DNA of 64,000 bases from an uncultured virus (IMG/VR IMGVR_UViG_3300017971_000274) (Duplodnaviria > Heunggongvirae > Uroviricota > Caudoviricetes): positions 1 to 64,000 of the IMG/VR virus record IMGVR_UViG_3300017971_000274. One strand, given 5' to 3'. Of the stretch, positions 1 to 64,000 are shown in pieces (within the stretch, counting starts at the first letter, position 1; each line of letters begins with the position of its first letter). A program made the translations under genes and the position numbers. The notes beneath the pieces are model-generated. The model did no database searches. It saw only the letters and a list, made by a program, of their open reading frames with translations, and had not been told where the DNA came from.

Positions 1-296
1 GCCTGAGCCTCTTCCAGGGGTAAGGTTCCACGGGGACCTTCTATCACACCTTCGACCATAGGCCATTTCTTCTGGAAGGTCAGCCGAACTACATCTCGTC
101 CCCTGACGATCGCGTTGGCAATGTCCTCCGCAACCTTACGGCCAATACCTGTCTTGTCTCTGATGAGCCGCATGACTCGCTCAACCTTGGACTTTTTTGA
201 CTCTTTTGGCGAGTACTTAAATCCCACACGGGTGTCAGAATCTAACTCCAGGCCCGTCTTCTCCAGGTACCGGGTCATGACTTTTTCAGCGTCCAT
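1..296 (-). CDS. hypothetical protein, 3'-partial, probable virion-internal family
   Basis: Manually translated from ATG at 296 (MDAEKVMTRYLEKTG...), open to the window edge; the N-terminus resembles the RVxxR[YF] motif of other small genes. Confidence 0.6.
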   Translation of the reverse strand, partial: MDAEKVMTRYLEKTGLELDSDTRVGFKYSPKESKKSKVERVMRLIRDKTGIGRKVAEDIANAIVRGRDVVRLTFQKKWPMVEGVIEGPRGTLPLEEAQ

Positions 297-416
297 ACCC
301 AGAGAGTTAAAATAAATCTTTAGGAATCAGATTTACCGGTGTAACAGTCAGAATACGGCAAAACTGATTTCGCGAGGCGGTGTAATAGTACACCAAGAGG
401 AAACCCGCCCTCAAAT

Positions 417-2300
417 GTGCGGGCAGATCGGATGGATAACATGCAAAACGAGAATCTCGGACCGGCTGAGAGAATCCTACAGACGGTCCTCTCTCACTCG
501 GGCCATGCTGTCCACAACCGTGCTGGTATCGCAGTTACCGACACCGGATCGGTCGTGGGTTCTAAGTGGTTGCCGGTCACTCACGTAGAGGAGAACGGCG
601 ACAAGATCGTTTACGAATTGCGTAAGGTCGGCCGCAAGAGCACCAAGGTCAAGCTGGGCAAGCTCAGCAATGACGGGCGTGTTCGGGACGGTCGTCGGGT
701 TGTAGGCAAGTACCAACCGGCCGGGTTGTACCCGGACGTTGTTGAGTGGGTCTACAAGCAGGTCGCGGAAGTCTGGAATCTCGATAACGAGTTCGCGGCC
801 AAGTGGGCCTCCTACGCATACGGCCAGGAGCACCGGGACCTCAAGGTCATCCTGGCAGCCTTCATGCTCGTTCAAACCCGTAAGGGTGATCCGGTCCTGG
901 ACAAGGGCAAGGTCGCGTTCCTCGACGAGGACTACCGTGACGTTGGCGAGGCCATGTTCCTGATCACCACCAAGGGCAAGGACGGCAAGGTCAGCTTCAA
1001 CCCGAAGTTGCTCATGAGGGTCCACGATGTTCTGAGCCTACCGGCCGTCGCCAAGATCAACCGGGATCTCGGTTTCGGTAAGTCCGCTCGTAAGCCGTTC
1101 CTGGGTCGTTGGCCCAAGGCCGTGGAGAAGTGGCTACGGTACCGGGAAGAGAACCCCAAGATGCTGGAAGGTCTGGTCAACGCGGGCTTCCGGCGTACGG
1201 TGATGGATCTGGCCCGTAAGGTCGGATACAAGCCGAACACCGGCAAGTTCTTCGAGACCCTTCGTTGGAAGCAAGCGCAGTCCAAGGAGGGGCACCGGAG
1301 CATCGCCATCGGCCAGGAGGTCAAGGCGGCGGAATCCTGGGAGGGTCTGACCGAAGAGCAGATCTGCGAGAAGATCACCCAGGACCGGCCGAACTGGAAG
1401 CGGGTCGTGGGTCTTCTGCCCAAGGACGGTGTGACCAGGGCTGTCATGGCGGCTGCCATCGAGGTCGGGTCCCTGTCCAACAAGGACCTGATCATCGCGA
1501 CCCCGACTCTGGAAGAGCTTGGACTGTTGGATGTCCAGGACATCCGGGTTCGGTGGGAGACGGCGGTCAAGGAGGCCGAAGACATGCGGGCGGCCAACAT
1601 CGCCCAGCGTGTCAAGTCCAAGAAGACCCAGGAGAAGCTGTCGGAGGCGGCCGACAACGCTGTCAAGAAGGCCGTCGCAGAGGTGCTCAATAGCCAGAGA
1701 ATCTACTTCTGTGTGGACGTTTCGTCCTCCATGCACAAGGCCATTCCGACGGCTAAGCGGTACCTGACCCAGTTCCTACAGGGGTTCCCCCTGGAGCGGA
1801 CTCACGTGTCGGTGTTCAACACCTCCGGTCGTGTTGTGAAGATCAAGCAGAACTCGTCGGCTGGTGTCGAGCAAGCTTTCCGTGGTTTCAGGGCGGGCGG
1901 CGGCACCGATTACGGAGCGGGCGTCAGGGTACTCCAGTCCTTCAAGCCTGAGGACGATGAAGACGTGATCTTCATCTTCGTGGGCGACGAAGAGGCGTAC
2001 GACTTCTCCGATTCCGTGAGGTCTTCCGGCCTCAACCCGGTTGCTTTCGGGTTCCTCAAGGTAGGCGGCACTCGCGGCTACACGGCGGTCCAGGACACGG
2101 CGGCCAATCTCGGTATCCCGTGCTTCATGATCGACGAGGGGATCTTCGCGGACCCGTACGCGATTCCCCGCACCATCAGAGACCTGATCGCGGCTACTCC
2201 GGTGGGCAAGGCGTCCAGAAAGGCGGCGGCTCCCAGAGTATCGCTGGTCGATCTCATCCTCAACACTGAGTTGCTGACCAAGCCCGCTTGGGCAGCTTGA
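417..2300 (+). CDS. Ro60/TROVE-like protein with C-terminal vWA domain
   Basis: MIDAS DVSSS, GGGTD and FVGDEE mark the vWA domain; GRWPKAVEKW and GFRRTVMDLARKVGYKP resemble Ro60 TROVE motifs; true start may be ATG 432 or 441. Confidence 0.7.
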   Translation: MRADRMDNMQNENLGPAERILQTVLSHSGHAVHNRAGIAVTDTGSVVGSKWLPVTHVEENGDKIVYELRKVGRKSTKVKLGKLSNDGRVRDGRRVVGKYQPAGLYPDVVEWVYKQVAEVWNLDNEFAAKWASYAYGQEHRDLKVILAAFMLVQTRKGDPVLDKGKVAFLDEDYRDVGEAMFLITTKGKDGKVSFNPKLLMRVHDVLSLPAVAKINRDLGFGKSARKPFLGRWPKAVEKWLRYREENPKMLEGLVNAGFRRTVMDLARKVGYKPNTGKFFETLRWKQAQSKEGHRSIAIGQEVKAAESWEGLTEEQICEKITQDRPNWKRVVGLLPKDGVTRAVMAAAIEVGSLSNKDLIIATPTLEELGLLDVQDIRVRWETAVKEAEDMRAANIAQRVKSKKTQEKLSEAADNAVKKAVAEVLNSQRIYFCVDVSSSMHKAIPTAKRYLTQFLQGFPLERTHVSVFNTSGRVVKIKQNSSAGVEQAFRGFRAGGGTDYGAGVRVLQSFKPEDDEDVIFIFVGDEEAYDFSDSVRSSGLNPVAFGFLKVGGTRGYTAVQDTAANLGIPCFMIDEGIFADPYAIPRTIRDLIAATPVGKASRKAAAPRVSLVDLILNTELLTKPAWAA

Positions 2301-2331
2301 TTCTAACTCTAACCGGTGTAATAGTTGAACC

Positions 2332-3273
2332 ATGACTTGGAGAGACCTACTACAGACTAAGGATGAAACCCTGGTTTCGCCATGGGTCGGGGGTAGGTCT
2401 CTCCGGTCGGGTTCACGACAGTGGACCATCGACGGCCGTTTGCCGGATGAGCACGGTTGGGTAGTCTTCTCCCTGAACGGTCGGCGGGCGCGTGTTCTCC
2501 GACAGGCCGACGATTCTGACACTGATCTGCTCATGGGTAAGGTCATGGGTTATTTGGTCGGAGACAGGCTGGTCCCGCGTGACGTTCGAGTTGAGCCGAA
2601 GATCGCGGATATCGTGGCCAACGCGGAGCGCGTCCACCTGATCGAGCCGTTTCTGGACCGGTTCGTGTACGTCTCTGCCGGGCGTATGTGTGAGGACGGC
2701 CCGCTCTTTTTCATGCAACAAGAGATGCCGCTGGGTCCGGAGATGGACGTTCTGACGGCGTACCTGGACGGCAAGGATTCCGTGGCCGACATCAAGGATG
2801 TTTCCCCGGCCCTGGATGCCGCTTTCCGGATGGAGATCTTCCAACGGAAGGAGGCAGAGAAGCGTCGGCGGGAGCTTGCCGAAAAGCGCCAGCGGGAAGA
2901 AGAGGAGCGTCAAAAGGAGGCCCGTAGACGCGAGATCGTCGAGAAGCTGGGAGACGGCGCTGGCCGTCGGGAAATGGCTCTCCTGGACTTCGAGGAGGCC
3001 GCAAAGGCCGCTTTAGCGGTAGGCGGGGCTGTGCTTCTGGATCAACGTGCCGGGCACCGCAAGAACGAGATGATCGTTAAGTACCGGCTCAAGCGGCGGC
3101 GGTTCGAATGTACGTGCGACAAGAAAACTCTTAGGATTATCGATTCTGGGGTGTGTTTAACAGATCATGACACCGGAGAGAAGGGAGACGACCTACTGAC
3201 CCTTGAGAGCCTACCGTCCGTTATCCTGGAAGCGGAGCGAACGGGACAACTCGTGGTTTACAGGCACGTCTAA
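2332..3273 (+). CDS. hypothetical protein of the Ubl locus (coiled coil plus Cys-containing C-terminal domain)
   Basis: 313 aa ORF between the vWA and JAB genes; ECTCD...DSGVCLTDH motif. Confidence 0.75.
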   Translation: MTWRDLLQTKDETLVSPWVGGRSLRSGSRQWTIDGRLPDEHGWVVFSLNGRRARVLRQADDSDTDLLMGKVMGYLVGDRLVPRDVRVEPKIADIVANAERVHLIEPFLDRFVYVSAGRMCEDGPLFFMQQEMPLGPEMDVLTAYLDGKDSVADIKDVSPALDAAFRMEIFQRKEAEKRRRELAEKRQREEEERQKEARRREIVEKLGDGAGRREMALLDFEEAAKAALAVGGAVLLDQRAGHRKNEMIVKYRLKRRRFECTCDKKTLRIIDSGVCLTDHDTGEKGDDLLTLESLPSVILEAERTGQLVVYRHV

Positions 3274-3282
3274 GGTATTGAA

Positions 3283-3687
3283 ATGACTGTGGAAGCTGGA
3301 GTTCTAGTCGATCGTGAGGGAAAGCCACTGTTCTGGCATATCCCGACGGACCGGTCCGTGGCCTACCTTCCAGACAGCCGAACGCTCTGGGACGTGATCT
3401 GGGACAACCGGGACAGGGTGTTAGGATTTGCTCACAGCCACCCCGGCTCCGGGGTGCCGGGTCCCTCTTACGAGGACGTTACGACCTTCAACGGCGTGGA
3501 GACGGCTCTCGGTCGGAGGATAATCTGGTGGATCACGAGTTCCACCCATCTCGTTCACATCGTCTGGCAAGGCCCGGACAAATACGACTACCGCGTCAAT
3601 CTCAACAAATATTACCAGCCGATATGGCTACCAAGACTTCGAAAGGAATCGAGGTACGAGCTAGAAAGAGAGGTGCAGCATGGCTGA
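3283..3687 (+). CDS. JAB/MPN (JAMM) metalloprotease
   Basis: N-terminal E (VEAG) and HSHP-x6-PS-x2-D JAMM motif. Confidence 0.9.
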   Translation: MTVEAGVLVDREGKPLFWHIPTDRSVAYLPDSRTLWDVIWDNRDRVLGFAHSHPGSGVPGPSYEDVTTFNGVETALGRRIIWWITSSTHLVHIVWQGPDKYDYRVNLNKYYQPIWLPRLRKESRYELEREVQHG

Positions 3688-3946
3688 CAACATCAACGAA
3701 AACGACGCTCGCGTCAACATCACCTACGGGGGTCAGAACGGGGACCTTCCGGACCCGGTTCTCTTCGCTGCGTCTGACGACGACGTGAAGGGGTGGGTCT
3801 CCGAAGCCATCCGTGGCGGGGACATTCCCGGTATCCCGGCTCAGGCACCCGACCTGGGTAACTACGTCGTGGATCGGTTCAACGCAACCGACGCACGTCC
3901 CTACAACCTGATTCAGCTTCGGCCGAAGACGCCCTTCGGGGTTTGA
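3680..3946 (+). CDS. ubiquitin-like (beta-grasp) protein
   Basis: 88 aa, overlaps the JAB stop, SD GAGG, ends LIQLRPKTPFG-V; JAB and E1 context. Confidence 0.7.
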   Translation: MADNINENDARVNITYGGQNGDLPDPVLFAASDDDVKGWVSEAIRGGDIPGIPAQAPDLGNYVVDRFNATDARPYNLIQLRPKTPFGV

Positions 3947-3950
3947 GCCG

Positions 3951-4169
3951 ATGGCGGGTCAGGAACGTCCTGGTTGGTGTCCGCACACGGATTGTCGGTT
4001 CAAGCGGTTGAGCGACAATGCGTGTGTCGGGCATCTGCCGGAACCTTCCATAGAACACAGGATTTGCTTCGCGGGGGTCTTGCCGGACCCCGACGAGGTG
4101 TTCGAGCTAATGGTAGACGACTCGGATCTACGGGATCTTCGCTGGTTGCTCGAAGGGCTGAAGGAGTAA
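3951..4169 (+). CDS. small Cys-rich hypothetical protein
   Basis: CPHTDC..C..C; tightly packed with neighbours. Confidence 0.6.
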   Translation: MAGQERPGWCPHTDCRFKRLSDNACVGHLPEPSIEHRICFAGVLPDPDEVFELMVDDSDLRDLRWLLEGLKE

Positions 4170-4171
4170 AG

Positions 4172-4408
4172 ATGGCCTCGTTTGTTATAGGTGAGCCGGG
4201 GAACCGGCTTTTGGCGCGTATCGAAAAATCCAGTGGCGACCTCGTCCTGACAAGAGAAGAGGGTTCCCAGGAAACGAAGATAGTTATCTCGAAGGACGAG
4301 AAAAACGTCTTGCGGGAATGGCTCAGGCTTGATGAACTGTGGCCTGAGGGACTGTCGCCGGATCAGGCCGAAGCGGTCGTGGAGCTTTTACGCGAAAGAA
4401 CGGCCTGA
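4172..4408 (+). CDS. hypothetical protein
   Basis: AGGAG SD before ATG 4172. Confidence 0.6.
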   Translation: MASFVIGEPGNRLLARIEKSSGDLVLTREEGSQETKIVISKDEKNVLREWLRLDELWPEGLSPDQAEAVVELLRERTA

Positions 4409-4794
4409 TGGACATTGTAGTCACGTTGCCCAAGTCTTTCGGACTCAAGCGCTGGATTGCAGAGGGCGACCCGGCCGGGGCCAAATGGAGCGGCACGGAG
4501 TGGGGTTGGTTCATGGGGGGCAGCCCGCCGAAGAAGCTGCAACCCGGCGACCGTGTTTATGTGGTCTACAGCGGCCACCTTATCGGATACTCGCCGTTGA
4601 TACGGATAGACGACGACCCCGTATGCTACGACACGAACGTTCCCGTCTACTTCAAGGACAGCTTTGCCCTGGTTCGAGGTGGTGACGCCGTAGCTGTCAC
4701 GATCGACCAGAAGATTCGGGGCTTCCAGGGCTACCGCTACCGTTGGTGGGACCGGTCGGAAGAAAGACCGTTCCCGGAGTGGCAGAAGCTATGA
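4408..4794 (+). CDS. ASCH/PUA-like domain protein
   Basis: PGDRVYVV..G.LIGY and C-terminal IRGFQGYRY pattern; TGATG coupling. Confidence 0.45.
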   Translation: MDIVVTLPKSFGLKRWIAEGDPAGAKWSGTEWGWFMGGSPPKKLQPGDRVYVVYSGHLIGYSPLIRIDDDPVCYDTNVPVYFKDSFALVRGGDAVAVTIDQKIRGFQGYRYRWWDRSEERPFPEWQKL

Positions 4795-4994
4795 CTACCC
4801 TGAAGGGCGCAACTGTTCAGATTACGGAGCAAACCGTTCGCGAACTTGTTCAGGCCATCGACCAAGCCAAGAAGCTGGCCAACCCTCCTGAGGTGGCTGT
4901 AGTCGCTTCTTCCCATTCTAGTACCAGTTTCGAGATCGCCCTGGAGCTAACACCACACACCCAGGAGTCGCTGGGGTATCGTCGGAGACCATGA
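4791..4994 (+). CDS. hypothetical protein
   Basis: ATGA overlaps at both ends. Confidence 0.55.
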   Translation: MTTLKGATVQITEQTVRELVQAIDQAKKLANPPEVAVVASSHSSTSFEIALELTPHTQESLGYRRRP

Positions 4995-5251
4995 TCACTC
5001 AACACAGGACAGAGTTTTCGTGTCCCGTTTGCGGGGGCGACACATTCGGCAGTGTCGAGAATAAAGAGACCGGCGAGTGGGAATACACCTGTTCCGGTGG
5101 TTATTGTGCTGCCGCTGTCAGCGGCCCGTTCAAGTTCAAAGCGAGTGATATGTGGAAGTATTTCAAGGGTGTGACGAGACGCCACTTCGACTCCTGGAAC
5201 GAGTTTCGTAAGTGGGACAAGAAGAAAGGAACAGGTGTGTCGGGACCATAA
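4991..5251 (+). CDS. Zn-ribbon hypothetical protein
   Basis: CPVC...CSGGYC. Confidence 0.6.
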   Translation: MITQHRTEFSCPVCGGDTFGSVENKETGEWEYTCSGGYCAAAVSGPFKFKASDMWKYFKGVTRRHFDSWNEFRKWDKKKGTGVSGP

Positions 5252-5688
5252 TGGGCTACTCAATCTACGTTGCTGCCAGGAGCCAAAAAGACCAGAAGCG
5301 GATGTTCGACTTTCTGGAACAACACTTCAAGTACATGACTCCCCTTCCGGAGGCGTCGGCGCTTTGGCTGACCACGGACATGGCGTATTCCGAGAAGGTG
5401 AAGTGGCCCGTCGGGTTCGACTACAAGTCCTGGATCAGTTTCGGTGAACGGACGTACGCCTACGCCGTGATCTACTGGATGGCCCAGGTTCTGACCAAAG
5501 CCCCTCATTATTACTATTACGACTTCGATCGAGAGAAGGTGCCCGAAGAAGAAGACGAAGAGGCCCTTTACAAGTTCCTACGGGAGCCTCTTAGTCGCTT
5601 TGAACAGGGTGATGCCAGAGAGATCGCTGCTTTCATAGCCAAGGAGCGGGACCGGCTAAAAACCCTCTGGCAAGAAGAAAATGCTTAG
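5251..5688 (+). CDS. hypothetical protein
   Basis: TAATG coupling, start MGYSIYV. Confidence 0.6.
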   Translation: MGYSIYVAARSQKDQKRMFDFLEQHFKYMTPLPEASALWLTTDMAYSEKVKWPVGFDYKSWISFGERTYAYAVIYWMAQVLTKAPHYYYYDFDREKVPEEEDEEALYKFLREPLSRFEQGDAREIAAFIAKERDRLKTLWQEENA

Positions 5689-5718
5689 GTCTTTCAACAG
5701 CCAACCGTACACAGGGGT

Positions 5719-6288
5719 ATGAAGAACATCACGATCATAGGTGCCGGTGCTCTAGGCTCACATTTGATACTGTTCCTACGGAACGAGGCGACCATGAAGG
5801 TCGTCGATTTCGACCGGGTGGAGCAAAAGAACACGTTGAGCCAGTTCCATGGCAAGGCGGGCGTCGGCAAGAACAAGACGCAGTCCCTGGCCCAGGCAAT
5901 GCAGTTCCTATTCGGGATCAAGCTCAACATGGTCCCGCACAAACTGACGGCCGACAACGAGAAGGAGCTTCTGGGCGGTGCCGATCTGGTCATCGACTGC
6001 CTGGACAACCCAGAGTCTCGGCGCGTGGTCCAGGGTTTCGCCAAGGAGGCCGAGATCCCGTGTCTCCACGGAGCGCTGGCCGCCGACGGAGCTTTCGGCC
6101 GGGTGGTCTGGACCGAGAATTTCGTCATCGACGACGGGGCAGCCGGGGCCGCCACTTGCGAGGACGGTGAGCATCTGCCCTTCATCGCTGTGGTCTCTGC
6201 CCTTCTGGCCCGGTCGGCTCAGGCGTTCCTCAAGGACGGCAAGAAAATCGGTTATGAAATCAGCCCAGGCGGTGTAATTATTACTTGA
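5719..6288 (+). CDS. ThiF/MoeB/E1-like adenylyltransferase
   Basis: IIGAGALGS nucleotide-binding loop, DFDRVEQKNTLSQ, VIDCLDN; candidate catalytic Cys in ATCEDG; no Zn CxxC pairs. Confidence 0.92.
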   Translation: MKNITIIGAGALGSHLILFLRNEATMKVVDFDRVEQKNTLSQFHGKAGVGKNKTQSLAQAMQFLFGIKLNMVPHKLTADNEKELLGGADLVIDCLDNPESRRVVQGFAKEAEIPCLHGALAADGAFGRVVWTENFVIDDGAAGAATCEDGEHLPFIAVVSALLARSAQAFLKDGKKIGYEISPGGVIIT

Positions 6289-6313
6289 CAACACCGTTTG
6301 GATCAGTATCTTA

Positions 6314-6414
6314 GGGGACGTACCCAATACCTATACCTTACACGACGATTAAACCGGGCGGCAAAGAAGCCGCCCACCGCAGTAACCAACAGGTTTAGAA
6401 CTCGGGTACACTCC
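6314..6414 (+). ncRNA. Y-RNA-like element A (shared module plus simple hairpin)
   Basis: GTACCC/GGGTAC stem, AATAC/AACTC internal loop, CTATACCT/AGGTTTAG stem, TACAC, inner hairpin GGGCGGC/GCCGCCC. Confidence 0.7.
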
Positions 6415-6422
6415 ACTAATAA

Positions 6423-6563
6423 GGGGCTATACAGACGGACGGTCCGTCACCTTTCTATCGAAGAGGAAAAACCAAAAACCCAGGATCGATTCTCGGCTCT
6501 GCAAGGAGCCATATTTCTGGTCCTCACAAGCGTTTTAGGGTTCGACTCCCGATAGCCCCTCCA
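6423..6563 (+). ncRNA. tRNA-like element B with shared module in the variable region
   Basis: GGGGCTA/TAGCCCC acceptor followed by TCCA, T loop TTCGACT, inserted module capped by a GCAA loop, CACAAGC. Confidence 0.7.
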
Positions 6564-6564
6564 A

Positions 6565-6704
6565 CCCGTACCCAACAGGTGAATCTTACATGCATACACA
6601 GGTTCGAATCCTGTTTTCCAAACCAAAACTATTGGAAATAGCCTAGTGGTTAGGCACTCGTCTAGAAAACGAGCAATCAAACAGGTTCATGACTCGGGTG
6701 CGGG
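6565..6704 (+). ncRNA. circularly permuted tRNA-like element C (loop CTAGAAA) closed by the shared module
   Basis: Order is T arm, acceptor 3' strand plus ACCA, acceptor 5' strand, D arm, anticodon arm; terminal stems CCCGTACCC/GGGTGCGGG and GTGAATCT/AGGTTCAT. Confidence 0.8.
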
Positions 6705-6713
6705 AAGATTTTA

Positions 6714-6852
6714 GGCAGACTGGGCCGGGTGGCCCGCTTACGATCATAACGTAGGTTTGTACGCAATCAGCACCTAACACTCGTTCTCGCGAGAGAACAA
6801 TACTTCTGTGCTCACAAGCAAAATTGTTGGTTCGAGTCCAACGTCTGCCACC
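6714..6852 (+). ncRNA. tRNA(CAT)-like element D with shared module in the variable region
   Basis: GGCAGAC/GTCTGCC acceptor, anticodon loop ATCATAA, T arm GTTGG-TTCGAGT-CCAAC, insert capped by GCGA, CACAAGC. Confidence 0.75.
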
Positions 6853-6978
6853 GAGAGCGATCAATCGGAGAAAGCATACAAGCGTAGCTCATTTAGGGTA
6901 GAGCGTCTGTTTTACACACAGAAAGTAGTGGGTTCGATTCCCATCGCAAACATCCTGCTTCTCGTCTCGAACGCTCTC
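6853..6978 (+). ncRNA. tRNA-Val(TAC)-like element E with the acceptor stem replaced by the shared module
   Basis: Canonical D, anticodon (TTTACAC) and T arms; acceptor only GCG/CGC; flanks GAGAAAGCA/TGCTTCTC and GAGAGCG/CGCTCTC; TACAAGC. Confidence 0.75.
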
Positions 6979-7014
6979 TAACTTTTCAGCATCATTTTGT
7001 AGGCAGCGGTTGGT

Positions 7015-7308
7015 ATGTACAGCTACGACCGCCGTCTTGCGCTCCAGCTAGAGCCTTTACCCTCCTGGACGTTCACCAAGCCGCTCACGAAGGCTTTCAG
7101 GGAACTTGACCGGGTAGACGTTTACAAGGCTTACGGTACTTTTGAAGATCTGTTCGGCAACCTGGAACGGCTGGAAGCCCTGGAGCCGCGTGAGGTACGT
7201 GAAGGAGAGCAACTCTCACGGACGTTCGCGGAACTCCGACGTGAGACGCTTAACGCGATGGTCGATGCTTCCAATCTATTCGAAGTTATCAAACGCCGGG
7301 CCACGTAA
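7015..7308 (+). CDS. hypothetical protein (MYSYDRR N-terminus)
   Basis: N-terminus shared with the next gene. Confidence 0.65.
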   Translation: MYSYDRRLALQLEPLPSWTFTKPLTKAFRELDRVDVYKAYGTFEDLFGNLERLEALEPREVREGEQLSRTFAELRRETLNAMVDASNLFEVIKRRAT

Positions 7309-7700
7309 TGTACAACTACGATCGCCGCAAGAAGACCGCTGCCAAGATGGACCTCTACGCCAAGTGGAGGGACATTATTGACGCACACGCCGAGGCCGAG
7401 CGGCGAGATCTTGATAACTTGTTGAAATCCACAGTCCCCTACCTAAAGTCGGTCGGCCTTGATATCGACCTGAGACGATCTTACTTGAGTAAGTATTATC
7501 ACGGGTCTGACGGTGTTAGAATCGAGGGGATGCTGTACCTCAAGGATCGTCCGGAGAACACAGTAAAGCTGATTGAATTCGGAGAACGCGAGGGAGCGGA
7601 GCGAGTCTCCAAGTGGTTGGACAGTGCAATAGACATGTACGGCCACGCACAATACGACAAAGCCAAGGACGAGTGGCAGGTCGATATTACCGCGTCCTGA
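7308..7700 (+). CDS. hypothetical protein (MYNYDRR N-terminus)
   Basis: TAATG coupling; YDRR then KTAA. Confidence 0.7.
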   Translation: MYNYDRRKKTAAKMDLYAKWRDIIDAHAEAERRDLDNLLKSTVPYLKSVGLDIDLRRSYLSKYYHGSDGVRIEGMLYLKDRPENTVKLIEFGEREGAERVSKWLDSAIDMYGHAQYDKAKDEWQVDITAS

Positions 7701-7706
7701 ATCCAA

Positions 7707-7782
7707 GGGGCCATAGCTCAGTTGGGAGAGCGCGTGACTGGCAGTCACGAGGTCGGGGGTTCAATTCCCCCTGGCTCCACCA
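7707..7782 (+). tRNA. tRNA-Ala(GGC)
   Basis: Full cloverleaf GGGGCCA...TGGCTCCACCA, loop CTGGCAG, G3:U70. Confidence 0.95.
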
Positions 7783-7798
7783 TGGTGTAATCTAAGGC

Positions 7799-8047
7799 GT
7801 GGCTTTCGTTGTGGTGAAAGAGTTGGCCGAGCCTCTCCCTGAACGGGTTCAGGGGACGGTTCGGTTGCCTACAGATGAAGAAGGGCACCCTTACGGACAG
7901 TGGTCGGCTGTCCTAGAAAAGACGGAGACCAACGGGGTGTACCGTCTTCGGGCTTTGGTTGAGGGTGCGTTGGCGGGTGTTTCGGGAGGAGATATTCTTA
8001 CATTCTATCGTGCTCCTAAGAAGTTGGCGGTATTGATCGCAGTGTGA
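7799..8047 (+). CDS. hypothetical protein
   Basis: GTG start 9 nt after a GGTGTA motif. Confidence 0.55.
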   Translation: MAFVVVKELAEPLPERVQGTVRLPTDEEGHPYGQWSAVLEKTETNGVYRLRALVEGALAGVSGGDILTFYRAPKKLAVLIAV

Positions 8048-8121
8048 TCGGGCGTCGTCTAATGGCAGGACATCGGTTTTTGGTGCCGAGTATCGGGGTT
8101 CGAATCCCTGCGCCCGAGCCA
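8048..8121 (+). tRNA. tRNA-Gln(TTG)
   Basis: TCGGGCG/CGCCCGA acceptor, loop TTTTGGT, T loop TTCGAAT, GCCA end. Confidence 0.92.
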
Positions 8122-8227
8122 AATTATTTTTCTTGAGTTGATTTTTTCGGTGTAATATAAGGAGGTACGGAGACAAAGTTTCACGTGAAACGAGGTTTGA
8201 GGAAAACGTAATGTCCTTGTTGGAGGG

Positions 8228-8500
8228 GTGTATTGGAGAGCGCATTTGGAACACTGTGAAAAAGGCGCGTTAGAGATACGGAGACCGCATGGGCCTGACC
8301 ACGTTTACGTGTGTCTTCATTGCGGTCGGCGTTCATGGGATCGCCTGGGACACAACGCACTCACCCCCGGCTGGGGCCGAAGTTGCACGGAGAAGGCTGT
8401 CAGATTGCCCTCAAAGGCTCTGGAACTCAACGCTCAAGGTTTGGTCCGGGCCGTACGAAAAGCTGATGTTGTAGCTCTCCGTGATTCATCTTTGAATTAA
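8228..8500 (+). CDS. hypothetical protein with CxxC
   Basis: GGAGG upstream; CLHCG. Confidence 0.5.
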   Translation: MYWRAHLEHCEKGALEIRRPHGPDHVYVCLHCGRRSWDRLGHNALTPGWGRSCTEKAVRLPSKALELNAQGLVRAVRKADVVALRDSSLN

Positions 8501-8556
8501 GAGCTTCGAGGTGTAATAGCTCTTGCTCGCTATGACGAGCATGGCATTATAACACC

Positions 8557-9069
8557 ATGCCAGAAGAGCGGAAGTGTAAGCATTGTCACAAAACTAAGCC
8601 TATCGGGAAGTTCAGACCGTTAAGGCGCAATTCCCCTTACCGACGGCGAATCTGCACAGCTTGTTATGGTAAAGTTTACTGGCAGCGGCACAAGGACAAA
8701 TTGAATGTTCAACGTAGTCAGTATCGTAAGAACAATCCAGCACAAGCGATCTACAGTGACACTAGAGCCGTCGATCGTAAGAAAGGGAGAGCCAACGATC
8801 TCACAAAGGAGTTTATCGCAGAGTCGATTTCCAAAGGTTGTAGCTATTGCGGAGAGGCGTCGATTAGAATGAGCTTGGATCGTATCGATAATAGTAAAGG
8901 ACACACCGTTGATAATGTGGTCCCAGCTTGCATAAGATGTAATACCATTCGGGGGTCAATGCCTTATGACGCATGGCTGCGTATTGCCCCGGCCATTCGG
9001 AAGACTCGTAAGGCGGGCCTTTTTGGCTCGTGGGTTGGCCGTCGATTTCCTGCTCGGGTGGTGGAATAG
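8557..9069 (+). CDS. HNH-family endonuclease with Zn fingers
   Basis: CSYCG...LDRIDNSKGHTVDNVVPACIRCN. Confidence 0.8.
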   Translation: MPEERKCKHCHKTKPIGKFRPLRRNSPYRRRICTACYGKVYWQRHKDKLNVQRSQYRKNNPAQAIYSDTRAVDRKKGRANDLTKEFIAESISKGCSYCGEASIRMSLDRIDNSKGHTVDNVVPACIRCNTIRGSMPYDAWLRIAPAIRKTRKAGLFGSWVGRRFPARVVE

Positions 9070-9141
9070 GTAGACACAGGCGAAGTCGCTATAGGGCTTT
9101 GCTGGCCGGGAGGCTTGTAAGTTCGACTCTTACCCCGAGCA
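9052..9141 (+). tRNA. atypical tRNA-Leu-like RNA with a 9-bp anticodon stem
   Basis: GCTCGGG/CCCGAGC-A acceptor, Leu-type D arm, long variable arm, T arm GTAAG-TTCGACT-CTTAC. Confidence 0.7.
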
Positions 9142-9152
9142 CGATTAGGTGA

Positions 9153-9305
9153 ATGATGACCAAAGAGGAAATAGAAAAACTGTTCATGACACAGTTGGAC
9201 GAGTTAGAAGACGCTTTCAGGCACTGCGACGTTGTAGAGATCTTCTCCCATCTGGCTCAGTTGGTCCATGATGAGATCGTCGTAAAGATGTCTGATAAAG
9301 ATTAG
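9153..9305 (+). CDS. small hypothetical protein (50 aa)
   Basis: Manually read ORF MMTKEEIEKL... after AGGTG. Confidence 0.4.
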   Translation: MMTKEEIEKLFMTQLDELEDAFRHCDVVEIFSHLAQLVHDEIVVKMSDKD

Positions 9306-9365
9306 CGGGTGTGAGAGGCCCAGAGAATAACCTTAACAAGGAGGCGCTGATGAGGCGTTAGGACA

Positions 9366-9905
9366 ATGTCTGAGTTCCATACACTATTACTGACCCCGTG
9401 GATGCAACCACACCGAATCGTTCCTTGGCAGGACGCTATCTGTCGGCTCTACATGGGAGAGATCGAGGTCTTGGAGTCTTACGACGAGACCGTGTCGTCT
9501 CCGAGTGTGACCTACCAGATTCCGTCCGTAGCTAGACTTACGTCCAAAATCCCGACCCACAAGAAGGGTGTCAAGTTCTCGCGGATCAACGTTCTGACTC
9601 GTGACAACTTCACCTGCCAGTACTGTGGGAATCGGCTTCCGCGTCGTGAGTTGAACTACGATCACGTGACCCCGAGGAACCAGGGCGGTAAGACTAACTG
9701 GATCAACATTGTCACGGCGTGCTACGCCTGTAATGCCCGTAAGGCCGGTCGTACTCCCAGGCAAGCCAAGATGAGGTTGCTTAGGAAACCGTACAGGCCC
9801 AAGTCTCTACCGCTTCCCATGCCAGCGATTCCGATCGAGATGTGTCCGGAGGAGTGGTCCTTCTATCTGGGAGGCACGCCCCGGCACATGTTGGCGGCTG
9901 GATAA
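9366..9905 (+). CDS. HNH endonuclease
   Basis: RDNFTCQYCG...DHVTPRNQGG...NIVTACYACN. Confidence 0.92.
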   Translation: MSEFHTLLLTPWMQPHRIVPWQDAICRLYMGEIEVLESYDETVSSPSVTYQIPSVARLTSKIPTHKKGVKFSRINVLTRDNFTCQYCGNRLPRRELNYDHVTPRNQGGKTNWINIVTACYACNARKAGRTPRQAKMRLLRKPYRPKSLPLPMPAIPIEMCPEEWSFYLGGTPRHMLAAG

Positions 9906-9911
9906 ACCCTC

Positions 9912-9948
9912 AAACGCCCACGAGCTTAGGTTCGTGGGCGTTTTATTT
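9912..9948 (+). terminator. intrinsic terminator
   Basis: AAACGCCCACGAGC-TTAG-GTTCGTGGGCGTTT plus T-rich tail. Confidence 0.8.
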
Positions 9949-9979
9949 AGGTTTTTGGGACCCCAGCGGTAGACCAAAC

Positions 9980-10138
9980 ATGAGGAACGGATCATATCGT
10001 AAGGCGGGTGGGCGCAAGTCTTGGGTTGTCCGTCATGGTCATGCCCCGAAGCGTGCTCCGAACGCCGCTGAAAAGGCTATCGAAACGCGGGTTCGTCGTC
10101 GAGCTAAGGCCGAGATTCAGGCTCAACTGTCGGATTAG
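9980..10138 (+). CDS. small basic hypothetical protein
   Basis: ATG 9980, Arg/Lys-rich. Confidence 0.4.
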   Translation: MRNGSYRKAGGRKSWVVRHGHAPKRAPNAAEKAIETRVRRRAKAEIQAQLSD

Positions 10139-10446
10139 CGTAGTCCTTGCAGGAGGGGAATGACTCGTTCTGGTTCCTCCTGCAAGACTCTGCTCCTTAC
10201 CCGGTTGTAGAACTCGTCCCGTTTGGTCAGCTTATGTTTCCATTGTCCCGTGATCGTGAGGTACCCGATCAGGTACACGAGTTCGCAAGAGTCCACATCT
10301 ACTCGGTCGAGCACCTCGTCAACGGCGGTCCCGTTCCCTTCCAACATCCAATCGTCCAAGGTGTCGTAGATGTAGTCGAGGACCGTGGATCTTGAAGCCT
10401 GAGTTTCATCCGGGAACCCAGCGAAGAATTTATCCGGGAGGCTCAT
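10135..10446 (-). CDS. hypothetical protein
   Basis: Minus-strand GGTGTA motif 9 nt before the ATG. Confidence 0.65.
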   Translation of the reverse strand: MSLPDKFFAGFPDETQASRSTVLDYIYDTLDDWMLEGNGTAVDEVLDRVDVDSCELVYLIGYLTITGQWKHKLTKRDEFYNRVRSRVLQEEPERVIPLLQGLR

Positions 10447-10476
10447 CTTGGATCTTACACCGGCACAAATAAGAAC

Positions 10477-10504
10477 TTGACTTCCCTTTTCCGGTGTATA
10501 TCAT
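10477..10504 (+). promoter_or_regulatory. sigma70-like promoter overlapping a GGTGTA motif
   Basis: TTGACT-N16-TATCAT. Confidence 0.5.
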
Positions 10505-10689
10505 GGTAAGCGTGAGGCCGCGCCTCCGGGTTGGGTCTCTCGTGCCGCTGATCGCGCCTAAGGAAAATCCGAGGTTTGGAAAGGCGGTGGACGTTCTGTG
10601 ACCGCTTAGCGGTCCTTTGGTTTTGGGGTCAGTCCAGGCCCGCACCAGGGGAAGTTGCTAGGCCAGACGGCTACGGGAGGACCAAAGCC

Positions 10690-12270
10690 ATGGAAATTAG
10701 TGCGAAACTCACATTTGATAAAGTCCAGTTTGACCTGGAAAACGAAGCCCACCTTGTCCTAGGGCTGTCAGCACCGTCGGTGTCGGTCGAAGACAAGCGA
10801 CCCCGGTTGTGCATCATACCGCTCGTGGACGTGTCCGGCTCTATGATGGGGTCAAAGCTCGTCTACGCGAAACGCTCGCTGACCAAGTTGATCGAGCACC
10901 TCTCACCGAACGATTACTGCGGCCTGATCGACTTCTCCGAATCTGCCCAGGTGATCTCAAGGCCCGTACCTTGTACCGCCGAAGCCAAGGAGGATCTGAA
11001 ACGTAAGGTTAGCGATCTTCAGACGAGAGGGTCCACCAACATTGCCGACGCGCTTCTCAAGGGTTTTGAACTTGCCCAAGAGGCGGACCTGTCGTCGGAG
11101 GTCATCCTAAGGGTCATTCTCTTCACGGATGGCAACGCCAACAGGGGTCCCGCCACAGAGCCGGAAGATCTCGTGGAGTTGGTTGGGTCCAACATGGAGA
11201 CGAGCACTGTTAGCGCTTTCGGCTACGGGTCGGACGTTCGTCAAGACATGCTTCTCGATATGTCCAAGAGAGGCAAAGGCAATTATGCCTTCGTGCAAAA
11301 CCCTGACGACGCGCTGTCGGCCTTCGGTAAGGAACTGGGCGGTCTGCTCAGCACCTACGCCACCAACCTGATAATCGACGTGAACCCGCTGGCCGGTCAC
11401 GAGATCGCTCAGGTGGTTTCGGACGTGGACGCCGACGAAGGGGATCTGGGCCAAGTGACTATCAAGATCCCGGATATCCTGTCTGACGAGGTCCGGAACA
11501 TCGTTTTGGCTGTCAAGTTGAAGGCCCAGAAGAACGCCTTTCCTCGTGAGATGAATGTCTTCGAGGTCAAGGCAGGTTATGACACCCTGGACGCAAACCT
11601 CCGGAAGGAGCACAAACAGGTCGAAGCCAAGGCCAAGGTCCAGTTCGTGAAGGCCGGTGAGCACCAGGAGAAGCCGGACGAGGAATTGGACAACATCGTG
11701 GGGCTGGCCCAGCTTGTTCGAGCGCAGATCGAGGCCGAAGAGCACGCCAAAGCGGGCAACTACGACTACGCTGTCCAGCACATGAACGACATTGGCGACG
11801 AATTCAAGACTCGTGGCCTGATCGGTGCTGCGGCGATGTCCAAGGGGATTAGCTCGCGGATGGGTAGCCGGACTTCTTACACGGCCAACGCCGCGTACTT
11901 CGCCAGCGTCACTCGTGGAGCCACGCGGGGTATGGGAGGCACCTACGAGGTGTCGGCAGCGGAGGATCTCGCCAACGCGGGCGTAACACTCTCCAACGCC
12001 GCCCAAGACGCCACGGCCGACGCCTTCTCTGCGGATGGTACAGGAGACGGTTCTATCTCTTCGGGTGGGAACTCATCGGTGGATAGCTCCGACCTGTACA
12101 TCGAGGCGGGCGATAATCAGCCTCTGACGTGGACCGCCAATCCCGACACGCTGACCAGCCCGGATTCGGTGGTGGTGCCAAGTCCGATCACCATCCCAGG
12201 CCAACCTGAGGAGAAGCCGGTCGAGAAGCCCAAGAAGCGTAAGATCGCCCAGAAGTCAAAGCGGTGGTAA
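10690..12270 (+). CDS. vWA domain protein (YfbK-like)
   Basis: DVSGSM MIDAS, GSTN, LFTDG; SD GGAGG before ATG 10690. Confidence 0.85.
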   Translation: MEISAKLTFDKVQFDLENEAHLVLGLSAPSVSVEDKRPRLCIIPLVDVSGSMMGSKLVYAKRSLTKLIEHLSPNDYCGLIDFSESAQVISRPVPCTAEAKEDLKRKVSDLQTRGSTNIADALLKGFELAQEADLSSEVILRVILFTDGNANRGPATEPEDLVELVGSNMETSTVSAFGYGSDVRQDMLLDMSKRGKGNYAFVQNPDDALSAFGKELGGLLSTYATNLIIDVNPLAGHEIAQVVSDVDADEGDLGQVTIKIPDILSDEVRNIVLAVKLKAQKNAFPREMNVFEVKAGYDTLDANLRKEHKQVEAKAKVQFVKAGEHQEKPDEELDNIVGLAQLVRAQIEAEEHAKAGNYDYAVQHMNDIGDEFKTRGLIGAAAMSKGISSRMGSRTSYTANAAYFASVTRGATRGMGGTYEVSAAEDLANAGVTLSNAAQDATADAFSADGTGDGSISSGGNSSVDSSDLYIEAGDNQPLTWTANPDTLTSPDSVVVPSPITIPGQPEEKPVEKPKKRKIAQKSKRW

Positions 12271-12340
12271 CTGTTGCCATTAAGAGGCCAGGGCGTTAGA
12301 GTCGTAGGCGCTGGCTGAACTGATAGCATGAGTCAATTCG

Positions 12341-12375
12341 AGGGAGATGGTCTCAGACCATCTCCCTTATTTTTT
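12341..12375 (+). terminator. intrinsic terminator
   Basis: AGGGAGATGGTC-TCA-GACCATCTCCCT plus T tract. Confidence 0.8.
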
Positions 12376-12392
12376 GGTGTAACGGAGAAAAG

Positions 12393-14425
<2,033 letters not shown>

Positions 14426-14450
14426 AGTCTTTGTCGGATACCTATATGGG

Positions 14451-15047
14451 ATGGACTCACGACTTCAAAGAGTAGGCGGAACGCGGCTGACCCATTTGAG
14501 ATATTCTGACGCTCCTAGGGTCGCTCAGGCCATTGTGGATGCCGCCGACGGCCGAGCGAGAGTGTTATCAGGCCAGTCTCATGACACACCGTATGTCGAG
14601 ATCGTGAGGGATCAAGCTTACACTGTAGTTATCCGAGGGGACGACTGGCGTAAGATTTTCCCGGTCTTTCGGTACAGCACCAAGAGGTACCAGCCTGTCG
14701 TTCCTCCGGAGAACGAGCCTCCTCCTGTAATGTCTCCGCAACCTAACCGTACGATGAAGCAGCCGCCTGAGAATCCGGCTGGGGGTATAAAGTCCTTCTT
14801 AGATGGGTTGCCGTTTGACGAGTATAGTAAGATTCAAAAATTGCTAACGACATTACGAGTCGATGCTTTTGGCAGACCTTCAAGTTGGTCCAAGGCGTCA
14901 ACTCCGAACCCGCGTCCGGACGGGTCTTCATTAATTTCCCCGGAACACCGTGCGGACTTCTCATCGTTCACGAGCACTTTTCTTTACAACCAACTCGTGA
15001 AAATTCTCCAACAACTTTTCCCTGTAGATTACCCAACAACCTATTGA
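14451..15047 (+). CDS. hypothetical protein
   Basis: 198 aa ORF filling the gap. Confidence 0.6.
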   Translation: MDSRLQRVGGTRLTHLRYSDAPRVAQAIVDAADGRARVLSGQSHDTPYVEIVRDQAYTVVIRGDDWRKIFPVFRYSTKRYQPVVPPENEPPPVMSPQPNRTMKQPPENPAGGIKSFLDGLPFDEYSKIQKLLTTLRVDAFGRPSSWSKASTPNPRPDGSSLISPEHRADFSSFTSTFLYNQLVKILQQLFPVDYPTTY

Positions 15048-15054
15048 GGTAACA

Positions 15055-15267
15055 ATGCCTATCGATCCAGCGGGAACGGTTCCCGGCCTTAAAGAAAAAG
15101 AAGAAGAACCCAAGAAGGTTCATATTCGCTGTAAAGACGCCGATTGTGATTCCATTCTCGCGATCGAATTGAAGGTAGCCGGTCAAGCGGGCGGGAGACG
15201 TTTGTACCAGTGTTGCAAGTGTAAGCGATCGTGGGGTATTCCCGTCGGGGGTTCTGTCGAATTGTGA
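15055..15267 (+). CDS. Zn-ribbon protein
   Basis: CKDADC...CCKC; SD GAGG. Confidence 0.65.
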   Translation: MPIDPAGTVPGLKEKEEEPKKVHIRCKDADCDSILAIELKVAGQAGGRRLYQCCKCKRSWGIPVGGSVEL

Positions 15268-15479
15268 CAGAAGACTTCATCAAGTGCCTCAAGTGCGAGG
15301 GCCGTCTGGCACCCAGTGGTGTAGAGGTCCACAGATACATCTGCCAGGACTGCGGTCAGCATTATCATGGGGTGCTCCAATTTGTCCCGGTAGATCCTGT
15401 GGAGCGTACGAAAGATCTGCTTGGGCCAGGAAATGCTACAGGAGATTCAGCACCAGACGGAGGGGGTGAAGTTCCTTAG
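15231..15479 (+). CDS. Zn-ribbon protein (start uncertain)
   Basis: CLKC...CQDC. Confidence 0.55.
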   Translation: MGYSRRGFCRIVTEDFIKCLKCEGRLAPSGVEVHRYICQDCGQHYHGVLQFVPVDPVERTKDLLGPGNATGDSAPDGGGEVP

Positions 15480-16377
15480 ACGCTTTGTTGAAGGGCGTCT
15501 GGTGTCACCGATTTTGCTGGTTGGTCCTGCGGGGGTTGGTAGGAAGTTTTCTGTGCTCAAGGCCGCACAAGAGGCTTTCTGCCAGGAGAATCGAGAACCG
15601 GACTGTCCGTGCTCGTCTTGCTACCAGATAACGAAAAACATCCACCCGGATATCCTCACGCTGGACGCCAGCGAAAAAGACATTGGTATCGACGACATAC
15701 GTCGATTGATCAGTGAGGCCAAGAGCTATCCGTCGGTCGCTTCGGTTCGATGCTTCGTCATCGACGGGGCGGACCGGTTCACGGGACCGGCCGCCAACGC
15801 TTTTTTAAAGACTCTTGAAGAGCCGCCAGCCCGGTCACGTTTTTTCTTGATCGCTGAAGATATCGATCGTGTGTTGCCTACAATTCGTTCGAGGTGCGGG
15901 CGCGTACAATACCTTCCGCTTCCCGAAGAGTTCGTTTTATCGGTAGTTCAGCAATACGATACGAGCGCTAAAGCTCTTGTCTATACGCGAATGGGAGAGG
16001 GTTCGGTAGGCAACGCTCTCCGCTACTGGGGTTCGGGTCGATTGGCCCTTCGAGATCAAGTCGTGGCTGTTCTCCAGGCAGCCTTGGACAAGGATCTTTC
16101 GACGTTGTTTGCGGCCGTGGATGCTATGGACAAGGATTTGCTACTAGCTCTGAAATTTCTGGAACAAATCGTCCACGATATATTTGTAGGCCGTGTAGAT
16201 ACTACCCGAGTTATTCATGCGGATCGTTCTGATGATCTGGAGAAGATAGGGAAGAGAGCCTCTCTACAAACATGGAACGAGTTAACCAAAAAAACGAGAG
16301 ATCTACAGAGCCGGTATCGGATAACTCGGATAAACCTCCCCTTCCATTTCAAGACAACTCTTGTTGAAACCTTTTAG
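15433..16377 (+). CDS. holB: DNA polymerase III delta-prime-like clamp loader subunit
   Basis: GPAGVGRK, Zn module CPCSSC, HPD, ANAFLKTLEEPP, TIRSRC. Confidence 0.88.
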   Translation: MLQEIQHQTEGVKFLRRFVEGRLVSPILLVGPAGVGRKFSVLKAAQEAFCQENREPDCPCSSCYQITKNIHPDILTLDASEKDIGIDDIRRLISEAKSYPSVASVRCFVIDGADRFTGPAANAFLKTLEEPPARSRFFLIAEDIDRVLPTIRSRCGRVQYLPLPEEFVLSVVQQYDTSAKALVYTRMGEGSVGNALRYWGSGRLALRDQVVAVLQAALDKDLSTLFAAVDAMDKDLLLALKFLEQIVHDIFVGRVDTTRVIHADRSDDLEKIGKRASLQTWNELTKKTRDLQSRYRITRINLPFHFKTTLVETF

Positions 16378-16383
16378 TGGGAC

Positions 16384-17346
16384 ATGGCCTCCTCTAAGTC
16401 ATCCTCATTCAATCCCTTTGTGATCGCCTTTGGTGATGAGGATTTCTATCTTGACCGTGACATAGAACGAGCACGTCAAGGTAAGAGAGATATCCTTCGT
16501 GTTGACGGCGGGGATCTAAAGCCTGTTCAACTCGTTGACCTGTGCGAGGCTTACTCAGAGATCCCGCGTACCATAATCTTAGATAACGCCCAGAAAATAA
16601 GGGCGAACGACGCTTTACGCACGTTTGTAGGCACCCGAGACCGTTCTGACAAATCCCTCATTCTCATGGCGGTCGTCCGGAGTTCCAAGCTTCCGGACGT
16701 GTGGGAACTCGCTGCCTCTAAGGGTAAGAAAGTCGAACGGCGTAGATTCAAGCCGTGGGAGACGGATAACTATGTGAAGTTCGTCAAGACGGAGGCGACC
16801 CGTCTTCGTGTGGCGATCGACAAGGACGTAGCTTCAACACTGTATCAATACGTTGGCCCGGACCTATATCGGTTGGAAAACGAATTGCGGAAACTCGCAA
16901 TCTATGTGGGTCAGGCGGGAAGCGTCAAAAAGGAGCATATAAAGTTAATAACAAGCCCGACCCCGAAGGCCGAACCGTTCCAGGTGGCCGAGCAAGTAAT
17001 AGCAAAGAATTTGAAGGGGGCGCTAAGCTTGTTTTCGGTGTTGTACAGGAACTCAGGGGATGATGCTCTCATCCCGGTCGTACGCTCGATCATGAAGCAG
17101 GTAGAAAAAACGGTAGTTATTCGAAACCTTCAAGATAGAGGTGTAGAAGAATCAAATATAGCGGCCACCGTGGGAATGAAGGAGTGGCCGTACAAGAACA
17201 TTGCGGCACCCATAGCGCGTAAACATGATCCTAAATCGTTAGTGGACTACATGAGGCGGCTGTGCAGATTAGATGTAGATGTGAAAGGCCCATCTCGATC
17301 AAAAAGAACCCTGGTCGAGTTGGCAATATTGTCTATAGCTCGTTAG
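16384..17346 (+). CDS. holA: DNA polymerase III delta-like clamp loader subunit
   Basis: FGDEDFYL, GPDLYRLENELRKLAIY, C-terminal LDVDVKG...LVELAIL. Confidence 0.8.
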   Translation: MASSKSSSFNPFVIAFGDEDFYLDRDIERARQGKRDILRVDGGDLKPVQLVDLCEAYSEIPRTIILDNAQKIRANDALRTFVGTRDRSDKSLILMAVVRSSKLPDVWELAASKGKKVERRRFKPWETDNYVKFVKTEATRLRVAIDKDVASTLYQYVGPDLYRLENELRKLAIYVGQAGSVKKEHIKLITSPTPKAEPFQVAEQVIAKNLKGALSLFSVLYRNSGDDALIPVVRSIMKQVEKTVVIRNLQDRGVEESNIAATVGMKEWPYKNIAAPIARKHDPKSLVDYMRRLCRLDVDVKGPSRSKRTLVELAILSIAR

Positions 17347-17355
17347 GGAGTCCAC

Positions 17356-19674
17356 ATGCAAGCCCAAACTCAGGAAGCTCAGCCCCGAGTTTTGTATATG
17401 CCAGTTGATATCAAATACATTAGAAAGAGGGACGGCGTAACACTCCAGTCTTTTGACGAGGGTAAACTACGTAGCGCCATTCATTCAGCCTGGGTGAGTG
17501 TCAAAACTCCTGAGAACGGGGAACTACCCTCTTCGGACACAAGGTCTATTTCGGGGGTGGTTAAGACAGTTTTAAACACCATAGGGGAAGAGGTTGTGGA
17601 CGTTGAAATCGTCCAGGACGCTGTTGAGACCTCTCTTATGAGGCATAAGGAGTTCGCCGTAGCCAAGGCGTACATTCTCTATCGCCATCAGAGGCAAGAG
17701 CTTAGAGAGCTACGAGCCAAGGCGGTGGACCCACGAGGGTTGGCTGATTATATCCATGCCAGCAAGTATGCCCGGTACCTGCCTAACAAGAAACGGCGTG
17801 AGGTGTTCTCAGAGACCGTGGCGAGAGTCGAGAAGATGCACCACGACCGGTTCCCGGAGATGCGTGAGGAGATCAAAGAGGCATTCGACCTTGTTCGTAA
17901 AAAGAAAGTTCTTCCGTCGATGAGGTCGATGCAGTTCGGCGGCAAGGCGGTGTTAGCTAACAACAACCGTATCTACAACTGTAGTTTCACGTTGATCGAC
18001 CGTTTCGACGCTTTCTCGGAGGCCCTGTTCCTACTCCTGTCTGGGTGTGGTGTGGGCTACTCCGTCCAGTTTGATCACATCGAGAGGTTGCCGTCCGTCA
18101 AGTATATAGACGCGAAGAAGGTGGTCCATCATGTGATAGGAGACAGCATCGAGGGGTGGGCCAACGCTCTGAAGGCTCTATTACAAAGTTACCAGGATGG
18201 TGTGAACATCGAGTTTAGTTATCACCTGATCCGTCCGGCTGGTTCGCCGCTCGCAACTTCCGGGGGTCGTGCTCCAGGGCACTTGAAGCTCAAAGAGTCC
18301 TTGGAATGTGTCCGCTCTGTGCTATCGGCCGCCCAAGGTCGTAAGCTTCGGCCCATCGAATGTCATAGGATTTTATGTCACTCCGCCGACGCTGTGTTGT
18401 CGGGTGGTATCCGTCGGTCGGCCATGATCTGTCTGTTCTCTTTGGACGACAGTGAAATGATGTACTCCAAGACCGGAAACTGGTACGAGAAAGACCCTTG
18501 GTTTGCTAACGTTAACATCTCCGTGGCCTTGAAGCGTGACGAGGTTCGTAAAAAGCAGTTCAAGCGAATCTTCCAGATGACCAAACAGTGGGGTGAGCCT
18601 GGGTTCTATTTCACGAACGATTACGACTACGGTACGAATCCGTGTGGCGAGATAGGGATGAACCCGAAGCTCGAAGTCGATTCTAAGTTGAGGGCGCGAC
18701 TCAAGAAGCAAGGTGTCTTCGTCAAGGTAGGCGACGTTTACACCGGCTGGGCTTTTTGCAACCTTTGTGAAATCAACGCTGCCGAGTTCACGTGTTACGA
18801 GGACTTCGAGACGGCAGCGAAAGCAGCCACACTCATTGGAACCTTACAGGCTACTTACACGGAGATGCCTTATTTGGGCTGGGTCTCGGAACAACTCTCG
18901 AAACGCGAAGCTCTTCTGGGAATTGGTATGACCGGTATGCTGGACGCTCCGGATGTCGCCTGTAACCCGGAGTACCAGAAGAAGGTGGCGCTCAAGATCA
19001 AGAAGTGGAACGCTGAGTACGCCAAACGTCTTGGAATCAATTCCGCTGCCAGGACGACTTGTGTGAAACCCTCCGGTACAACTTCTCTTGAGTTGGGGTG
19101 CGTCGGCTCCGGGCACCATGCTCACCATGCGCGTAGGTATTTCCGCCGTGTGGTGGCTGACGAGTTGGAGCCAGTCTTCCAAGCCTTCAAGGCCGTCAAT
19201 CCTCATATGTGTGTCCGCAAGCCGGACGGCAAGTGGGTTGTGGAGTTCCCGGTTGAAGCTCCTCCTCAGGCTATTATCAAAGAGGACCTTACCGCCGTTC
19301 AGTTCCTCGACATGGTGAAGTCCACTCAACAGAACTGGGTCATCCCTGGCACGGCAGAGGAGGCCGTCTCCCCAGGCTTGAATCACAACGTTTCTAACAC
19401 GGTCACAGTCTGCCCAGAGGAATGGGACGGTATCGCTGATTACCTATGGACGCACCGTAACTTCTTCACGGGCGTTTCCTTACTCCCGGTCAGCGGGGAC
19501 AAGGACTACGCATTCAGCCCCAACGAGGCCATCACCACACCGGCAAACGAGAGAAGGTGGAACAACATTCTGCGGAAGTACGAGCCAGTCGATTACAAGT
19601 CTTTGATAGAGATCGACGACACCACTGATGTGAAGATGGAACCGGCTTGTGCGGGCGGTACCTGTTCCATATAG
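17356..19674 (+). CDS. nrdJ: class II (B12) ribonucleotide reductase with N-terminal ATP cone
   Basis: IRKRDG ATP cone, YNCSF, TNPCGEI, CVKPSGT, C-terminal CAGGTC. Confidence 0.9.
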   Translation: MQAQTQEAQPRVLYMPVDIKYIRKRDGVTLQSFDEGKLRSAIHSAWVSVKTPENGELPSSDTRSISGVVKTVLNTIGEEVVDVEIVQDAVETSLMRHKEFAVAKAYILYRHQRQELRELRAKAVDPRGLADYIHASKYARYLPNKKRREVFSETVARVEKMHHDRFPEMREEIKEAFDLVRKKKVLPSMRSMQFGGKAVLANNNRIYNCSFTLIDRFDAFSEALFLLLSGCGVGYSVQFDHIERLPSVKYIDAKKVVHHVIGDSIEGWANALKALLQSYQDGVNIEFSYHLIRPAGSPLATSGGRAPGHLKLKESLECVRSVLSAAQGRKLRPIECHRILCHSADAVLSGGIRRSAMICLFSLDDSEMMYSKTGNWYEKDPWFANVNISVALKRDEVRKKQFKRIFQMTKQWGEPGFYFTNDYDYGTNPCGEIGMNPKLEVDSKLRARLKKQGVFVKVGDVYTGWAFCNLCEINAAEFTCYEDFETAAKAATLIGTLQATYTEMPYLGWVSEQLSKREALLGIGMTGMLDAPDVACNPEYQKKVALKIKKWNAEYAKRLGINSAARTTCVKPSGTTSLELGCVGSGHHAHHARRYFRRVVADELEPVFQAFKAVNPHMCVRKPDGKWVVEFPVEAPPQAIIKEDLTAVQFLDMVKSTQQNWVIPGTAEEAVSPGLNHNVSNTVTVCPEEWDGIADYLWTHRNFFTGVSLLPVSGDKDYAFSPNEAITTPANERRWNNILRKYEPVDYKSLIEIDDTTDVKMEPACAGGTCSI

Positions 19675-19677
19675 GAA

Positions 19678-19923
19678 ATGGATTTAGGGACTCTCTTAGA
19701 AGGCGTCATCGAGTTGGACCCGATGACGGGGCGTATGGTTCTCCGGGTTCCCCAGGAGGATGGTACGAACGAGTTCGTCGATATCCAGGAACGCTTGGAG
19801 ACATACAAGGGAGAGGAGGTTCGGTTCATCTTGACACCTCTCCGGACGATAGCCGAGATAGCCGAGATGGTGGAAAGCGGCGAAATTCCTCCCGAATTGG
19901 CTCCTGTGCTCAAAAAGTCTTAG
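19678..19923 (+). CDS. hypothetical protein
   Basis: ORF between nrdJ and the ligase. Confidence 0.7.
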   Translation: MDLGTLLEGVIELDPMTGRMVLRVPQEDGTNEFVDIQERLETYKGEEVRFILTPLRTIAEIAEMVESGEIPPELAPVLKKS

Positions 19924-19952
19924 GTGTAGCCGGGCATGGGTGTAGTACCGGT

Positions 19953-21869
19953 ATGGACTTTTTTGATCTAATTTCTCAACCGTCCGCCGAACGTGCCTCC
20001 GAGTTAGAGGCCAAGATCAAGAAGGCGCGGCACGATTATTACAATGGAACTCCGACAGTCTCGGACGATGTTTACGACGCCTGGGTAGCCGAGTTAGCCG
20101 AAGTCAAACCCGACAGCGACGCCGTAACCGCCGTTGGAGCTACCCCGGTCTCTGAATGGGAGAAGGTCGAGCACTCGATCCCCATGGGGTCCCTGGACAA
20201 CGTCAAGACCATCGACGAACTGACCTCCTGGCTTTCGGGCACTGGCGAGTCCCAGACCGCTCCGTTGATGACTTCGGAGAAGCTCGACGGCATCTCGATC
20301 GCCGTGGACTACGTCAAAGGCGAGTTGGACAAGGCGGCGACTCGTGGCGATGGTAACATCGGAGAGGATATCACGGTCAACGTCTCCAAGATGGAGGGTG
20401 TCAGGGGGAAACTACCCAGAAGCTTCACGGGGACGTTGCGTGGTGAGATCATCTTGAAGAGAAGCTACCACGCCAAGTATTTCCCGGAGAAGGCCAACCC
20501 CAGAAACGCCGCCAGCGGTATTGCAAGACGCTACGACGGCCAGGGTTGCGAACACTTGAGCGTCAAGTTTTATCAGGTGGCCGACGGACAGGACTTCGAG
20601 ACTGAGGCCGACCAGTTCAAGTGGCTCGAAGACCACGGTTTCGATACCCCCAACTGGTACGTGACCGCCATGGTGCCGGGCGTAAGGACGCCTCAGGATC
20701 TGTGGTTGGAGTATCAACAGTTCAAGCGAGACGAACTCGATTACGACATCGACGGTCTCGTGGTCCGCATCAATAACATGGCCGCGCAACTGGCTCTTGG
20801 AGAGAAAGACAACTGTCCGAGAGGCGCGGTCGCTTTCAAGTTCGCGGCGACGACCAGGGAGTCGGTCCTTCAGCGTATCGAGTGGCAGGTCGGGGGAACC
20901 GGCCGTATTACGCCCGTTGCCATCTTCCGGCCGGTCAACATTCTGGGGGCCGAGATCACGAACGCCAGTCTTTACAATGTGGCCTACATCCGGTCGCTGG
21001 GCCTGGACGTGGGCGCAACCATTATCGTGTCTCGTGCTCAGGATGTGATTCCACGTGTTACTGAGGTGGTGAAAGGAGTGGGTACGATCGCCAACCCACC
21101 CTCCGAGTGTCCCGCTTGTGGTACGTTAACGGAAGCGGCCGGGGAGTATTTGATCTGCCCCAACGCGGACGGGTGCCCCGCTCAGTCGGTCGGCCGGATC
21201 AAACGTTACGTGGCGGCTATGGACATCAAGGAGTGGGGCGAGACTCTTATCGAGAAACTGGTCTCTTCGGGTCTGGTCAAGGACGTGTCCGATCTCTACC
21301 GGCTGACGGATATGCAGTTAACCAATGTCGAGCGGATGGGTAAGAAATCGGCTGCCAAGGTCATCAAGACCCTCTGGGTCAAGAAGAAGGTTCCGCTGGA
21401 GACGCTTCTTGGCTCTCTGTCTATCCCCCTGTGTGCTTCGAGCACTATCAAGATGGCTATGGACGCCGGGTACGACACCTTCGACAAGCTCAAGGCGGCC
21501 AGCATGAGCCAGTTGTCGGGTGTCGAAGGGTTGGGGCCGGTGAAGGCTCAGGCTCTTCACACGTGGCTCCAAGAGGAGAGTGAGGTCGTTGACAGACTCC
21601 TTTCACTTGGCGTCGAGATCGAGGCGAAGATCCAGGGCACCCTTACCGGTAAGAGTTTCTGTTTCACTGGCGCGTTGAGCAAGCCTCGTCCCACGTTCGA
21701 GAAGATGGTCAAGGACGCTGGCGGAGAGGTGAAGAAGTCGGTTGGCAAGAGACTGAGCTATCTGGTTATGGCCGATCCTAACTCCAATACCTCAAAAGCT
21801 CAGGCGGCGCGTAAAAATAACACCAAATGCATCTCGGAGGCCGAGTTTTTGGCTATCCTCGAAGGGTAG
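19953..21869 (+). CDS. ligA: NAD-dependent DNA ligase
   Basis: EKLDG, TRGDG, NPRNAASG, Zn finger, HhH repeats, BRCT; start reassigned to ATG 19953. Confidence 0.95.
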   Translation: MDFFDLISQPSAERASELEAKIKKARHDYYNGTPTVSDDVYDAWVAELAEVKPDSDAVTAVGATPVSEWEKVEHSIPMGSLDNVKTIDELTSWLSGTGESQTAPLMTSEKLDGISIAVDYVKGELDKAATRGDGNIGEDITVNVSKMEGVRGKLPRSFTGTLRGEIILKRSYHAKYFPEKANPRNAASGIARRYDGQGCEHLSVKFYQVADGQDFETEADQFKWLEDHGFDTPNWYVTAMVPGVRTPQDLWLEYQQFKRDELDYDIDGLVVRINNMAAQLALGEKDNCPRGAVAFKFAATTRESVLQRIEWQVGGTGRITPVAIFRPVNILGAEITNASLYNVAYIRSLGLDVGATIIVSRAQDVIPRVTEVVKGVGTIANPPSECPACGTLTEAAGEYLICPNADGCPAQSVGRIKRYVAAMDIKEWGETLIEKLVSSGLVKDVSDLYRLTDMQLTNVERMGKKSAAKVIKTLWVKKKVPLETLLGSLSIPLCASSTIKMAMDAGYDTFDKLKAASMSQLSGVEGLGPVKAQALHTWLQEESEVVDRLLSLGVEIEAKIQGTLTGKSFCFTGALSKPRPTFEKMVKDAGGEVKKSVGKRLSYLVMADPNSNTSKAQAARKNNTKCISEAEFLAILEG

Positions 21870-21888
21870 GTTGGTGTAGATAAGCCCG

Positions 21889-24069
21889 GTGGGATACTAC
21901 CGTGGCTGTATCAAAAAGGTGTTCTTCGGCGGGGACTCTCCCTACCACGCCTTCTCCTTTAAGGTCTTGGAGGCCAAGGGCGAGGAGCGTCGTCCCCGTA
22001 ATGTCAAAGTGTCGGGGTACTTCTTCGGTATCGAGAAGTTGATCGAAGGAGCGGTTCTGGAAATTTCAGGGGAATGGGAAATCCACCAGAAGTATGGCTT
22101 GCAATACAAGGCGTCGGGTTGGCAACCTTGGGCCAGAGACGAAAACGAGGTCCGCTTCTTCTTGGGTAATTGTGTCAAGGTGTTCGATAACTGGAAGGTT
22201 CTGAGCAAAACAGTCCAGGTGTTTGGAACCGAAACCTATGATGCCCTGTTGAACGGGCATGATTTGAGCGCGGACGAAGAAGAAGAGGAGGTGTTGAGAC
22301 TGGCGTGTACCCGTTGGCGGCGGATTCGCGGTGAAGCCACGCTGGCCGAGTTCCTTCGCAAACACGGCCTGTCGGCAACGATGGTGGCCCAGATATTCAT
22401 GAAGTTTGGAGAAGACTCGATAGATATCATCCGGGACGATCCGTACCGCTTGATGGAGATCGAGGGTTTCCCCTTCCGGCAAGTTGACACTCTGGCCATG
22501 AAAAGAGGTTTTCAACTTGGCGACCCCAGGCGCATCAAGGGTGGTGTTCTTTGGACTCTTCGAGAACAGACTTACCAGGGACACCTATTCGCGAGGCGTG
22601 GTGATATCGCGGAACTCATGAACGTCGTAGCCGCCTCTAATGGTGTAGCGCCATTCGATGCTACGGATCTCCCCCGCGAAGTTACCAAGGCTATAGAGGA
22701 ACTGGAAAGGGATGAGAAGGTAAAGGTGGACCCTGGTGTGGGTGTCTACTTGCCGGATATGTATCTTTATGAGCGGGAGGGGGCGTCGTTACTCACACAG
22801 TTCTTGTCCCCGTCTGAGTTGGTTATCGATGTCGGAATCTTTCTTCGGAACTATGAGTCCGTCAACAGTATAACGTTATCCGACAGACAGCGAGAAGCCA
22901 TAGAAAGGCTCATAGCAAACAGGGTGTTGGTTGTGACAGGGGCACCGGGGACGGGGAAGACGACGTTGATCCGTGCCTTTGTCCATCTGTTCAGACAGTT
23001 GGGGGTAAGTTACAACCTTATGGCACCCACGGGGATCGCCGCAAAGCGTCTGGCGGCTGTGACGGAAGACAGCGCCTCAACTATCCATCGGGCATTAAAA
23101 TACGACGGCTTCCAGTGGTGGCACAACAGGCACGAACCGTTACGGACTCAAGCTATTATCGTCGATGAATGCTCGATGGTTGACCAAGGTTTGTTTTATC
23201 GTCTCCTGGACGCTTTGGAGTCGGAGACGATGATTGTCCTGGTCGGAGACGACGCACAGCTTCCGTCCGTCGGACCTGGAAATGTGTTGAGAGAACTACT
23301 GTTGTGTGAGGCCGTCTCCCACGTCAGGTTGGAGCACGTGTTCCGACAAGCTGAGACGAGTGACATTGTAAAGGCTGCCCACCGGATCAGAGCCGGAAAG
23401 ACGCCTTTAGACCTTCCGGTCAAGGAACAAACTGAGTTCCAATTCCGGGAGATATCCGAGGAGCGCCAGATTGCGGGGCTTATCGTTAAGATGGCCGCCA
23501 AGCTCAAGGGGCGCGACGCCAATTTTCAGGTGTTGTCTCCTAAGTACGAAGGCGTTGTCGGGGTCAACAATCTGAACAATCTTTTGCGAGACGAGTTAAA
23601 CCCGGACAAAGGTCAGGCGCGGTGGAGCCTCCCCGAGTTTCAAACACGGGTGGGCGACCGGCTCATGGTTATCAAGAACAACTACGAACTCAATGTCTAT
23701 AACGGAGACATTGGCAAGTTAGTGGCTATCAAAAAGGATAGTCTCACCCTTCGAATCCATGGGGTTGGGAACACTCCGGACACGAACGTTGAAGTCCCCA
23801 AGGACGAAGCTAGATTGATGCTCAAGTTGGCGTACGCGGTAACGGTACACCGTTGCCAGGGAGAAGAGTTCGAGACCATAATCTTACCCCTAGTACGGAG
23901 ACAGGGGCGTATGTTGCAAAGAAATCTGTTCTATACGGCAATAACACGGGCCAGGAATAAGGTGTGGTTGTTAGGACAGTCAGACGCTGTGTTAAAGGCT
24001 GTAGCGAACGACAAGGTGGTTCAACGCAACACCATCTTTCGTGATCTGGTGGGGAGTGAAAATGGCTAG
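21889..24069 (+). CDS. recD2: RecD2-like SF1B helicase
   Basis: [40 protein letters not shown]. Confidence 0.92.
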
Positions 24070-24790
24070 GGAAATTTATGTAAGCGTTGACGTGGAGTCA
24101 GATGGGCCTATTCCGGGTCCTAACTCTATGTTGAGCTTGGGAGCCGCTGCATACCAGTTGGATGAAACTCTGGTGGACACCTTTTCAGCCAACTTGAAGA
24201 CCTTGGAGGGGGCGTCCGGGAACCCTGAAACGATGGCTTGGTGGGAAACACAACCCGAAGCCTGGAAGGCGTGTAGAAGCAACCCAGTAGCCCCTCAATC
24301 GGTCATGCTACGTTTTACCGAGTGGTTAAATCGTTTGCCTGGAAAACCTGTTTGTGTTTGTTACCCGGCGGGGTACGATTTCACTTTCGTGTATTGGTAC
24401 CTGATCAAATTTACGGGGAAAAGCCCTTTTGGTTTTCAGGCTCTCGATATCAAGACCCTGGCCATGGCCGTTCTTCGGAAACCCTTTCGAGAGACGAGCA
24501 AAAGAAATATGCCGAAAGAGTGGTTCGAGGGTTTACCAAAACATACCCACAAAGCCGTGGACGACGCGATCGAACAAGGAGCCTTATTCTGCCGGATAAT
24601 GGAGGTTTGTGCCCCCGTCGCCAAGGAGCTAATCGCGGTGGGGGGTGAGAAGAGCAGACGCGACAAACAAGTCGAGACCGCGACCCGGCTACAGCTTATC
24701 CAGGCGGTGAAAGAGTGGCGCGACGCCGATATGTCCGTGGATCAACTTCTTTTTCGTTTGCAAACAACGCCCATAAAAGCACCAGTGTGA
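24062..24790 (+). CDS. DEDDh 3'-5' exonuclease
   Basis: VDVESDG, YDF, HKAVDDA. Confidence 0.85.
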
Positions 24791-24814
24791 GTCATCGGTG
24801 GTGTAGATGGGGGG

Positions 24815-25642
24815 ATGCTCACCGAGGATCGTGTAGACGCCATCTTCAAGGAGATGGATTCCTATATCTTGGAGTTGGAAAGCGACCCGGCATCTCTGGG
24901 TCCCCAGTATTTTCAAAACGTCATAGCCACGTGCCGGAATTACCTGAACGCGGTTGGTTTGGTAATTTCTGAATTGAACCGGGAGAAGCTAGAGGTCAGT
25001 AGCGAGCTTCGGAAGTTAGAAGCAGCCTACGCTCTAGAGCACGACAATCTGTTGGCTAATAACGAGCGCGTTCGGTTTCTTGCCAGCGTGGAAGACCGTA
25101 AGGCCACTGTCGGTTTCATGCTCCGTGAGGAACAACAAGAAATCAACAAACTGAAGGACCGGATGCACCAGTTGGACGCGGTCTACAAGGTGGTGAATTA
25201 CCGCAACAAAGAGTTACACGCGACGATGACCGCCATCAAGGACCAGCGTCGGTTGATCCAGATCGAAATCGATTCCGGGTCTTTTTACGGGGACGAGCGG
25301 ACGGGTCGAACAAAGGCGAAAGGGATTCGATCGCCTTCTGGCGGGATGGCCCTGGATGATTTGAACGAAGAGGAACTGGCGAACATGTTGGACGAGCCTG
25401 ACGAGGAGGCCGATGAAGGGGAAGAAGAGTCGGGCGAGCCAGAGCCGGATGTAAAAGAGTCAGAAAAAGAACCCGAGAGCGAGGAGACTTCGGAGGTAAC
25501 AGAAGAAGATGTCGCCCAATTTCTCGACTCCCCCGCAGAAGGGGAACCACAACCCGTAGTGGAAGAGAAGTCGTCTGACACTACGGGTAACGGCGATGCC
25601 GAAAAAGTGGAAGACGTTTTGTCTCTTTTGGAGGAACTGTGA
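24815..25642 (+). CDS. coiled-coil protein with acidic tail (possible recombination mediator)
   Basis: Helical N-terminus, acidic tail, recombination context. Confidence 0.6.
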   Translation: MLTEDRVDAIFKEMDSYILELESDPASLGPQYFQNVIATCRNYLNAVGLVISELNREKLEVSSELRKLEAAYALEHDNLLANNERVRFLASVEDRKATVGFMLREEQQEINKLKDRMHQLDAVYKVVNYRNKELHATMTAIKDQRRLIQIEIDSGSFYGDERTGRTKAKGIRSPSGGMALDDLNEEELANMLDEPDEEADEGEEESGEPEPDVKESEKEPESEETSEVTEEDVAQFLDSPAEGEPQPVVEEKSSDTTGNGDAEKVEDVLSLLEEL

Positions 25643-25816
25643 ATTGTTTTGTATCCCTGGTGTAGAGGCTCCTGACAGGCTTGGAAACCCTATACCATTA
25701 GGCTCATATAGATACCTCTGGAGATGGTCCTCAAGTCTGTCAGCTAACGAAACTGTCGTTTCTAACCTCCTACTTGATAATTTGTGGTTGGAGCGACCCT
25801 AAAAAAGAGGAAAGCC

Positions 25817-26707
25817 ATGTCAGACGATATATTTGATATTGATGGGTATTCGTACGAGGACGATGTTGCTCTCGACGCTGACGAGAGAGACGTTGCGGGG
25901 ACCAAACAAGAGTGGTTGAAAATGACCTCCAAGGGTCAGACCATTCGATGTGCTTTTGTCTACTTCTACACTTACGAGTCGAACGCCATTCGCGCTGCCA
26001 TCAAGGCGGCTCGTAAGGAGGAGGGCGACAAGAAGCCGACTCGTGAAGAGATAGTGGCTGTGGGTAAGAAGGCGGTAGAAGCCCGCGCCAAGGAACTGAG
26101 CAAGAGTGTGGACGAGCTATCTCCGACTGAGTTGTTGGATGTCTCCGTCTCGCACTTCAAGGTCATGAAGGCCCACTACCAAGAGGGTCTTGGGTACGTA
26201 CTTTCTCGTCTGGGTAAGGATGGCCCGGAAGACGACGCCATCTGGAAGCGGCTGCCGGAACCCAAGACGTATTTCACCACCCTTCTGTTGATCTACCCGA
26301 CGACGGACGAGGGCCAACTCAACAAGGAGGCTCTTGGAAAGCAGATCAAGGACGGGAAGCTGAAGCTCATCCCGTGGCGTTTCAGCACTCGCGTCTATGA
26401 CGATATCTGGAAGCTCAACGACGGTCTCCGGGAGAACAACCTTTCCCTGGCTTCCCAGGACATCAGGCTGGAGTGTAAGGTTGTGGAGTTCCAGAACATC
26501 TCGCCGTCCGCTGCCGGACCGGCCATTTGGCAGAAGAACGATACGTTCAAGAACGCCGTGTTGGCCCAGGCGCTTCCCATGTACGAGAAGTTGATCCCGT
26601 TCCGTGAGATGACCACGGATCAGCTTCGGACCAAGCTGGGGCTTGGCGGCTCCGCTACCGAAGACATTTCGTCGGATAGCTTCCAGGACATGCTCGACCA
26701 AGTGTGA
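25817..26707 (+). CDS. putative single-stranded DNA-binding protein
   Basis: SD GAGG, aromatic-rich core, acidic C-terminus, beside RuvC/RecA; function inferred. Confidence 0.5.
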   Translation: MSDDIFDIDGYSYEDDVALDADERDVAGTKQEWLKMTSKGQTIRCAFVYFYTYESNAIRAAIKAARKEEGDKKPTREEIVAVGKKAVEARAKELSKSVDELSPTELLDVSVSHFKVMKAHYQEGLGYVLSRLGKDGPEDDAIWKRLPEPKTYFTTLLLIYPTTDEGQLNKEALGKQIKDGKLKLIPWRFSTRVYDDIWKLNDGLRENNLSLASQDIRLECKVVEFQNISPSAAGPAIWQKNDTFKNAVLAQALPMYEKLIPFREMTTDQLRTKLGLGGSATEDISSDSFQDMLDQV

Positions 26708-26736
26708 TCGGGGGCGGGTTTTCCCGTCATTTGCTC

Positions 26737-27381
26737 ATGATCACGTTAGGTCTTGATCCGTCCCTTACCGGCTTCGGCTGGTGTATCCACAACTCTGTGG
26801 TTGTGGGTAAGGATCGTGTTTTCGCGAAAGGCCGTTGGTCCACGTCACCGAAGACCATTTGGGTAGAACGTTACGTGACCTTGCGCCGGGAGCTACAGGA
26901 CTTGTTGGACCAGTATCTGTTAATCGAGAACGTGGGCGTGGAGTCCCCTCCCTTCGGAGAATTGTGGAGTGAGGGGCTTTACGCCCTGTTCCTGGTGGTC
27001 AACGAGGCTATCTGGAGTCGGCGCAAGGACGTGGTGTACTTCGATCCCGGTACTCTCAAGATGCTGGCGAAAGAAGACCCCAAGATACGAAAAGGAAAGA
27101 TGTTCAAGTCCGATATGGTCGAAGCTGCCAGAGCGGATACGGGGATCACAAGGTGGAACTCTGACGTGGCGGACGCCTACCATGTCGCCCGGTTCGCCGC
27201 CAGATTTTGGAAATTGTTGCGGGGTGAGATTGGTGTAGACGACTTAACTCCGTCCGAGTATCAGGCTTTTGCCAAGATCCACACGTTCAAACGTGGCAAG
27301 CGTAAGGGGCAAACCATCATGAAGGGCGCAATGTTTAAAGAGAACCAGAGGTACTTTAGGTTCTCGCTACTTCCAAAGTGA
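26737..27381 (+). CDS. RuvC-like Holliday junction resolvase
   Basis: LGLDPSLTGFGW, VGVE, DVADA. Confidence 0.8.
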   Translation: MITLGLDPSLTGFGWCIHNSVVVGKDRVFAKGRWSTSPKTIWVERYVTLRRELQDLLDQYLLIENVGVESPPFGELWSEGLYALFLVVNEAIWSRRKDVVYFDPGTLKMLAKEDPKIRKGKMFKSDMVEAARADTGITRWNSDVADAYHVARFAARFWKLLRGEIGVDDLTPSEYQAFAKIHTFKRGKRKGQTIMKGAMFKENQRYFRFSLLPK

Positions 27382-27387
27382 GGAATT

Positions 27388-28683
27388 ATGGCAAAGAAAG
27401 CCAGTAAGAAAAAGCTTGTTAATCCGACGGCGGAGGCGGTAGCCAAAGCCAGAAGGACCATCCTCAAGGCGACTAAGCAGAAGCCGTTGTCACCTACCGA
27501 TGAGCCGTTACCCTATGTGTCTACGGGTTCTTTCCCTGTGGATATGTTGATCGGAGGCACTCCGACCAAGGATGGGAAGGGCCTGATTTGTCCTGGTTTC
27601 CCCCGGCGTCGGATCACGGAGTTATATGGTCCTGAGTCCAGCGGCAAAACCACACTCCTTATCCATAGTATGATCGAGGCGCAAAAGGCTGGTGGTTCGG
27701 CCATGTTCATCGATTTCGAGCACTCTCTGGACCACAGCTACGCCAAAGCCTTGGGTCTGGACTACGACGAGGACAAGTTGTTGGTCTACCAGCCGGACTC
27801 CATGGAAGAGGGCTTCAAAATGATGTTCGTGGGCATCGTGGCGGGCATGGATGTCGTCGGGGTGGACTCTGTGGCTTCGATGGTCCCCAAGGACGAGATT
27901 GTGAAGGGCTTCGACGATGCAGCTAAAATCGGCGCTGTCGCGGCCAAGTTCTCCAACGCTCTGCCGAAGTTTGTCATGTGGCTGCGGAAGTACCCCCGTT
28001 TGCCTGACGATAAGGACACACCAAACCCTGATCATCCAGGCACAGCCCTGATCCTTGTCAACCAGACCCGTGCGTTGATTCAGACGAGTGGGGGTTGGGG
28101 CGGTGGCGGTGACTCTGAGAACACAAGCGGAGGCAAGGCTATCAAGTTCTTCGCGTATCTGCGTTTGCGTACGGCCCGTATCAAGTCCGAATTCGTCGAG
28201 CGTAAGGATCAGCTTAGTGGTAAGAAGCGGCGGTTCCCTTACGGTAACGTCACGGATGTCAAAGTGGTCAAGTCCAAGCTCGACGCGAAACAGGGACACT
28301 CGACCCAGATGTTCATTCGGTTCGGCGTCGGCATCGACGATTACCTTTCGATCATTGAGACAGGGGTCGTCCAGAAGCTGATTAAACGGCAAGGAGCTTA
28401 TTACACTCTGGGAGAACAGAGGTTCCAGGGTAAGGAGAAGTTCCGCCAGTTCCTGATCGACAACCCCAAGGTTTTCACGGCGCTAAGGGATAAGTTGGCT
28501 CAGGCCGTTAACGCTTCGGGCGTGGATGCTGGGTCCGACCTCGACGAAGAAGACGAACTGATGGAAGGGTTCGACTTGGAGAGCGATAGCGTGGACGATG
28601 AAATCGTCGCAGAGGTTCAAGAAGCTATCTCCGAGACCGAGACCGAAATAGAGATAGAGAGCGCCGAAGACAGCGGTGCTTAA
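27388..28683 (+). CDS. recA: RecA recombinase
   Basis: GPESSGKTT, FIDFEH, VDSVA, NQTR, SGGKAIKF. Confidence 0.95.
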   Translation: MAKKASKKKLVNPTAEAVAKARRTILKATKQKPLSPTDEPLPYVSTGSFPVDMLIGGTPTKDGKGLICPGFPRRRITELYGPESSGKTTLLIHSMIEAQKAGGSAMFIDFEHSLDHSYAKALGLDYDEDKLLVYQPDSMEEGFKMMFVGIVAGMDVVGVDSVASMVPKDEIVKGFDDAAKIGAVAAKFSNALPKFVMWLRKYPRLPDDKDTPNPDHPGTALILVNQTRALIQTSGGWGGGGDSENTSGGKAIKFFAYLRLRTARIKSEFVERKDQLSGKKRRFPYGNVTDVKVVKSKLDAKQGHSTQMFIRFGVGIDDYLSIIETGVVQKLIKRQGAYYTLGEQRFQGKEKFRQFLIDNPKVFTALRDKLAQAVNASGVDAGSDLDEEDELMEGFDLESDSVDDEIVAEVQEAISETETEIEIESAEDSGA

Positions 28684-29888
28684 TGGTTCGGATAGAGATC
28701 AGGAATTTCCAGTCTGTGGCCCATGAAGTCGTCGAGGTGGACGGCTTCTCGGCCTTGGCTGGGAGAAGTAACATCGGCAAGAGTGCTATCGTCAGGGCCG
28801 TCAAGGCGGCTTTGACCGGCTCTCCGGTAGACAACTATGTGAGGCACTCTCCCAACTGTCTCCGATTGCTACGGGGTGCCAAGACCTGTAAATGCTCTTG
28901 TTTGGTCCACATCGAGACTGAGGGCCTGGACCTCCTGTGGGAAAAGGGCGACGCGGTTAACCGATATGAGTACAACGGGACGGAACACACCGTCGTAGGG
29001 AGGGGGACTCCCGATTTCCTCCTGGAAGACTTCGGCCCGGTCAAGCTGGGCGACGAGAAGGAAATCTTGCAGGTGTCAGATCAGTTCAAGCCCATCTTCA
29101 TCTTGAACAAACCGGGCACTGTGGCCGCTGATATTTTGTCGGATGTGGCGAAGTTGGATCAAATCAACTCTGCCATCCGGCTGGCGGACAAGGATCGGAG
29201 GGAGGCCAAAGCGACCCGTAAGGTCCGAGAGAAGGACGTTCTGGATCTGCGGATGACCCTGGCTGGTTATGACGGGTTGGACGGGGTCGTCGAGCGCGTG
29301 GTGGAACTCGAAGAGCTTGACCGGAAGGCCGAAAGCGTTCGTGTTAAATCCGAGAAATTAGAGCGGTTCCTGTTTTCTGTGCTCAGTGTGGGCCAGCAAA
29401 TCCGGGACCTCAAGGACGTAAATTTGGTCAAGATTCCAAGCATCGACTCCCTAACAAACGGGGGAGAAGCCTTCTTCGCCTTGGAGGAGTTCGTAGAGGA
29501 TCATGAAAACAGGGCGGCGGCGGTCCTCGCTTTGGAGGGGGTGGATGTTATCGAGCTTCCGAGCTTCCAAGTCCTGTCATCAGATGCCGCGCACGACAAA
29601 CTCGTTGAGTGGGCCTCCAAGGTCGAACTGTTGCGAGAGTTCTTCGGCAAGTTCCAGCCTGTTGAACTTATTGTGGTCCCGGACATCGAGCCGCTGAAAG
29701 AGAACAAGGAGTCTTACCTTCGTCTCGATTCGTGGGCGACTCGTGTGTACGAAGTGTCTCGGGCACTGCTCCAGGTGAAAAAGGAATTGAAAGACGCTAT
29801 CCAAGAGAAGCGCCAGTTGGAAGCAGAGTTGGGTATATGTCCCTTTTGTGAACGGCCTTTTGATTCGGGGCATGAATGTCAAGAGTAG
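28683..29888 (+). CDS. SbcC/Rad50-like ATPase, N-terminal half
   Basis: IRNFQS, Walker A GRSNIGKS, Q-loop, coiled coil, ends just after hook CPFC. Confidence 0.85.
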   Translation: MVRIEIRNFQSVAHEVVEVDGFSALAGRSNIGKSAIVRAVKAALTGSPVDNYVRHSPNCLRLLRGAKTCKCSCLVHIETEGLDLLWEKGDAVNRYEYNGTEHTVVGRGTPDFLLEDFGPVKLGDEKEILQVSDQFKPIFILNKPGTVAADILSDVAKLDQINSAIRLADKDRREAKATRKVREKDVLDLRMTLAGYDGLDGVVERVVELEELDRKAESVRVKSEKLERFLFSVLSVGQQIRDLKDVNLVKIPSIDSLTNGGEAFFALEEFVEDHENRAAAVLALEGVDVIELPSFQVLSSDAAHDKLVEWASKVELLREFFGKFQPVELIVVPDIEPLKENKESYLRLDSWATRVYEVSRALLQVKKELKDAIQEKRQLEAELGICPFCERPFDSGHECQE

Positions 29889-30853
29889 CTTTCATTTTTC
29901 GCACGGATGTGCATCTGACGGATAAGACGCCCGCGTCGTGGAAGGGCGACTATCCGGCAGAGATTTGGTCCAACCTGGAACAGATAGGAGCGCTGGCCAA
30001 CGAACACAAGGTTGACGCCGTTCTGGACGGCGGGGACTACTTCCATATAAAGACGCCGAGTAAGAACCCTCATGCTTTGAATATCCGGACGGGCTTGATC
30101 CATGGCCAGTACGGCTGCCCTGTTTATTGTGTGGAAGGCAACCACGACATCACATATAACAATCTCGACAGCATTGAGAAACAACCTCTTGGGGTCCTGT
30201 ATGTCTTCAACGCTTTCCGGAGACTGCGGGAAGAGGTGTTTCAAGACGAAGGGTTTCAGGTCAGAGTCGTCGGAGTTCCTTACAGCCTGAAGCGAACGGT
30301 AGATGAGCTTCGTGCTGTCCAGAAACAACCGGGGGACGATTTTCTAGTAGCGGTGGTTCACGCCTTGGCGGGGGAGGCCCCGCCTCCTAATGTAGAAGGG
30401 TTCTTCAAGGAACCGGTGTTCAAGTACGCAGATCTTATAACACCCGACGGGCCAGATGTTTGGGCGTTTGGGCACTGGCACCAAGATCAGGGCGTCTCTC
30501 ACATAGGCGGCAAGCATTTCGTGAACCAGGGGGCTGTTTCACGAGGCGCTCTCATACACGAGAACATCAAACGGACGCCTCAAGTGGCGTTGTTGGAGTT
30601 CAAACCAGAGGGGATCAACATCGAGACGTTCCCGTTGGATGTGTTACCGCCTGAGGAGGTGTTCGATTTCGAGAAGAAAGAGCGGATGGAAGGTGAAAGC
30701 CGTAGCATCGAGGGTTTCATCGAACGGTTGCAAGAGGACGCATCGTTCGACCCAACTGCGACTATCGAGGACAATGTGAAGTCTCTTGATTTCGCCGCCG
30801 AAGTCAGGGAGATGGCCCTGGTCTACCTGAAACGCGCTCGCGGAGAGGACTAA
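29876..30853 (+). CDS. SbcD/Mre11-like metallophosphoesterase nuclease
   Basis: DVH, GDYFH, GNHD, GHWH. Confidence 0.88.
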   Translation: MSRVAFIFRTDVHLTDKTPASWKGDYPAEIWSNLEQIGALANEHKVDAVLDGGDYFHIKTPSKNPHALNIRTGLIHGQYGCPVYCVEGNHDITYNNLDSIEKQPLGVLYVFNAFRRLREEVFQDEGFQVRVVGVPYSLKRTVDELRAVQKQPGDDFLVAVVHALAGEAPPPNVEGFFKEPVFKYADLITPDGPDVWAFGHWHQDQGVSHIGGKHFVNQGAVSRGALIHENIKRTPQVALLEFKPEGINIETFPLDVLPPEEVFDFEKKERMEGESRSIEGFIERLQEDASFDPTATIEDNVKSLDFAAEVREMALVYLKRARGED

Positions 30854-31753
30854 GTGTATTTATCTTACTCCGGTTTCTCTGTCTTTAGACAGTGCGCAAG
30901 AGCCTACTACTACCGGTATATCGGTAAACCGAAACTCCCGGAGCCGGGTAATCGTGTACACATGCTCTATGGGGACGTGGTCGGAAAGCTCTTCGAAAAG
31001 TATTACGAGGATAGGATCTGGACTAAGCGCAACGCCGCACTCCATATGTTGGATCTTGTGCGGCCTGTGTTGAACAAGGTTGTCGTCCAGGAGATTCGGA
31101 GGGGCGGTGTCTTCGATTGGAACGAACCGGGTCTGAAACCGGGTTCGAGGTCGATAGAGGAGGTAGAACAAGAGGTCAGAGAGACCATTCCTAGAGGGAT
31201 TCGGGGCATCAAAGCACACCGGCTCATGGGGGTAGAGGCACACGCCGAGGTTGTTCTAAATACTTCTGTCCGAGGGCACACCCTTGCTGGTCGGGCTGAC
31301 TTCATAATTCGTCGCATCAAACCTCATAACGATTTGGTCCTCCTGGATGGGAAGGGGTCCCGCTGGCGGGATAGGTACACAGACGAGCGCCAATTGCGGT
31401 GGTACGCCATGTTGTACCAGATGAAGAAGGGTGTGGTCCCCGACCGGCTGGCGTTCCTTTACTGGCGTTTCGAGCCAAAGGAGTGCCTGGATTGGGTTGA
31501 CGCGACCCAGAAGCAATTGGACGACCTTAAAAACGCGGCGCTGGAAGCCATCGGCAAGATTGAGGGGGCGAAACGGAAGCTCCGGGGAAGTGAGCCGGGC
31601 GTGTGTTTTCTGGCTTCGCCGGGTTCCAATTGCCGTCTTTGTGATTTCCAGGCCGTCTGTCCGGAGGGCACAAGAGTGTTGTCCGATAATACTAAAACCC
31701 AGATTCTGGAAGACCGGAATCGTGGTGTAGAGGAGGGGGAGGTCAGTTTCTGA
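30854..31753 (+). CDS. PD-(D/E)XK nuclease (RecB/AddB-like, four Cys)
   Basis: LSYS..C, GRAD, DGK, QLRWYA, CRLC....C. Confidence 0.85.
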   Translation: MYLSYSGFSVFRQCARAYYYRYIGKPKLPEPGNRVHMLYGDVVGKLFEKYYEDRIWTKRNAALHMLDLVRPVLNKVVVQEIRRGGVFDWNEPGLKPGSRSIEEVEQEVRETIPRGIRGIKAHRLMGVEAHAEVVLNTSVRGHTLAGRADFIIRRIKPHNDLVLLDGKGSRWRDRYTDERQLRWYAMLYQMKKGVVPDRLAFLYWRFEPKECLDWVDATQKQLDDLKNAALEAIGKIEGAKRKLRGSEPGVCFLASPGSNCRLCDFQAVCPEGTRVLSDNTKTQILEDRNRGVEEGEVSF

Positions 31754-31786
31754 CCCCCTTGGGATAAACCACGAGGTGCGACATCT

Positions 31787-32056
31787 ATGGCCGATACTGT
31801 TAAAAAGAGAATCGAGGACTTACAACGAAGATACAACGACGTTGTCCAGAAAAAGGCGAGTCTGTCTGGCCAACTGGAAGCCAAGAAACAAGAGTTGGCT
31901 GCCATTGTCCAGGAGATAAAAGACGCCGGGTATGACCCTAAGAAAATTGCCCAGGAACGTGATCAGGCGAAGAAGGAGTTGGAGGATATGATCACGAGAC
32001 TGGATGAGTCTTTGACCGAGGTCGAAGAGGCTCTCGCGCAATTCCAACAGAAATGA
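31787..32056 (+). CDS. small coiled-coil protein
   Basis: SD GAGG; heptad pattern. Confidence 0.75.
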   Translation: MADTVKKRIEDLQRRYNDVVQKKASLSGQLEAKKQELAAIVQEIKDAGYDPKKIAQERDQAKKELEDMITRLDESLTEVEEALAQFQQK

Positions 32057-32063
32057 GGAACAC

Positions 32064-33320
32064 ATGGAAATCAAATTTACGGTTGATGCTGAGCAACTGA
32101 ACAAAGCACTCAAGATGTCCTCTATCATCAGTCCGCAGATGACTGCGGAACAGGAGAGGGGATTTCTCTTCGTGGTGAGCGGGGACGTGTGCAAGATCTA
32201 TTCTAAGAATGGCGGCCACGAAGTCCGGACCAGCTTCCCTGTTACGGACGTGGAAGGCGAAGGCTCGTTCATGTACCCCGCCGATTATATAGGCGAGTTC
32301 GCGTTCGTGTCGGAACCTATTACGTTCACGGCCACGTCTGAGGGAGAGACTTTCAAAGTCAAGTACACTTTCGGTTCTTCCGGTGAGACGGTTCGCGCCT
32401 CGTTCGATCCACGCTCGATGAACTTGTTTGAGAAGGACATCCAGAACGCCATGTCCGACGAGCCTAAGGTCTACAACATAAAGACCTTACAAATGGCCAT
32501 TGGGATGGCTAAGAACTTCGCGGCCAAGCCCAATGAGGCGGTCTCAAACGAGTTCTATAAAACCATCCAGATATTCGGGGACGACGGCGAGCCGGAACTA
32601 GCCAAGAAGGCTAATGGGTTTCTCTTTTCGTCCAACGGCACCGAAGCCTTTTACTTTTACAGTGAGGCGTTTTTGGGAAAGGGGTTGGTAGCGCCGGGCC
32701 AACACCTCCCGTTGTTAGAATCCTTCATGGGCCAGTCGTCTGGAAGTATTAAGGCATACAAGACGGCCAAGTGTACGTACGCCGTTAACGAGAAGGAGGA
32801 CGTTATCGGTTGGCCGCACCACGAGGACACGTGGAAGAAGTTCGGATACTACTCAAAGACCGATCAGGTTGTTGTGAAGGTCAACTGTAAGAGGATGCAC
32901 TACCAGTTGCAATTCATGAGGGCTGGTTTGCACAAGGAGAAGAAGAAGATCCGTCTTCATTTCGATCCGTCATCGGAAAAGTTCTGGTTCTCAAGTGTTG
33001 ATGAGGGTAACACCATAAAGAGTCTCCCGGTCAACATCGACCAAGTCATAGAGTCCCAGGTAAAAGAGGAACTCGCGGCCAACGTCAACGTCAACCACAT
33101 GCTTCACCTCTTCGAGAATGTGAAGGGCGAGTGGGTGGAATTCAGAATCTATATTCTGGAAGCCGGTGAGAAGCGGCCGAAGGACCTCTACATGTTCCGA
33201 ACGATCGATGAGTTCCTTCTGAGCGACGACGGCACCATTGCTGGTGGGAGCGGGGCAGAGAACGTGGCGGAAGGGGTACACGTATGCAATGTGACACGCT
33301 TCACGCCGGGAATAGATTAA
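32064..33320 (+). CDS. putative sliding clamp (DnaN-like)
   Basis: MEIKFTVDAEQLNKAL start, size, SNG motifs, clamp-loader genes present. Confidence 0.55.
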   Translation: MEIKFTVDAEQLNKALKMSSIISPQMTAEQERGFLFVVSGDVCKIYSKNGGHEVRTSFPVTDVEGEGSFMYPADYIGEFAFVSEPITFTATSEGETFKVKYTFGSSGETVRASFDPRSMNLFEKDIQNAMSDEPKVYNIKTLQMAIGMAKNFAAKPNEAVSNEFYKTIQIFGDDGEPELAKKANGFLFSSNGTEAFYFYSEAFLGKGLVAPGQHLPLLESFMGQSSGSIKAYKTAKCTYAVNEKEDVIGWPHHEDTWKKFGYYSKTDQVVVKVNCKRMHYQLQFMRAGLHKEKKKIRLHFDPSSEKFWFSSVDEGNTIKSLPVNIDQVIESQVKEELAANVNVNHMLHLFENVKGEWVEFRIYILEAGEKRPKDLYMFRTIDEFLLSDDGTIAGGSGAENVAEGVHVCNVTRFTPGID

Positions 33321-33961
33321 GGGTCAAGGCGCTTAGGGAAACCGCTTCCGGTCTTCAGGCCCTGCGGGACCAGACTCAACGGGACCTGGACACGCGGGAA
33401 CAGGAGGTCAAGGATCTCGCGTGGAAGATAGACGTTTTGTCAAAGGTTGGCGAGTTGTTCCGGGTATTGATGGATCAACTCGTCATGGATCACGTGCGTT
33501 CAATAGAGAGTGTGATCACGGAGGGTTTACGCACCATTTTCGTGGACCAAAACTTATCCTTTGAGGCCGAAGTAGGGCAGCGTTACAACAAACTGGCCAT
33601 AGACTTCTGTCTGAAACAGGCCGACCAGAAGGCAGAGATTAAGGGCCACCCGCTGGAAGCGTTTGGGGGAGGCCCGGCGAGTATCGCGTCGCTTATCTTG
33701 AGAGTGTTAGCTTTGCGGCGTCTCAACAAGTGGCCTTTATTGGCGCTCGACGAGACTCTTGCTGCCGTGTCGGATGAGTACATCGATCGGACGGGTCTGT
33801 TTCTGAAACAGTTGGCCACCAAGACTGGGATAGAGGTTTTGCTTGTGACCCACAAGGCGGCTTTCCTTGAACATGCTGTGATTGGCTACAAAGGCTCCGA
33901 GATCACCACAGACGACGGGCAGCGTTATCTGAAACTACAACGGGAAACACGTGCGGTCTGA
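33284..33961 (+). CDS. SbcC/Rad50-like ATPase, C-terminal half
   Basis: Coiled coil, signature FGGG, Walker B LALDE, H-loop LLVTH. Confidence 0.85.
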   Translation: MQCDTLHAGNRLRVKALRETASGLQALRDQTQRDLDTREQEVKDLAWKIDVLSKVGELFRVLMDQLVMDHVRSIESVITEGLRTIFVDQNLSFEAEVGQRYNKLAIDFCLKQADQKAEIKGHPLEAFGGGPASIASLILRVLALRRLNKWPLLALDETLAAVSDEYIDRTGLFLKQLATKTGIEVLLVTHKAAFLEHAVIGYKGSEITTDDGQRYLKLQRETRAV

Positions 33962-34463
33962 ATCTGAAATCCAGAACCGAATCCGACACCTGTTGTCGGA
34001 GGAGTTAGATCGTAGGGTGTCTCAGGCGTGTGCCCGTGTGCCGTACAACTGCATACACAACCATCGGCAGCCGTTGGATTTGCGTAAGGAGGTGGCGGGG
34101 GAGCCAAACGAAAATTACAACCGGACATCCGTTTCCTCGCCTGTCATCGGGTTGTGTATGCTTAATTCGTCTGACCCAGCGGAGTGGGGAGGGACAATCT
34201 GCGAAGATCCGATTGATGCTCAACGGTGCCCCTACTTCGATCTGGCTTCCACACGGGAGTCTATCAGCGAGGAGTTTTACCGTCAGATAACCGATCTCGA
34301 TTGGGTGGCCGAGAACATGGCCGAAGTTTACGGTCTTCTCTGGGCGTTAGGATCTGAGACGATGCCGTCACTCCCCTGGTGGAAAGCTATTTGGTTCTGG
34401 TTCCTTAGAATTCGGCCGGACCCTCTCGTGAAAATAACAACCCCAACTTTGCCTTCGGAGTAG
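33951..34463 (+). CDS. Cys-rich hypothetical protein
   Basis: ORF with several Cys/His. Confidence 0.65.
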   Translation: MRSESEIQNRIRHLLSEELDRRVSQACARVPYNCIHNHRQPLDLRKEVAGEPNENYNRTSVSSPVIGLCMLNSSDPAEWGGTICEDPIDAQRCPYFDLASTRESISEEFYRQITDLDWVAENMAEVYGLLWALGSETMPSLPWWKAIWFWFLRIRPDPLVKITTPTLPSE

Positions 34464-34465
34464 TT

Positions 34466-34996
34466 ATGTTGTCTGCTCTCTCTCAGTTGTTCATCGTAGA
34501 ACGTCACCGGCAACGAGCCGCGAACGTTGGCTTCTCGGTTCCGGCAATGGGGGAATGTCAGGTTCCGGAGGACGCTTCCGTCGAGCCGTTGTTGACAACC
34601 AATATGGGGGGTAATTTTCTACTGACGCGGGTGTCCGGGGAAGGGTATGCGCGTCATGGGTTTTATGAGTGCCCCCTGGATCAGGAGACGTTACTCCTTA
34701 GCGAGTTCTGCCGGACCCTAGTTAAAGAAGGATCACGAGCCGGGTGGGACAACACCTCCGACTCCATCCAGGGTGCCTTGGAAAGGATGAGGCGAGCGGG
34801 TCTTACCCCGGCTGTAGTGGTGGTCCCGGAGGAGCTTCTCGACCCTCCGGAGGGCCTTCGGGTAGTTATTTCTGCCCTACCTTGTAAGGCTCTCGTTGTC
34901 GCTGACCCCAAGGATGCTGGTTCTTACGTCAGGATCGGGGGGCACGTCTCAATACTGGCCCAGAGTGTTGATAGGGCGTTTGTGGTGGTCACGTGA
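34466..34996 (+). CDS. hypothetical protein
   Basis: Packed ORF. Confidence 0.65.
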   Translation: MLSALSQLFIVERHRQRAANVGFSVPAMGECQVPEDASVEPLLTTNMGGNFLLTRVSGEGYARHGFYECPLDQETLLLSEFCRTLVKEGSRAGWDNTSDSIQGALERMRRAGLTPAVVVVPEELLDPPEGLRVVISALPCKALVVADPKDAGSYVRIGGHVSILAQSVDRAFVVVT

Positions 34997-35700
34997 CGTG
35001 GGCGGACGATCTGGCCCGGTTCGCAGCGGACCGGCTCTCTGAGCGGGAGCGGAAGGCCCTGTTAACCAGAGGGGTGTCCGACGCCCAGATCGAGACGTAT
35101 CAGATCGGCCATCTAAATCGGGTGCTGCCGGGCGGTCTCCCGAGTCATTTTCTTGAGTGGTCCAAATTCGGGGACAAGCTGGACGATGTTTTCGTCTTCC
35201 CTTTGACCACAACCTTGGGGGAGGTGCGGGGCTTCGAGTTTCGGCATGTGGTCAAAGAACGTACAGGGTACACGGACTTTCTGTTAGATCGTCGGGAACC
35301 TTGTCTTTTTGGGCTGGCCCAAGCCATTGAGGCCATGTGGGAGTCCAGGTCTGTCTGGTTGGTTGAGGGGCCTTTTGACCTTCCGCCAATCCAGAGGGCG
35401 GCCCCGTTCGTGGTCTCCACGATGACGGCTTTCACGAACAAGGCCACGGTGCGGCTTCTCCGTCGCCTCGTCCAACGGGTCTGGGTAGGTTACGACATGG
35501 ACGGGCCGGGAAGAAAAGGGTGCGAAATCTTCCGTTCGAAAAATAAGCGTGACTTTGAGGTGTATATAGTGGAGTACCCCAAAGTGCTCAAGGCGAACGG
35601 GGAGCGAGTAAAAGACCCAGGCGAGTTATGGGAAGAATGGGGTGACAGGCAAATTATTCCTTTCATCCGGTCCGCAATAGAACGCGAAAACCCTTTTTAG
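34993..35700 (+). CDS. DnaG-like primase catalytic (TOPRIM) domain
   Basis: FVFPL...GFEFR, LVEGPFD, YDMDGPG, KDPGE. Confidence 0.8.
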   Translation: MTWADDLARFAADRLSERERKALLTRGVSDAQIETYQIGHLNRVLPGGLPSHFLEWSKFGDKLDDVFVFPLTTTLGEVRGFEFRHVVKERTGYTDFLLDRREPCLFGLAQAIEAMWESRSVWLVEGPFDLPPIQRAAPFVVSTMTAFTNKATVRLLRRLVQRVWVGYDMDGPGRKGCEIFRSKNKRDFEVYIVEYPKVLKANGERVKDPGELWEEWGDRQIIPFIRSAIERENPF

Positions 35701-35711
35701 GAGAGAGTAAC

Positions 35712-36194
35712 ATGCCAAAACTGTATGGCCCCGCCGAGATGGTGGAAGAGATCGCTAAAAAACTGATTCCGTCGTACCACCCGGAACTGGCGACCGCCCG
35801 AATTCAATACATTTGTGTGGACGTGGCCAGCAAGAAAAACGGGGTTCCTGTCGGCGGGAAGTCTAAAAAGGTCACTGGCGCGATGGAGTTCCTACTTGAG
35901 AAGGATTTCATTATCGAGGTGGCTCTTGAGGTCTGGAACGAGATGACTGAGCGTCAGCAAACGGCCCTTGTGGACCACCTTCTGGAGTGTTGCACCGGGG
36001 ACGAAGATGAGGATACCGGAGAGTTCAAGTGGTCTATGCGTGAGCCGGATGTAAGGGAGTTCACGAGTATCCTTCATCGGCATGGGGCCTGGACCGACAC
36101 CTTGATGGGTATGGTGGAGGTCGCCCAGCGGCTCAACATCGAAGAGCGCGTTCAAGAGGTTGTCGATTCCACAGTAGACACGCAAGAACAGTAG
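35712..36194 (+). CDS. phage metallopeptidase-like protein (degenerate motif)
   Basis: ALVDHLLEC...PDVREF..ILHRHG; HExxH not intact. Confidence 0.55.
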   Translation: MPKLYGPAEMVEEIAKKLIPSYHPELATARIQYICVDVASKKNGVPVGGKSKKVTGAMEFLLEKDFIIEVALEVWNEMTERQQTALVDHLLECCTGDEDEDTGEFKWSMREPDVREFTSILHRHGAWTDTLMGMVEVAQRLNIEERVQEVVDSTVDTQEQ

Positions 36195-36211
36195 ACCGGG
36201 GGACCAAGGGG

Positions 36212-37618
36212 TTGTGGGATACTGTTTACAGACCTTTACGGTTTGCTGATGTCCTAGGTCAAGACGGTAACGTCCGTCTCCTGAAGGCTCGCCTAAAGAA
36301 CGGGACGGCTTTCGACACAAGCTATATCTTCGCGGGAGCTTTCGGCCGGGGTAAGACCACCGTAAGCCGGATTCACGCGAGGGCGATGCTTTGTCAAGAC
36401 CTGGATACCAGCGATCCTGAGCCGTGTAACAAGTGTGATAATTGCACCACGATCCTGGAAGAACAGCCGGGGCCGTTCACGGAGCGGGATGCTGCGAGCC
36501 ACGGTACCGTCGAGCACGTTCGTAAAATCATAGAGGAATTGCCTTACGTTTTGGAGAACGCCCCAAAGCGTATCTACCTCTTTGACGAGTCCCACCGGAT
36601 GAGCGTGGCGGCTCAAGATGTGCTCCTGAAACCGATCGAGGACAAGAAGATGATCGGGATGTTTTGCACCACGGAGGCGGAAAAGATCCGTGGTGCGATC
36701 CGGTCTCGTTGCGAGGAGTACACGATCCGTAAGGTCACAAGGGACGAGGTCCTCCAACGGATGCGTATGATTCTGGAGAAGGAGGAGGTCAAGTTCGAGG
36801 ATGACGCTGTCTACATCGTCATCGACCATTCTGACGGCCATGTCCGGGACGTAATAAACAAGCTGGAGATGATTTCGCAGTTGGGCGACGTGACGATAGA
36901 CAACGTGCGGTCCTATCTCCACTTGTCTGTTGTTACCCTCTACTACCAGATCCTGTTACATCTGGACGATCCCAAGCAAACCATAGAGCTAATCGATCAG
37001 GCGTGTGAGATGGTGACGCCGGAAGAAGTGTCTGCGGGTATAGCCGAAGCGGCCATGAACACGTACCGGGTGGCCAGTGGCATTTACGCTGATTTCTCGT
37101 TCGTTGATAAAGGGTTAGCTGAGAAGGTTCACGCCAAATACGGCTCAGATGTTGTCCGCTTTGCTTACTGGTTCTTGGGTTCTAAGTACACGACCAAGTT
37201 AAGTCTCGTCAGAGACGCCGTCGTTTTTTCTCAACTCCCAGGCAACCTTCCAACAGACAAACCGTCGCCTCCTGTGGTCTTCTCGGGCAGTAAGAAGCAA
37301 TCCAACGGGCCAGAGCCAGAGCAACCCAAACCCAAAGAACAGGAGCAGCCTAAGCCTCAAGAGCAAGAACAAGTGAAGGCCGAGACCGTTAAAAAGTCAG
37401 ATCCGCCTCCTCAAATTGTTGACGAGTTCGCGGACCCTACTGTACCAACGGACATCGAGAAGCACGTCGTTAACGCGGAGATGCCCCGAAGCAGAGAGTC
37501 AGATATGACAGCGCGGCCACCGAGAAACCGGGAACACAAGGTGATGTCACCGGCTGAGTGGCGTAGGAAATTCGAAGCCCTTTTACGAAAAAAGATACAG
37601 TCTCCGTTGCTAAAGTAA
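36212..37618 (+). CDS. dnaX: DNA polymerase III gamma/tau clamp loader ATPase
   Basis: YRPLRFADVLGQ, GRGKTT, PCNKCDNC, DESH, IRSRC. Confidence 0.92.
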   Translation: MWDTVYRPLRFADVLGQDGNVRLLKARLKNGTAFDTSYIFAGAFGRGKTTVSRIHARAMLCQDLDTSDPEPCNKCDNCTTILEEQPGPFTERDAASHGTVEHVRKIIEELPYVLENAPKRIYLFDESHRMSVAAQDVLLKPIEDKKMIGMFCTTEAEKIRGAIRSRCEEYTIRKVTRDEVLQRMRMILEKEEVKFEDDAVYIVIDHSDGHVRDVINKLEMISQLGDVTIDNVRSYLHLSVVTLYYQILLHLDDPKQTIELIDQACEMVTPEEVSAGIAEAAMNTYRVASGIYADFSFVDKGLAEKVHAKYGSDVVRFAYWFLGSKYTTKLSLVRDAVVFSQLPGNLPTDKPSPPVVFSGSKKQSNGPEPEQPKPKEQEQPKPQEQEQVKAETVKKSDPPPQIVDEFADPTVPTDIEKHVVNAEMPRSRESDMTARPPRNREHKVMSPAEWRRKFEALLRKKIQSPLLK

Positions 37619-37644
37619 TTTTCGCAGTGTAGTCGAAAAGTGGG

Positions 37645-39429
37645 ATGGGTACGGAAAACCAGTGGGTAGTATTAGAGCTTACCTCTAAAGCAGAAAATGA
37701 AGATCCGGATATGGTACGGAATTCGATCCGTCATCATATCCGGGACGCCGAAGTTTTCGTACCGGCGTCAGTGGTTCAACGTGGGGAGCAGAGGGTTTTC
37801 CATTACCTTGTGGACGGGTACGCCTTCGTTCAACACAGGCACACGGAGACCCACTACGCCCGGCTGGTAGACACGAAATACGTCCAGGGACCTTTATACG
37901 TTCCGACCGGAGTTAAGAAGGACAAGCGTCTGGCGACTGTCTCCCCGGAGCAGATAGACCAACTGCGTAAGCAGATAAAGGTTGAGGTGGATCAGGGCAT
38001 AGAGGTTGACGACATCGTAGTTATAACCTCAGGCCCTTACAAAAACATCGAAGCTGTCGTGCGGGAGGAGATTCATGAGCACGATTCGGTGACGGTCCAC
38101 ATTCAATTAAGATCCACAGATCGGTTGGTAACATTACCCAGAGCGTTCTTGAGGTTGAAATCAAAACCTCCTCACGTGGTCCACCGGACGAAGTTGGAAA
38201 AGCTAACGGAGTGGGCGCGGGGTGCTCTTATGTTAGCCCGCTGGTCCGGTTCCGAGTTGGAAGGGGTCCGGGAAGGCCATCGGAATCTCGGTCGTATGGA
38301 TGGTTGGATCGAAAAGAGCCGGGCCACGTACCATTTTATAAGAGCGTACCATTCCCGGATAGATTTTGACCCCTTGTGGGCCAAGTTCCAGGAGCTACGA
38401 AACCTACAGACAGGGGTTTCTTTACGGAGTCAGATTCATACTGTTAGCGCTCCTCTCCCGGACCTAAGCTTCATGTCTCAGAAACACCAGGAGGTGCGGT
38501 TTCTATCAGAAGCTTGCGCCAAGATCTTTACGATATACTCGGACGTAAGAGAAATGACAGAACCTACTCCTATGAATTTGGTCGTGGACGGCACCCAATT
38601 ATACATTCGATGTCTTTCCGCTCCCGGCTTGAGCGACCTCACGGACTCTCAGGGCCGACCGACCGGTGCCATCGTTGGGTTTCTAAGAAGCCTTGGCTCC
38701 TACAAAAAGAGATTCCCGAAGGCGCGGGTTTTCGTGTGTTGGGATGGTTCGTCGCAACGGCGGAAGGCTATGTTCCCTGACTACAAGGCCAACCGGATTT
38801 CGCGGTCCGGGGCAGCGGCCAACACCTTCGAGATGGATTGGCTTCGAGATAATTTGCCGTCATTCGGCGTCATTCAGGCGTTTAATCCAGACGAAGAGGC
38901 TGACGATGTTATGGCCGCCCTGGTGAGAGGGCCGCTCGAAGGCCGCCCAAACGTGCTGATTTCCACGGACAGGGATCTGTTACAGTTGGTATCGGAGTTC
39001 ACTCACCAGTTGTGCCCAAAGGTGGGGATGGGTAAGGAAAGGTTATACAACCCGGCGCTCGTCAAGAGGGAGTATGGAGTGGCTCCGGAGAGTATGATCC
39101 ACCTACGGGCGTTGAGCGGAGACACCTCAGATAATATACCCGGAGTCCCCGGCTTTGGTCCTAAGACAGCCTCCAAACTCATCAAACTGTATGGTTCAGT
39201 CGAGGCCCTGTTAGGATCTAATTTGGCCGGGTTAGGAAAAAGTCAGGTTTCCAAATTGCGTGCTAACGAGGATCGGGTTATTAAAAACATTGACTTGTTA
39301 GCTCTGAAAGACGTACCATTCAGACAGATCGAATCGAATCCAGATCAGAGTAGGGCAGAAGCCGAGCTAGAGGGTATTGAGGTAAAGCCTAAGTCTATTC
39401 TAGCTGCGTTCTTCCCAAAACAACCTTAG
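37645..39429 (+). CDS. NusG-like (NGN+KOW) domain fused to a 5'-3' exonuclease (FEN/PolI N-terminal type)
   Basis: WVVL..VFVP..DGYAFV, KOW VVITSGPYKN; then VVDG, YKANR, EADD, STDRDLLQL, GDTSDNIPGVPGFGPKTA. Confidence 0.82.
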   Translation: MGTENQWVVLELTSKAENEDPDMVRNSIRHHIRDAEVFVPASVVQRGEQRVFHYLVDGYAFVQHRHTETHYARLVDTKYVQGPLYVPTGVKKDKRLATVSPEQIDQLRKQIKVEVDQGIEVDDIVVITSGPYKNIEAVVREEIHEHDSVTVHIQLRSTDRLVTLPRAFLRLKSKPPHVVHRTKLEKLTEWARGALMLARWSGSELEGVREGHRNLGRMDGWIEKSRATYHFIRAYHSRIDFDPLWAKFQELRNLQTGVSLRSQIHTVSAPLPDLSFMSQKHQEVRFLSEACAKIFTIYSDVREMTEPTPMNLVVDGTQLYIRCLSAPGLSDLTDSQGRPTGAIVGFLRSLGSYKKRFPKARVFVCWDGSSQRRKAMFPDYKANRISRSGAAANTFEMDWLRDNLPSFGVIQAFNPDEEADDVMAALVRGPLEGRPNVLISTDRDLLQLVSEFTHQLCPKVGMGKERLYNPALVKREYGVAPESMIHLRALSGDTSDNIPGVPGFGPKTASKLIKLYGSVEALLGSNLAGLGKSQVSKLRANEDRVIKNIDLLALKDVPFRQIESNPDQSRAEAELEGIEVKPKSILAAFFPKQP

Positions 39430-39478
39430 AGGAGAGCCTCTGATACGGCTACGATGGCCGTTACAAGGAGTCGAGTCG

Positions 39479-40120
39479 ATGTCAAGTGGCTATGTTATTC
39501 CGGTCGATCCCGCTGAGTTAGCTAACCGTTTTGCAGCACCTGATCCAACACCTATAGACGAAAGAGAGAGACTAGAGAGGGAAGAAGAAGAGGCTGAGAT
39601 GGAGGCGTTGTTCTCCACTGATGACTATGAAACGATTGTCGCGCCCCTTCTTGACCGGATACCAGAACGCGAGGCAGATCTTATATATCTCTATTACGTC
39701 TGTAAGAAACGCCAAGCCGACATAGCCGAAATCTTCGATGTAACCCAGGCGGCTATCAGTTACCGGCTGGACCGGGGGATTCAACGCATCAAGTTCTTGC
39801 TGTCCATTCCTACGGTCACGGAAGAGGACATGCGGAAGGATCTTGCCGAGATCTTTGAGCAAATCGACATCAATATTTTGGTGGGGATGTGGCAGACAAC
39901 GTGCCAATCAGAAGTGGCGTCCAAGTTGAAGTTAACACAAGGACGTGTCCGCCATCGGTTTTTCAAGGCCGTTGAGGTTCTTAAGGATGCGGCCGAGGGT
40001 GATGACCAGTTCCAACCATACCATAAGATATTCTCCTCAATCGCATCCAAGAATTTCAATATTCTCAGGGCCGTGAGCCTACCGCAGTGGAGTGATAGGG
40101 GCGTGGACCGCTGTGTGTGA
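39479..40120 (+). CDS. sigma-70 region-4-like HTH transcription factor
   Basis: IPEREADLIYLYY...QADIAEIFDVTQAAISYR and second QSEVASKLKLTQGRVRHR. Confidence 0.7.
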   Translation: MSSGYVIPVDPAELANRFAAPDPTPIDERERLEREEEEAEMEALFSTDDYETIVAPLLDRIPEREADLIYLYYVCKKRQADIAEIFDVTQAAISYRLDRGIQRIKFLLSIPTVTEEDMRKDLAEIFEQIDINILVGMWQTTCQSEVASKLKLTQGRVRHRFFKAVEVLKDAAEGDDQFQPYHKIFSSIASKNFNILRAVSLPQWSDRGVDRCV

Positions 40121-40289
40121 GAAGGAGCCGCTCCCTATAATAGAGGCTGAGAGTGACGCACTCGCGGCGATGGAAGCGGCCGAGAAGGAGTTAGAAGAGA
40201 CCTATAAGCGGGAACTTGACGAGTCCCGGACCGCCTACACATTGGTTCGAGCGGACTGAACAAGTCGTATAATTATAGGGTTTTCTTTT

Positions 40290-41207
40290 ATGGAGTGGGA
40301 TCAGACGAGGACTATTCCCTTGTCTACACTCCAATACCAAGATTACCAATTTCAGGTTTCGCTGCCGTGCGGTGCGTGGAAGTGGGTGACTCGCATCGAC
40401 GTGTCCCAGTCAACGGTATCGACGGAAGTCAGGGACATAGTCTCGCCGTACGGCCTTTTGCGAGATTCCATACCGATCCCAGGAGAGGTCGTCCAGGCGA
40501 TGGCCGACTCCATTGTGGAGATGTTGTTAGCTTACCGGCCCAGCATCTTACTCGCGCCTCTAACTCTGGATTTCGTCGTAGACGAAGGTCGGGGTGTCTC
40601 GGAAGCCAAGTCGGTAACGGTCACTAACAACGGAATCTTAGGTTCGCTTCTGGCGGTCACGATTACATCGTCGGCCGCGTATGTGGCCGCCTTACCGGCA
40701 AACATAGGTGGTCTGGCTTCCAACGAGTCGGGTCGTTTCGATGTTTCGGTGGATAGCGCCAGCCTTCTGGCCATAAACAGCCCTTACTCGGCTACATTGA
40801 CGGTACAGAGTTCGTCGGCCACAAACAGCCCGCAAACGGTGGCTGTTAACATTGTCGTGCGCCCGCTTTCCGAAATCACGGTGTTGCCGACGAGTTTGAC
40901 GTTCAATGTGGCAAAGCCCCTGACGGGACCATACCCGCCGATTCCGTCACAACAAATTAATCTCACGAACTCCGGTCCGCCAACGTCGGTTCTCGACTAT
41001 CAGATCCGTCAGTTGGTGGGGTCCACATGGCTGACCAGTTATTCACCTGTTTACGGGTCTCTTAATGGAGGTGCTTCTCAACCGATTACGGTAACGGTAG
41101 CGCCGTCCGCTAGTCTGGCCTCCGGTTCTTACAATGAGACTCTCAGATTCACAGGATATAGTTCTAACATGAGCGTAGACGTGCCGGTGACGCTCAATAT
41201 CACATGA
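40290..41207 (+). CDS. Ig-like/BACON repeat virion-associated protein
   Basis: Two beta-rich repeats (PxxLxF...TNxG...GxL...Y...VxVxL); start may be the internal TTG before STLQYQ. Confidence 0.65.
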   Translation: MEWDQTRTIPLSTLQYQDYQFQVSLPCGAWKWVTRIDVSQSTVSTEVRDIVSPYGLLRDSIPIPGEVVQAMADSIVEMLLAYRPSILLAPLTLDFVVDEGRGVSEAKSVTVTNNGILGSLLAVTITSSAAYVAALPANIGGLASNESGRFDVSVDSASLLAINSPYSATLTVQSSSATNSPQTVAVNIVVRPLSEITVLPTSLTFNVAKPLTGPYPPIPSQQINLTNSGPPTSVLDYQIRQLVGSTWLTSYSPVYGSLNGGASQPITVTVAPSASLASGSYNETLRFTGYSSNMSVDVPVTLNIT

Positions 41208-41215
41208 GGTTAGGG

Positions 41216-41488
41216 ATGGCAGATTTTGATCTTGGTCAAATGGAAGTATCGGGTGCCACGGGCTTGGATGCTCTGTTCAAGCGCGAAGAACACATCTTAC
41301 GTCCGCAAACCATGACAGGGCGGGCTAAGGTCGCCTCGATCAAGGATTTGCACAACTTCGTTCGGTTGTCGTCGGACACTCTGATCCATAAGAGCGACCG
41401 CGACCTCTGGGCGCTCAAGAAGGAGGGCGACGGCAGCTTCTTCATCGAGCGCTTGTTTGACGATAACGGTGAACCTCTCAAGGGATAA
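41216..41488 (+). CDS. hypothetical protein
   Basis: Packed ORF, KVAS motif. Confidence 0.7.
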   Translation: MADFDLGQMEVSGATGLDALFKREEHILRPQTMTGRAKVASIKDLHNFVRLSSDTLIHKSDRDLWALKKEGDGSFFIERLFDDNGEPLKG

Positions 41489-41489
41489 A

Positions 41490-43064
41490 ATGCCGCAAGC
41501 GTATGAAAAGACAAAGGCCGTTCTGGACCGCCATTTGCGAGAGGCTCACCTCGAACCTCGAATAAAGGTCGCGGAGTTCGATCCAGACCAGTTCAAGTCT
41601 AAGGATGACTTCGGCGGTGGCAGCTTCATGAAGCGTGCGATCCCAAAGAACTTTCCTTATGATCCCAAGGCTCTCAAGCCGTTGGCCCAGACACTCTGGG
41701 CGATGAGCGTTGCTCTGGGCCACACACTGACGGCTCATCGGCAGTTGTCCAAGATCAAGTCTTCTACAGTATCCCCTGACGGCCTCATCGGCGGCCAGGG
41801 TTATGTGATGTCCATCAAGGAGGTACGTAAGGCGCTCTATAACGCCGCTGAAGGGTTGTCTTCGATTTCCGACACCATTCACGATGAGATCAACGCCCCT
41901 CACTGGAAGCCGAAGCTCGCAGAGTTGGAAAGAAACGACATCGAAAGCGTGGAAAGGCTCGTGGGCGAGGCCGAGCAAATCATGGAGAACCCGGAAGAAG
42001 AAGTCGAAGAAGGTATGGAGGAGGCAGAGCAGAGCGGTGAGCGGGCGGAGATGGAAGAAGGGGAGGGGGAGCCGAAATCCCAGCTACCTGATAACGCTAA
42101 CCTGCCGGACGCTGCGGAGGTCGTCGAGTCCGGGCAGCACGTCAAACAGGCTTCTGAGTATGGTTACGATCGACGGGGTAGTTCCCTTCCAACCCAGACG
42201 TTGCCTGGACCTCGTGTCCAACACCTGGACCGGGCCGATGTGGATCAGACTGGCCCTTTTGGCTCTCATAACACAGAAGAGCCGATGTCCACACACGACG
42301 AATGGAGCCGGACTGACGGCGTCCCGAACGAGTACCTCTATCAAAGCGAGTGGGACAACAACCTGTTGGACAAGACAGCGGAGCGGGATCGGGAGTTAGC
42401 GGCCAGCGTGCGGGGTACTACTGTCCGCACCCTGAAGACTTCGACCAAGTCTAAGACCCTGGTAACGCCGGGATCGGTAGAGGCGGAACTTGAGGCTGCG
42501 GAAGGTGTTCAGATCGAACCAATGCGAAGCGCGGCCTCAAATCTCCCGGACAAGGACACCGACCCCACTCCCACAAAAGGCTACGACTTCGGAATCGGGT
42601 ACGGCGATGGCAACGATGCTCATGGCCAGGGCGCGGGAGGTTATGGGACTGTTGACTCTGATGGTGGTGTTTATGGGCCGTCTTCGGAACTACCCGGCGA
42701 CCTGGATGGCGGATCGACAGAGCGTGATGACACGACACCGACCGTTGAACTGGCTGTAGGCGGTCGTAACGCGAAGTGGAAGACCGCTTGTTCTATGCTC
42801 CCTCTTGATGTCATGCCTTCTGTCGCCCGTTCGGACTATTACGAGGGAGACAAGGCCGACAATGAGGTAAACGCCACCAGTGAGGTGCCTGAGGTCGAGA
42901 GCGCTCCCGTTGAAACCCCGAGAGACATGATACCTGGGACTGCGTACAGCTACGACCAGGGGAACCAGCCGTACATCAAGTGGGACTCAGACACCCGCAA
43001 CATGGAATGTGACTATGTATATCAGAGAGAGGTTGAAGAAGGTCCTTACGAGAGAGAAGGATAA
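41490..43064 (+). CDS. acidic hypothetical protein, probable head-associated
   Basis: Several KxA motifs, low complexity. Confidence 0.7.
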   Translation: MPQAYEKTKAVLDRHLREAHLEPRIKVAEFDPDQFKSKDDFGGGSFMKRAIPKNFPYDPKALKPLAQTLWAMSVALGHTLTAHRQLSKIKSSTVSPDGLIGGQGYVMSIKEVRKALYNAAEGLSSISDTIHDEINAPHWKPKLAELERNDIESVERLVGEAEQIMENPEEEVEEGMEEAEQSGERAEMEEGEGEPKSQLPDNANLPDAAEVVESGQHVKQASEYGYDRRGSSLPTQTLPGPRVQHLDRADVDQTGPFGSHNTEEPMSTHDEWSRTDGVPNEYLYQSEWDNNLLDKTAERDRELAASVRGTTVRTLKTSTKSKTLVTPGSVEAELEAAEGVQIEPMRSAASNLPDKDTDPTPTKGYDFGIGYGDGNDAHGQGAGGYGTVDSDGGVYGPSSELPGDLDGGSTERDDTTPTVELAVGGRNAKWKTACSMLPLDVMPSVARSDYYEGDKADNEVNATSEVPEVESAPVETPRDMIPGTAYSYDQGNQPYIKWDSDTRNMECDYVYQREVEEGPYEREG

Positions 43065-43066
43065 CT

Positions 43067-45025
43067 ATGTCAGCGTTTGATCTCGATAATTTCTTGAAAG
43101 ACTCGTCTGTGTCCAATTTGGATTGGCTCGACGTGGACGAGACCTCGTATCGTGAGATGGATACGTTGCCCAAACAAAATTTGGACATCCAGCCCGATCT
43201 TGAAGCTCTGTGGGCCAGGGAAGGAGAGTCCCCTTCCGCGTATCTGACCCCAAATTCTTCGCTTCCCAACCCTGGCATCGACGATCCGAGGACCATGGGG
43301 GATATGTCTCAGGCTCACGGGCGTCTCAGGGAAGAGGCCGATACCATCCGTAGGATCGCCCGGTTTACCTTGATGCAGTCGAGCGACTCTCGGCGGATTC
43401 GGGATGAACTCACAAAGCGTTTCGCGATGGACGATTTACACAATCATCGTGAAGTTCTTGCCGAAGTCATGCAAGAGAGAGGGCTTTTGGGCGACCTTTA
43501 CGTTTCGGCCGCTGATTTCCCGGCCTGTGCCCAAGGCGGCAAACAGGTGGAGTTTGTCCGACGGTACGCGGACAAGGCCCTGTATATTTTGGGCAAAGAA
43601 GCGTGCGAAGGTTGTTCTCACGCCTGTCAGACAGCTACCGGGAAGCACTGTGGTGTCTTCCACAAAGAGATCCAGTTCGAGATCCCGTATTCTGATGAAT
43701 TGGCCGAAGCGATCGAGCGTAACCAAGAGGGTTGCGGATGTTCTGTAAAAGCTTCGGCGTCGGACCCGAAAGAGCGGATCAGACAAGCGTTCCTTGCCCC
43801 GAAAACGTCGAGCACGGATGATTACGAGGGCCAGGGTCTCGACCGGACGGTCAAGGCCACCGTTCCCGAACAAGAGGTGCGAAAGCAGTTGTCCCAGCCC
43901 GTGGGGGACAAACAGGCGGCAGAGGGCCGTCCTGTTGTGGCTTTCCTTCACCGGGAGATGGTGAAGGGGTTGTCTCACGAGGAGTTGGTGCGCTCGCTCA
44001 AGTTGGCTTTTGATACCGACCTCCTGACTCGCACCCACACTTACTGGGGACCTACGTTCAAGGAGTCTGGCCTCTACGGTGTGGTCTACTCGAAGCAAGC
44101 CAGTTTTGCCGACTGTCACACGGGTGCTGATTTCCTGGCCAAACACAACCCTGGTGTCAGGGCGATTGTGGCCGGGGACAAGTGTGCCTCGTGTATCTAC
44201 AACAAGACTCGATGCCTCCTTTACGGCAAGCCTTTAATTAAGGATGCGTCTGAGGTCGTTACTCAGGACACAGTAGATGCCGTTCTCCAGGAACACCGAA
44301 CCGCTGGCCGGTTGCCGCCATGGGAAGCCGTTCCTCGAAAGTGGGGCGACACCCCCGCACAAGCGCTTAGGACCATCCACGAAGCGACCAAGAAGGCTTC
44401 GTACTCTCAAGTGGCCCCGACCCGTATGGGTTTCATGGAAGGTTTTCATGGTCAGGAGGTTGGCCATGTGACCAGTGGTTTGACCCGGAAGGACGTGGCA
44501 AAACAAGCGTCAAAATACATGAACGAGGGTTTGTACGGCAACGACCTTTTGGATGCTCTCAAGACGCGGTTTGAGGTTCGGGATCTCGTCGCCGCGAAGG
44601 ACGAACTCAAGAAGGTTGTAGCCGAACAAGGACTACAGGGCGTCTTCTACGTGGACCCGTCGGTTTACGACGACTACGGCAAGGGTTGTGAAGAAGCTGT
44701 CCGTCTCCACCGGACTCGTATGGTCGGGTATGTGAAGCAAGGCTCGAAGTGCGAAAGTTGTATCCATCAGGTCAACACCGGAGTCTGCTCAAAGCTCAAC
44801 AAGCGTCTGGTGGACGAGCCTCCGTATGTGGACAAGGCCGCCCAACAGCGCGAAGTCTTGGCGTCCGGCCGCTCGACGGACGTTTCATATGGTTCATTGG
44901 TCAACAACGGGGCTTCTGCTTTGGCTGAGTTCCAGATGCAACAGGGTATGGATGTTTCTGTTAACGAGGCTCCGGACCCTAACATCGTGGATGTGCAACT
45001 CGGAACCGGGAAGGTCAAGCTTTGA
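43067..45025 (+). CDS. protein with three Cys-rich repeats
   Basis: ExGLxG..Y...C...CxxC...C pattern three times. Confidence 0.75.
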   Translation: MSAFDLDNFLKDSSVSNLDWLDVDETSYREMDTLPKQNLDIQPDLEALWAREGESPSAYLTPNSSLPNPGIDDPRTMGDMSQAHGRLREEADTIRRIARFTLMQSSDSRRIRDELTKRFAMDDLHNHREVLAEVMQERGLLGDLYVSAADFPACAQGGKQVEFVRRYADKALYILGKEACEGCSHACQTATGKHCGVFHKEIQFEIPYSDELAEAIERNQEGCGCSVKASASDPKERIRQAFLAPKTSSTDDYEGQGLDRTVKATVPEQEVRKQLSQPVGDKQAAEGRPVVAFLHREMVKGLSHEELVRSLKLAFDTDLLTRTHTYWGPTFKESGLYGVVYSKQASFADCHTGADFLAKHNPGVRAIVAGDKCASCIYNKTRCLLYGKPLIKDASEVVTQDTVDAVLQEHRTAGRLPPWEAVPRKWGDTPAQALRTIHEATKKASYSQVAPTRMGFMEGFHGQEVGHVTSGLTRKDVAKQASKYMNEGLYGNDLLDALKTRFEVRDLVAAKDELKKVVAEQGLQGVFYVDPSVYDDYGKGCEEAVRLHRTRMVGYVKQGSKCESCIHQVNTGVCSKLNKRLVDEPPYVDKAAQQREVLASGRSTDVSYGSLVNNGASALAEFQMQQGMDVSVNEAPDPNIVDVQLGTGKVKL

Positions 45026-45426
45026 CATCTCCTTTAACATTACGTGTCGCGGCTCGTTTTCAAATCGCGGAAAGTGCCCGCGAAGAGGCGCGGGATTCTA
45101 CCCAGCCTGTAAACAAGCCAAAGGATCTTTCTCGCGAGGTCGTTGAGGATTACGGCTCGACGGACGAGCGTGAAGATACGGTGAAACCAGACAAAGACGA
45201 TGTCCGTCCGAAAGACGTTTTCAAACCGTTACCCTCTCAGGTCAGCGTATACAATTACGTTACCAAGGGGTGGCCGGGAGACGCTGACGACTACACGGAC
45301 ATGGAGAAGGTGTTGGACAAACAGGTCCCCAAAGACAAGGGGTACGACACTGTAAGCAACCTGAGCCAATACCTGATCGAAACGGAAGGCGGGGGTGGGA
45401 CTCCTCCGGTAGAAGGTAATGACTAA
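45022..45426 (+). CDS. hypothetical protein (RVAARF N-terminus)
   Basis: TTGA overlap; N-terminal motif. Confidence 0.65.
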   Translation: MTSPLTLRVAARFQIAESAREEARDSTQPVNKPKDLSREVVEDYGSTDEREDTVKPDKDDVRPKDVFKPLPSQVSVYNYVTKGWPGDADDYTDMEKVLDKQVPKDKGYDTVSNLSQYLIETEGGGGTPPVEGND

Positions 45427-46030
45427 TATGCCAGACGAAGAAGGAAAGGTACCGGAAGAGGGGACAGAGGAGAAACCGCGTCCGAAGCTGTTCCTGGCCG
45501 CGAACAACAAGGACAAGGTACCGGCTGGCGGTCGAGCGGCCGGGCAACGCACTCGTCCCCCTGGCAGCAAGTTCAACAAGCCGAGCCAGGATCAGTTGGA
45601 CTACTACGAGGAGACTTCTGAGGAGCGGGAAGAGTTCATCGCGGATGACCCGGTCGTTAAGAGCGCGGCAGAAGCCGATCCTATAAAGCTGTTGGCGACC
45701 CTTAAGGCAGAGGTCGCCCGCGAAGCAGCGGCTTTGCATTATCAGCGTAAACAGAACGAGATAATGGGGAAGGACATCACCAGGATCTCGGCGCGTCGTA
45801 TCGATGCGATGAAGAAAATCGCTGACATTGAAATGGAGATGCGTAAGATCGGCTTCGATCAGGTGGATATCTACAGCGAGAAGTTCCAAAAGATTTTCAA
45901 ACTGTGGACCGATATGATTCGTGTCGCCGCCGAGGAAACCTTAGCCCCTGAGCAGCTTGATCTCTTCTTCAACAAACTCCAGACCGAGATGGAGGGTTGG
46001 GAAGAGAAAGCAGAAAATTTGGTTCGGTGA
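45419..46030 (+). CDS. putative terminase small subunit
   Basis: Helical protein directly upstream of the large terminase; positional inference. Confidence 0.45.
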   Translation: MTNMPDEEGKVPEEGTEEKPRPKLFLAANNKDKVPAGGRAAGQRTRPPGSKFNKPSQDQLDYYEETSEEREEFIADDPVVKSAAEADPIKLLATLKAEVAREAAALHYQRKQNEIMGKDITRISARRIDAMKKIADIEMEMRKIGFDQVDIYSEKFQKIFKLWTDMIRVAAEETLAPEQLDLFFNKLQTEMEGWEEKAENLVR

Positions 46031-46033
46031 CGT

Positions 46034-48076
46034 GTGGCACAGAGAAAGCGATCCGGAGCAGGGGTTTCAGCACTCATTAGAGATGCTGGAGTTCGCGCCA
46101 AGCAAGCTGTAGAGCAAAAACAGCTTGATATCCAGCTACAGAACAAGATAGCGGACGGGGAACTCGACCCGGACGGTTTTGACGAGGACGAGGTACGTCC
46201 GTTTCAGCCCCGTATTTTTAATATCATAGAGTACATCGAGCAAGCCTGGGGAATCGGGATGAAGTTGTTCCCGGCCCAGCGCTTTATCGTCAAGCTCTAC
46301 TACCATCTTCCGTTAGACGACGAAGAAAAGACCATAAGAGTCACCGACATGTTCGGTGAGGATCTCCTCTACGAGTTCACCGAGAAAGAGTATCTCCATT
46401 ATCTGTACAACGAGGGTCGTTGTAACATCGGGGAGCAAGATCACGAACGGCGCGAGTTAGTTTTGGCCATCGGCCGTCGTGCCGGGAAGACAACACTCAG
46501 TGGTATATTCGCCAGCTACGAAGTCTACCGTTTACTAAATTTATTCAACCCCCAGGAGTATTACGGGCTACCTAACGGGAACCGCATCCAGATCACGTCG
46601 GTGGCCACCGATAAGGATCAGGCGGGTATTCTTTTCAACGAGGTGACTACACACTTAGCGAAGTGTGACTACTTCAAGCCGTATATCGCCAACAACACCC
46701 TGTCACACATTCAGTTCAGGACCCCCTACGACCTGGATCGCTACGGACCCACGCTTCGTCACCAAGACGGCAAGTTCGTCAGTTTCAATGGTAAGGCAAC
46801 TCTACGTGTCACCTTCAAGAGTTGTATAGCCAAGGGCCTTCGTGGGTCGGGTAATATCGTCGTGATTATGGACGAGATGGCCCACTACCAGGACACGGGC
46901 CAGTCGTCGGCCAAGGACATATACGACGCTGTAACGCCCAGCACGGCTGCCTTCTCTCCCAAGGGAGACGACGGGATGCCGATGAAGATGTCCGACGGGG
47001 AAATGTACCCTGTCGAGTCTCGAATCATCACAATTTCGTCTCCGCTCAATAAGGTGGGTAAGTTCTACGATCTATTCCATCTGGCGATGAGCAGGGGTGT
47101 CGGGTCTGAGAACATTTTGGCAATCCAGGCCCCTACCTGGGAGGTGAACCCGACAATCCCGAAGTCTTACTACAAGCAGAAGTACCACGAGGACGCCAAC
47201 GTGTTCATGACAGAGCATGGAGCGCAGTTCTCGGATCGTGTGCGTGGTTGGATCGAGCGGGAAGAGGATCTTGTTTCATGTGTAGATCCCAACTTGCGTC
47301 CTCAGGTCGTCGGGATTCCGCGTTACCCTTACCAGATGGGTATAGATATCGGGTTGATGGGAGACGGCACGGCCATCGCGATAACATGCGCCGAAAACAA
47401 CAAGATTGTGCTGGCTTACCACGAATACTGGCAAGCCGGTGTTGACTGGCGCGAGTCGAACCCACACCTGGGTAATAATTTCACAACCCCGTACTGCAAA
47501 CTCTTGGGCGACGCGAGCCGTCTAGACTTCGACGAAATCGGCCACTGGATCGACGTTCTAACAAAGAGGTTCCACATAACACACGGTCTTTTTGACCGTT
47601 GGAACGGGATTCCGTTGGAACAGGCTCTTCTCAAGAAGGGGCTGACACAGTTCAAGAGCGAGTACTTCCAGAGGGACCTCACGTCACGTATCTACCAGAA
47701 CACGAAGATGCTGATGTTCGACGAGAGTCTCCGTTTGTACGATTTCCCAGTCAAACAAGGTAGTAGGCATTCGGCGTTCATTGAGGAGCTACTGGAACTT
47801 CAAGCGCAACAGATGTCCAGGAACATCGTGGTCGTGGAGGCTCCGCAGACCGTGGGCCACCACGACGACCGTAGTGACGCTTTTGTGCGAGCGGTATGGT
47901 TAACTTCGGAGCGTATGCGCGATGAGAAATTCGTGTACGGCAAGGAGGGTGCCCGCCACATGGGCGCGGGCATGACGCCGGGTCGCTATCAAATGATGCG
48001 AGCACGCAAGCATGGAGGTTTCACGGATCGTGTAGACCCGCGCCGTTTGGGGTTACGTCTTCGTGGTGTGAGATAG
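46034..48076 (+). CDS. terminase large subunit
   Basis: Walker A GRRAGKT, Walker B VVIMDE, ISSP, nuclease GIDIG, HDDRSDA. Confidence 0.9.
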   Translation: MAQRKRSGAGVSALIRDAGVRAKQAVEQKQLDIQLQNKIADGELDPDGFDEDEVRPFQPRIFNIIEYIEQAWGIGMKLFPAQRFIVKLYYHLPLDDEEKTIRVTDMFGEDLLYEFTEKEYLHYLYNEGRCNIGEQDHERRELVLAIGRRAGKTTLSGIFASYEVYRLLNLFNPQEYYGLPNGNRIQITSVATDKDQAGILFNEVTTHLAKCDYFKPYIANNTLSHIQFRTPYDLDRYGPTLRHQDGKFVSFNGKATLRVTFKSCIAKGLRGSGNIVVIMDEMAHYQDTGQSSAKDIYDAVTPSTAAFSPKGDDGMPMKMSDGEMYPVESRIITISSPLNKVGKFYDLFHLAMSRGVGSENILAIQAPTWEVNPTIPKSYYKQKYHEDANVFMTEHGAQFSDRVRGWIEREEDLVSCVDPNLRPQVVGIPRYPYQMGIDIGLMGDGTAIAITCAENNKIVLAYHEYWQAGVDWRESNPHLGNNFTTPYCKLLGDASRLDFDEIGHWIDVLTKRFHITHGLFDRWNGIPLEQALLKKGLTQFKSEYFQRDLTSRIYQNTKMLMFDESLRLYDFPVKQGSRHSAFIEELLELQAQQMSRNIVVVEAPQTVGHHDDRSDAFVRAVWLTSERMRDEKFVYGKEGARHMGAGMTPGRYQMMRARKHGGFTDRVDPRRLGLRLRGVR

Positions 48077-48078
48077 GT

Positions 48079-48333
48079 ATGTACAAAGAAGCTAAAAAAC
48101 CGAAGGTATTTGCCAATAAGGTCATCAAGGAGATGGTGAAGCACATGGTGTCGGACGACACCGTGGTGGGGTTCCGTGATTATTCGGCAATACGATCGGT
48201 GTTTAGGAGGTGCGCTGGCTCTTGGGAGAAGATTGTAAATGGTGATCAGGTTCATATTGAACTGTTGAAAGAGATTGTCACTGGTTGGGGGCAGATGCCC
48301 GAACGCAAGAAGAAGTCGGATCAACTGGTATAA
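48079..48333 (+). CDS. hypothetical protein
   Basis: Packed ORF. Confidence 0.65.
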   Translation: MYKEAKKPKVFANKVIKEMVKHMVSDDTVVGFRDYSAIRSVFRRCAGSWEKIVNGDQVHIELLKEIVTGWGQMPERKKKSDQLV

Positions 48334-48335
48334 CG

Positions 48336-48857
48336 ATGCCCGAAATTTTCCGTTCACGTGATGTTGTCGTTTTCCAGAAGGCTCTCACCTTCACGGCGGA
48401 AGTGCCCGAAAGCGTGGCCACCGCTGGATGGCTTGGGGGTCAGGGTTTTAACTGGGTGCCACCCACACAGGACAACTTCTTGACCACGATCACCGACGGC
48501 GGTTTTGGCGGGTTTGCCTTGTGGGGTTCTGACGAATCTTCCGACGAGTTTACAGCCATGACCAGGAACATGCCGACGTATAGGTTCGTTGTTCTGGGTG
48601 TCGGTGGTTGGCTCATGACGACCTCAACATACGAACGTTACACCTACGCTTCGAGGGCAGGGGGTGGTCCATTTGTGCCAATCGTCTACAACGCGAGTGA
48701 CCGTCTTCTTTTCTCGCTCAGAGGCTATTGGACGAACGAGGACGAATGGACGCTTTCGGGAGATCCTAGAGCGCCAAACAGGAACTTCGTGGGATCAGTC
48801 GTGCAACGTCCTGTCCCATCTCGTAATAATTATTTGACTGTACAGGCTATTCTCTGA
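48336..48857 (+). CDS. paralogue 1 of a tandem triplet
   Basis: GWLGGQG, GFALWGSDE, FSLRG. Confidence 0.8.
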   Translation: MPEIFRSRDVVVFQKALTFTAEVPESVATAGWLGGQGFNWVPPTQDNFLTTITDGGFGGFALWGSDESSDEFTAMTRNMPTYRFVVLGVGGWLMTTSTYERYTYASRAGGGPFVPIVYNASDRLLFSLRGYWTNEDEWTLSGDPRAPNRNFVGSVVQRPVPSRNNYLTVQAIL

Positions 48858-49375
48858 TGACAGAAATTGTCCGCGAACGAGATGTGATTATATTCGTCAA
48901 GGATTTGGCCGTCCCGGTCAATCTGTCTGCGGCGATGTCACAAGCTGGCTGGCCCGGTGGCCAGGGGGTCAAATGGTTCGACAGCGGGTCGGATAATTTC
49001 ACCGTGACCTTCTCGGACGGAGAAGCCGCTGGCTTTTTGCTGTGGGGTTCCAATGAAGACAGTGATCAGTTCATCTCCTATACCGGGAACCAGACGAAGT
49101 ACAACTTCGGGGTTATAGGCGCTGGGACCTGGATCATCTCAACGTTAACGTACGAACGTTACACATTGCAGTCCCGGCTGGTTCCTCCTTTGGTGGAGAA
49201 TGCTTATGTGCCGGGAACCCGGCTTCATTTCTCTCTGAGAGGGTATTTCACACCCCAGGATGAGTGGACCATCAGTGGGGACCCGAGAGCGCCGAACACT
49301 ATTTTCGTGGGGACCGTGATTCACGCTCCCAGTGCTGACAACAAACAATACCTTATGGTTCAACCGTTGATCTGA
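48857..49375 (+). CDS. paralogue 2 of a tandem triplet
   Basis: GWPGGQG, GFLLWGSNE, FSLRG. Confidence 0.8.
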   Translation: MTEIVRERDVIIFVKDLAVPVNLSAAMSQAGWPGGQGVKWFDSGSDNFTVTFSDGEAAGFLLWGSNEDSDQFISYTGNQTKYNFGVIGAGTWIISTLTYERYTLQSRLVPPLVENAYVPGTRLHFSLRGYFTPQDEWTISGDPRAPNTIFVGTVIHAPSADNKQYLMVQPLI

Positions 49376-49938
49376 TGCCTTTTCCACCGCCCATAGGTTC
49401 GTTTCAAGTCGATTTTCACGGGTTTGATATAATCCGGGGCCGAGATTGCGTGATGTTCATGAAGGATGACACCTTCATGGTTCGCGTAGACGACGCGATG
49501 TTACAAGGCGGTTGGCCGGGAGGCCAAGGGGTCCAGTGGGTGAACTCAGACGCCGACGAGTTCGTGGTAACGTATTCCTCTGGGCAGTTCGGTGGGTTCT
49601 TATTGTGGGGATCGGACGAGTCGGCCGACCAGTACACGGCCATGACCCGCCAACAACTTGTCTACGGGGACGCTGTCTTGTGTGGAGGGAGCGCCTTAAT
49701 ATCGACTTCTTCGTACGAGCATTACACGTATGCGTCTCGGACAGGCGGCGGCCCGCTCGTTCCACTGGTGTATAACGTCAACGATACTTTGTATTTCTCG
49801 TTGCGCGGTCTGTGGACCAAGGAGGACGAGTTGACCCTTTCTGGAAGTCCTCTCGCTCCAGCACTCAACGTTGGGCGGACGGCACAAAAGCCACAGCCCG
49901 TCAATCAGCATTTCTTAGGTATCCAGGTCACTCTGTGA
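49375..49938 (+). CDS. paralogue 3 of a tandem triplet
   Basis: GWPGGQG, GFLLWGSDE, FSLRG. Confidence 0.8.
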   Translation: MPFPPPIGSFQVDFHGFDIIRGRDCVMFMKDDTFMVRVDDAMLQGGWPGGQGVQWVNSDADEFVVTYSSGQFGGFLLWGSDESADQYTAMTRQQLVYGDAVLCGGSALISTSSYEHYTYASRTGGGPLVPLVYNVNDTLYFSLRGLWTKEDELTLSGSPLAPALNVGRTAQKPQPVNQHFLGIQVTL

Positions 49939-49955
49939 ATCGCAATCCTGACCAT

Positions 49956-50366
49956 ATGAGTAACGAAGAAGTGGTCTCGGAGGTCGCCACTCTCCAGGAT
50001 GAGATCAAGACGCGGGCTTTCCGGGTACACGCCTTGGCAGACTCATTGTACCGTCGTGTTAGGAGAAGCCCGGTGGACGATAGCACAACGATTTACATGA
50101 CTTACGCCAACGCCGTAATAAGGTACGCGGGCGCTGTTCGGCAGGTTTCGAACCGGACCATACGGACCTCGAAGGTGTTAGACCGGTTATCCGAGGTACG
50201 GGCTGAATCAGCCGACCGTGAACGTGAGCGGCAACATAAGCAGCAACGGCAGCAACAGCGGGAGGAAAGACGACTGGCGACAAGCAGCCCTATGGAATCT
50301 TTGATTAGAACCTATGTAGAGGAGTCCCTTACGCAAGTGCCAACCGGCACGGGTAGCGAAGGCTAA
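49956..50366 (+). CDS. helical hypothetical protein
   Basis: ATG 49956; coupled to the portal gene by TAATG. Confidence 0.6.
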   Translation: MSNEEVVSEVATLQDEIKTRAFRVHALADSLYRRVRRSPVDDSTTIYMTYANAVIRYAGAVRQVSNRTIRTSKVLDRLSEVRAESADRERERQHKQQRQQQREERRLATSSPMESLIRTYVEESLTQVPTGTGSEG

Positions 50367-52159
50367 TGCCCACTAGAAAGTTCACGAACGCCACTTCTGC
50401 TCCTTACGCGACCGTGGTCACACGGGCGATGCCTTCCCCGTACATTGCCAAAGGCCCGGTCAGTTCTTTGACCCCAAAGGAGCTAGAGGCTCGTAAGCTC
50501 CAGAAGATAGCCAATTGCGACTTTGGCGGCTACGGCAGCGGGAATACGACGATGGCTTCTGCCGGGCAGTTCTTCTCCCCGCAGTTGTCTACCGATTTTC
50601 TGGAGTTGCCGCAGTCTCTACGTGAGAAGCGGGAGATCTACAGGCACTTTTATAACACCGACCCGATCGTGGGGCAGTCCATCGATCTGCATACGGAACT
50701 ACCCTTGTCGAAGGTCCGGTTGGCTACCCCGAAGCCAACTACTTGCCCGGAAGGCTTCAAAGACCCTCACGACTACGCCAACTACATTCTGTGGTTCTTC
50801 ACGACCATGTGTGACCGTATAAAGTTGTTCCAGCGGCTCGTCACAATGGTTCACCACTACTGGTTGGATGGCGGAGTCTTCGTGTTTGCTGAAGACTCCG
50901 AGGTCAAGGTTCCGGATGACATCGGATATGACGAGAAGGCTATTGGTGTTAAGTCGATTGTCACGGAGTCAGGTGAGGCTAAAGAAGAGCCTGAGGTAGG
51001 TCTGGTCGAACGAGAGGACCGTGAGGATCAGGAGCTATCTTACTACCAGGAGTACTATCAGGGATGGGATCGGCTCATCCTCCTGCCCATTGATCAGGTA
51101 AAAGTCACGACTTATTCGTTCACGGATAAGCTACGTGTTGAGTTGATACCGGCCGAGCGGGACCGCGCTCTTATAAATCAGGCTAAGTCCGGTGACGAGT
51201 TCGCGGAAGAGATGGTCCGCGAGATGCCTGAAGAGGTACGGGATCATATTGAAAACGGTAAACTCATTCCCTTGGGCACAGACCCGGATGAGGGGTCATT
51301 CTGTTATTACCTAGCCGGGCGACGTGGTGCTGGCGAAGACCTGGGGCAGAGCATCTTAGACCGCGTTCTCCGGACGTTGTACTACCGGGAAAAGCTACGT
51401 CAGGCTCAGACCCAGATTGCTTCCAGGGCGATGACGCCCAAGCGTATCGTCTGGGGCGACAGAATTTCCGAGATGGATGTTAACGATTTGAGGGAGCAAG
51501 TCGATTTGGCCCTCGTCGATCCTGACTATTCGATTGTCACCAACTATGAAGTCCGTTGGGAAGAAATCGGAGCCAGGGACCGGCTTCTGGATTTGTCGAG
51601 CGAATATGACATCACGGACAAGCAACTGTACGCGGGTCTGGGTGTCACTGAGAGCCTGTTATCCGGAGAGACGTTGTACTCCGGAGACAGGCTCAAGCTC
51701 GAAGTCATAAACACCCGGTACATGTTCTTGCGGGAGATGGTTCAGGAATATGTGGAGAACTATCTCTTTAAGCCCATTGCCCGGCGCAAGGGGTTTGTGG
51801 AGAAGAACGCCTGGGGTGGTGAGGTGGTGTTATACCCTCGTCTCTCGTTCACGAGACTACCGCTGCGGGACTCCCAGGACACTTATGACGCCCTGTTCAA
51901 TCTCTACCAGAAGGGGTCGATCGACATCAGTCTCATTTTGGAGATGTTCAACATCGATCCGGACGACACCAAGCTCAAGTTAGAGAAGGACATGTTTACG
52001 GTCAACGACGCCCTGTTCAACGAAGCTCTCCGGGGCATCTACAATGGCGTGGCAGACCGTATCATCGAAAACACAGACGTGGTCGATAGGGTCCAAAAGG
52101 CATTGAAGCTTAAAGAGGTGCCGAAACCCGAGGGCGGCGGTGAAGAGGAGCGGTGGTAG
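50366..52159 (+). CDS. portal protein
   Basis: 597 aa between terminase and head genes; YRHFYNTDPIVGQSIDLH, GQSIL, GLGVTESLLSG patterns. Confidence 0.7.
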   Translation: MPTRKFTNATSAPYATVVTRAMPSPYIAKGPVSSLTPKELEARKLQKIANCDFGGYGSGNTTMASAGQFFSPQLSTDFLELPQSLREKREIYRHFYNTDPIVGQSIDLHTELPLSKVRLATPKPTTCPEGFKDPHDYANYILWFFTTMCDRIKLFQRLVTMVHHYWLDGGVFVFAEDSEVKVPDDIGYDEKAIGVKSIVTESGEAKEEPEVGLVEREDREDQELSYYQEYYQGWDRLILLPIDQVKVTTYSFTDKLRVELIPAERDRALINQAKSGDEFAEEMVREMPEEVRDHIENGKLIPLGTDPDEGSFCYYLAGRRGAGEDLGQSILDRVLRTLYYREKLRQAQTQIASRAMTPKRIVWGDRISEMDVNDLREQVDLALVDPDYSIVTNYEVRWEEIGARDRLLDLSSEYDITDKQLYAGLGVTESLLSGETLYSGDRLKLEVINTRYMFLREMVQEYVENYLFKPIARRKGFVEKNAWGGEVVLYPRLSFTRLPLRDSQDTYDALFNLYQKGSIDISLILEMFNIDPDDTKLKLEKDMFTVNDALFNEALRGIYNGVADRIIENTDVVDRVQKALKLKEVPKPEGGGEEERW

Positions 52160-52188
52160 ATTAGTCTTTCGATAGATTTGTTCTACCG

Positions 52189-55023
52189 ATGGAACGGTTC
52201 GCCACCAAGTCAGATTCTCAGCGCGAAGACGAAGAGACTGAGCGTCTGGTTCGAGAGAGTCCCAAGGTGAAGCCCCCTCGCCACGACAAGCGTCGTGAGC
52301 GGGTAGAGCCTGATAAGGACGAGGACTTGTCTCAGAAGGACGAGGACCTCTCTCATAATTATAAGGATGTCGGCGGGTCAGTCCATACGGCCAAGAAGAG
52401 GCAGGACCTGATTACTGTTAGGTTGAAGGAGGACCCCAGTAAGACTGTCCAGGTCACGAAAGAGAAGCTCAAGAAAGAGCCTCATAAATACGAGGAGATC
52501 AAGAAAGAGGAACCAGAGCCGGAAGAGAAGCCACAGCCAGAAGCGGAACCGGAAGAAGCGAAACCCAAGGCTGTCAAAACCCCGGAAACGGACCTTGAAG
52601 CGGCTAAGTCTCTGGCCGCGATGCGGGCGAACGACGCCCAATTTGACAATTTTCTCAAGGATTTCTTGAACCCGAAGAAAGACATGGGGTCGTGGGCTAT
52701 ATCGAACCCGGAGACCTCCATAGATCAGGTCAAAGACGTTTTCCACGGCCGTACATTGCCCAAGGAAATTGAGACATTGGGCGATTTGGTGCGTGTCCTC
52801 AAGCTCAAGCCGAAGAAAAAGAAAGGGCCAACGAAGCCGGTCGCACCACCGTCCGGCGAGGTACCGGCCGAAGAGGCTCCTGACGAGGAGGAGGCTCCTG
52901 ACGAGGAGAGCGAAGAGGAAATTCCAGAGGAGGTCTCGGACGAAAAACCTAAGAAGAAGCCTTCGAAGAAAAAGAAGCTTCCACCTCCTCCTGGCTCTCC
53001 TACTCGTCCGTACACTCAGGCTGAATTTAAGGACTCTCGTGACCAGCTACGGAGAACGTTTTCTCCGGAGGTGGCGCTCGATTTGATGCTGATCAGGCCG
53101 CCGATCCACCCGGACGAAGTTAACAAGATGATCTCGGACTTCAACGTCGCCAAGTCGATTCCTGTTGAGACGGAGGATTTCGACAAGCTTCGCGAGAACT
53201 TGGAGTCTTACACGATGGACCCCTCCGAGGTCCCGGACCCCAAGATGGTGGAGATCGACGGTAAAAGTGTCAGTTATGACGAGCTACCTGAGGGGGAGGA
53301 AAAAGAAGAGGCCAAGCGTCGGCATCAAGTCCAGACCGTGGCCATGAATTTGGCGGCCCGAAACGCAGTAGCCAAAAGTATAGAGAAAGACGGAATCCCG
53401 CCTGACTTGGCCGAAGAGTTAGCTGGTTTCACTTTGTCGGGGAAGGACGAGAACCCAAGTGCTCGATCCCAACGAGCCGCCAAAATGTCCGAAGTGTTGT
53501 TTTATAGCGGCTTGGAAAAGACCGATCACAAGCCCGTCGAACCGGAAGCCGTGAAGAAACTTTTGAAGAGGTTCGGGGCCGACCCGGCCGCTCAGAAGGT
53601 GGCCACGGGTTATCTACAGGCTATGGATTACCAGGACGCCCGTAAGAGGTTCTTAGACCCGGACTCCAAAGAACATATATCTGAGTACCAAACCCCAAAG
53701 GAAATCGTTTCAAGACTGGGTAAGGCTATGCGTTTCCTCAGGGAGCGAGAGGGAAATTACCCCAGCGTCGATAACGATATTCCTACACTTTTTAAACTAA
53801 GGATCACGCGGAACCTGGGTGCCCTGGTGCCCGACAAACAGAGGGAAATTCAAGATTTATTAGACGAAGAAGACAATCGCCAATACGAAGCCGCCCTCAA
53901 AAAGTACCAAGAAGAGATGCGTGCGTATAAGAAACGATTGAGTCGAGCGAAGAGCGCGTTCAAGAGAGCCATGGCCAGATATAGGGAAAGAAAAGCAGAG
54001 GGTAAGAAAGCCAGAGTGCCCCTGTCCACCGAAGATCGGTTGGCGAAGCAGGGTGTTTCTGAGCCGCAAGAACCTAGAAAACCGCCTAGATATGACTTGT
54101 TTGGCAAGGAGCCGCAGGAGTTAGAAGCGACGGCCAAAGAGTTTTGGGACTCTTTCAGGAGTCGGACTGCCAGTAGTTCGGCCAGGGTCAGGGTGGTGGT
54201 CCGGCATCTTCACGCCGCTGGAAAATTAAGGCCAGCCAATCCTTTTTCTATTTATTTCAATACTTCTGCGATGGGTAAAAATCGTCAGGCTGTCTATTGG
54301 GGTGTTGAACCCAACGCGGTCGATCCTTATCGAGGGTGGTCACAACCTAGGGATCAAGACCTAACTGATCGTGAGTATTCCAAGATTTTGGCGTCCGCTC
54401 AGAGATGGCTCCAGGCTCCGGTGTTGACAGTAAACATCGAGGGAGTGCCTCGTGACGCTCAGTATCGGGCGGCTCTAGATTTGGCGATTCGGACAGAGGG
54501 GTACGACCGTGTAATCCATCCGACCGCCTATAATAGTTTGTTAGCTCGTCTTGCAGGAGAACCACAACCTCAAGATGAGACGTTGTTAACAACCACAGAG
54601 AAACTAGCGAGGAGAAAGATGTCCAACAAAGTGGAGTTTGACACAAGCGCTGCCGACCGCGTTCTGGCTCGTCTGGATCGTATTGCCAGCACAATCCAGG
54701 AGAATCACGAGAAGTGGGGCATGAAGTTCGAAGAAGCCAAGGAACTCGTGAACGAGATCGATCGGGTTGCTGACGATTTCGAGACCGCCGCCTACGGTGA
54801 GAAGTCTATGACCGTTCGGCAAGCTCAGATTCTGCAAGCCAGCGACAAGAAGGCGGAGGTCCTTCAGCGTGACGGCGATGAGCCGTACATGGACACCTTC
54901 CAGAATCCGTCGCAGCCGCATCAGACGGAAGCTGACGAGCCGTATATGCAAGCCTACGGGAACGATGATTCCTCTGGCGTGCATCACGGCAAGGCAGAGA
55001 ACGGCCGCCCTCTCGCTCCATAA
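52189..55023 (+). CDS. large charged head-associated protein with possible nested starts
   Basis: 944 aa; KxA/RxA motifs; internal SD-ATG at 54619. Confidence 0.7.
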   Translation: MERFATKSDSQREDEETERLVRESPKVKPPRHDKRRERVEPDKDEDLSQKDEDLSHNYKDVGGSVHTAKKRQDLITVRLKEDPSKTVQVTKEKLKKEPHKYEEIKKEEPEPEEKPQPEAEPEEAKPKAVKTPETDLEAAKSLAAMRANDAQFDNFLKDFLNPKKDMGSWAISNPETSIDQVKDVFHGRTLPKEIETLGDLVRVLKLKPKKKKGPTKPVAPPSGEVPAEEAPDEEEAPDEESEEEIPEEVSDEKPKKKPSKKKKLPPPPGSPTRPYTQAEFKDSRDQLRRTFSPEVALDLMLIRPPIHPDEVNKMISDFNVAKSIPVETEDFDKLRENLESYTMDPSEVPDPKMVEIDGKSVSYDELPEGEEKEEAKRRHQVQTVAMNLAARNAVAKSIEKDGIPPDLAEELAGFTLSGKDENPSARSQRAAKMSEVLFYSGLEKTDHKPVEPEAVKKLLKRFGADPAAQKVATGYLQAMDYQDARKRFLDPDSKEHISEYQTPKEIVSRLGKAMRFLREREGNYPSVDNDIPTLFKLRITRNLGALVPDKQREIQDLLDEEDNRQYEAALKKYQEEMRAYKKRLSRAKSAFKRAMARYRERKAEGKKARVPLSTEDRLAKQGVSEPQEPRKPPRYDLFGKEPQELEATAKEFWDSFRSRTASSSARVRVVVRHLHAAGKLRPANPFSIYFNTSAMGKNRQAVYWGVEPNAVDPYRGWSQPRDQDLTDREYSKILASAQRWLQAPVLTVNIEGVPRDAQYRAALDLAIRTEGYDRVIHPTAYNSLLARLAGEPQPQDETLLTTTEKLARRKMSNKVEFDTSAADRVLARLDRIASTIQENHEKWGMKFEEAKELVNEIDRVADDFETAAYGEKSMTVRQAQILQASDKKAEVLQRDGDEPYMDTFQNPSQPHQTEADEPYMQAYGNDDSSGVHHGKAENGRPLAP

Positions 55024-55040
55024 CGTAAGCGGGATTCAAA

Positions 55041-55763
55041 TTGATCGACTTCTGGAAACTCGTTAAGGATTACAGCATCGGGGATGTCGTTGAACGATTC
55101 GCCCCGGCGTCTGGATCTACGCTTTCTCCGTTCGTGGGCCGCGTAACAGCGGTCCACCGTGGGTTGGGGCAAGTTGACGTTCAGTGGCCTTATGGCAACG
55201 AACGGATGTCGCCGGACGAAATCATCCGGGTGGACCCCAAACTCACATGTTACATGCCTCCGGAGTTCGATCAATCTTACATGAGCTACGACATTGCCGA
55301 AGCTCGAAAACGTTGGGCATCCTCTTCCCCGTGGAGAGGGTCTGAATTACCCGCTGGTTTTTATCATGAGTTGGCGAAACTCTGGAAGGATGGCGCGAAT
55401 GAGGTGGGAGCCTACGATGCGCTGTGGCATCGTTACGCCGCCTCCGGAGTTTCGGACGATAGCTTACGCGATGAAGTCGAGAAGTTTTATCGCGTCTCAG
55501 AGCGGCTGAGAGACCTTAGGATTCAGCAACACGTAGAGAAAACCGCCGCCTACTGGGTTGCCCTGAACCGCACATACCGGGCGACCCAGAGGGAAATCGA
55601 TGCTGGGAAGCCCTCTTGCCCCAAGTGTGGAACCCAGATGCGTCGCACCACTTACAAGATGAAGGATGGCGCATGTGTGCGGCTTTTTGCGTGCCCGCAG
55701 GATTTGTTCCTCATCAAATCTGACTCCATTCTGAATCCTGAGGGGGAGTCGTTAGGGTGGTGA
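55041..55763 (+). CDS. hypothetical protein with C-terminal Zn ribbon
   Basis: CPKCG...CPQD; KTAA. Confidence 0.7.
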   Translation: MIDFWKLVKDYSIGDVVERFAPASGSTLSPFVGRVTAVHRGLGQVDVQWPYGNERMSPDEIIRVDPKLTCYMPPEFDQSYMSYDIAEARKRWASSSPWRGSELPAGFYHELAKLWKDGANEVGAYDALWHRYAASGVSDDSLRDEVEKFYRVSERLRDLRIQQHVEKTAAYWVALNRTYRATQREIDAGKPSCPKCGTQMRRTTYKMKDGACVRLFACPQDLFLIKSDSILNPEGESLGW

Positions 55764-56044
55764 GCAGAGGCGGAAATACGACTTACGACCGTCGGGGTCT
55801 TTCAAGAAGCGCTGGAAAGAGCTTACACGAGTTGGTCCGTGATATCGACAAAGCTATGACGGACTTAGCGCGTTCTGTAGGTAAGACTGAGGGGTCCCTC
55901 AAAGATTTGGGTAAGGATCTGAAAGGTGTGAACCCTCTATTGGACGAAGGGTGGTCAGAGTCCTACGAGAGCAGCAAAGAGGCTAGACAGTCGTTCGAAA
56001 AGCTGTCTCAGCTAGTGTTAGAACTGAAGCGTAGGGTTGGCTAA
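55757..56044 (+). CDS. small helical protein (YDRR motif)
   Basis: TYDRR near the N-terminus. Confidence 0.6.
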   Translation: MVSRGGNTTYDRRGLSRSAGKSLHELVRDIDKAMTDLARSVGKTEGSLKDLGKDLKGVNPLLDEGWSESYESSKEARQSFEKLSQLVLELKRRVG

Positions 56045-56051
56045 AGGTCAG

Positions 56052-57512
56052 ATGGCTTTTCTCAAGTACGCAAAAGCAACTGTTCAAAAGCCGGACGTAA
56101 GTTTTTCGGAGTGGGATGCTCTGCGCAGCAACGCCGTAATTCCTTCGCCAGACTTTCAGAAGCGTACAGCCAAGGTCATCCTACAGGAGTATGATCCGGC
56201 CAAGTACATGCTGAGCCACGCGACCATCGTGGCGTCAGTGGATGTTGATGAGGCAACGGCTCCTCTCGGCCGCCACTTTGTGGACGGCTTTGAGGTGGAT
56301 CGTAAGTATACCGATTATTACATTACCCCGAAGACGGCCCCGTTTGTTAACAACAATAACGACGCTTTCGAGCGCAAGCTCTTACTGGCCAGCTTCAAGA
56401 CGTTTGTAGGCGCTCAGTCCTATGTTGAGCACGTCCAGATCCCGGAGCTATCCAAAGGTCGAATCATAGATGCTGCGGCCAGGGATGTTGGAGACTCTGT
56501 ATACATCGACATCCTGATTGCTAACGATCTTAGACACGCTCCTCTGATCCGGGCCATCAAGAGCGGTCAGTTGGGCACCCTGTCCATGGGATGCTCCACT
56601 TCGTCCACCACATGCACGAAGTGTGGAAACGTGGCGCTGGACGAAGCCCAGCTATGTTCCTGTGTACGATACTTCAAGGGTAATAAGTTCAGGGACGAAC
56701 AGGGCATCGAACGTATAATCGCTGAGCTATGTGGTCATTTTTCGGACCCTGATTCTGTTAAGTTCATCGAAGCCTCGTGGGTTGCCAACCCGGCGTTCAA
56801 GGGCGCTGTCCTCAGGAACATTCTCTCGGCCGACGGGTTTGAGGGCCTTGAAACACGAATGAACATAGCTTTCTCGCGTCCGTCTCCGGTGGCTGATCCT
56901 AACCATATGCCCAAGGCCGCCCGGCTGGGTCAGCAACAACAGTTCGTGCCTGACGACGATGTCGCCCCGAAAGAGGAGCCTAAACAGGAGGCCCCTCTTC
57001 AAAAAGCTATTACCGACTTAACGGACGCGGTCCGCGACCAAGTCGTTGAAAACATTAGAGAAGAACTTAACAAGCAAGAAGTGGATAAGGTCCGGGCTAT
57101 CGATCCTAACCAACAAAATGAGACGTTGATCCGGTCAGCCTTGAAGAACCCCGGATGGCGTAAGGTCGCCAAAATGGTGATTTCTTTTGTTGGAAAGACA
57201 GAGGCTAGAAAGGTTCTTCACGGAGTAATTCTACATAGGTACGGAGGTTGGTCCTTAGTTAGGAAAGCTGGGTTTACGGGTAGAGAGGTGTTAGCTGTAT
57301 CCAGAGTTCTTGACTTGCTGACTAAGAAATCCTCAATGGCTGGCGAAAATAGAGTTTATAGGGCCGTTCTTAATGTAGGTGGGACAGGCCCATATGAAGA
57401 TGTAGAGACCTACCTGACGGCTTGTCGTCAGGTGCTCGGCCGGGCAGTGACAGGCAGCGAAGCTGCCCAATTGCTGGAAAAAGGTCGGCTGTACGCCTTA
57501 GGACGGTCGTAA
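56052..57512 (+). CDS. putative prohead maturation protease
   Basis: EH...GRIIDA, LSMGC, EASWVANPAF (HK97/herpes-type protease pattern); precedes scaffold and capsid genes. Confidence 0.7.
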   Translation: MAFLKYAKATVQKPDVSFSEWDALRSNAVIPSPDFQKRTAKVILQEYDPAKYMLSHATIVASVDVDEATAPLGRHFVDGFEVDRKYTDYYITPKTAPFVNNNNDAFERKLLLASFKTFVGAQSYVEHVQIPELSKGRIIDAAARDVGDSVYIDILIANDLRHAPLIRAIKSGQLGTLSMGCSTSSTTCTKCGNVALDEAQLCSCVRYFKGNKFRDEQGIERIIAELCGHFSDPDSVKFIEASWVANPAFKGAVLRNILSADGFEGLETRMNIAFSRPSPVADPNHMPKAARLGQQQQFVPDDDVAPKEEPKQEAPLQKAITDLTDAVRDQVVENIREELNKQEVDKVRAIDPNQQNETLIRSALKNPGWRKVAKMVISFVGKTEARKVLHGVILHRYGGWSLVRKAGFTGREVLAVSRVLDLLTKKSSMAGENRVYRAVLNVGGTGPYEDVETYLTACRQVLGRAVTGSEAAQLLEKGRLYALGRS

Positions 57513-57557
57513 ATCTTTTATACAAACACACAGACATAACAACAAAGGAACTCTGCC

Positions 57558-58763
57558 ATGCGTGAGCGTTCTACCTGGAATCGAGAAGAAGTAATGAAGA
57601 AGGCTGCTGCTCTAAACAAAGTGGCAGATCCTTACACCATGAACCAGACCCGTACCCAGCCCCCTGCGGATGAGTATGTCACAGGCGATCCGTCAACGTT
57701 CGCTGAAGACGTACACACTCCTAACACCTGGGAGTCCGAGTACGCTGGTGACGACGTTCGTCGGAATGAGATTGGTATGCCTGAGATGAGGGGCGATACC
57801 TTCAATCATCCGGAGAAGACGGCGTCGAAAGAGGTCTTACTCAAGAAGGCGGATCTGTGCATCGCTGTTGCGAAGCTCATGATGAAGGACGCCTCTGAGG
57901 AAGCCATCGAAGATCAGTCCGTGTCTCTCATGCACCTGCCCGATCAAGAGTTGATCGATACCCACAAGCGGTTGGCGGGCGACGATGAAGACGATGACGA
58001 TGACGATGATCAGGGTGGCGATCAGGACCAAGATCAACAGTCGTCCAAGAAGGCCGATGACGAGGGCGAGGGTGACAAAGCCGCCGCCGAAGAGGGTGAC
58101 AAAGCCGCCGCCGAAGACGAAGGCGAGAAGAAGGACGACGACGAGGAGGGCCAGGAGAAGAAAGCCAAGGATGTGACAGCCGAAGAGGTGGTCAAGAACA
58201 TCCAGGCCGGGAATCTCACAGAGGCCCAGGAGCAGATTCAGCAACTGGTCCAGGCCCAGCAAGCTCAGGCCCAGCAAGCCCAGGACCAACAGGTCCAGGT
58301 CCAGGACGTTCAACAAGTCAGCCAACAGGTCCAGGACATGATCCAGGAGGCTTTGCAGCAACAGACACAGACTGCTCAGCCCCAGGAGCAAGTGATCCAG
58401 ACCGACGAGCAGGTTTTGGACGACATGCTGGCCGGTGCTGGTTGCCAGACGGCTGAGACGGATATCCAAATGGAGCCAGCCCAGATGGATGTGACCGTCG
58501 AAGACCTGGGTCCAGAAGACGAGGTCCTTCAACAGCTTTTCGCCGCTGAACAGGGCGAGGACGAGAAGAAGGACGAGGACGAGGGCGAGAAGAAGGAGGC
58601 GGCCGTTCGTACCGCTTCCACCCGGACAGTTGGTACCAAGCCTACCGAGGGTGTCTCTAAGCTGGGCGGCGCTTCGTCCGCTGGTGGAGACGAAGGTATC
58701 GACAAGCTGTCCAAGCTCTGGAAGTCGGCCCCTGACGTTCGGGACGTTTTCGGAACTCGCTAA
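57558..58763 (+). CDS. putative capsid scaffolding protein
   Basis: Acidic and Gln-rich, many KxA sites, position. Confidence 0.65.
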   Translation: MRERSTWNREEVMKKAAALNKVADPYTMNQTRTQPPADEYVTGDPSTFAEDVHTPNTWESEYAGDDVRRNEIGMPEMRGDTFNHPEKTASKEVLLKKADLCIAVAKLMMKDASEEAIEDQSVSLMHLPDQELIDTHKRLAGDDEDDDDDDDQGGDQDQDQQSSKKADDEGEGDKAAAEEGDKAAAEDEGEKKDDDEEGQEKKAKDVTAEEVVKNIQAGNLTEAQEQIQQLVQAQQAQAQQAQDQQVQVQDVQQVSQQVQDMIQEALQQQTQTAQPQEQVIQTDEQVLDDMLAGAGCQTAETDIQMEPAQMDVTVEDLGPEDEVLQQLFAAEQGEDEKKDEDEGEKKEAAVRTASTRTVGTKPTEGVSKLGGASSAGGDEGIDKLSKLWKSAPDVRDVFGTR

Positions 58764-58868
58764 TCAACGCTTTCCCACCTTGACCTCTGTGTGGGTCTAA
58801 GGTGCTTAGATCAGATCGAATGTAAAGCACCCTAGTGAAACGCCTGTGAAAAAGGAGAGAGGTCAAAT

Positions 58869-59507
58869 ATGACATCTTTTGCCATCGGCGGTCAAAGCTC
58901 GGGTGATTTCCGGGAGACTTCCGGTCGCGTGCAACTCCTCCACGTCATGACCCGCAATTCAGTGGGTATGTTGACGCCGGATGCGTTCACGCAAGCGAAT
59001 CCTCCTGTCGTCACCGCAGCCAACACCGTCTCCACGACGCTTTCGGGGATTTCCAAGGTAGGTATCCTTGGTGCCTCGATTGCCTTTACGCGCCCTGATA
59101 TTGGCAACAACTATCATGGCGGACCGGTCAAGATCGGCGGCGATTACAGCGCCACGCTCTTGCCCCTTGGAGTCTATCTCAACGATTCCTTGGGAAACCC
59201 CTTCGAGAACACCCCTGGTGTGGCTTCGGGACGAGGGCCGTATGTGTGCGGTAGCGGCTCCTGTGTTGCGGTCTCGATTTACGAGACGCAGGTCCTACTT
59301 GGCGGTGGTGCTGGAAACCCGATCACGTACGCTCCGGGCCAAAAGCTCTGGGCCAGCGCGAACGGATACCTCACTAACCAACTCGCGGACGCCTATGAGT
59401 ACAACGTCGCAGGTCAGAACGCCATCGAGTTCTGCACCCTGATGGGCGTTGTCAAGGTCGCTCCAGACGCCAACAGTTCGCTACTCGTGCTTGACATGAG
59501 GGCCTAG
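58869..59507 (+). CDS. putative capsid decoration/cement protein
   Basis: Gly-rich beta protein just upstream of the major capsid gene. Confidence 0.6.
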   Translation: MTSFAIGGQSSGDFRETSGRVQLLHVMTRNSVGMLTPDAFTQANPPVVTAANTVSTTLSGISKVGILGASIAFTRPDIGNNYHGGPVKIGGDYSATLLPLGVYLNDSLGNPFENTPGVASGRGPYVCGSGSCVAVSIYETQVLLGGGAGNPITYAPGQKLWASANGYLTNQLADAYEYNVAGQNAIEFCTLMGVVKVAPDANSSLLVLDMRA

Positions 59508-59517
59508 GAGGATAGCC

Positions 59518-60396
59518 ATGGGTCAAGTTTCTAACCAAGTCAAGCAACAAGTCATCAGCGAGTACATCAAGACGGCCGCTGGACGTGCGAAGCTCGCCGC
59601 TTCCATGATTCAACCGCTCCGTCTTCGTCGGGACTACTCGGCCGTTGGTCGCAAGACCTTCCTCGTCGAGCAACTGCCCGACGGTGCGTTGCCGATCTAT
59701 GACAAGGACCCGGATGTCACGGCGTTCGTCGTGGGTGAAGAGGGTGAGAACATTCTCGCCATTCAGAAGCCGCGTCGCGTGATCTTCCCCTTGTTTGAGA
59801 TTGCCTCGAACCCTGAAATCCCCCTGACCCAGATCAAGGAGCGTCGTTTCGATCTCATCGAGCGTGCTCAGGATCTGGCCAAGGCTCAGATTCAGGCGGC
59901 AGAGGACGAGCGTGTGTTTGCAATCCTTGACAGCATCGCTGTCTCGGGCTTCGACACACTTCCGGGCCAGACCAACCCAGACGTACCGGTGGTTGCGCCC
60001 ATTTCGCCCGCAGTGCTCGCTGATGCGTTCGCAGAGGTTGAGAGGCACGATCTCCGTGTCGCTCGCATCTACATGAACGCCGTCGATTACGCGGACATCC
60101 GTAAGTTCGGTCGTGACATTCTGGATATCGAGAGTCAGGCCACCTTGCTCAAGACCGGTCTCCAGGCCGTTCTGTGGGGTGCTCAGATCATCACATCCAG
60201 GCTGGTACCGTCCGGCTTCGCGTATGTTTGCTGCGAGCCTGAGCAGTTCGGCCGTATCCCGGTTCGCACCGAGATCACCGTTCTGTCGGCGGACGATCCG
60301 AAGGCCCGTACCATCGGCTTCTCGTGCTTCGAGAATCTGGGCATCGGTGCTTTCAACCCGCGTGGCCTCACCAGGATCGTGGTCACTCGCGTCTAG
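59518..60396 (+). CDS. major capsid protein (HK97 fold)
   Basis: Strong SD AGGAGG; PLFEIASNP, AQIQAAED, GAQIITS, FENLGIG patterns; followed by a terminator. Confidence 0.8.
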   Translation: MGQVSNQVKQQVISEYIKTAAGRAKLAASMIQPLRLRRDYSAVGRKTFLVEQLPDGALPIYDKDPDVTAFVVGEEGENILAIQKPRRVIFPLFEIASNPEIPLTQIKERRFDLIERAQDLAKAQIQAAEDERVFAILDSIAVSGFDTLPGQTNPDVPVVAPISPAVLADAFAEVERHDLRVARIYMNAVDYADIRKFGRDILDIESQATLLKTGLQAVLWGAQIITSRLVPSGFAYVCCEPEQFGRIPVRTEITVLSADDPKARTIGFSCFENLGIGAFNPRGLTRIVVTRV

Positions 60397-60419
60397 TCGT
60401 AAGGCTGGAACATTCCCTC

Positions 60420-60453
60420 AAAGGCCGATCCTCCGGGGTCGGCCTTTGTATTT
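60420..60453 (+). terminator. intrinsic terminator
   Basis: AAAGGCCGATCC-TCCG-GGGTCGGCCTTT plus T-rich tail. Confidence 0.8.
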
Positions 60454-60481
60454 AACCCTTTCATCTCTCGACTAAGACAAG

Positions 60482-60772
60482 ATGCGCCAGCGAGTCCTAA
60501 ACAGGTTCTTGACTGCTCAACAATCCAAGGAAACCAGGACCTATACCGTCACTAGCGCTCCGGATATGCTCGACCGACTTGAGAAGGTCATGGTCACGAT
60601 GAGTATGCTTGGCGGCTGGGGCGCAAGCCGTGAAGTCCGGTTCGGTTGGGATGGAGACGGGGCTGATTATTTGGATGTGAAAGAGCTTAAGAAAAAGAGC
60701 GTCGAGGACCTGAATAAAGAGACCGAGAGCGACACGGTGAACGTGGACGCCCTCAAGCTAGTCGAGAAATAA
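60482..60772 (+). CDS. hypothetical protein (RVLNRF N-terminus)
   Basis: Shared N-terminal motif. Confidence 0.7.
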   Translation: MRQRVLNRFLTAQQSKETRTYTVTSAPDMLDRLEKVMVTMSMLGGWGASREVRFGWDGDGADYLDVKELKKKSVEDLNKETESDTVNVDALKLVEK

Positions 60773-60773
60773 T

Positions 60774-61418
60774 ATGCCTACAGCCAGTCGAGTTGCCGAA
60801 CGGTATGTCGCCGCCTACAGAGGGCGGATCACATTACCTCGTTCCTCTTATCTACCCCCGGAGGTTCGGGGCACCGACCCCTACATCCCCAAGGGGACAG
60901 ACATGGCTGTTTGGACCTATGAAGTTCCGAGGGGCAGCAAGATCAAGTACTTCGCCATAGGTTTCGTGGGCAAGCAGAACAAGCCTCTTTTCCATTACAG
61001 CTACCGGGACGAGAGGCATCGGGAGCGAGAGATAGAAGAGAGAGCCAAGGATCGTAGAGAGCAGTTGGAAGCCAAGGAGAAGAGGCGGCAGGAGAGGCTT
61101 AAGTTTCAACACAGCCTTAACGTCGGGGATATTCTTTACTCGTCGTGGGGGTACGACCAGACCAATATCGACTTCTATGAAGTCACGAAGGTCATTGGCC
61201 CCAAGTTCGTAGAAATCCGTGGGCTTGCCCAAAAGACAGTCCGGCAGGACCAGACGGCTGATTATGTAGTACCTATCCCAGGTCGGTACGCCAGAAACTC
61301 CAAGCCCATGAAGAAGCGTGTAAAGCCGGGCGACTCTGTTAAGATCACCAGCTACGCCAGCGCCCATAAGTGGGGCGGCAAACCCTTGTACCAAACAAGC
61401 CCGTTGTACGGTCACTAA
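60774..61418 (+). CDS. hypothetical protein (RVAERY N-terminus)
   Basis: Shared motif; VGDILYSSWGYDQTNIDFY domain. Confidence 0.75.
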   Translation: MPTASRVAERYVAAYRGRITLPRSSYLPPEVRGTDPYIPKGTDMAVWTYEVPRGSKIKYFAIGFVGKQNKPLFHYSYRDERHREREIEERAKDRREQLEAKEKRRQERLKFQHSLNVGDILYSSWGYDQTNIDFYEVTKVIGPKFVEIRGLAQKTVRQDQTADYVVPIPGRYARNSKPMKKRVKPGDSVKITSYASAHKWGGKPLYQTSPLYGH

Positions 61419-62026
61419 TGGGTGTTTCAGCCAAACGTATTGTGGCGCGATTCTTACGCGCCGACGCTGATCTCCCTACTAAGGAGATGAAGGACTGGTT
61501 TGACAAGAGAACCAGCGAGCACATCAAGAGGGTCCAGAAATACTGCCGGAAGATCGAGAAGCACGACCCTAAGAAGTTCAAGGGTCTAACTGATCAGGCC
61601 AAGGACCACGACCAGAGTAAACTCAAGAAGCCGGAAATCGATCCTTACATTTGGATCACGTGGCAGTACAAGTGTAAGGATGACGGCAAGGACTTCGACA
61701 CTCCCGAGGGCCTTGAAGACAAGATGAATGCTGCGACGGAGCATCATGTCAAAAACAACCGGCACCACCCCGAGTTCCACTGCACCAAGAAAGTGGATCT
61801 GATAAATCGCGACGACCGGGATAAGCCTCCGTCTGAAATGGTGGATGCGACCAAGATGCCCGACCTGGATGTCGCAGAGATGTGCGCCGACTGGTTGGCT
61901 ATGTCAGAAGAGAAGAAGAGTGATCCGAAGAAGTGGGCCGACAAGAACGTGAACGTCAGATGGAAGTTCACGGGCGACCAGAAGGATTTGATCTACCAAC
62001 TCATCTCTTCTATCAAGGTCGAGTAG
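61418..62026 (+). CDS. HD-like metal-binding protein (RIVARF N-terminus)
   Basis: EHI, HDQSK, HHVKNNRHHPE, EMCADW. Confidence 0.7.
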   Translation: MGVSAKRIVARFLRADADLPTKEMKDWFDKRTSEHIKRVQKYCRKIEKHDPKKFKGLTDQAKDHDQSKLKKPEIDPYIWITWQYKCKDDGKDFDTPEGLEDKMNAATEHHVKNNRHHPEFHCTKKVDLINRDDRDKPPSEMVDATKMPDLDVAEMCADWLAMSEEKKSDPKKWADKNVNVRWKFTGDQKDLIYQLISSIKVE

Positions 62027-62052
62027 GTTTTGGTTTATAGGAGCATATAGGT

Positions 62053-62454
62053 ATGACTATCAAGATTTCCGCTGAGCGCGTCCTTCAACGATACTCAAAG
62101 GGATTGCCCCCCGAGTTCTTGGAGCAACAGAAGAAGATGAAGGAAAAATCCAAGGGCAAGGACGACGGTAAGAAAGACGACAGCAAGAAGGACGACAAAG
62201 ACGACGGCAAGAAGAAAGAGAAAGGTAAAGGAAAGATCCCGCCTCAGTTCTTAGCGCAACAGAAGAAGAACAAGGAGAAGGGCAAGGAGGCGGCCATCCC
62301 TAAGAGCAAAGCATACAGCGCCGTGGATGAGAGCGATGTCATTCAGGAACAAGGCAGTAAGCGGGACATGCTCAAGGTCGTCAAAAAGAACCGGGACAAA
62401 GGGTGGTATTTGGGTTTTACGACCAGTAAGAATGTGGGGGACAAGTTCCAATAG
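62053..62454 (+). CDS. Lys-rich hypothetical protein (RVLQRY N-terminus)
   Basis: Shared motif; repeated PPxFLxQQKK. Confidence 0.7.
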   Translation: MTIKISAERVLQRYSKGLPPEFLEQQKKMKEKSKGKDDGKKDDSKKDDKDDGKKKEKGKGKIPPQFLAQQKKNKEKGKEAAIPKSKAYSAVDESDVIQEQGSKRDMLKVVKKNRDKGWYLGFTTSKNVGDKFQ

Positions 62455-62472
62455 CACGGTGTAGTCCAGCAC

Positions 62473-63129
62473 GTGCATCCCTCTTGGAAAACCGCTTTAG
62501 GCTCCGAATTCAAGAAGCCCTACTTCCAAGCTCTCGTCAATTTCGTAAGACAAGAACGAGCAACAACCACCGTATACCCACCGTCCGGGGCTGTTTTCGC
62601 AGCGTTTAACGCCACGCCTCTCGACGAGGTCCGCGTTCTTATCCTGGGGCAAGACCCGTACCATGGTCGGAAGCAAGCCCACGGCTTGTGCTTCTCTGTT
62701 CTACCGGAAACGTTGGCTCCTCCTAGTCTCCAAAACATATTCAAGGAGCTTCGGAGCGATGTTGGTTGCCCTATCCCTACCCACGGCCACCTACTCAAGT
62801 GGGCTGAACAGGGCGTGTTTCTCCTCAACTCTGTCTTGACCGTGAGAGCGCACGCGGCCGGATCTCATCGAGACCAGGGGTGGGAGACATTCACCGACGC
62901 GGTGATCAGACTCTTGAGTGACCGGGACCGCCCGATGGTCTTTGTCCTTTGGGGTCGTTACGCGAGAGACAAGGCGTCTCTTATTGACGCCGAGAAACAC
63001 GTGGTTGTCGAGTCAGCGCATCCAAGTCCTATGAGCGCAAACAAGGGATTCTTCGGAAGCAAGCCTTTTTCAAAGGTGAACGTCGCCCTCGAAATGTTCG
63101 GGGGTCGGCCCATCGATTGGCGTCTTTAA
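62473..63129 (+). CDS. ung: uracil-DNA glycosylase (family 1)
   Basis: GQDPYH, PPSL, LLN, HPSP. Confidence 0.96.
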   Translation: MHPSWKTALGSEFKKPYFQALVNFVRQERATTTVYPPSGAVFAAFNATPLDEVRVLILGQDPYHGRKQAHGLCFSVLPETLAPPSLQNIFKELRSDVGCPIPTHGHLLKWAEQGVFLLNSVLTVRAHAAGSHRDQGWETFTDAVIRLLSDRDRPMVFVLWGRYARDKASLIDAEKHVVVESAHPSPMSANKGFFGSKPFSKVNVALEMFGGRPIDWRL

Positions 63130-63184
63130 TAGTTTATTTATCGTTTTTCAGAAGGGGCGGTTCTTACCTCGAATGGAGATTACA

Positions 63185-64000
63185 ATGGAGATCAAATATA
63201 AATCAGGCGATTTCAATAGTTTCACAGCTACTCGTAGCTTTGCTTTAGGTGCTTTCGACATAACTGTCGCAAAGGACTCGGAAGTAGAGTTCGACGGCTC
63301 AACCGTTAAATACGCTGGGGCGGAATATAACTTCCCTCAACTTCGGAGCGCTGTCACGGCTGAATGGATTGTGCCTTCCGAGGTCTATGAGGAAGACAAC
63401 CCTGATTATGGTAGGCCGGTTTCGGCCAACATCAAGGTTCGTCCAGCCACGAGTGATGACGGGGAAGCCAAACCCATCGAACCTGTTACAACTGACTCGG
63501 ACGAACAGGTTGTGATGAGCACCGCTGAGCACGCTTCTTCTACTCAGAAGAAGAACAAGGCGGCGCGGTCCAAAATGGGCGGTAAGTCAAAGGTGGGCAC
63601 GGAGGTAGTCGAGCCTCAGGACGGGGTTCCGGTTCGAGCCTTGAAGACAGCGGCTAAATCCAAGAGCCAGTTGACGGCAGAGTCCGCTGGTTCGGCCCTC
63701 AGGGAAGCGGAGAATGTCCAGATCGATCCGGGCGAGGGTATCTCAGAAGAAGAGGCCCTGGAACGTATGACCCCAGAGGATCGGGAGGCTTACCTGGAGA
63801 AGAAGCGTTCTCTGCGCTCGCAGTATATTACTTCCGACAAAGACCAGCCTACCAAGGTGGCCACGGTCAAGGGTAAGAAGAAGCAGGAGAAGGAGGGGAT
63901 GAAGCTTACCCAGGAGGTCGGTGGCGGCACTGCGGTGGCGGACCCCACAAGCGGTGACGGCAAGGCCAAGGAGGCCGTCCGGGAAGAAGACGGTATTACG
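63185..64000 (+). CDS. hypothetical protein, 3'-partial
   Basis: Manually read MEIKYKSGDF... after GGAG, open to the window end. Confidence 0.7.
   Translation, partial: MEIKYKSGDFNSFTATRSFALGAFDITVAKDSEVEFDGSTVKYAGAEYNFPQLRSAVTAEWIVPSEVYEEDNPDYGRPVSANIKVRPATSDDGEAKPIEPVTTDSDEQVVMSTAEHASSTQKKNKAARSKMGGKSKVGTEVVEPQDGVPVRALKTAAKSKSQLTAESAGSALREAENVQIDPGEGISEEEALERMTPEDREAYLEKKRSLRSQYITSDKDQPTKVATVKGKKKQEKEGMKLTQEVGGGTAVADPTSGDGKAKEAVREEDGIT

What the first reader, a model, noticed from the sequence alone, without database searches (positions are those of the whole stretch)
6565..6704. Circularly permuted tRNA with an internal ACCA and an intact anticodon arm
Order is T arm (6598-6614), acceptor 3' strand TTTCCAA plus ACCA (6615-6625), short linker, acceptor 5' strand TTGGAAA (6632-6638), D arm, anticodon arm CTCGT-CTAGAAA-ACGAG. 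The break is at the variable loop, closed by the shared module. YrlA RNAs also have a closed acceptor stem, but their terminal stem replaces the anticodon arm; here that arm is kept. Inference: RNase P cleavage and 3' trimming could give a two-piece, CCA-ended RNA like permuted tmRNA. An AGA (A34) anticodon is unusual in bacteria.
Basis: partly seen in the sequence, partly recalled or inferred. Interest (0 to 1): 0.8.

Follow-up and report, generated by a model that had tools for sequence, protein, structure and literature searches.

The report
Permuted tRNA-shaped Y-like phage RNA
A huge phage encodes a small RNA that is a complete tRNA cloverleaf drawn in rotated order, probably the partner of a hidden Ro60-like protein encoded nearby, extending the tRNA-mimicking Y RNAs already known from bacteria.

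Summary
Window 6565-6704 (+) folds into a 9-bp outer stem, a 5x5 internal loop, an 8-bp inner stem, then T arm, closed 7-bp acceptor stem with ACCA, D arm and a 5-bp/7-nt anticodon-like arm. The MFE z-score is -4.9.

A covariance model finds 25 such RNAs, nearly all on huge-phage contigs. 94.7% of pair cells are paired, and 32 of 37 pairs show compensatory changes.

It is a circular permutation of neighbouring modules A (6423-6564) and C (6714-6853). Those keep an open acceptor end and carry the same arm as a closed hairpin.

The closest known kind is YrlA, the tRNA-like bacterial Y RNA, but Rfam's threshold and the GNCGAAN0-1G motif are not met. ORF 417-2300 looks like a divergent Ro60 (TROVE-like fold plus VWA). 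In 10 of 10 phage genomes it lies 1.5-4.9 kb from this RNA on the same strand.

N-CCA sits exactly after the acceptor strand in 10 of 25 homologues. M. smegmatis YrlA is cleaved by RNase P and gains CCA, so two-piece processing is plausible but unproven.

The AGA triplet is not conserved, so decoding is unlikely. Verdict: a new variant of a known kind.

The parts
6565..6573 (+). outer stem, 5' strand (CCCGTACCC)
   Evidence: pairs with 6696-6704; helix 1 has compensatory changes in 9 of 10 pairs
6574..6578 (+). internal loop, 5' side (AACAG)
   Evidence: commonest forms among homologues are AACAG, ACCAG and CGCAG
6579..6586 (+). inner stem, 5' strand (GTGAATCT)
   Evidence: pairs with 6683-6690; helix 2 has compensatory changes in 5 of 7 pairs; the junction-side C-G and U-A pairs are nearly invariant
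6585..6593 (+). shared motif CTTACATGC (family consensus CTYACAWGC), just 5' of the T arm
   Evidence: 4 matches in the window, 3 of them in modules A, B and C; 1.27 expected; (C/T)ACA(A/T)GC in 23 of 25 homologues, variant in L037 and L001
6598..6614 (+). T arm with canonical TTCGAAT loop
   Evidence: 100% of cells paired
6615..6621 (+). acceptor stem, 3' strand (TTTCCAA)
   Evidence: 7 Watson-Crick pairs with 6632-6638; all 7 pairs covary
6622..6631 (+). acceptor-closing loop: ACCA (6622-6625) plus AAACTA
   Evidence: N-CCA at this exact offset in 10 of 25 homologues; loop 7-15 nt with CCA, 4-7 nt without, with one exception of 23 nt
6632..6638 (+). acceptor stem, 5' strand (TTGGAAA); predicted RNase P site at 6631/6632
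   Evidence: the cleavage site is inferred from the M. smegmatis YrlA precedent
6641..6655 (+). D arm (GCCT-AGTGGTT-AGGC) with GG in the loop
   Evidence: GG in the D loop of 25 of 25 homologues
6657..6673 (+). anticodon-like arm CTCGT-CTAGAAA-ACGAG
   Evidence: all 5 pairs covary; the loop triplet is not conserved
6683..6690 (+). inner stem, 3' strand (AGGTTCAT)
6691..6696 (+). internal loop, 3' side GACTC, plus the first G of the outer stem; CTCG is invariant
   Evidence: CTCG in 25 of 25 homologues
6696..6704 (+). outer stem, 3' strand (GGGTGCGGG)
6423..6564 (+). module A: unpermuted sibling, with open acceptor GGGGCTA/TAGCCCC then T-CCA (6560-6563); the same arm forms a closed hairpin at the variable position
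6714..6853 (+). module C: second unpermuted sibling, GGCAGAC/GTCTGCC then A-CCG
6853..6978 (+). module D: D, anticodon (UAC) and T arms, with the shared arm in place of the acceptor stem
   Evidence: Rfam tRNA 47.5 bits, model positions 5-66 only; fold
417..2300 (+). 627-aa ORF, probably a divergent Ro60-like protein (TROVE-like helical N-terminal part plus C-terminal VWA with a MIDAS motif)
   Evidence: close to the RNA in 10 of 10 genomes
6285..6312 (+). promoter-like site TTGACA-16-TATCTT upstream of the RNA cluster
   Evidence: 1 found, 0.9 expected, so not significant alone; similar hexamers seen by eye at the same place in L045, L048 and L049

Best explanation
Window 6565-6704 is a structured non-coding RNA of a huge phage. 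It is built like a Y RNA of the YrlA type. A long terminal stem with a conserved internal loop acts as the handle. Its invariant features are CUCG on the 3' strand and YACAWGC at the junction. The stem carries a tRNA-mimic domain with T arm, closed 7-bp acceptor stem, D arm and, unlike YrlA, a retained anticodon-like arm. The terminal stem therefore leaves the cloverleaf at the variable-loop position. The RNA is a circular permutation of sibling RNAs A and C in the same cluster, most simply derived from a tandem duplicate of such a module. Inferred steps: the cluster A-B-C-D is transcribed as one precursor and cut apart by tRNA-processing enzymes at the tRNA-like ends of A and C, which releases B. 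The handle is bound by the Ro60-like protein of ORF 417-2300. The tRNA-like domain engages tRNA-recognising factors. In CCA-bearing members such as this one, RNase P probably cuts at 6631/6632 and leaves a nicked two-piece RNA with a 3' ACCA (about even odds). Shown here: the structure, its conservation, the permutation relationship and the gene linkage. Not shown: expression, processing, protein binding and function.
For: Structure: (see the observation check). Family: model R1 finds 25 full-length matches at E <= 1e-15 in 23 sources. 16 of these are seed sequences and 9 are new: L115 twice, L057, L173, L037, L015, L174, L001 and L024. Each of 5 huge-phage genomes holds 1-3 strong copies. Permutation: B's first part aligns collinearly with the second parts of A and C, through arm strand, CTYACAWGC, T arm, acceptor 3' strand and NCC. 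B's second part parallels their first parts. 33 A-type modules carry the same arm. YrlA likeness: the order stem / T / closed acceptor / D / stem matches YrlA as described in PMC4201824. Rfam YrlA gives sub-threshold hits of 21.9-28.1 bits on the T-acceptor-D core at 10 B-type copies in 9 of 16 relatives' loci scanned. Partner protein: the full-length AF2 model (pLDDT 79) has Ro60/TROVE entries as its top 12 Foldseek PDB rows, E 8e-9 to 3e-6 over 515-564 columns. For the N-terminal 420 aa alone (pLDDT 82), the top 3 of 48,161 chains are Rsr 2nvo (Z 9.4), phage phiLo Ro60 9l5y (Z 8.7) and Ro 1yvp (Z 7.2); the next, unrelated, chain has Z 6.6. Language-model neighbours are TROVE clusters at 0.85. 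The C-terminal VWA has invariant D434, S436, S438, T497 and D524. Linkage: the gene is present in 10 of 10 genomes that hold B. It lies on the same strand 1.5-4.9 kb away, downstream of the gene in 8 and upstream in 2, so proximity survives a change of order (with the contig ranges). Two-piece option: a 7-bp acceptor stem; N-CCA in 10 of 25 B-type against 15 of 33 A-type tails; the M. smegmatis YrlA precedent; a CCA-adding-family gene and RtcB in the 416-kb genome of this phage.
Against: There is no expression or end-mapping data. Rfam YrlA does not reach its gathering score: no hit on B itself at E <= 10, and at most 28.1 of 69 bits in relatives. The YrlA motif GNCGAAN0-1G is absent from the 5' part of 0 of 25. 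The protein is not recognised as TROVE by sequence. Pfam finds nothing at E <= 0.01. A PF05731 six-frame search finds 0 of 5 genomes. PDB sequence and profile searches find only VWA chains. The fold evidence is moderate: TM 0.22-0.36, rmsd 11-21 A, Z values in the range that helical repeats can reach by chance, and Foldseek on the N-terminal part alone has no row at E <= 0.001. The 10 phages are relatives, so linkage is partly inherited synteny. Alignment A2 was fitted to the model. Against processing: 15 of 25 lack CCA and mostly have 4-7 nt loops.
Confidence: 0.62

Rival explanations
1. It is a tRNA decoy or sponge that works without the Ro60-like protein. The tRNA-shaped body would soak up or mislead host tRNA-targeting factors, such as anticodon nucleases, modification enzymes or defence sensors. 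The shared arm would only stabilise the RNA or direct its processing.
For: The L-shape determinants are complete: T loop, GG in the D loop, U8 and A26. The anticodon-like loops differ between phages as if tracking different targets. There are many paralogous tRNA-like modules per genome, next to large tRNA arrays. Phage-encoded RtcB and CCA-adding-family genes point to a conflict over tRNA.
Against: It does not explain the invariant CUCG and the near-invariant YACAWGC in the arm. It does not explain the persistent same-strand proximity to the Ro60-like gene in 10 of 10 genomes, including 2 with changed order. Loops without U33 or with 8 nt are poor mimics of an anticodon loop.
Confidence: 0.17
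2. It is a true circularly permuted tRNA gene. After RNase P cleavage and 3' trimming, the two-piece molecule would be aminoacylated and would decode UCU with anticodon AGA. Alternatively it would act like a two-piece tmRNA.
For: All four arms, a 7-bp acceptor stem and an encoded ACCA are present. In the window's sub-clade the loop keeps the signature C32 U33 NNN R37 A38. Permuted tmRNA and permuted tRNA genes exist; the review PMC3978253 was seen only as a listing and abstract start.
Against: The triplet changes from AGA to UGU in the closest relative, with identical stems. U33 is present in 13-14 of 25, and 6 of 25 loops have 8 nt. 15 of 25 lack CCA. About 50 nt of stem sit at the variable position. 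By recalled knowledge, there are no serine identity features. There is no bulge-helix-bulge at the termini. No tag reading frame or tmRNA call was found. The 3:70 pair is G-C, not G-U.
Confidence: 0.04
3. It is a decaying remnant of recombination between tandem tRNA-like repeats, or a chance fold, with no function of its own.
For: It lies inside a tandem array of related modules, where unequal crossing-over is easy. ARAGORN and Rfam call nothing here.
Against: 25 homologues on diverged phage contigs keep all six helices through compensatory changes. The acceptor and arm strands of one unit pair with each other, not with those of neighbouring modules.
Confidence: 0.02

Closest known systems
YrlA (Y RNA-like A; Rfam RF02553; Chen et al. 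2014, PMC4201824)
   Same: The 5' and 3' ends pair into a long stem with an internal loop. The stem carries a tRNA-like domain in the order T arm, closed acceptor-like stem, D arm. The RNA is encoded on the same strand within a few kb of a Ro60-type gene, and YrlA also occurs in phages. The M. smegmatis member has a 7-bp acceptor stem, is cut by RNase P and gains CCA, giving two pieces that stay with Rsr.
   Different: An anticodon-like arm is kept, so the terminal stem leaves from the variable-loop position rather than the anticodon-stem position. The GNCGAAN0-1G motif is absent; the conserved features here are an invariant CUCG and YACAWGC. Scores are far below Rfam's threshold. N-CCA is genome-encoded in 10 of 25. 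Unpermuted siblings with the same arm lie beside it. The partner protein is too divergent for Pfam TROVE.
Two-piece (circularly permuted) tmRNA genes
   Same: The gene order is T arm, acceptor 3' strand, CCA, a short intervening segment, then acceptor 5' strand. The idea that excising the intervening loop leaves two base-paired pieces with a CCA end is also shared.
   Different: There is no tag reading frame, no pseudoknots and no G3:U70. Neither ARAGORN nor Rfam tmRNA_permuted calls B. A full D arm and an anticodon-like arm are present, which tmRNA lacks.
Circularly permuted tRNA genes of Cyanidioschyzon merolae and some archaea (PMC3978253; listing and abstract start only)
   Same: The 3' half of a cloverleaf is encoded upstream of the 5' half, with the natural acceptor ends joined by a short linker.
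   Different: By recalled knowledge, those mature through a bulge-helix-bulge cut, a circular intermediate and RNase P/Z into ordinary tRNAs. Here the termini form a 9 + 8 bp stem with a 5x5 loop and no bulge-helix-bulge. The triplet is not conserved, and the host is bacterial by gene content.
Ro60 / Rsr (TROVE plus vWFA ring proteins), including Thermus phage phiLo Ro60 (PDB 9l5y)
   Same: ORF 417-2300 has a helical-repeat N-terminal part followed by a VWA domain with a MIDAS motif. Ro60 entries are its best structural matches.
   Different: No sequence-level TROVE match was found. There is an extra beta-rich insert at about residues 37-100. TM-scores are low. RNA binding has not been tested.

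Membership tests
YrlA (Rfam RF02553 / Chen et al. 2014) | Reaches the Rfam gathering score (69 bits) | tested here: not met
   No YrlA hit on 6565-6704 at E <= 10. The only YrlA hit in the window spans modules C and D, at 21.8 bits. B-type relatives score 21.9-28.1 bits.
YrlA (Rfam RF02553 / Chen et al. 2014) | T stem-loop, closed acceptor-like stem-loop and D stem-loop in that order, inside a stem formed by the RNA's two ends | tested here: met
   The order and the tRNA-like loop sequences are conserved in 25 of 25.
YrlA (Rfam RF02553 / Chen et al. 2014) | GNCGAAN0-1G motif near the 5' end (presumed Rsr contact) | tested here: not met
   Present in the 5' part of 0 of 25 B-type sequences.
YrlA (Rfam RF02553 / Chen et al. 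2014) | Encoded within about 4 kb of a Ro60 orthologue on the same strand | tested here: inconclusive
   Same strand, 1.5-4.9 kb from the ORF 417-2300 homologue in 10 of 10 genomes. That the ORF is a Ro60 orthologue rests only on fold and feature similarity.
YrlA (Rfam RF02553 / Chen et al. 2014) | Bound by Rsr/Ro60 in vivo | not testable with these tools
   Needs immunoprecipitation or a binding assay.
Functional (decoding) tRNA, permuted gene | Conserved anticodon and canonical 7-nt loop with U33 | tested here: not met
   The triplet differs in nearly every homologue. U33 is present in 13-14 of 25. The loop has 7 nt in 19 of 25 and 8 nt in 6 of 25.
Functional (decoding) tRNA, permuted gene | Bulge-helix-bulge at the paired termini for splicing-endonuclease maturation | tested here: not met
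   The termini form 9-bp and 8-bp helices around a symmetric 5x5 loop.
Two-piece tmRNA | Tag-peptide reading frame with resume codon, pseudoknots, G3:U70 | tested here: not met
   ARAGORN finds no tmRNA. Rfam tmRNA_permuted has no hit on B. The 3:70 pair is G-C.
Ro60 / TROVE protein (ORF 417-2300) | Pfam TROVE (PF05731) domain | tested here: not met
   No hit at E <= 0.01. A six-frame PF05731 search found it in 0 of 5 phage genomes, while the controls found it in D. radiodurans and B. thetaiotaomicron.
Ro60 / TROVE protein (ORF 417-2300) | Ro-like fold: helical-repeat ring followed by a vWFA domain | tested here: inconclusive
   The top 12 Foldseek rows are Ro60/TROVE (E 8e-9 to 3e-6, TM 0.22-0.36). 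For the N-terminal part, the top 3 of 48,161 chains are Ro60 proteins (Z 9.4, 8.7, 7.2; rmsd 18-21 A). Foldseek on the N-terminal part alone has no row at E <= 0.001.
Ro60 / TROVE protein (ORF 417-2300) | C-terminal vWFA domain with MIDAS residues | tested here: met
   VWA_2 at 1.3e-7. VWA chains match at Z about 15. D434, S436, S438, T497 and D524 are invariant in 50 sequences.

The most novel reading that the evidence does not exclude
The cluster encodes a set of tRNAs with a handle. One protein-binding arm (invariant CUCG, plus YACAWGC) is grafted onto tRNA bodies in three topologies: open acceptor end with CCA (A, C), closed or nicked acceptor (B), and arm in place of the acceptor (D). The CCA-ended forms, including two-piece B after RNase P cleavage, would be genuine substrates of CCA-dependent enzymes such as synthetases, EF-Tu or the ribosome. 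A phage Ro60-like ring would thereby be delivered to the translation or tRNA-surveillance machinery of the host. This would be a Y-RNA system that works through charged or chargeable tRNA mimics.
Probability: 0.15. Interest if true: 0.9.

Novelty: new variant of a known kind. Interest (0 to 1): 0.68.

Why it matters
Y RNAs tether Ro60 to effectors, and why bacterial Y RNAs mimic tRNA is still unknown. This phage family shows the tRNA body and the stem module as separable parts. They are recombined in three connectivities within one 560-nt cluster, and the complete cloverleaf and often the CCA are retained. That offers natural variants for asking which tRNA features matter. It also flags a large clade of Ro60-like proteins that sequence profiles miss: 1549 relatives at E <= 1e-5 among the 7999 candidates scored. 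And it extends RNase P-nicked, CCA-ended Y RNAs from one mycobacterium to a testable group of huge phages. Practically, it shows that tRNA finders and Rfam miss a recurrent class of phage RNAs sitting in regions that look non-coding.

Tried and rejected
- RNA-seq support: the look-up of sequencing runs listed 5 runs and no RNA holder.
- The search of earlier findings returned nothing for this genome.
- The first pattern scan failed on a syntax rule. The pattern was rewritten and accepted.
- Phage GenBank blastn of 6300-7000 found only a 62-nt tRNA-like match in Rhodococcus phage Trina.
Most were chance matches inside ordinary tRNAs. Only 2 of the 80 loci searched (L115 and L057, both on short MAG contigs) hold B-type RNAs. 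Presence in cellular genomes is therefore not established.
- Sequence routes to Ro60 all failed: Pfam, PHROGs, PDB phmmer, PDB profile search and a PF05731 genome search.
- pdb_via on the full model listed only VWA domains, so it could not test the N-terminal part.
- Foldseek on the N-terminal part alone gave no row at E <= 0.001.
- Literature searches found no description of this family: 'YrlA / Y RNA / tRNA-like', 'permuted tRNA / bacteriophage / tRNA-like' and 'huge phages / tRNA-like / noncoding RNA / tmRNA'. PMC10690425 lists viral tRNA-like candidates, but none could be matched from the passages read, and its supplements were not opened. The 2026 preprint on three tRNA-mimic families was read as abstract and outline only.
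- My early view that the internal CCA is a one-off, based on Rctr197k and the first four relatives, was dropped once 10 of 25 showed it.
- Considered and rejected: a bulge-helix-bulge intron, a K-turn in the internal loop (no tandem G-A), and a tmRNA reading frame.

Full report
**1. The observation**

The window is the first 64 kb of a 73-kb IMG/VR virus record. Its gene content is that of a huge phage: chaperonin, clamp-loader subunits, ribonucleotide reductase, NAD-dependent ligase, RecD2-like helicase and RecA. A 416-kb record, G001, carries the same sequence at 100% identity for two tested proteins.

Between a ThiF-like ORF (5719-6288) and the ORF starting at 7015 lies about 600 nt with no convincing reading frame.

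RNAfold gives the described cloverleaf as both MFE and centroid, closed by a 9-bp outer stem, a 5x5 internal loop and an 8-bp inner stem. The energy is -47 kcal/mol, z = -4.88, and 0 of 200 shuffles fold as well.

ARAGORN reports only three ordinary tRNAs elsewhere in the window. Rfam at gathering thresholds reports nothing at this element.

**2. It is a conserved RNA family**

Three routes gave relatives:
- the protein relative Virus Rctr197k;
- a scan of IMG/VR with the motif-plus-T-arm pattern, giving 41 loci, many from 300-620 kb contigs;
- loci fetched through the ThiF-like neighbour, giving 10 loci.

A script that looked for a T arm followed by a self-complementary acceptor hairpin found the same arrangement in many of these loci.

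Eighteen homologues folded one at a time all give outer stem, internal loop, inner stem, T arm, closed acceptor, D arm and a 5-bp hairpin. RNAalifold on a MAFFT alignment of 16 finds 37 pairs, 31 of them with compensatory changes.

A covariance model, R1, finds 25 matches at E <= 1e-15 in 23 sources. Sixteen are seed sequences and 9 are new.

On that alignment 94.7% of cells pair and 32 of 37 pairs change on both sides. None of 500 shuffles reaches the observed values, and sliding the partner by 1-3 columns drops pairing to 31-47%. The alignment is model-fitted, so serve as the independent checks.

Five huge-phage genomes each hold 1-3 strong copies. The window's phage has a second copy outside the window. 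Among the 80 genome-contig loci searched, only two short MAG contigs hold the RNA.

**3. It is a circular permutation of its neighbours**

The 6400-7000 region holds four abutting modules.

- A (6423-6564) and C (6714-6853) have an open 7-bp acceptor stem ending in T-CCA and A-CCG. They also have a hairpin at the D position, a 5-bp/7-nt hairpin at the anticodon position and a T arm. Between anticodon hairpin and T arm sits a roughly 65-nt hairpin with an internal loop.
- B's first part (6565-6627) aligns collinearly with the second parts of A and C, through arm strand, CTYACAWGC, T arm, acceptor 3' strand and NCC.
- B's second part parallels their first parts.
- The motif CTYACAWGC occurs 4 times in 64 kb, 3 of them here, with 1.27 expected.
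- D (6853-6978) has D, anticodon (UAC) and T arms that Rfam scores as tRNA positions 5-66 (47.5 bits). Its acceptor stem is replaced by the same arm.

So one arm is attached to a tRNA body in three connectivities. B is what a tandem A-A duplicate gives when cut in the two arm loops. That origin is an inference.

The two acceptor strands of B pair with each other, as do its two arm strands, with covariation. B is therefore a unit of its own, not an overlap of two neighbouring modules.

**4. What is and is not conserved**

Conserved in 25 of 25:
- the T loop (TTCGANT, with one TTCAAGT);
- GG in the D loop;
- A26;
- CTCG at the 3' side of the internal loop.

The motif (C/T)ACA(A/T)GC before the T arm is present in 23 of 25; L037 (AACAAGC) and L001 (ACCAAGC) carry variants.

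Not conserved is the anticodon triplet:
- the window has AGA, while the closest relative L032 has UGU with identical stems;
- others read GCA, ACG, CGU, GAA and so on;
- U33 is present in 13-14 of 25;
- the loop has 7 nt in 19 of 25 and 8 nt in 6 of 25.

The arm is thus kept as a shape, not as a decoder.

N-CCA follows the 7-nt acceptor 3' strand at exactly positions 73-76 in 10 of 25, against about 0.4 expected for a fixed trinucleotide. Those ten have loops of 7-15 nt. The 15 without CCA have loops of 4-7 nt, with one exception of 23 nt.

A script count gives 9 of 21 for closed forms and 15 of 33 for the open A-type tails. Two of the window's three ordinary tRNAs also encode CCA. The embedded CCA is therefore kept about as often as a real 3' end is.

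**5. A probable partner**

ORF 417-2300 (627 aa) showed only a C-terminal VWA domain by Pfam. It gave nothing in PHROGs or in PDB sequence searches.

Protein-language-model neighbours of residues 1-420 are TROVE clusters at 0.85, which is only a lead.

An AF2 model from 50 sequences (pLDDT 79) has Ro60/TROVE entries as its top 12 Foldseek PDB rows. These include frog and human Ro60, D. radiodurans Rsr and Thermus phage phiLo Ro60. E-values run from 8e-9 to 3e-6 over 515-564 columns, but TM is only 0.22-0.36.

The N-terminal 420 aa modelled alone (pLDDT 82) and aligned to 48,161 chains ranks Rsr (Z 9.4), phiLo Ro60 (Z 8.7) and Ro (Z 7.2) first. The next, unrelated, chain has Z 6.6, and rmsd is 18-21 A. 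Foldseek on that part alone finds nothing at E <= 0.001, though Ro60 rows have the highest probabilities in its list.

I read this as a divergent Ro60-like protein with about 0.75 confidence.

Its gene is in 10 of 10 genomes that hold the RNA. It lies on the same strand 1.5-4.9 kb away, upstream of the RNA in 8 and downstream in 2. The YrlA study used 'within 4 kb, same strand' as its criterion. No Pfam-detectable TROVE gene exists in 5 of these genomes.

**6. Comparison with the known**

YrlA RNAs have a terminal stem with a presumed Rsr site (GNCGAAN0-1G), then an optional V hairpin, T arm, closed acceptor-like stem and D arm. They occur in more than 250 bacteria and 22 phages.

M. smegmatis YrlA has a 7-bp acceptor stem. 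It is cut by RNase P in vitro and in vivo, gains CCA, and both halves co-precipitate with Rsr (section 8 read in full).

The present RNA shares that architecture and genomic logic but fails two membership tests:
- Rfam score: no hit on B, and 21.9-28.1 of 69 bits on relatives' T-acceptor-D cores;
- the GNCGAAN0-1G motif: 0 of 25.

It also adds an anticodon-like arm. It works like a YrlA but is not a member of RF02553. It is not a tmRNA and not a maturable permuted tRNA of the algal or archaeal kind (see the membership table).

**7. Mechanism, with what is shown and what is inferred**

Shown:
- the fold and its conservation;
- the permutation relationship;
- the shared arm with an invariant CUCG and near-invariant YACAWGC;
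- linkage to the Ro60-like gene;
- a CCA-adding-family gene and RtcB in this phage's 416-kb genome.

Inferred:
- transcription from a promoter-like site at 6285-6312 (not significant alone; similar hexamers seen by eye in relatives);
- release of B by 3' maturation of A one base upstream (A's CCA is 6561-6563, B starts at 6565) and by RNase P at C's 5' end (6713/6714);
- binding of the arm by the Ro60-like protein;
- engagement of tRNA-recognising factors by the cloverleaf;
- at about even odds, RNase P cleavage at 6631/6632, giving a 61-nt piece ending in ACCA and a 73-nt piece held together by 24 base pairs.

**8. Verdict**

The finding is real and is better than a curiosity. It is a previously unrecognised huge-phage relative of tRNA-like Y RNAs, with permuted and unpermuted forms side by side and a cryptic Ro60-like gene next door. 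The decoding and 'unusual anticodon' reading is rejected. The two-piece reading stays open and is directly testable.

Noticed in passing
L003:734-826 (record G005, 497 kb): A bacterial small SRP RNA match above Rfam's threshold (57.7 bits against 40) lies directly after the two tandem B-type RNAs of another huge phage.
   Followed up: no
window 2332-6288: Between the Ro60-like gene and the RNA cluster lie a weak Prok-JAB ORF (3283-3687, E 2.6e-4, below Pfam's cut-off) and a ThiF/E1-like ORF (5719-6288, E 2.5e-22). The ThiF-like gene precedes the RNA cluster in all 10 related loci and in Rctr197k. A ubiquitin-like conjugation set or a tRNA-modifying E1-like enzyme are both possible.
   Followed up: partly
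window 6853-6978: Module D scores 47.5 bits as tRNA (model positions 5-66, UAC loop) but has only about 3 acceptor pairs. The shared arm replaces the acceptor stem. ARAGORN does not call it, while an Rfam-based annotation would wrongly list it as a tRNA.
   Followed up: partly
window 8557-9142 and 9366-9905: Two HNH endonuclease ORFs flank tRNA-Leu(aag) at 9052-9142. The first ORF (ending at 9069) overlaps the start of the tRNA by 18 nt.
   Followed up: no
window 10576-12270: A second VWA protein (564 aa, VWA at residues 80-244, N-terminal) lies a few kb downstream. Its relation to the Ro60-like ORF was not examined.
   Followed up: no
G001:C1:91829-91983 (locus L173:230-384, minus strand): A second B-type RNA (97.5 bits) in the window's own phage lies inside its large tRNA region, outside the window. 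It has a short ACATC acceptor loop and an ACG loop triplet.
   Followed up: partly
L001:21678-21823, L037:526-697, L015:292-456: Variants of the family exist. Rctr197k and L037 carry an extra hairpin between the motif and the T arm, in the position of YrlA's V arm. L015 has a 23-nt acceptor loop with its own small hairpin.
   Followed up: no
L007:67-375, L047:5583-5716, L048:4681-4819, L023:586-720, L016:502-643: A sub-type of the open (A-type) modules has a near-identical 5' part (CACAGGGGATCGGTTCCCCA...) and an extra mini-hairpin before the arm. Several distinct paralogue lineages of the tRNA-with-arm family therefore seem to exist.
   Followed up: no
L024:194-300 and L024:305-437: Two modules here are scored by Rfam as full-length tRNA (41.2 and 42.7 bits, model positions 1-71) with a long insertion at the variable region. 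This suggests that some A-type modules are close to ordinary class-II-like tRNAs.
   Followed up: no
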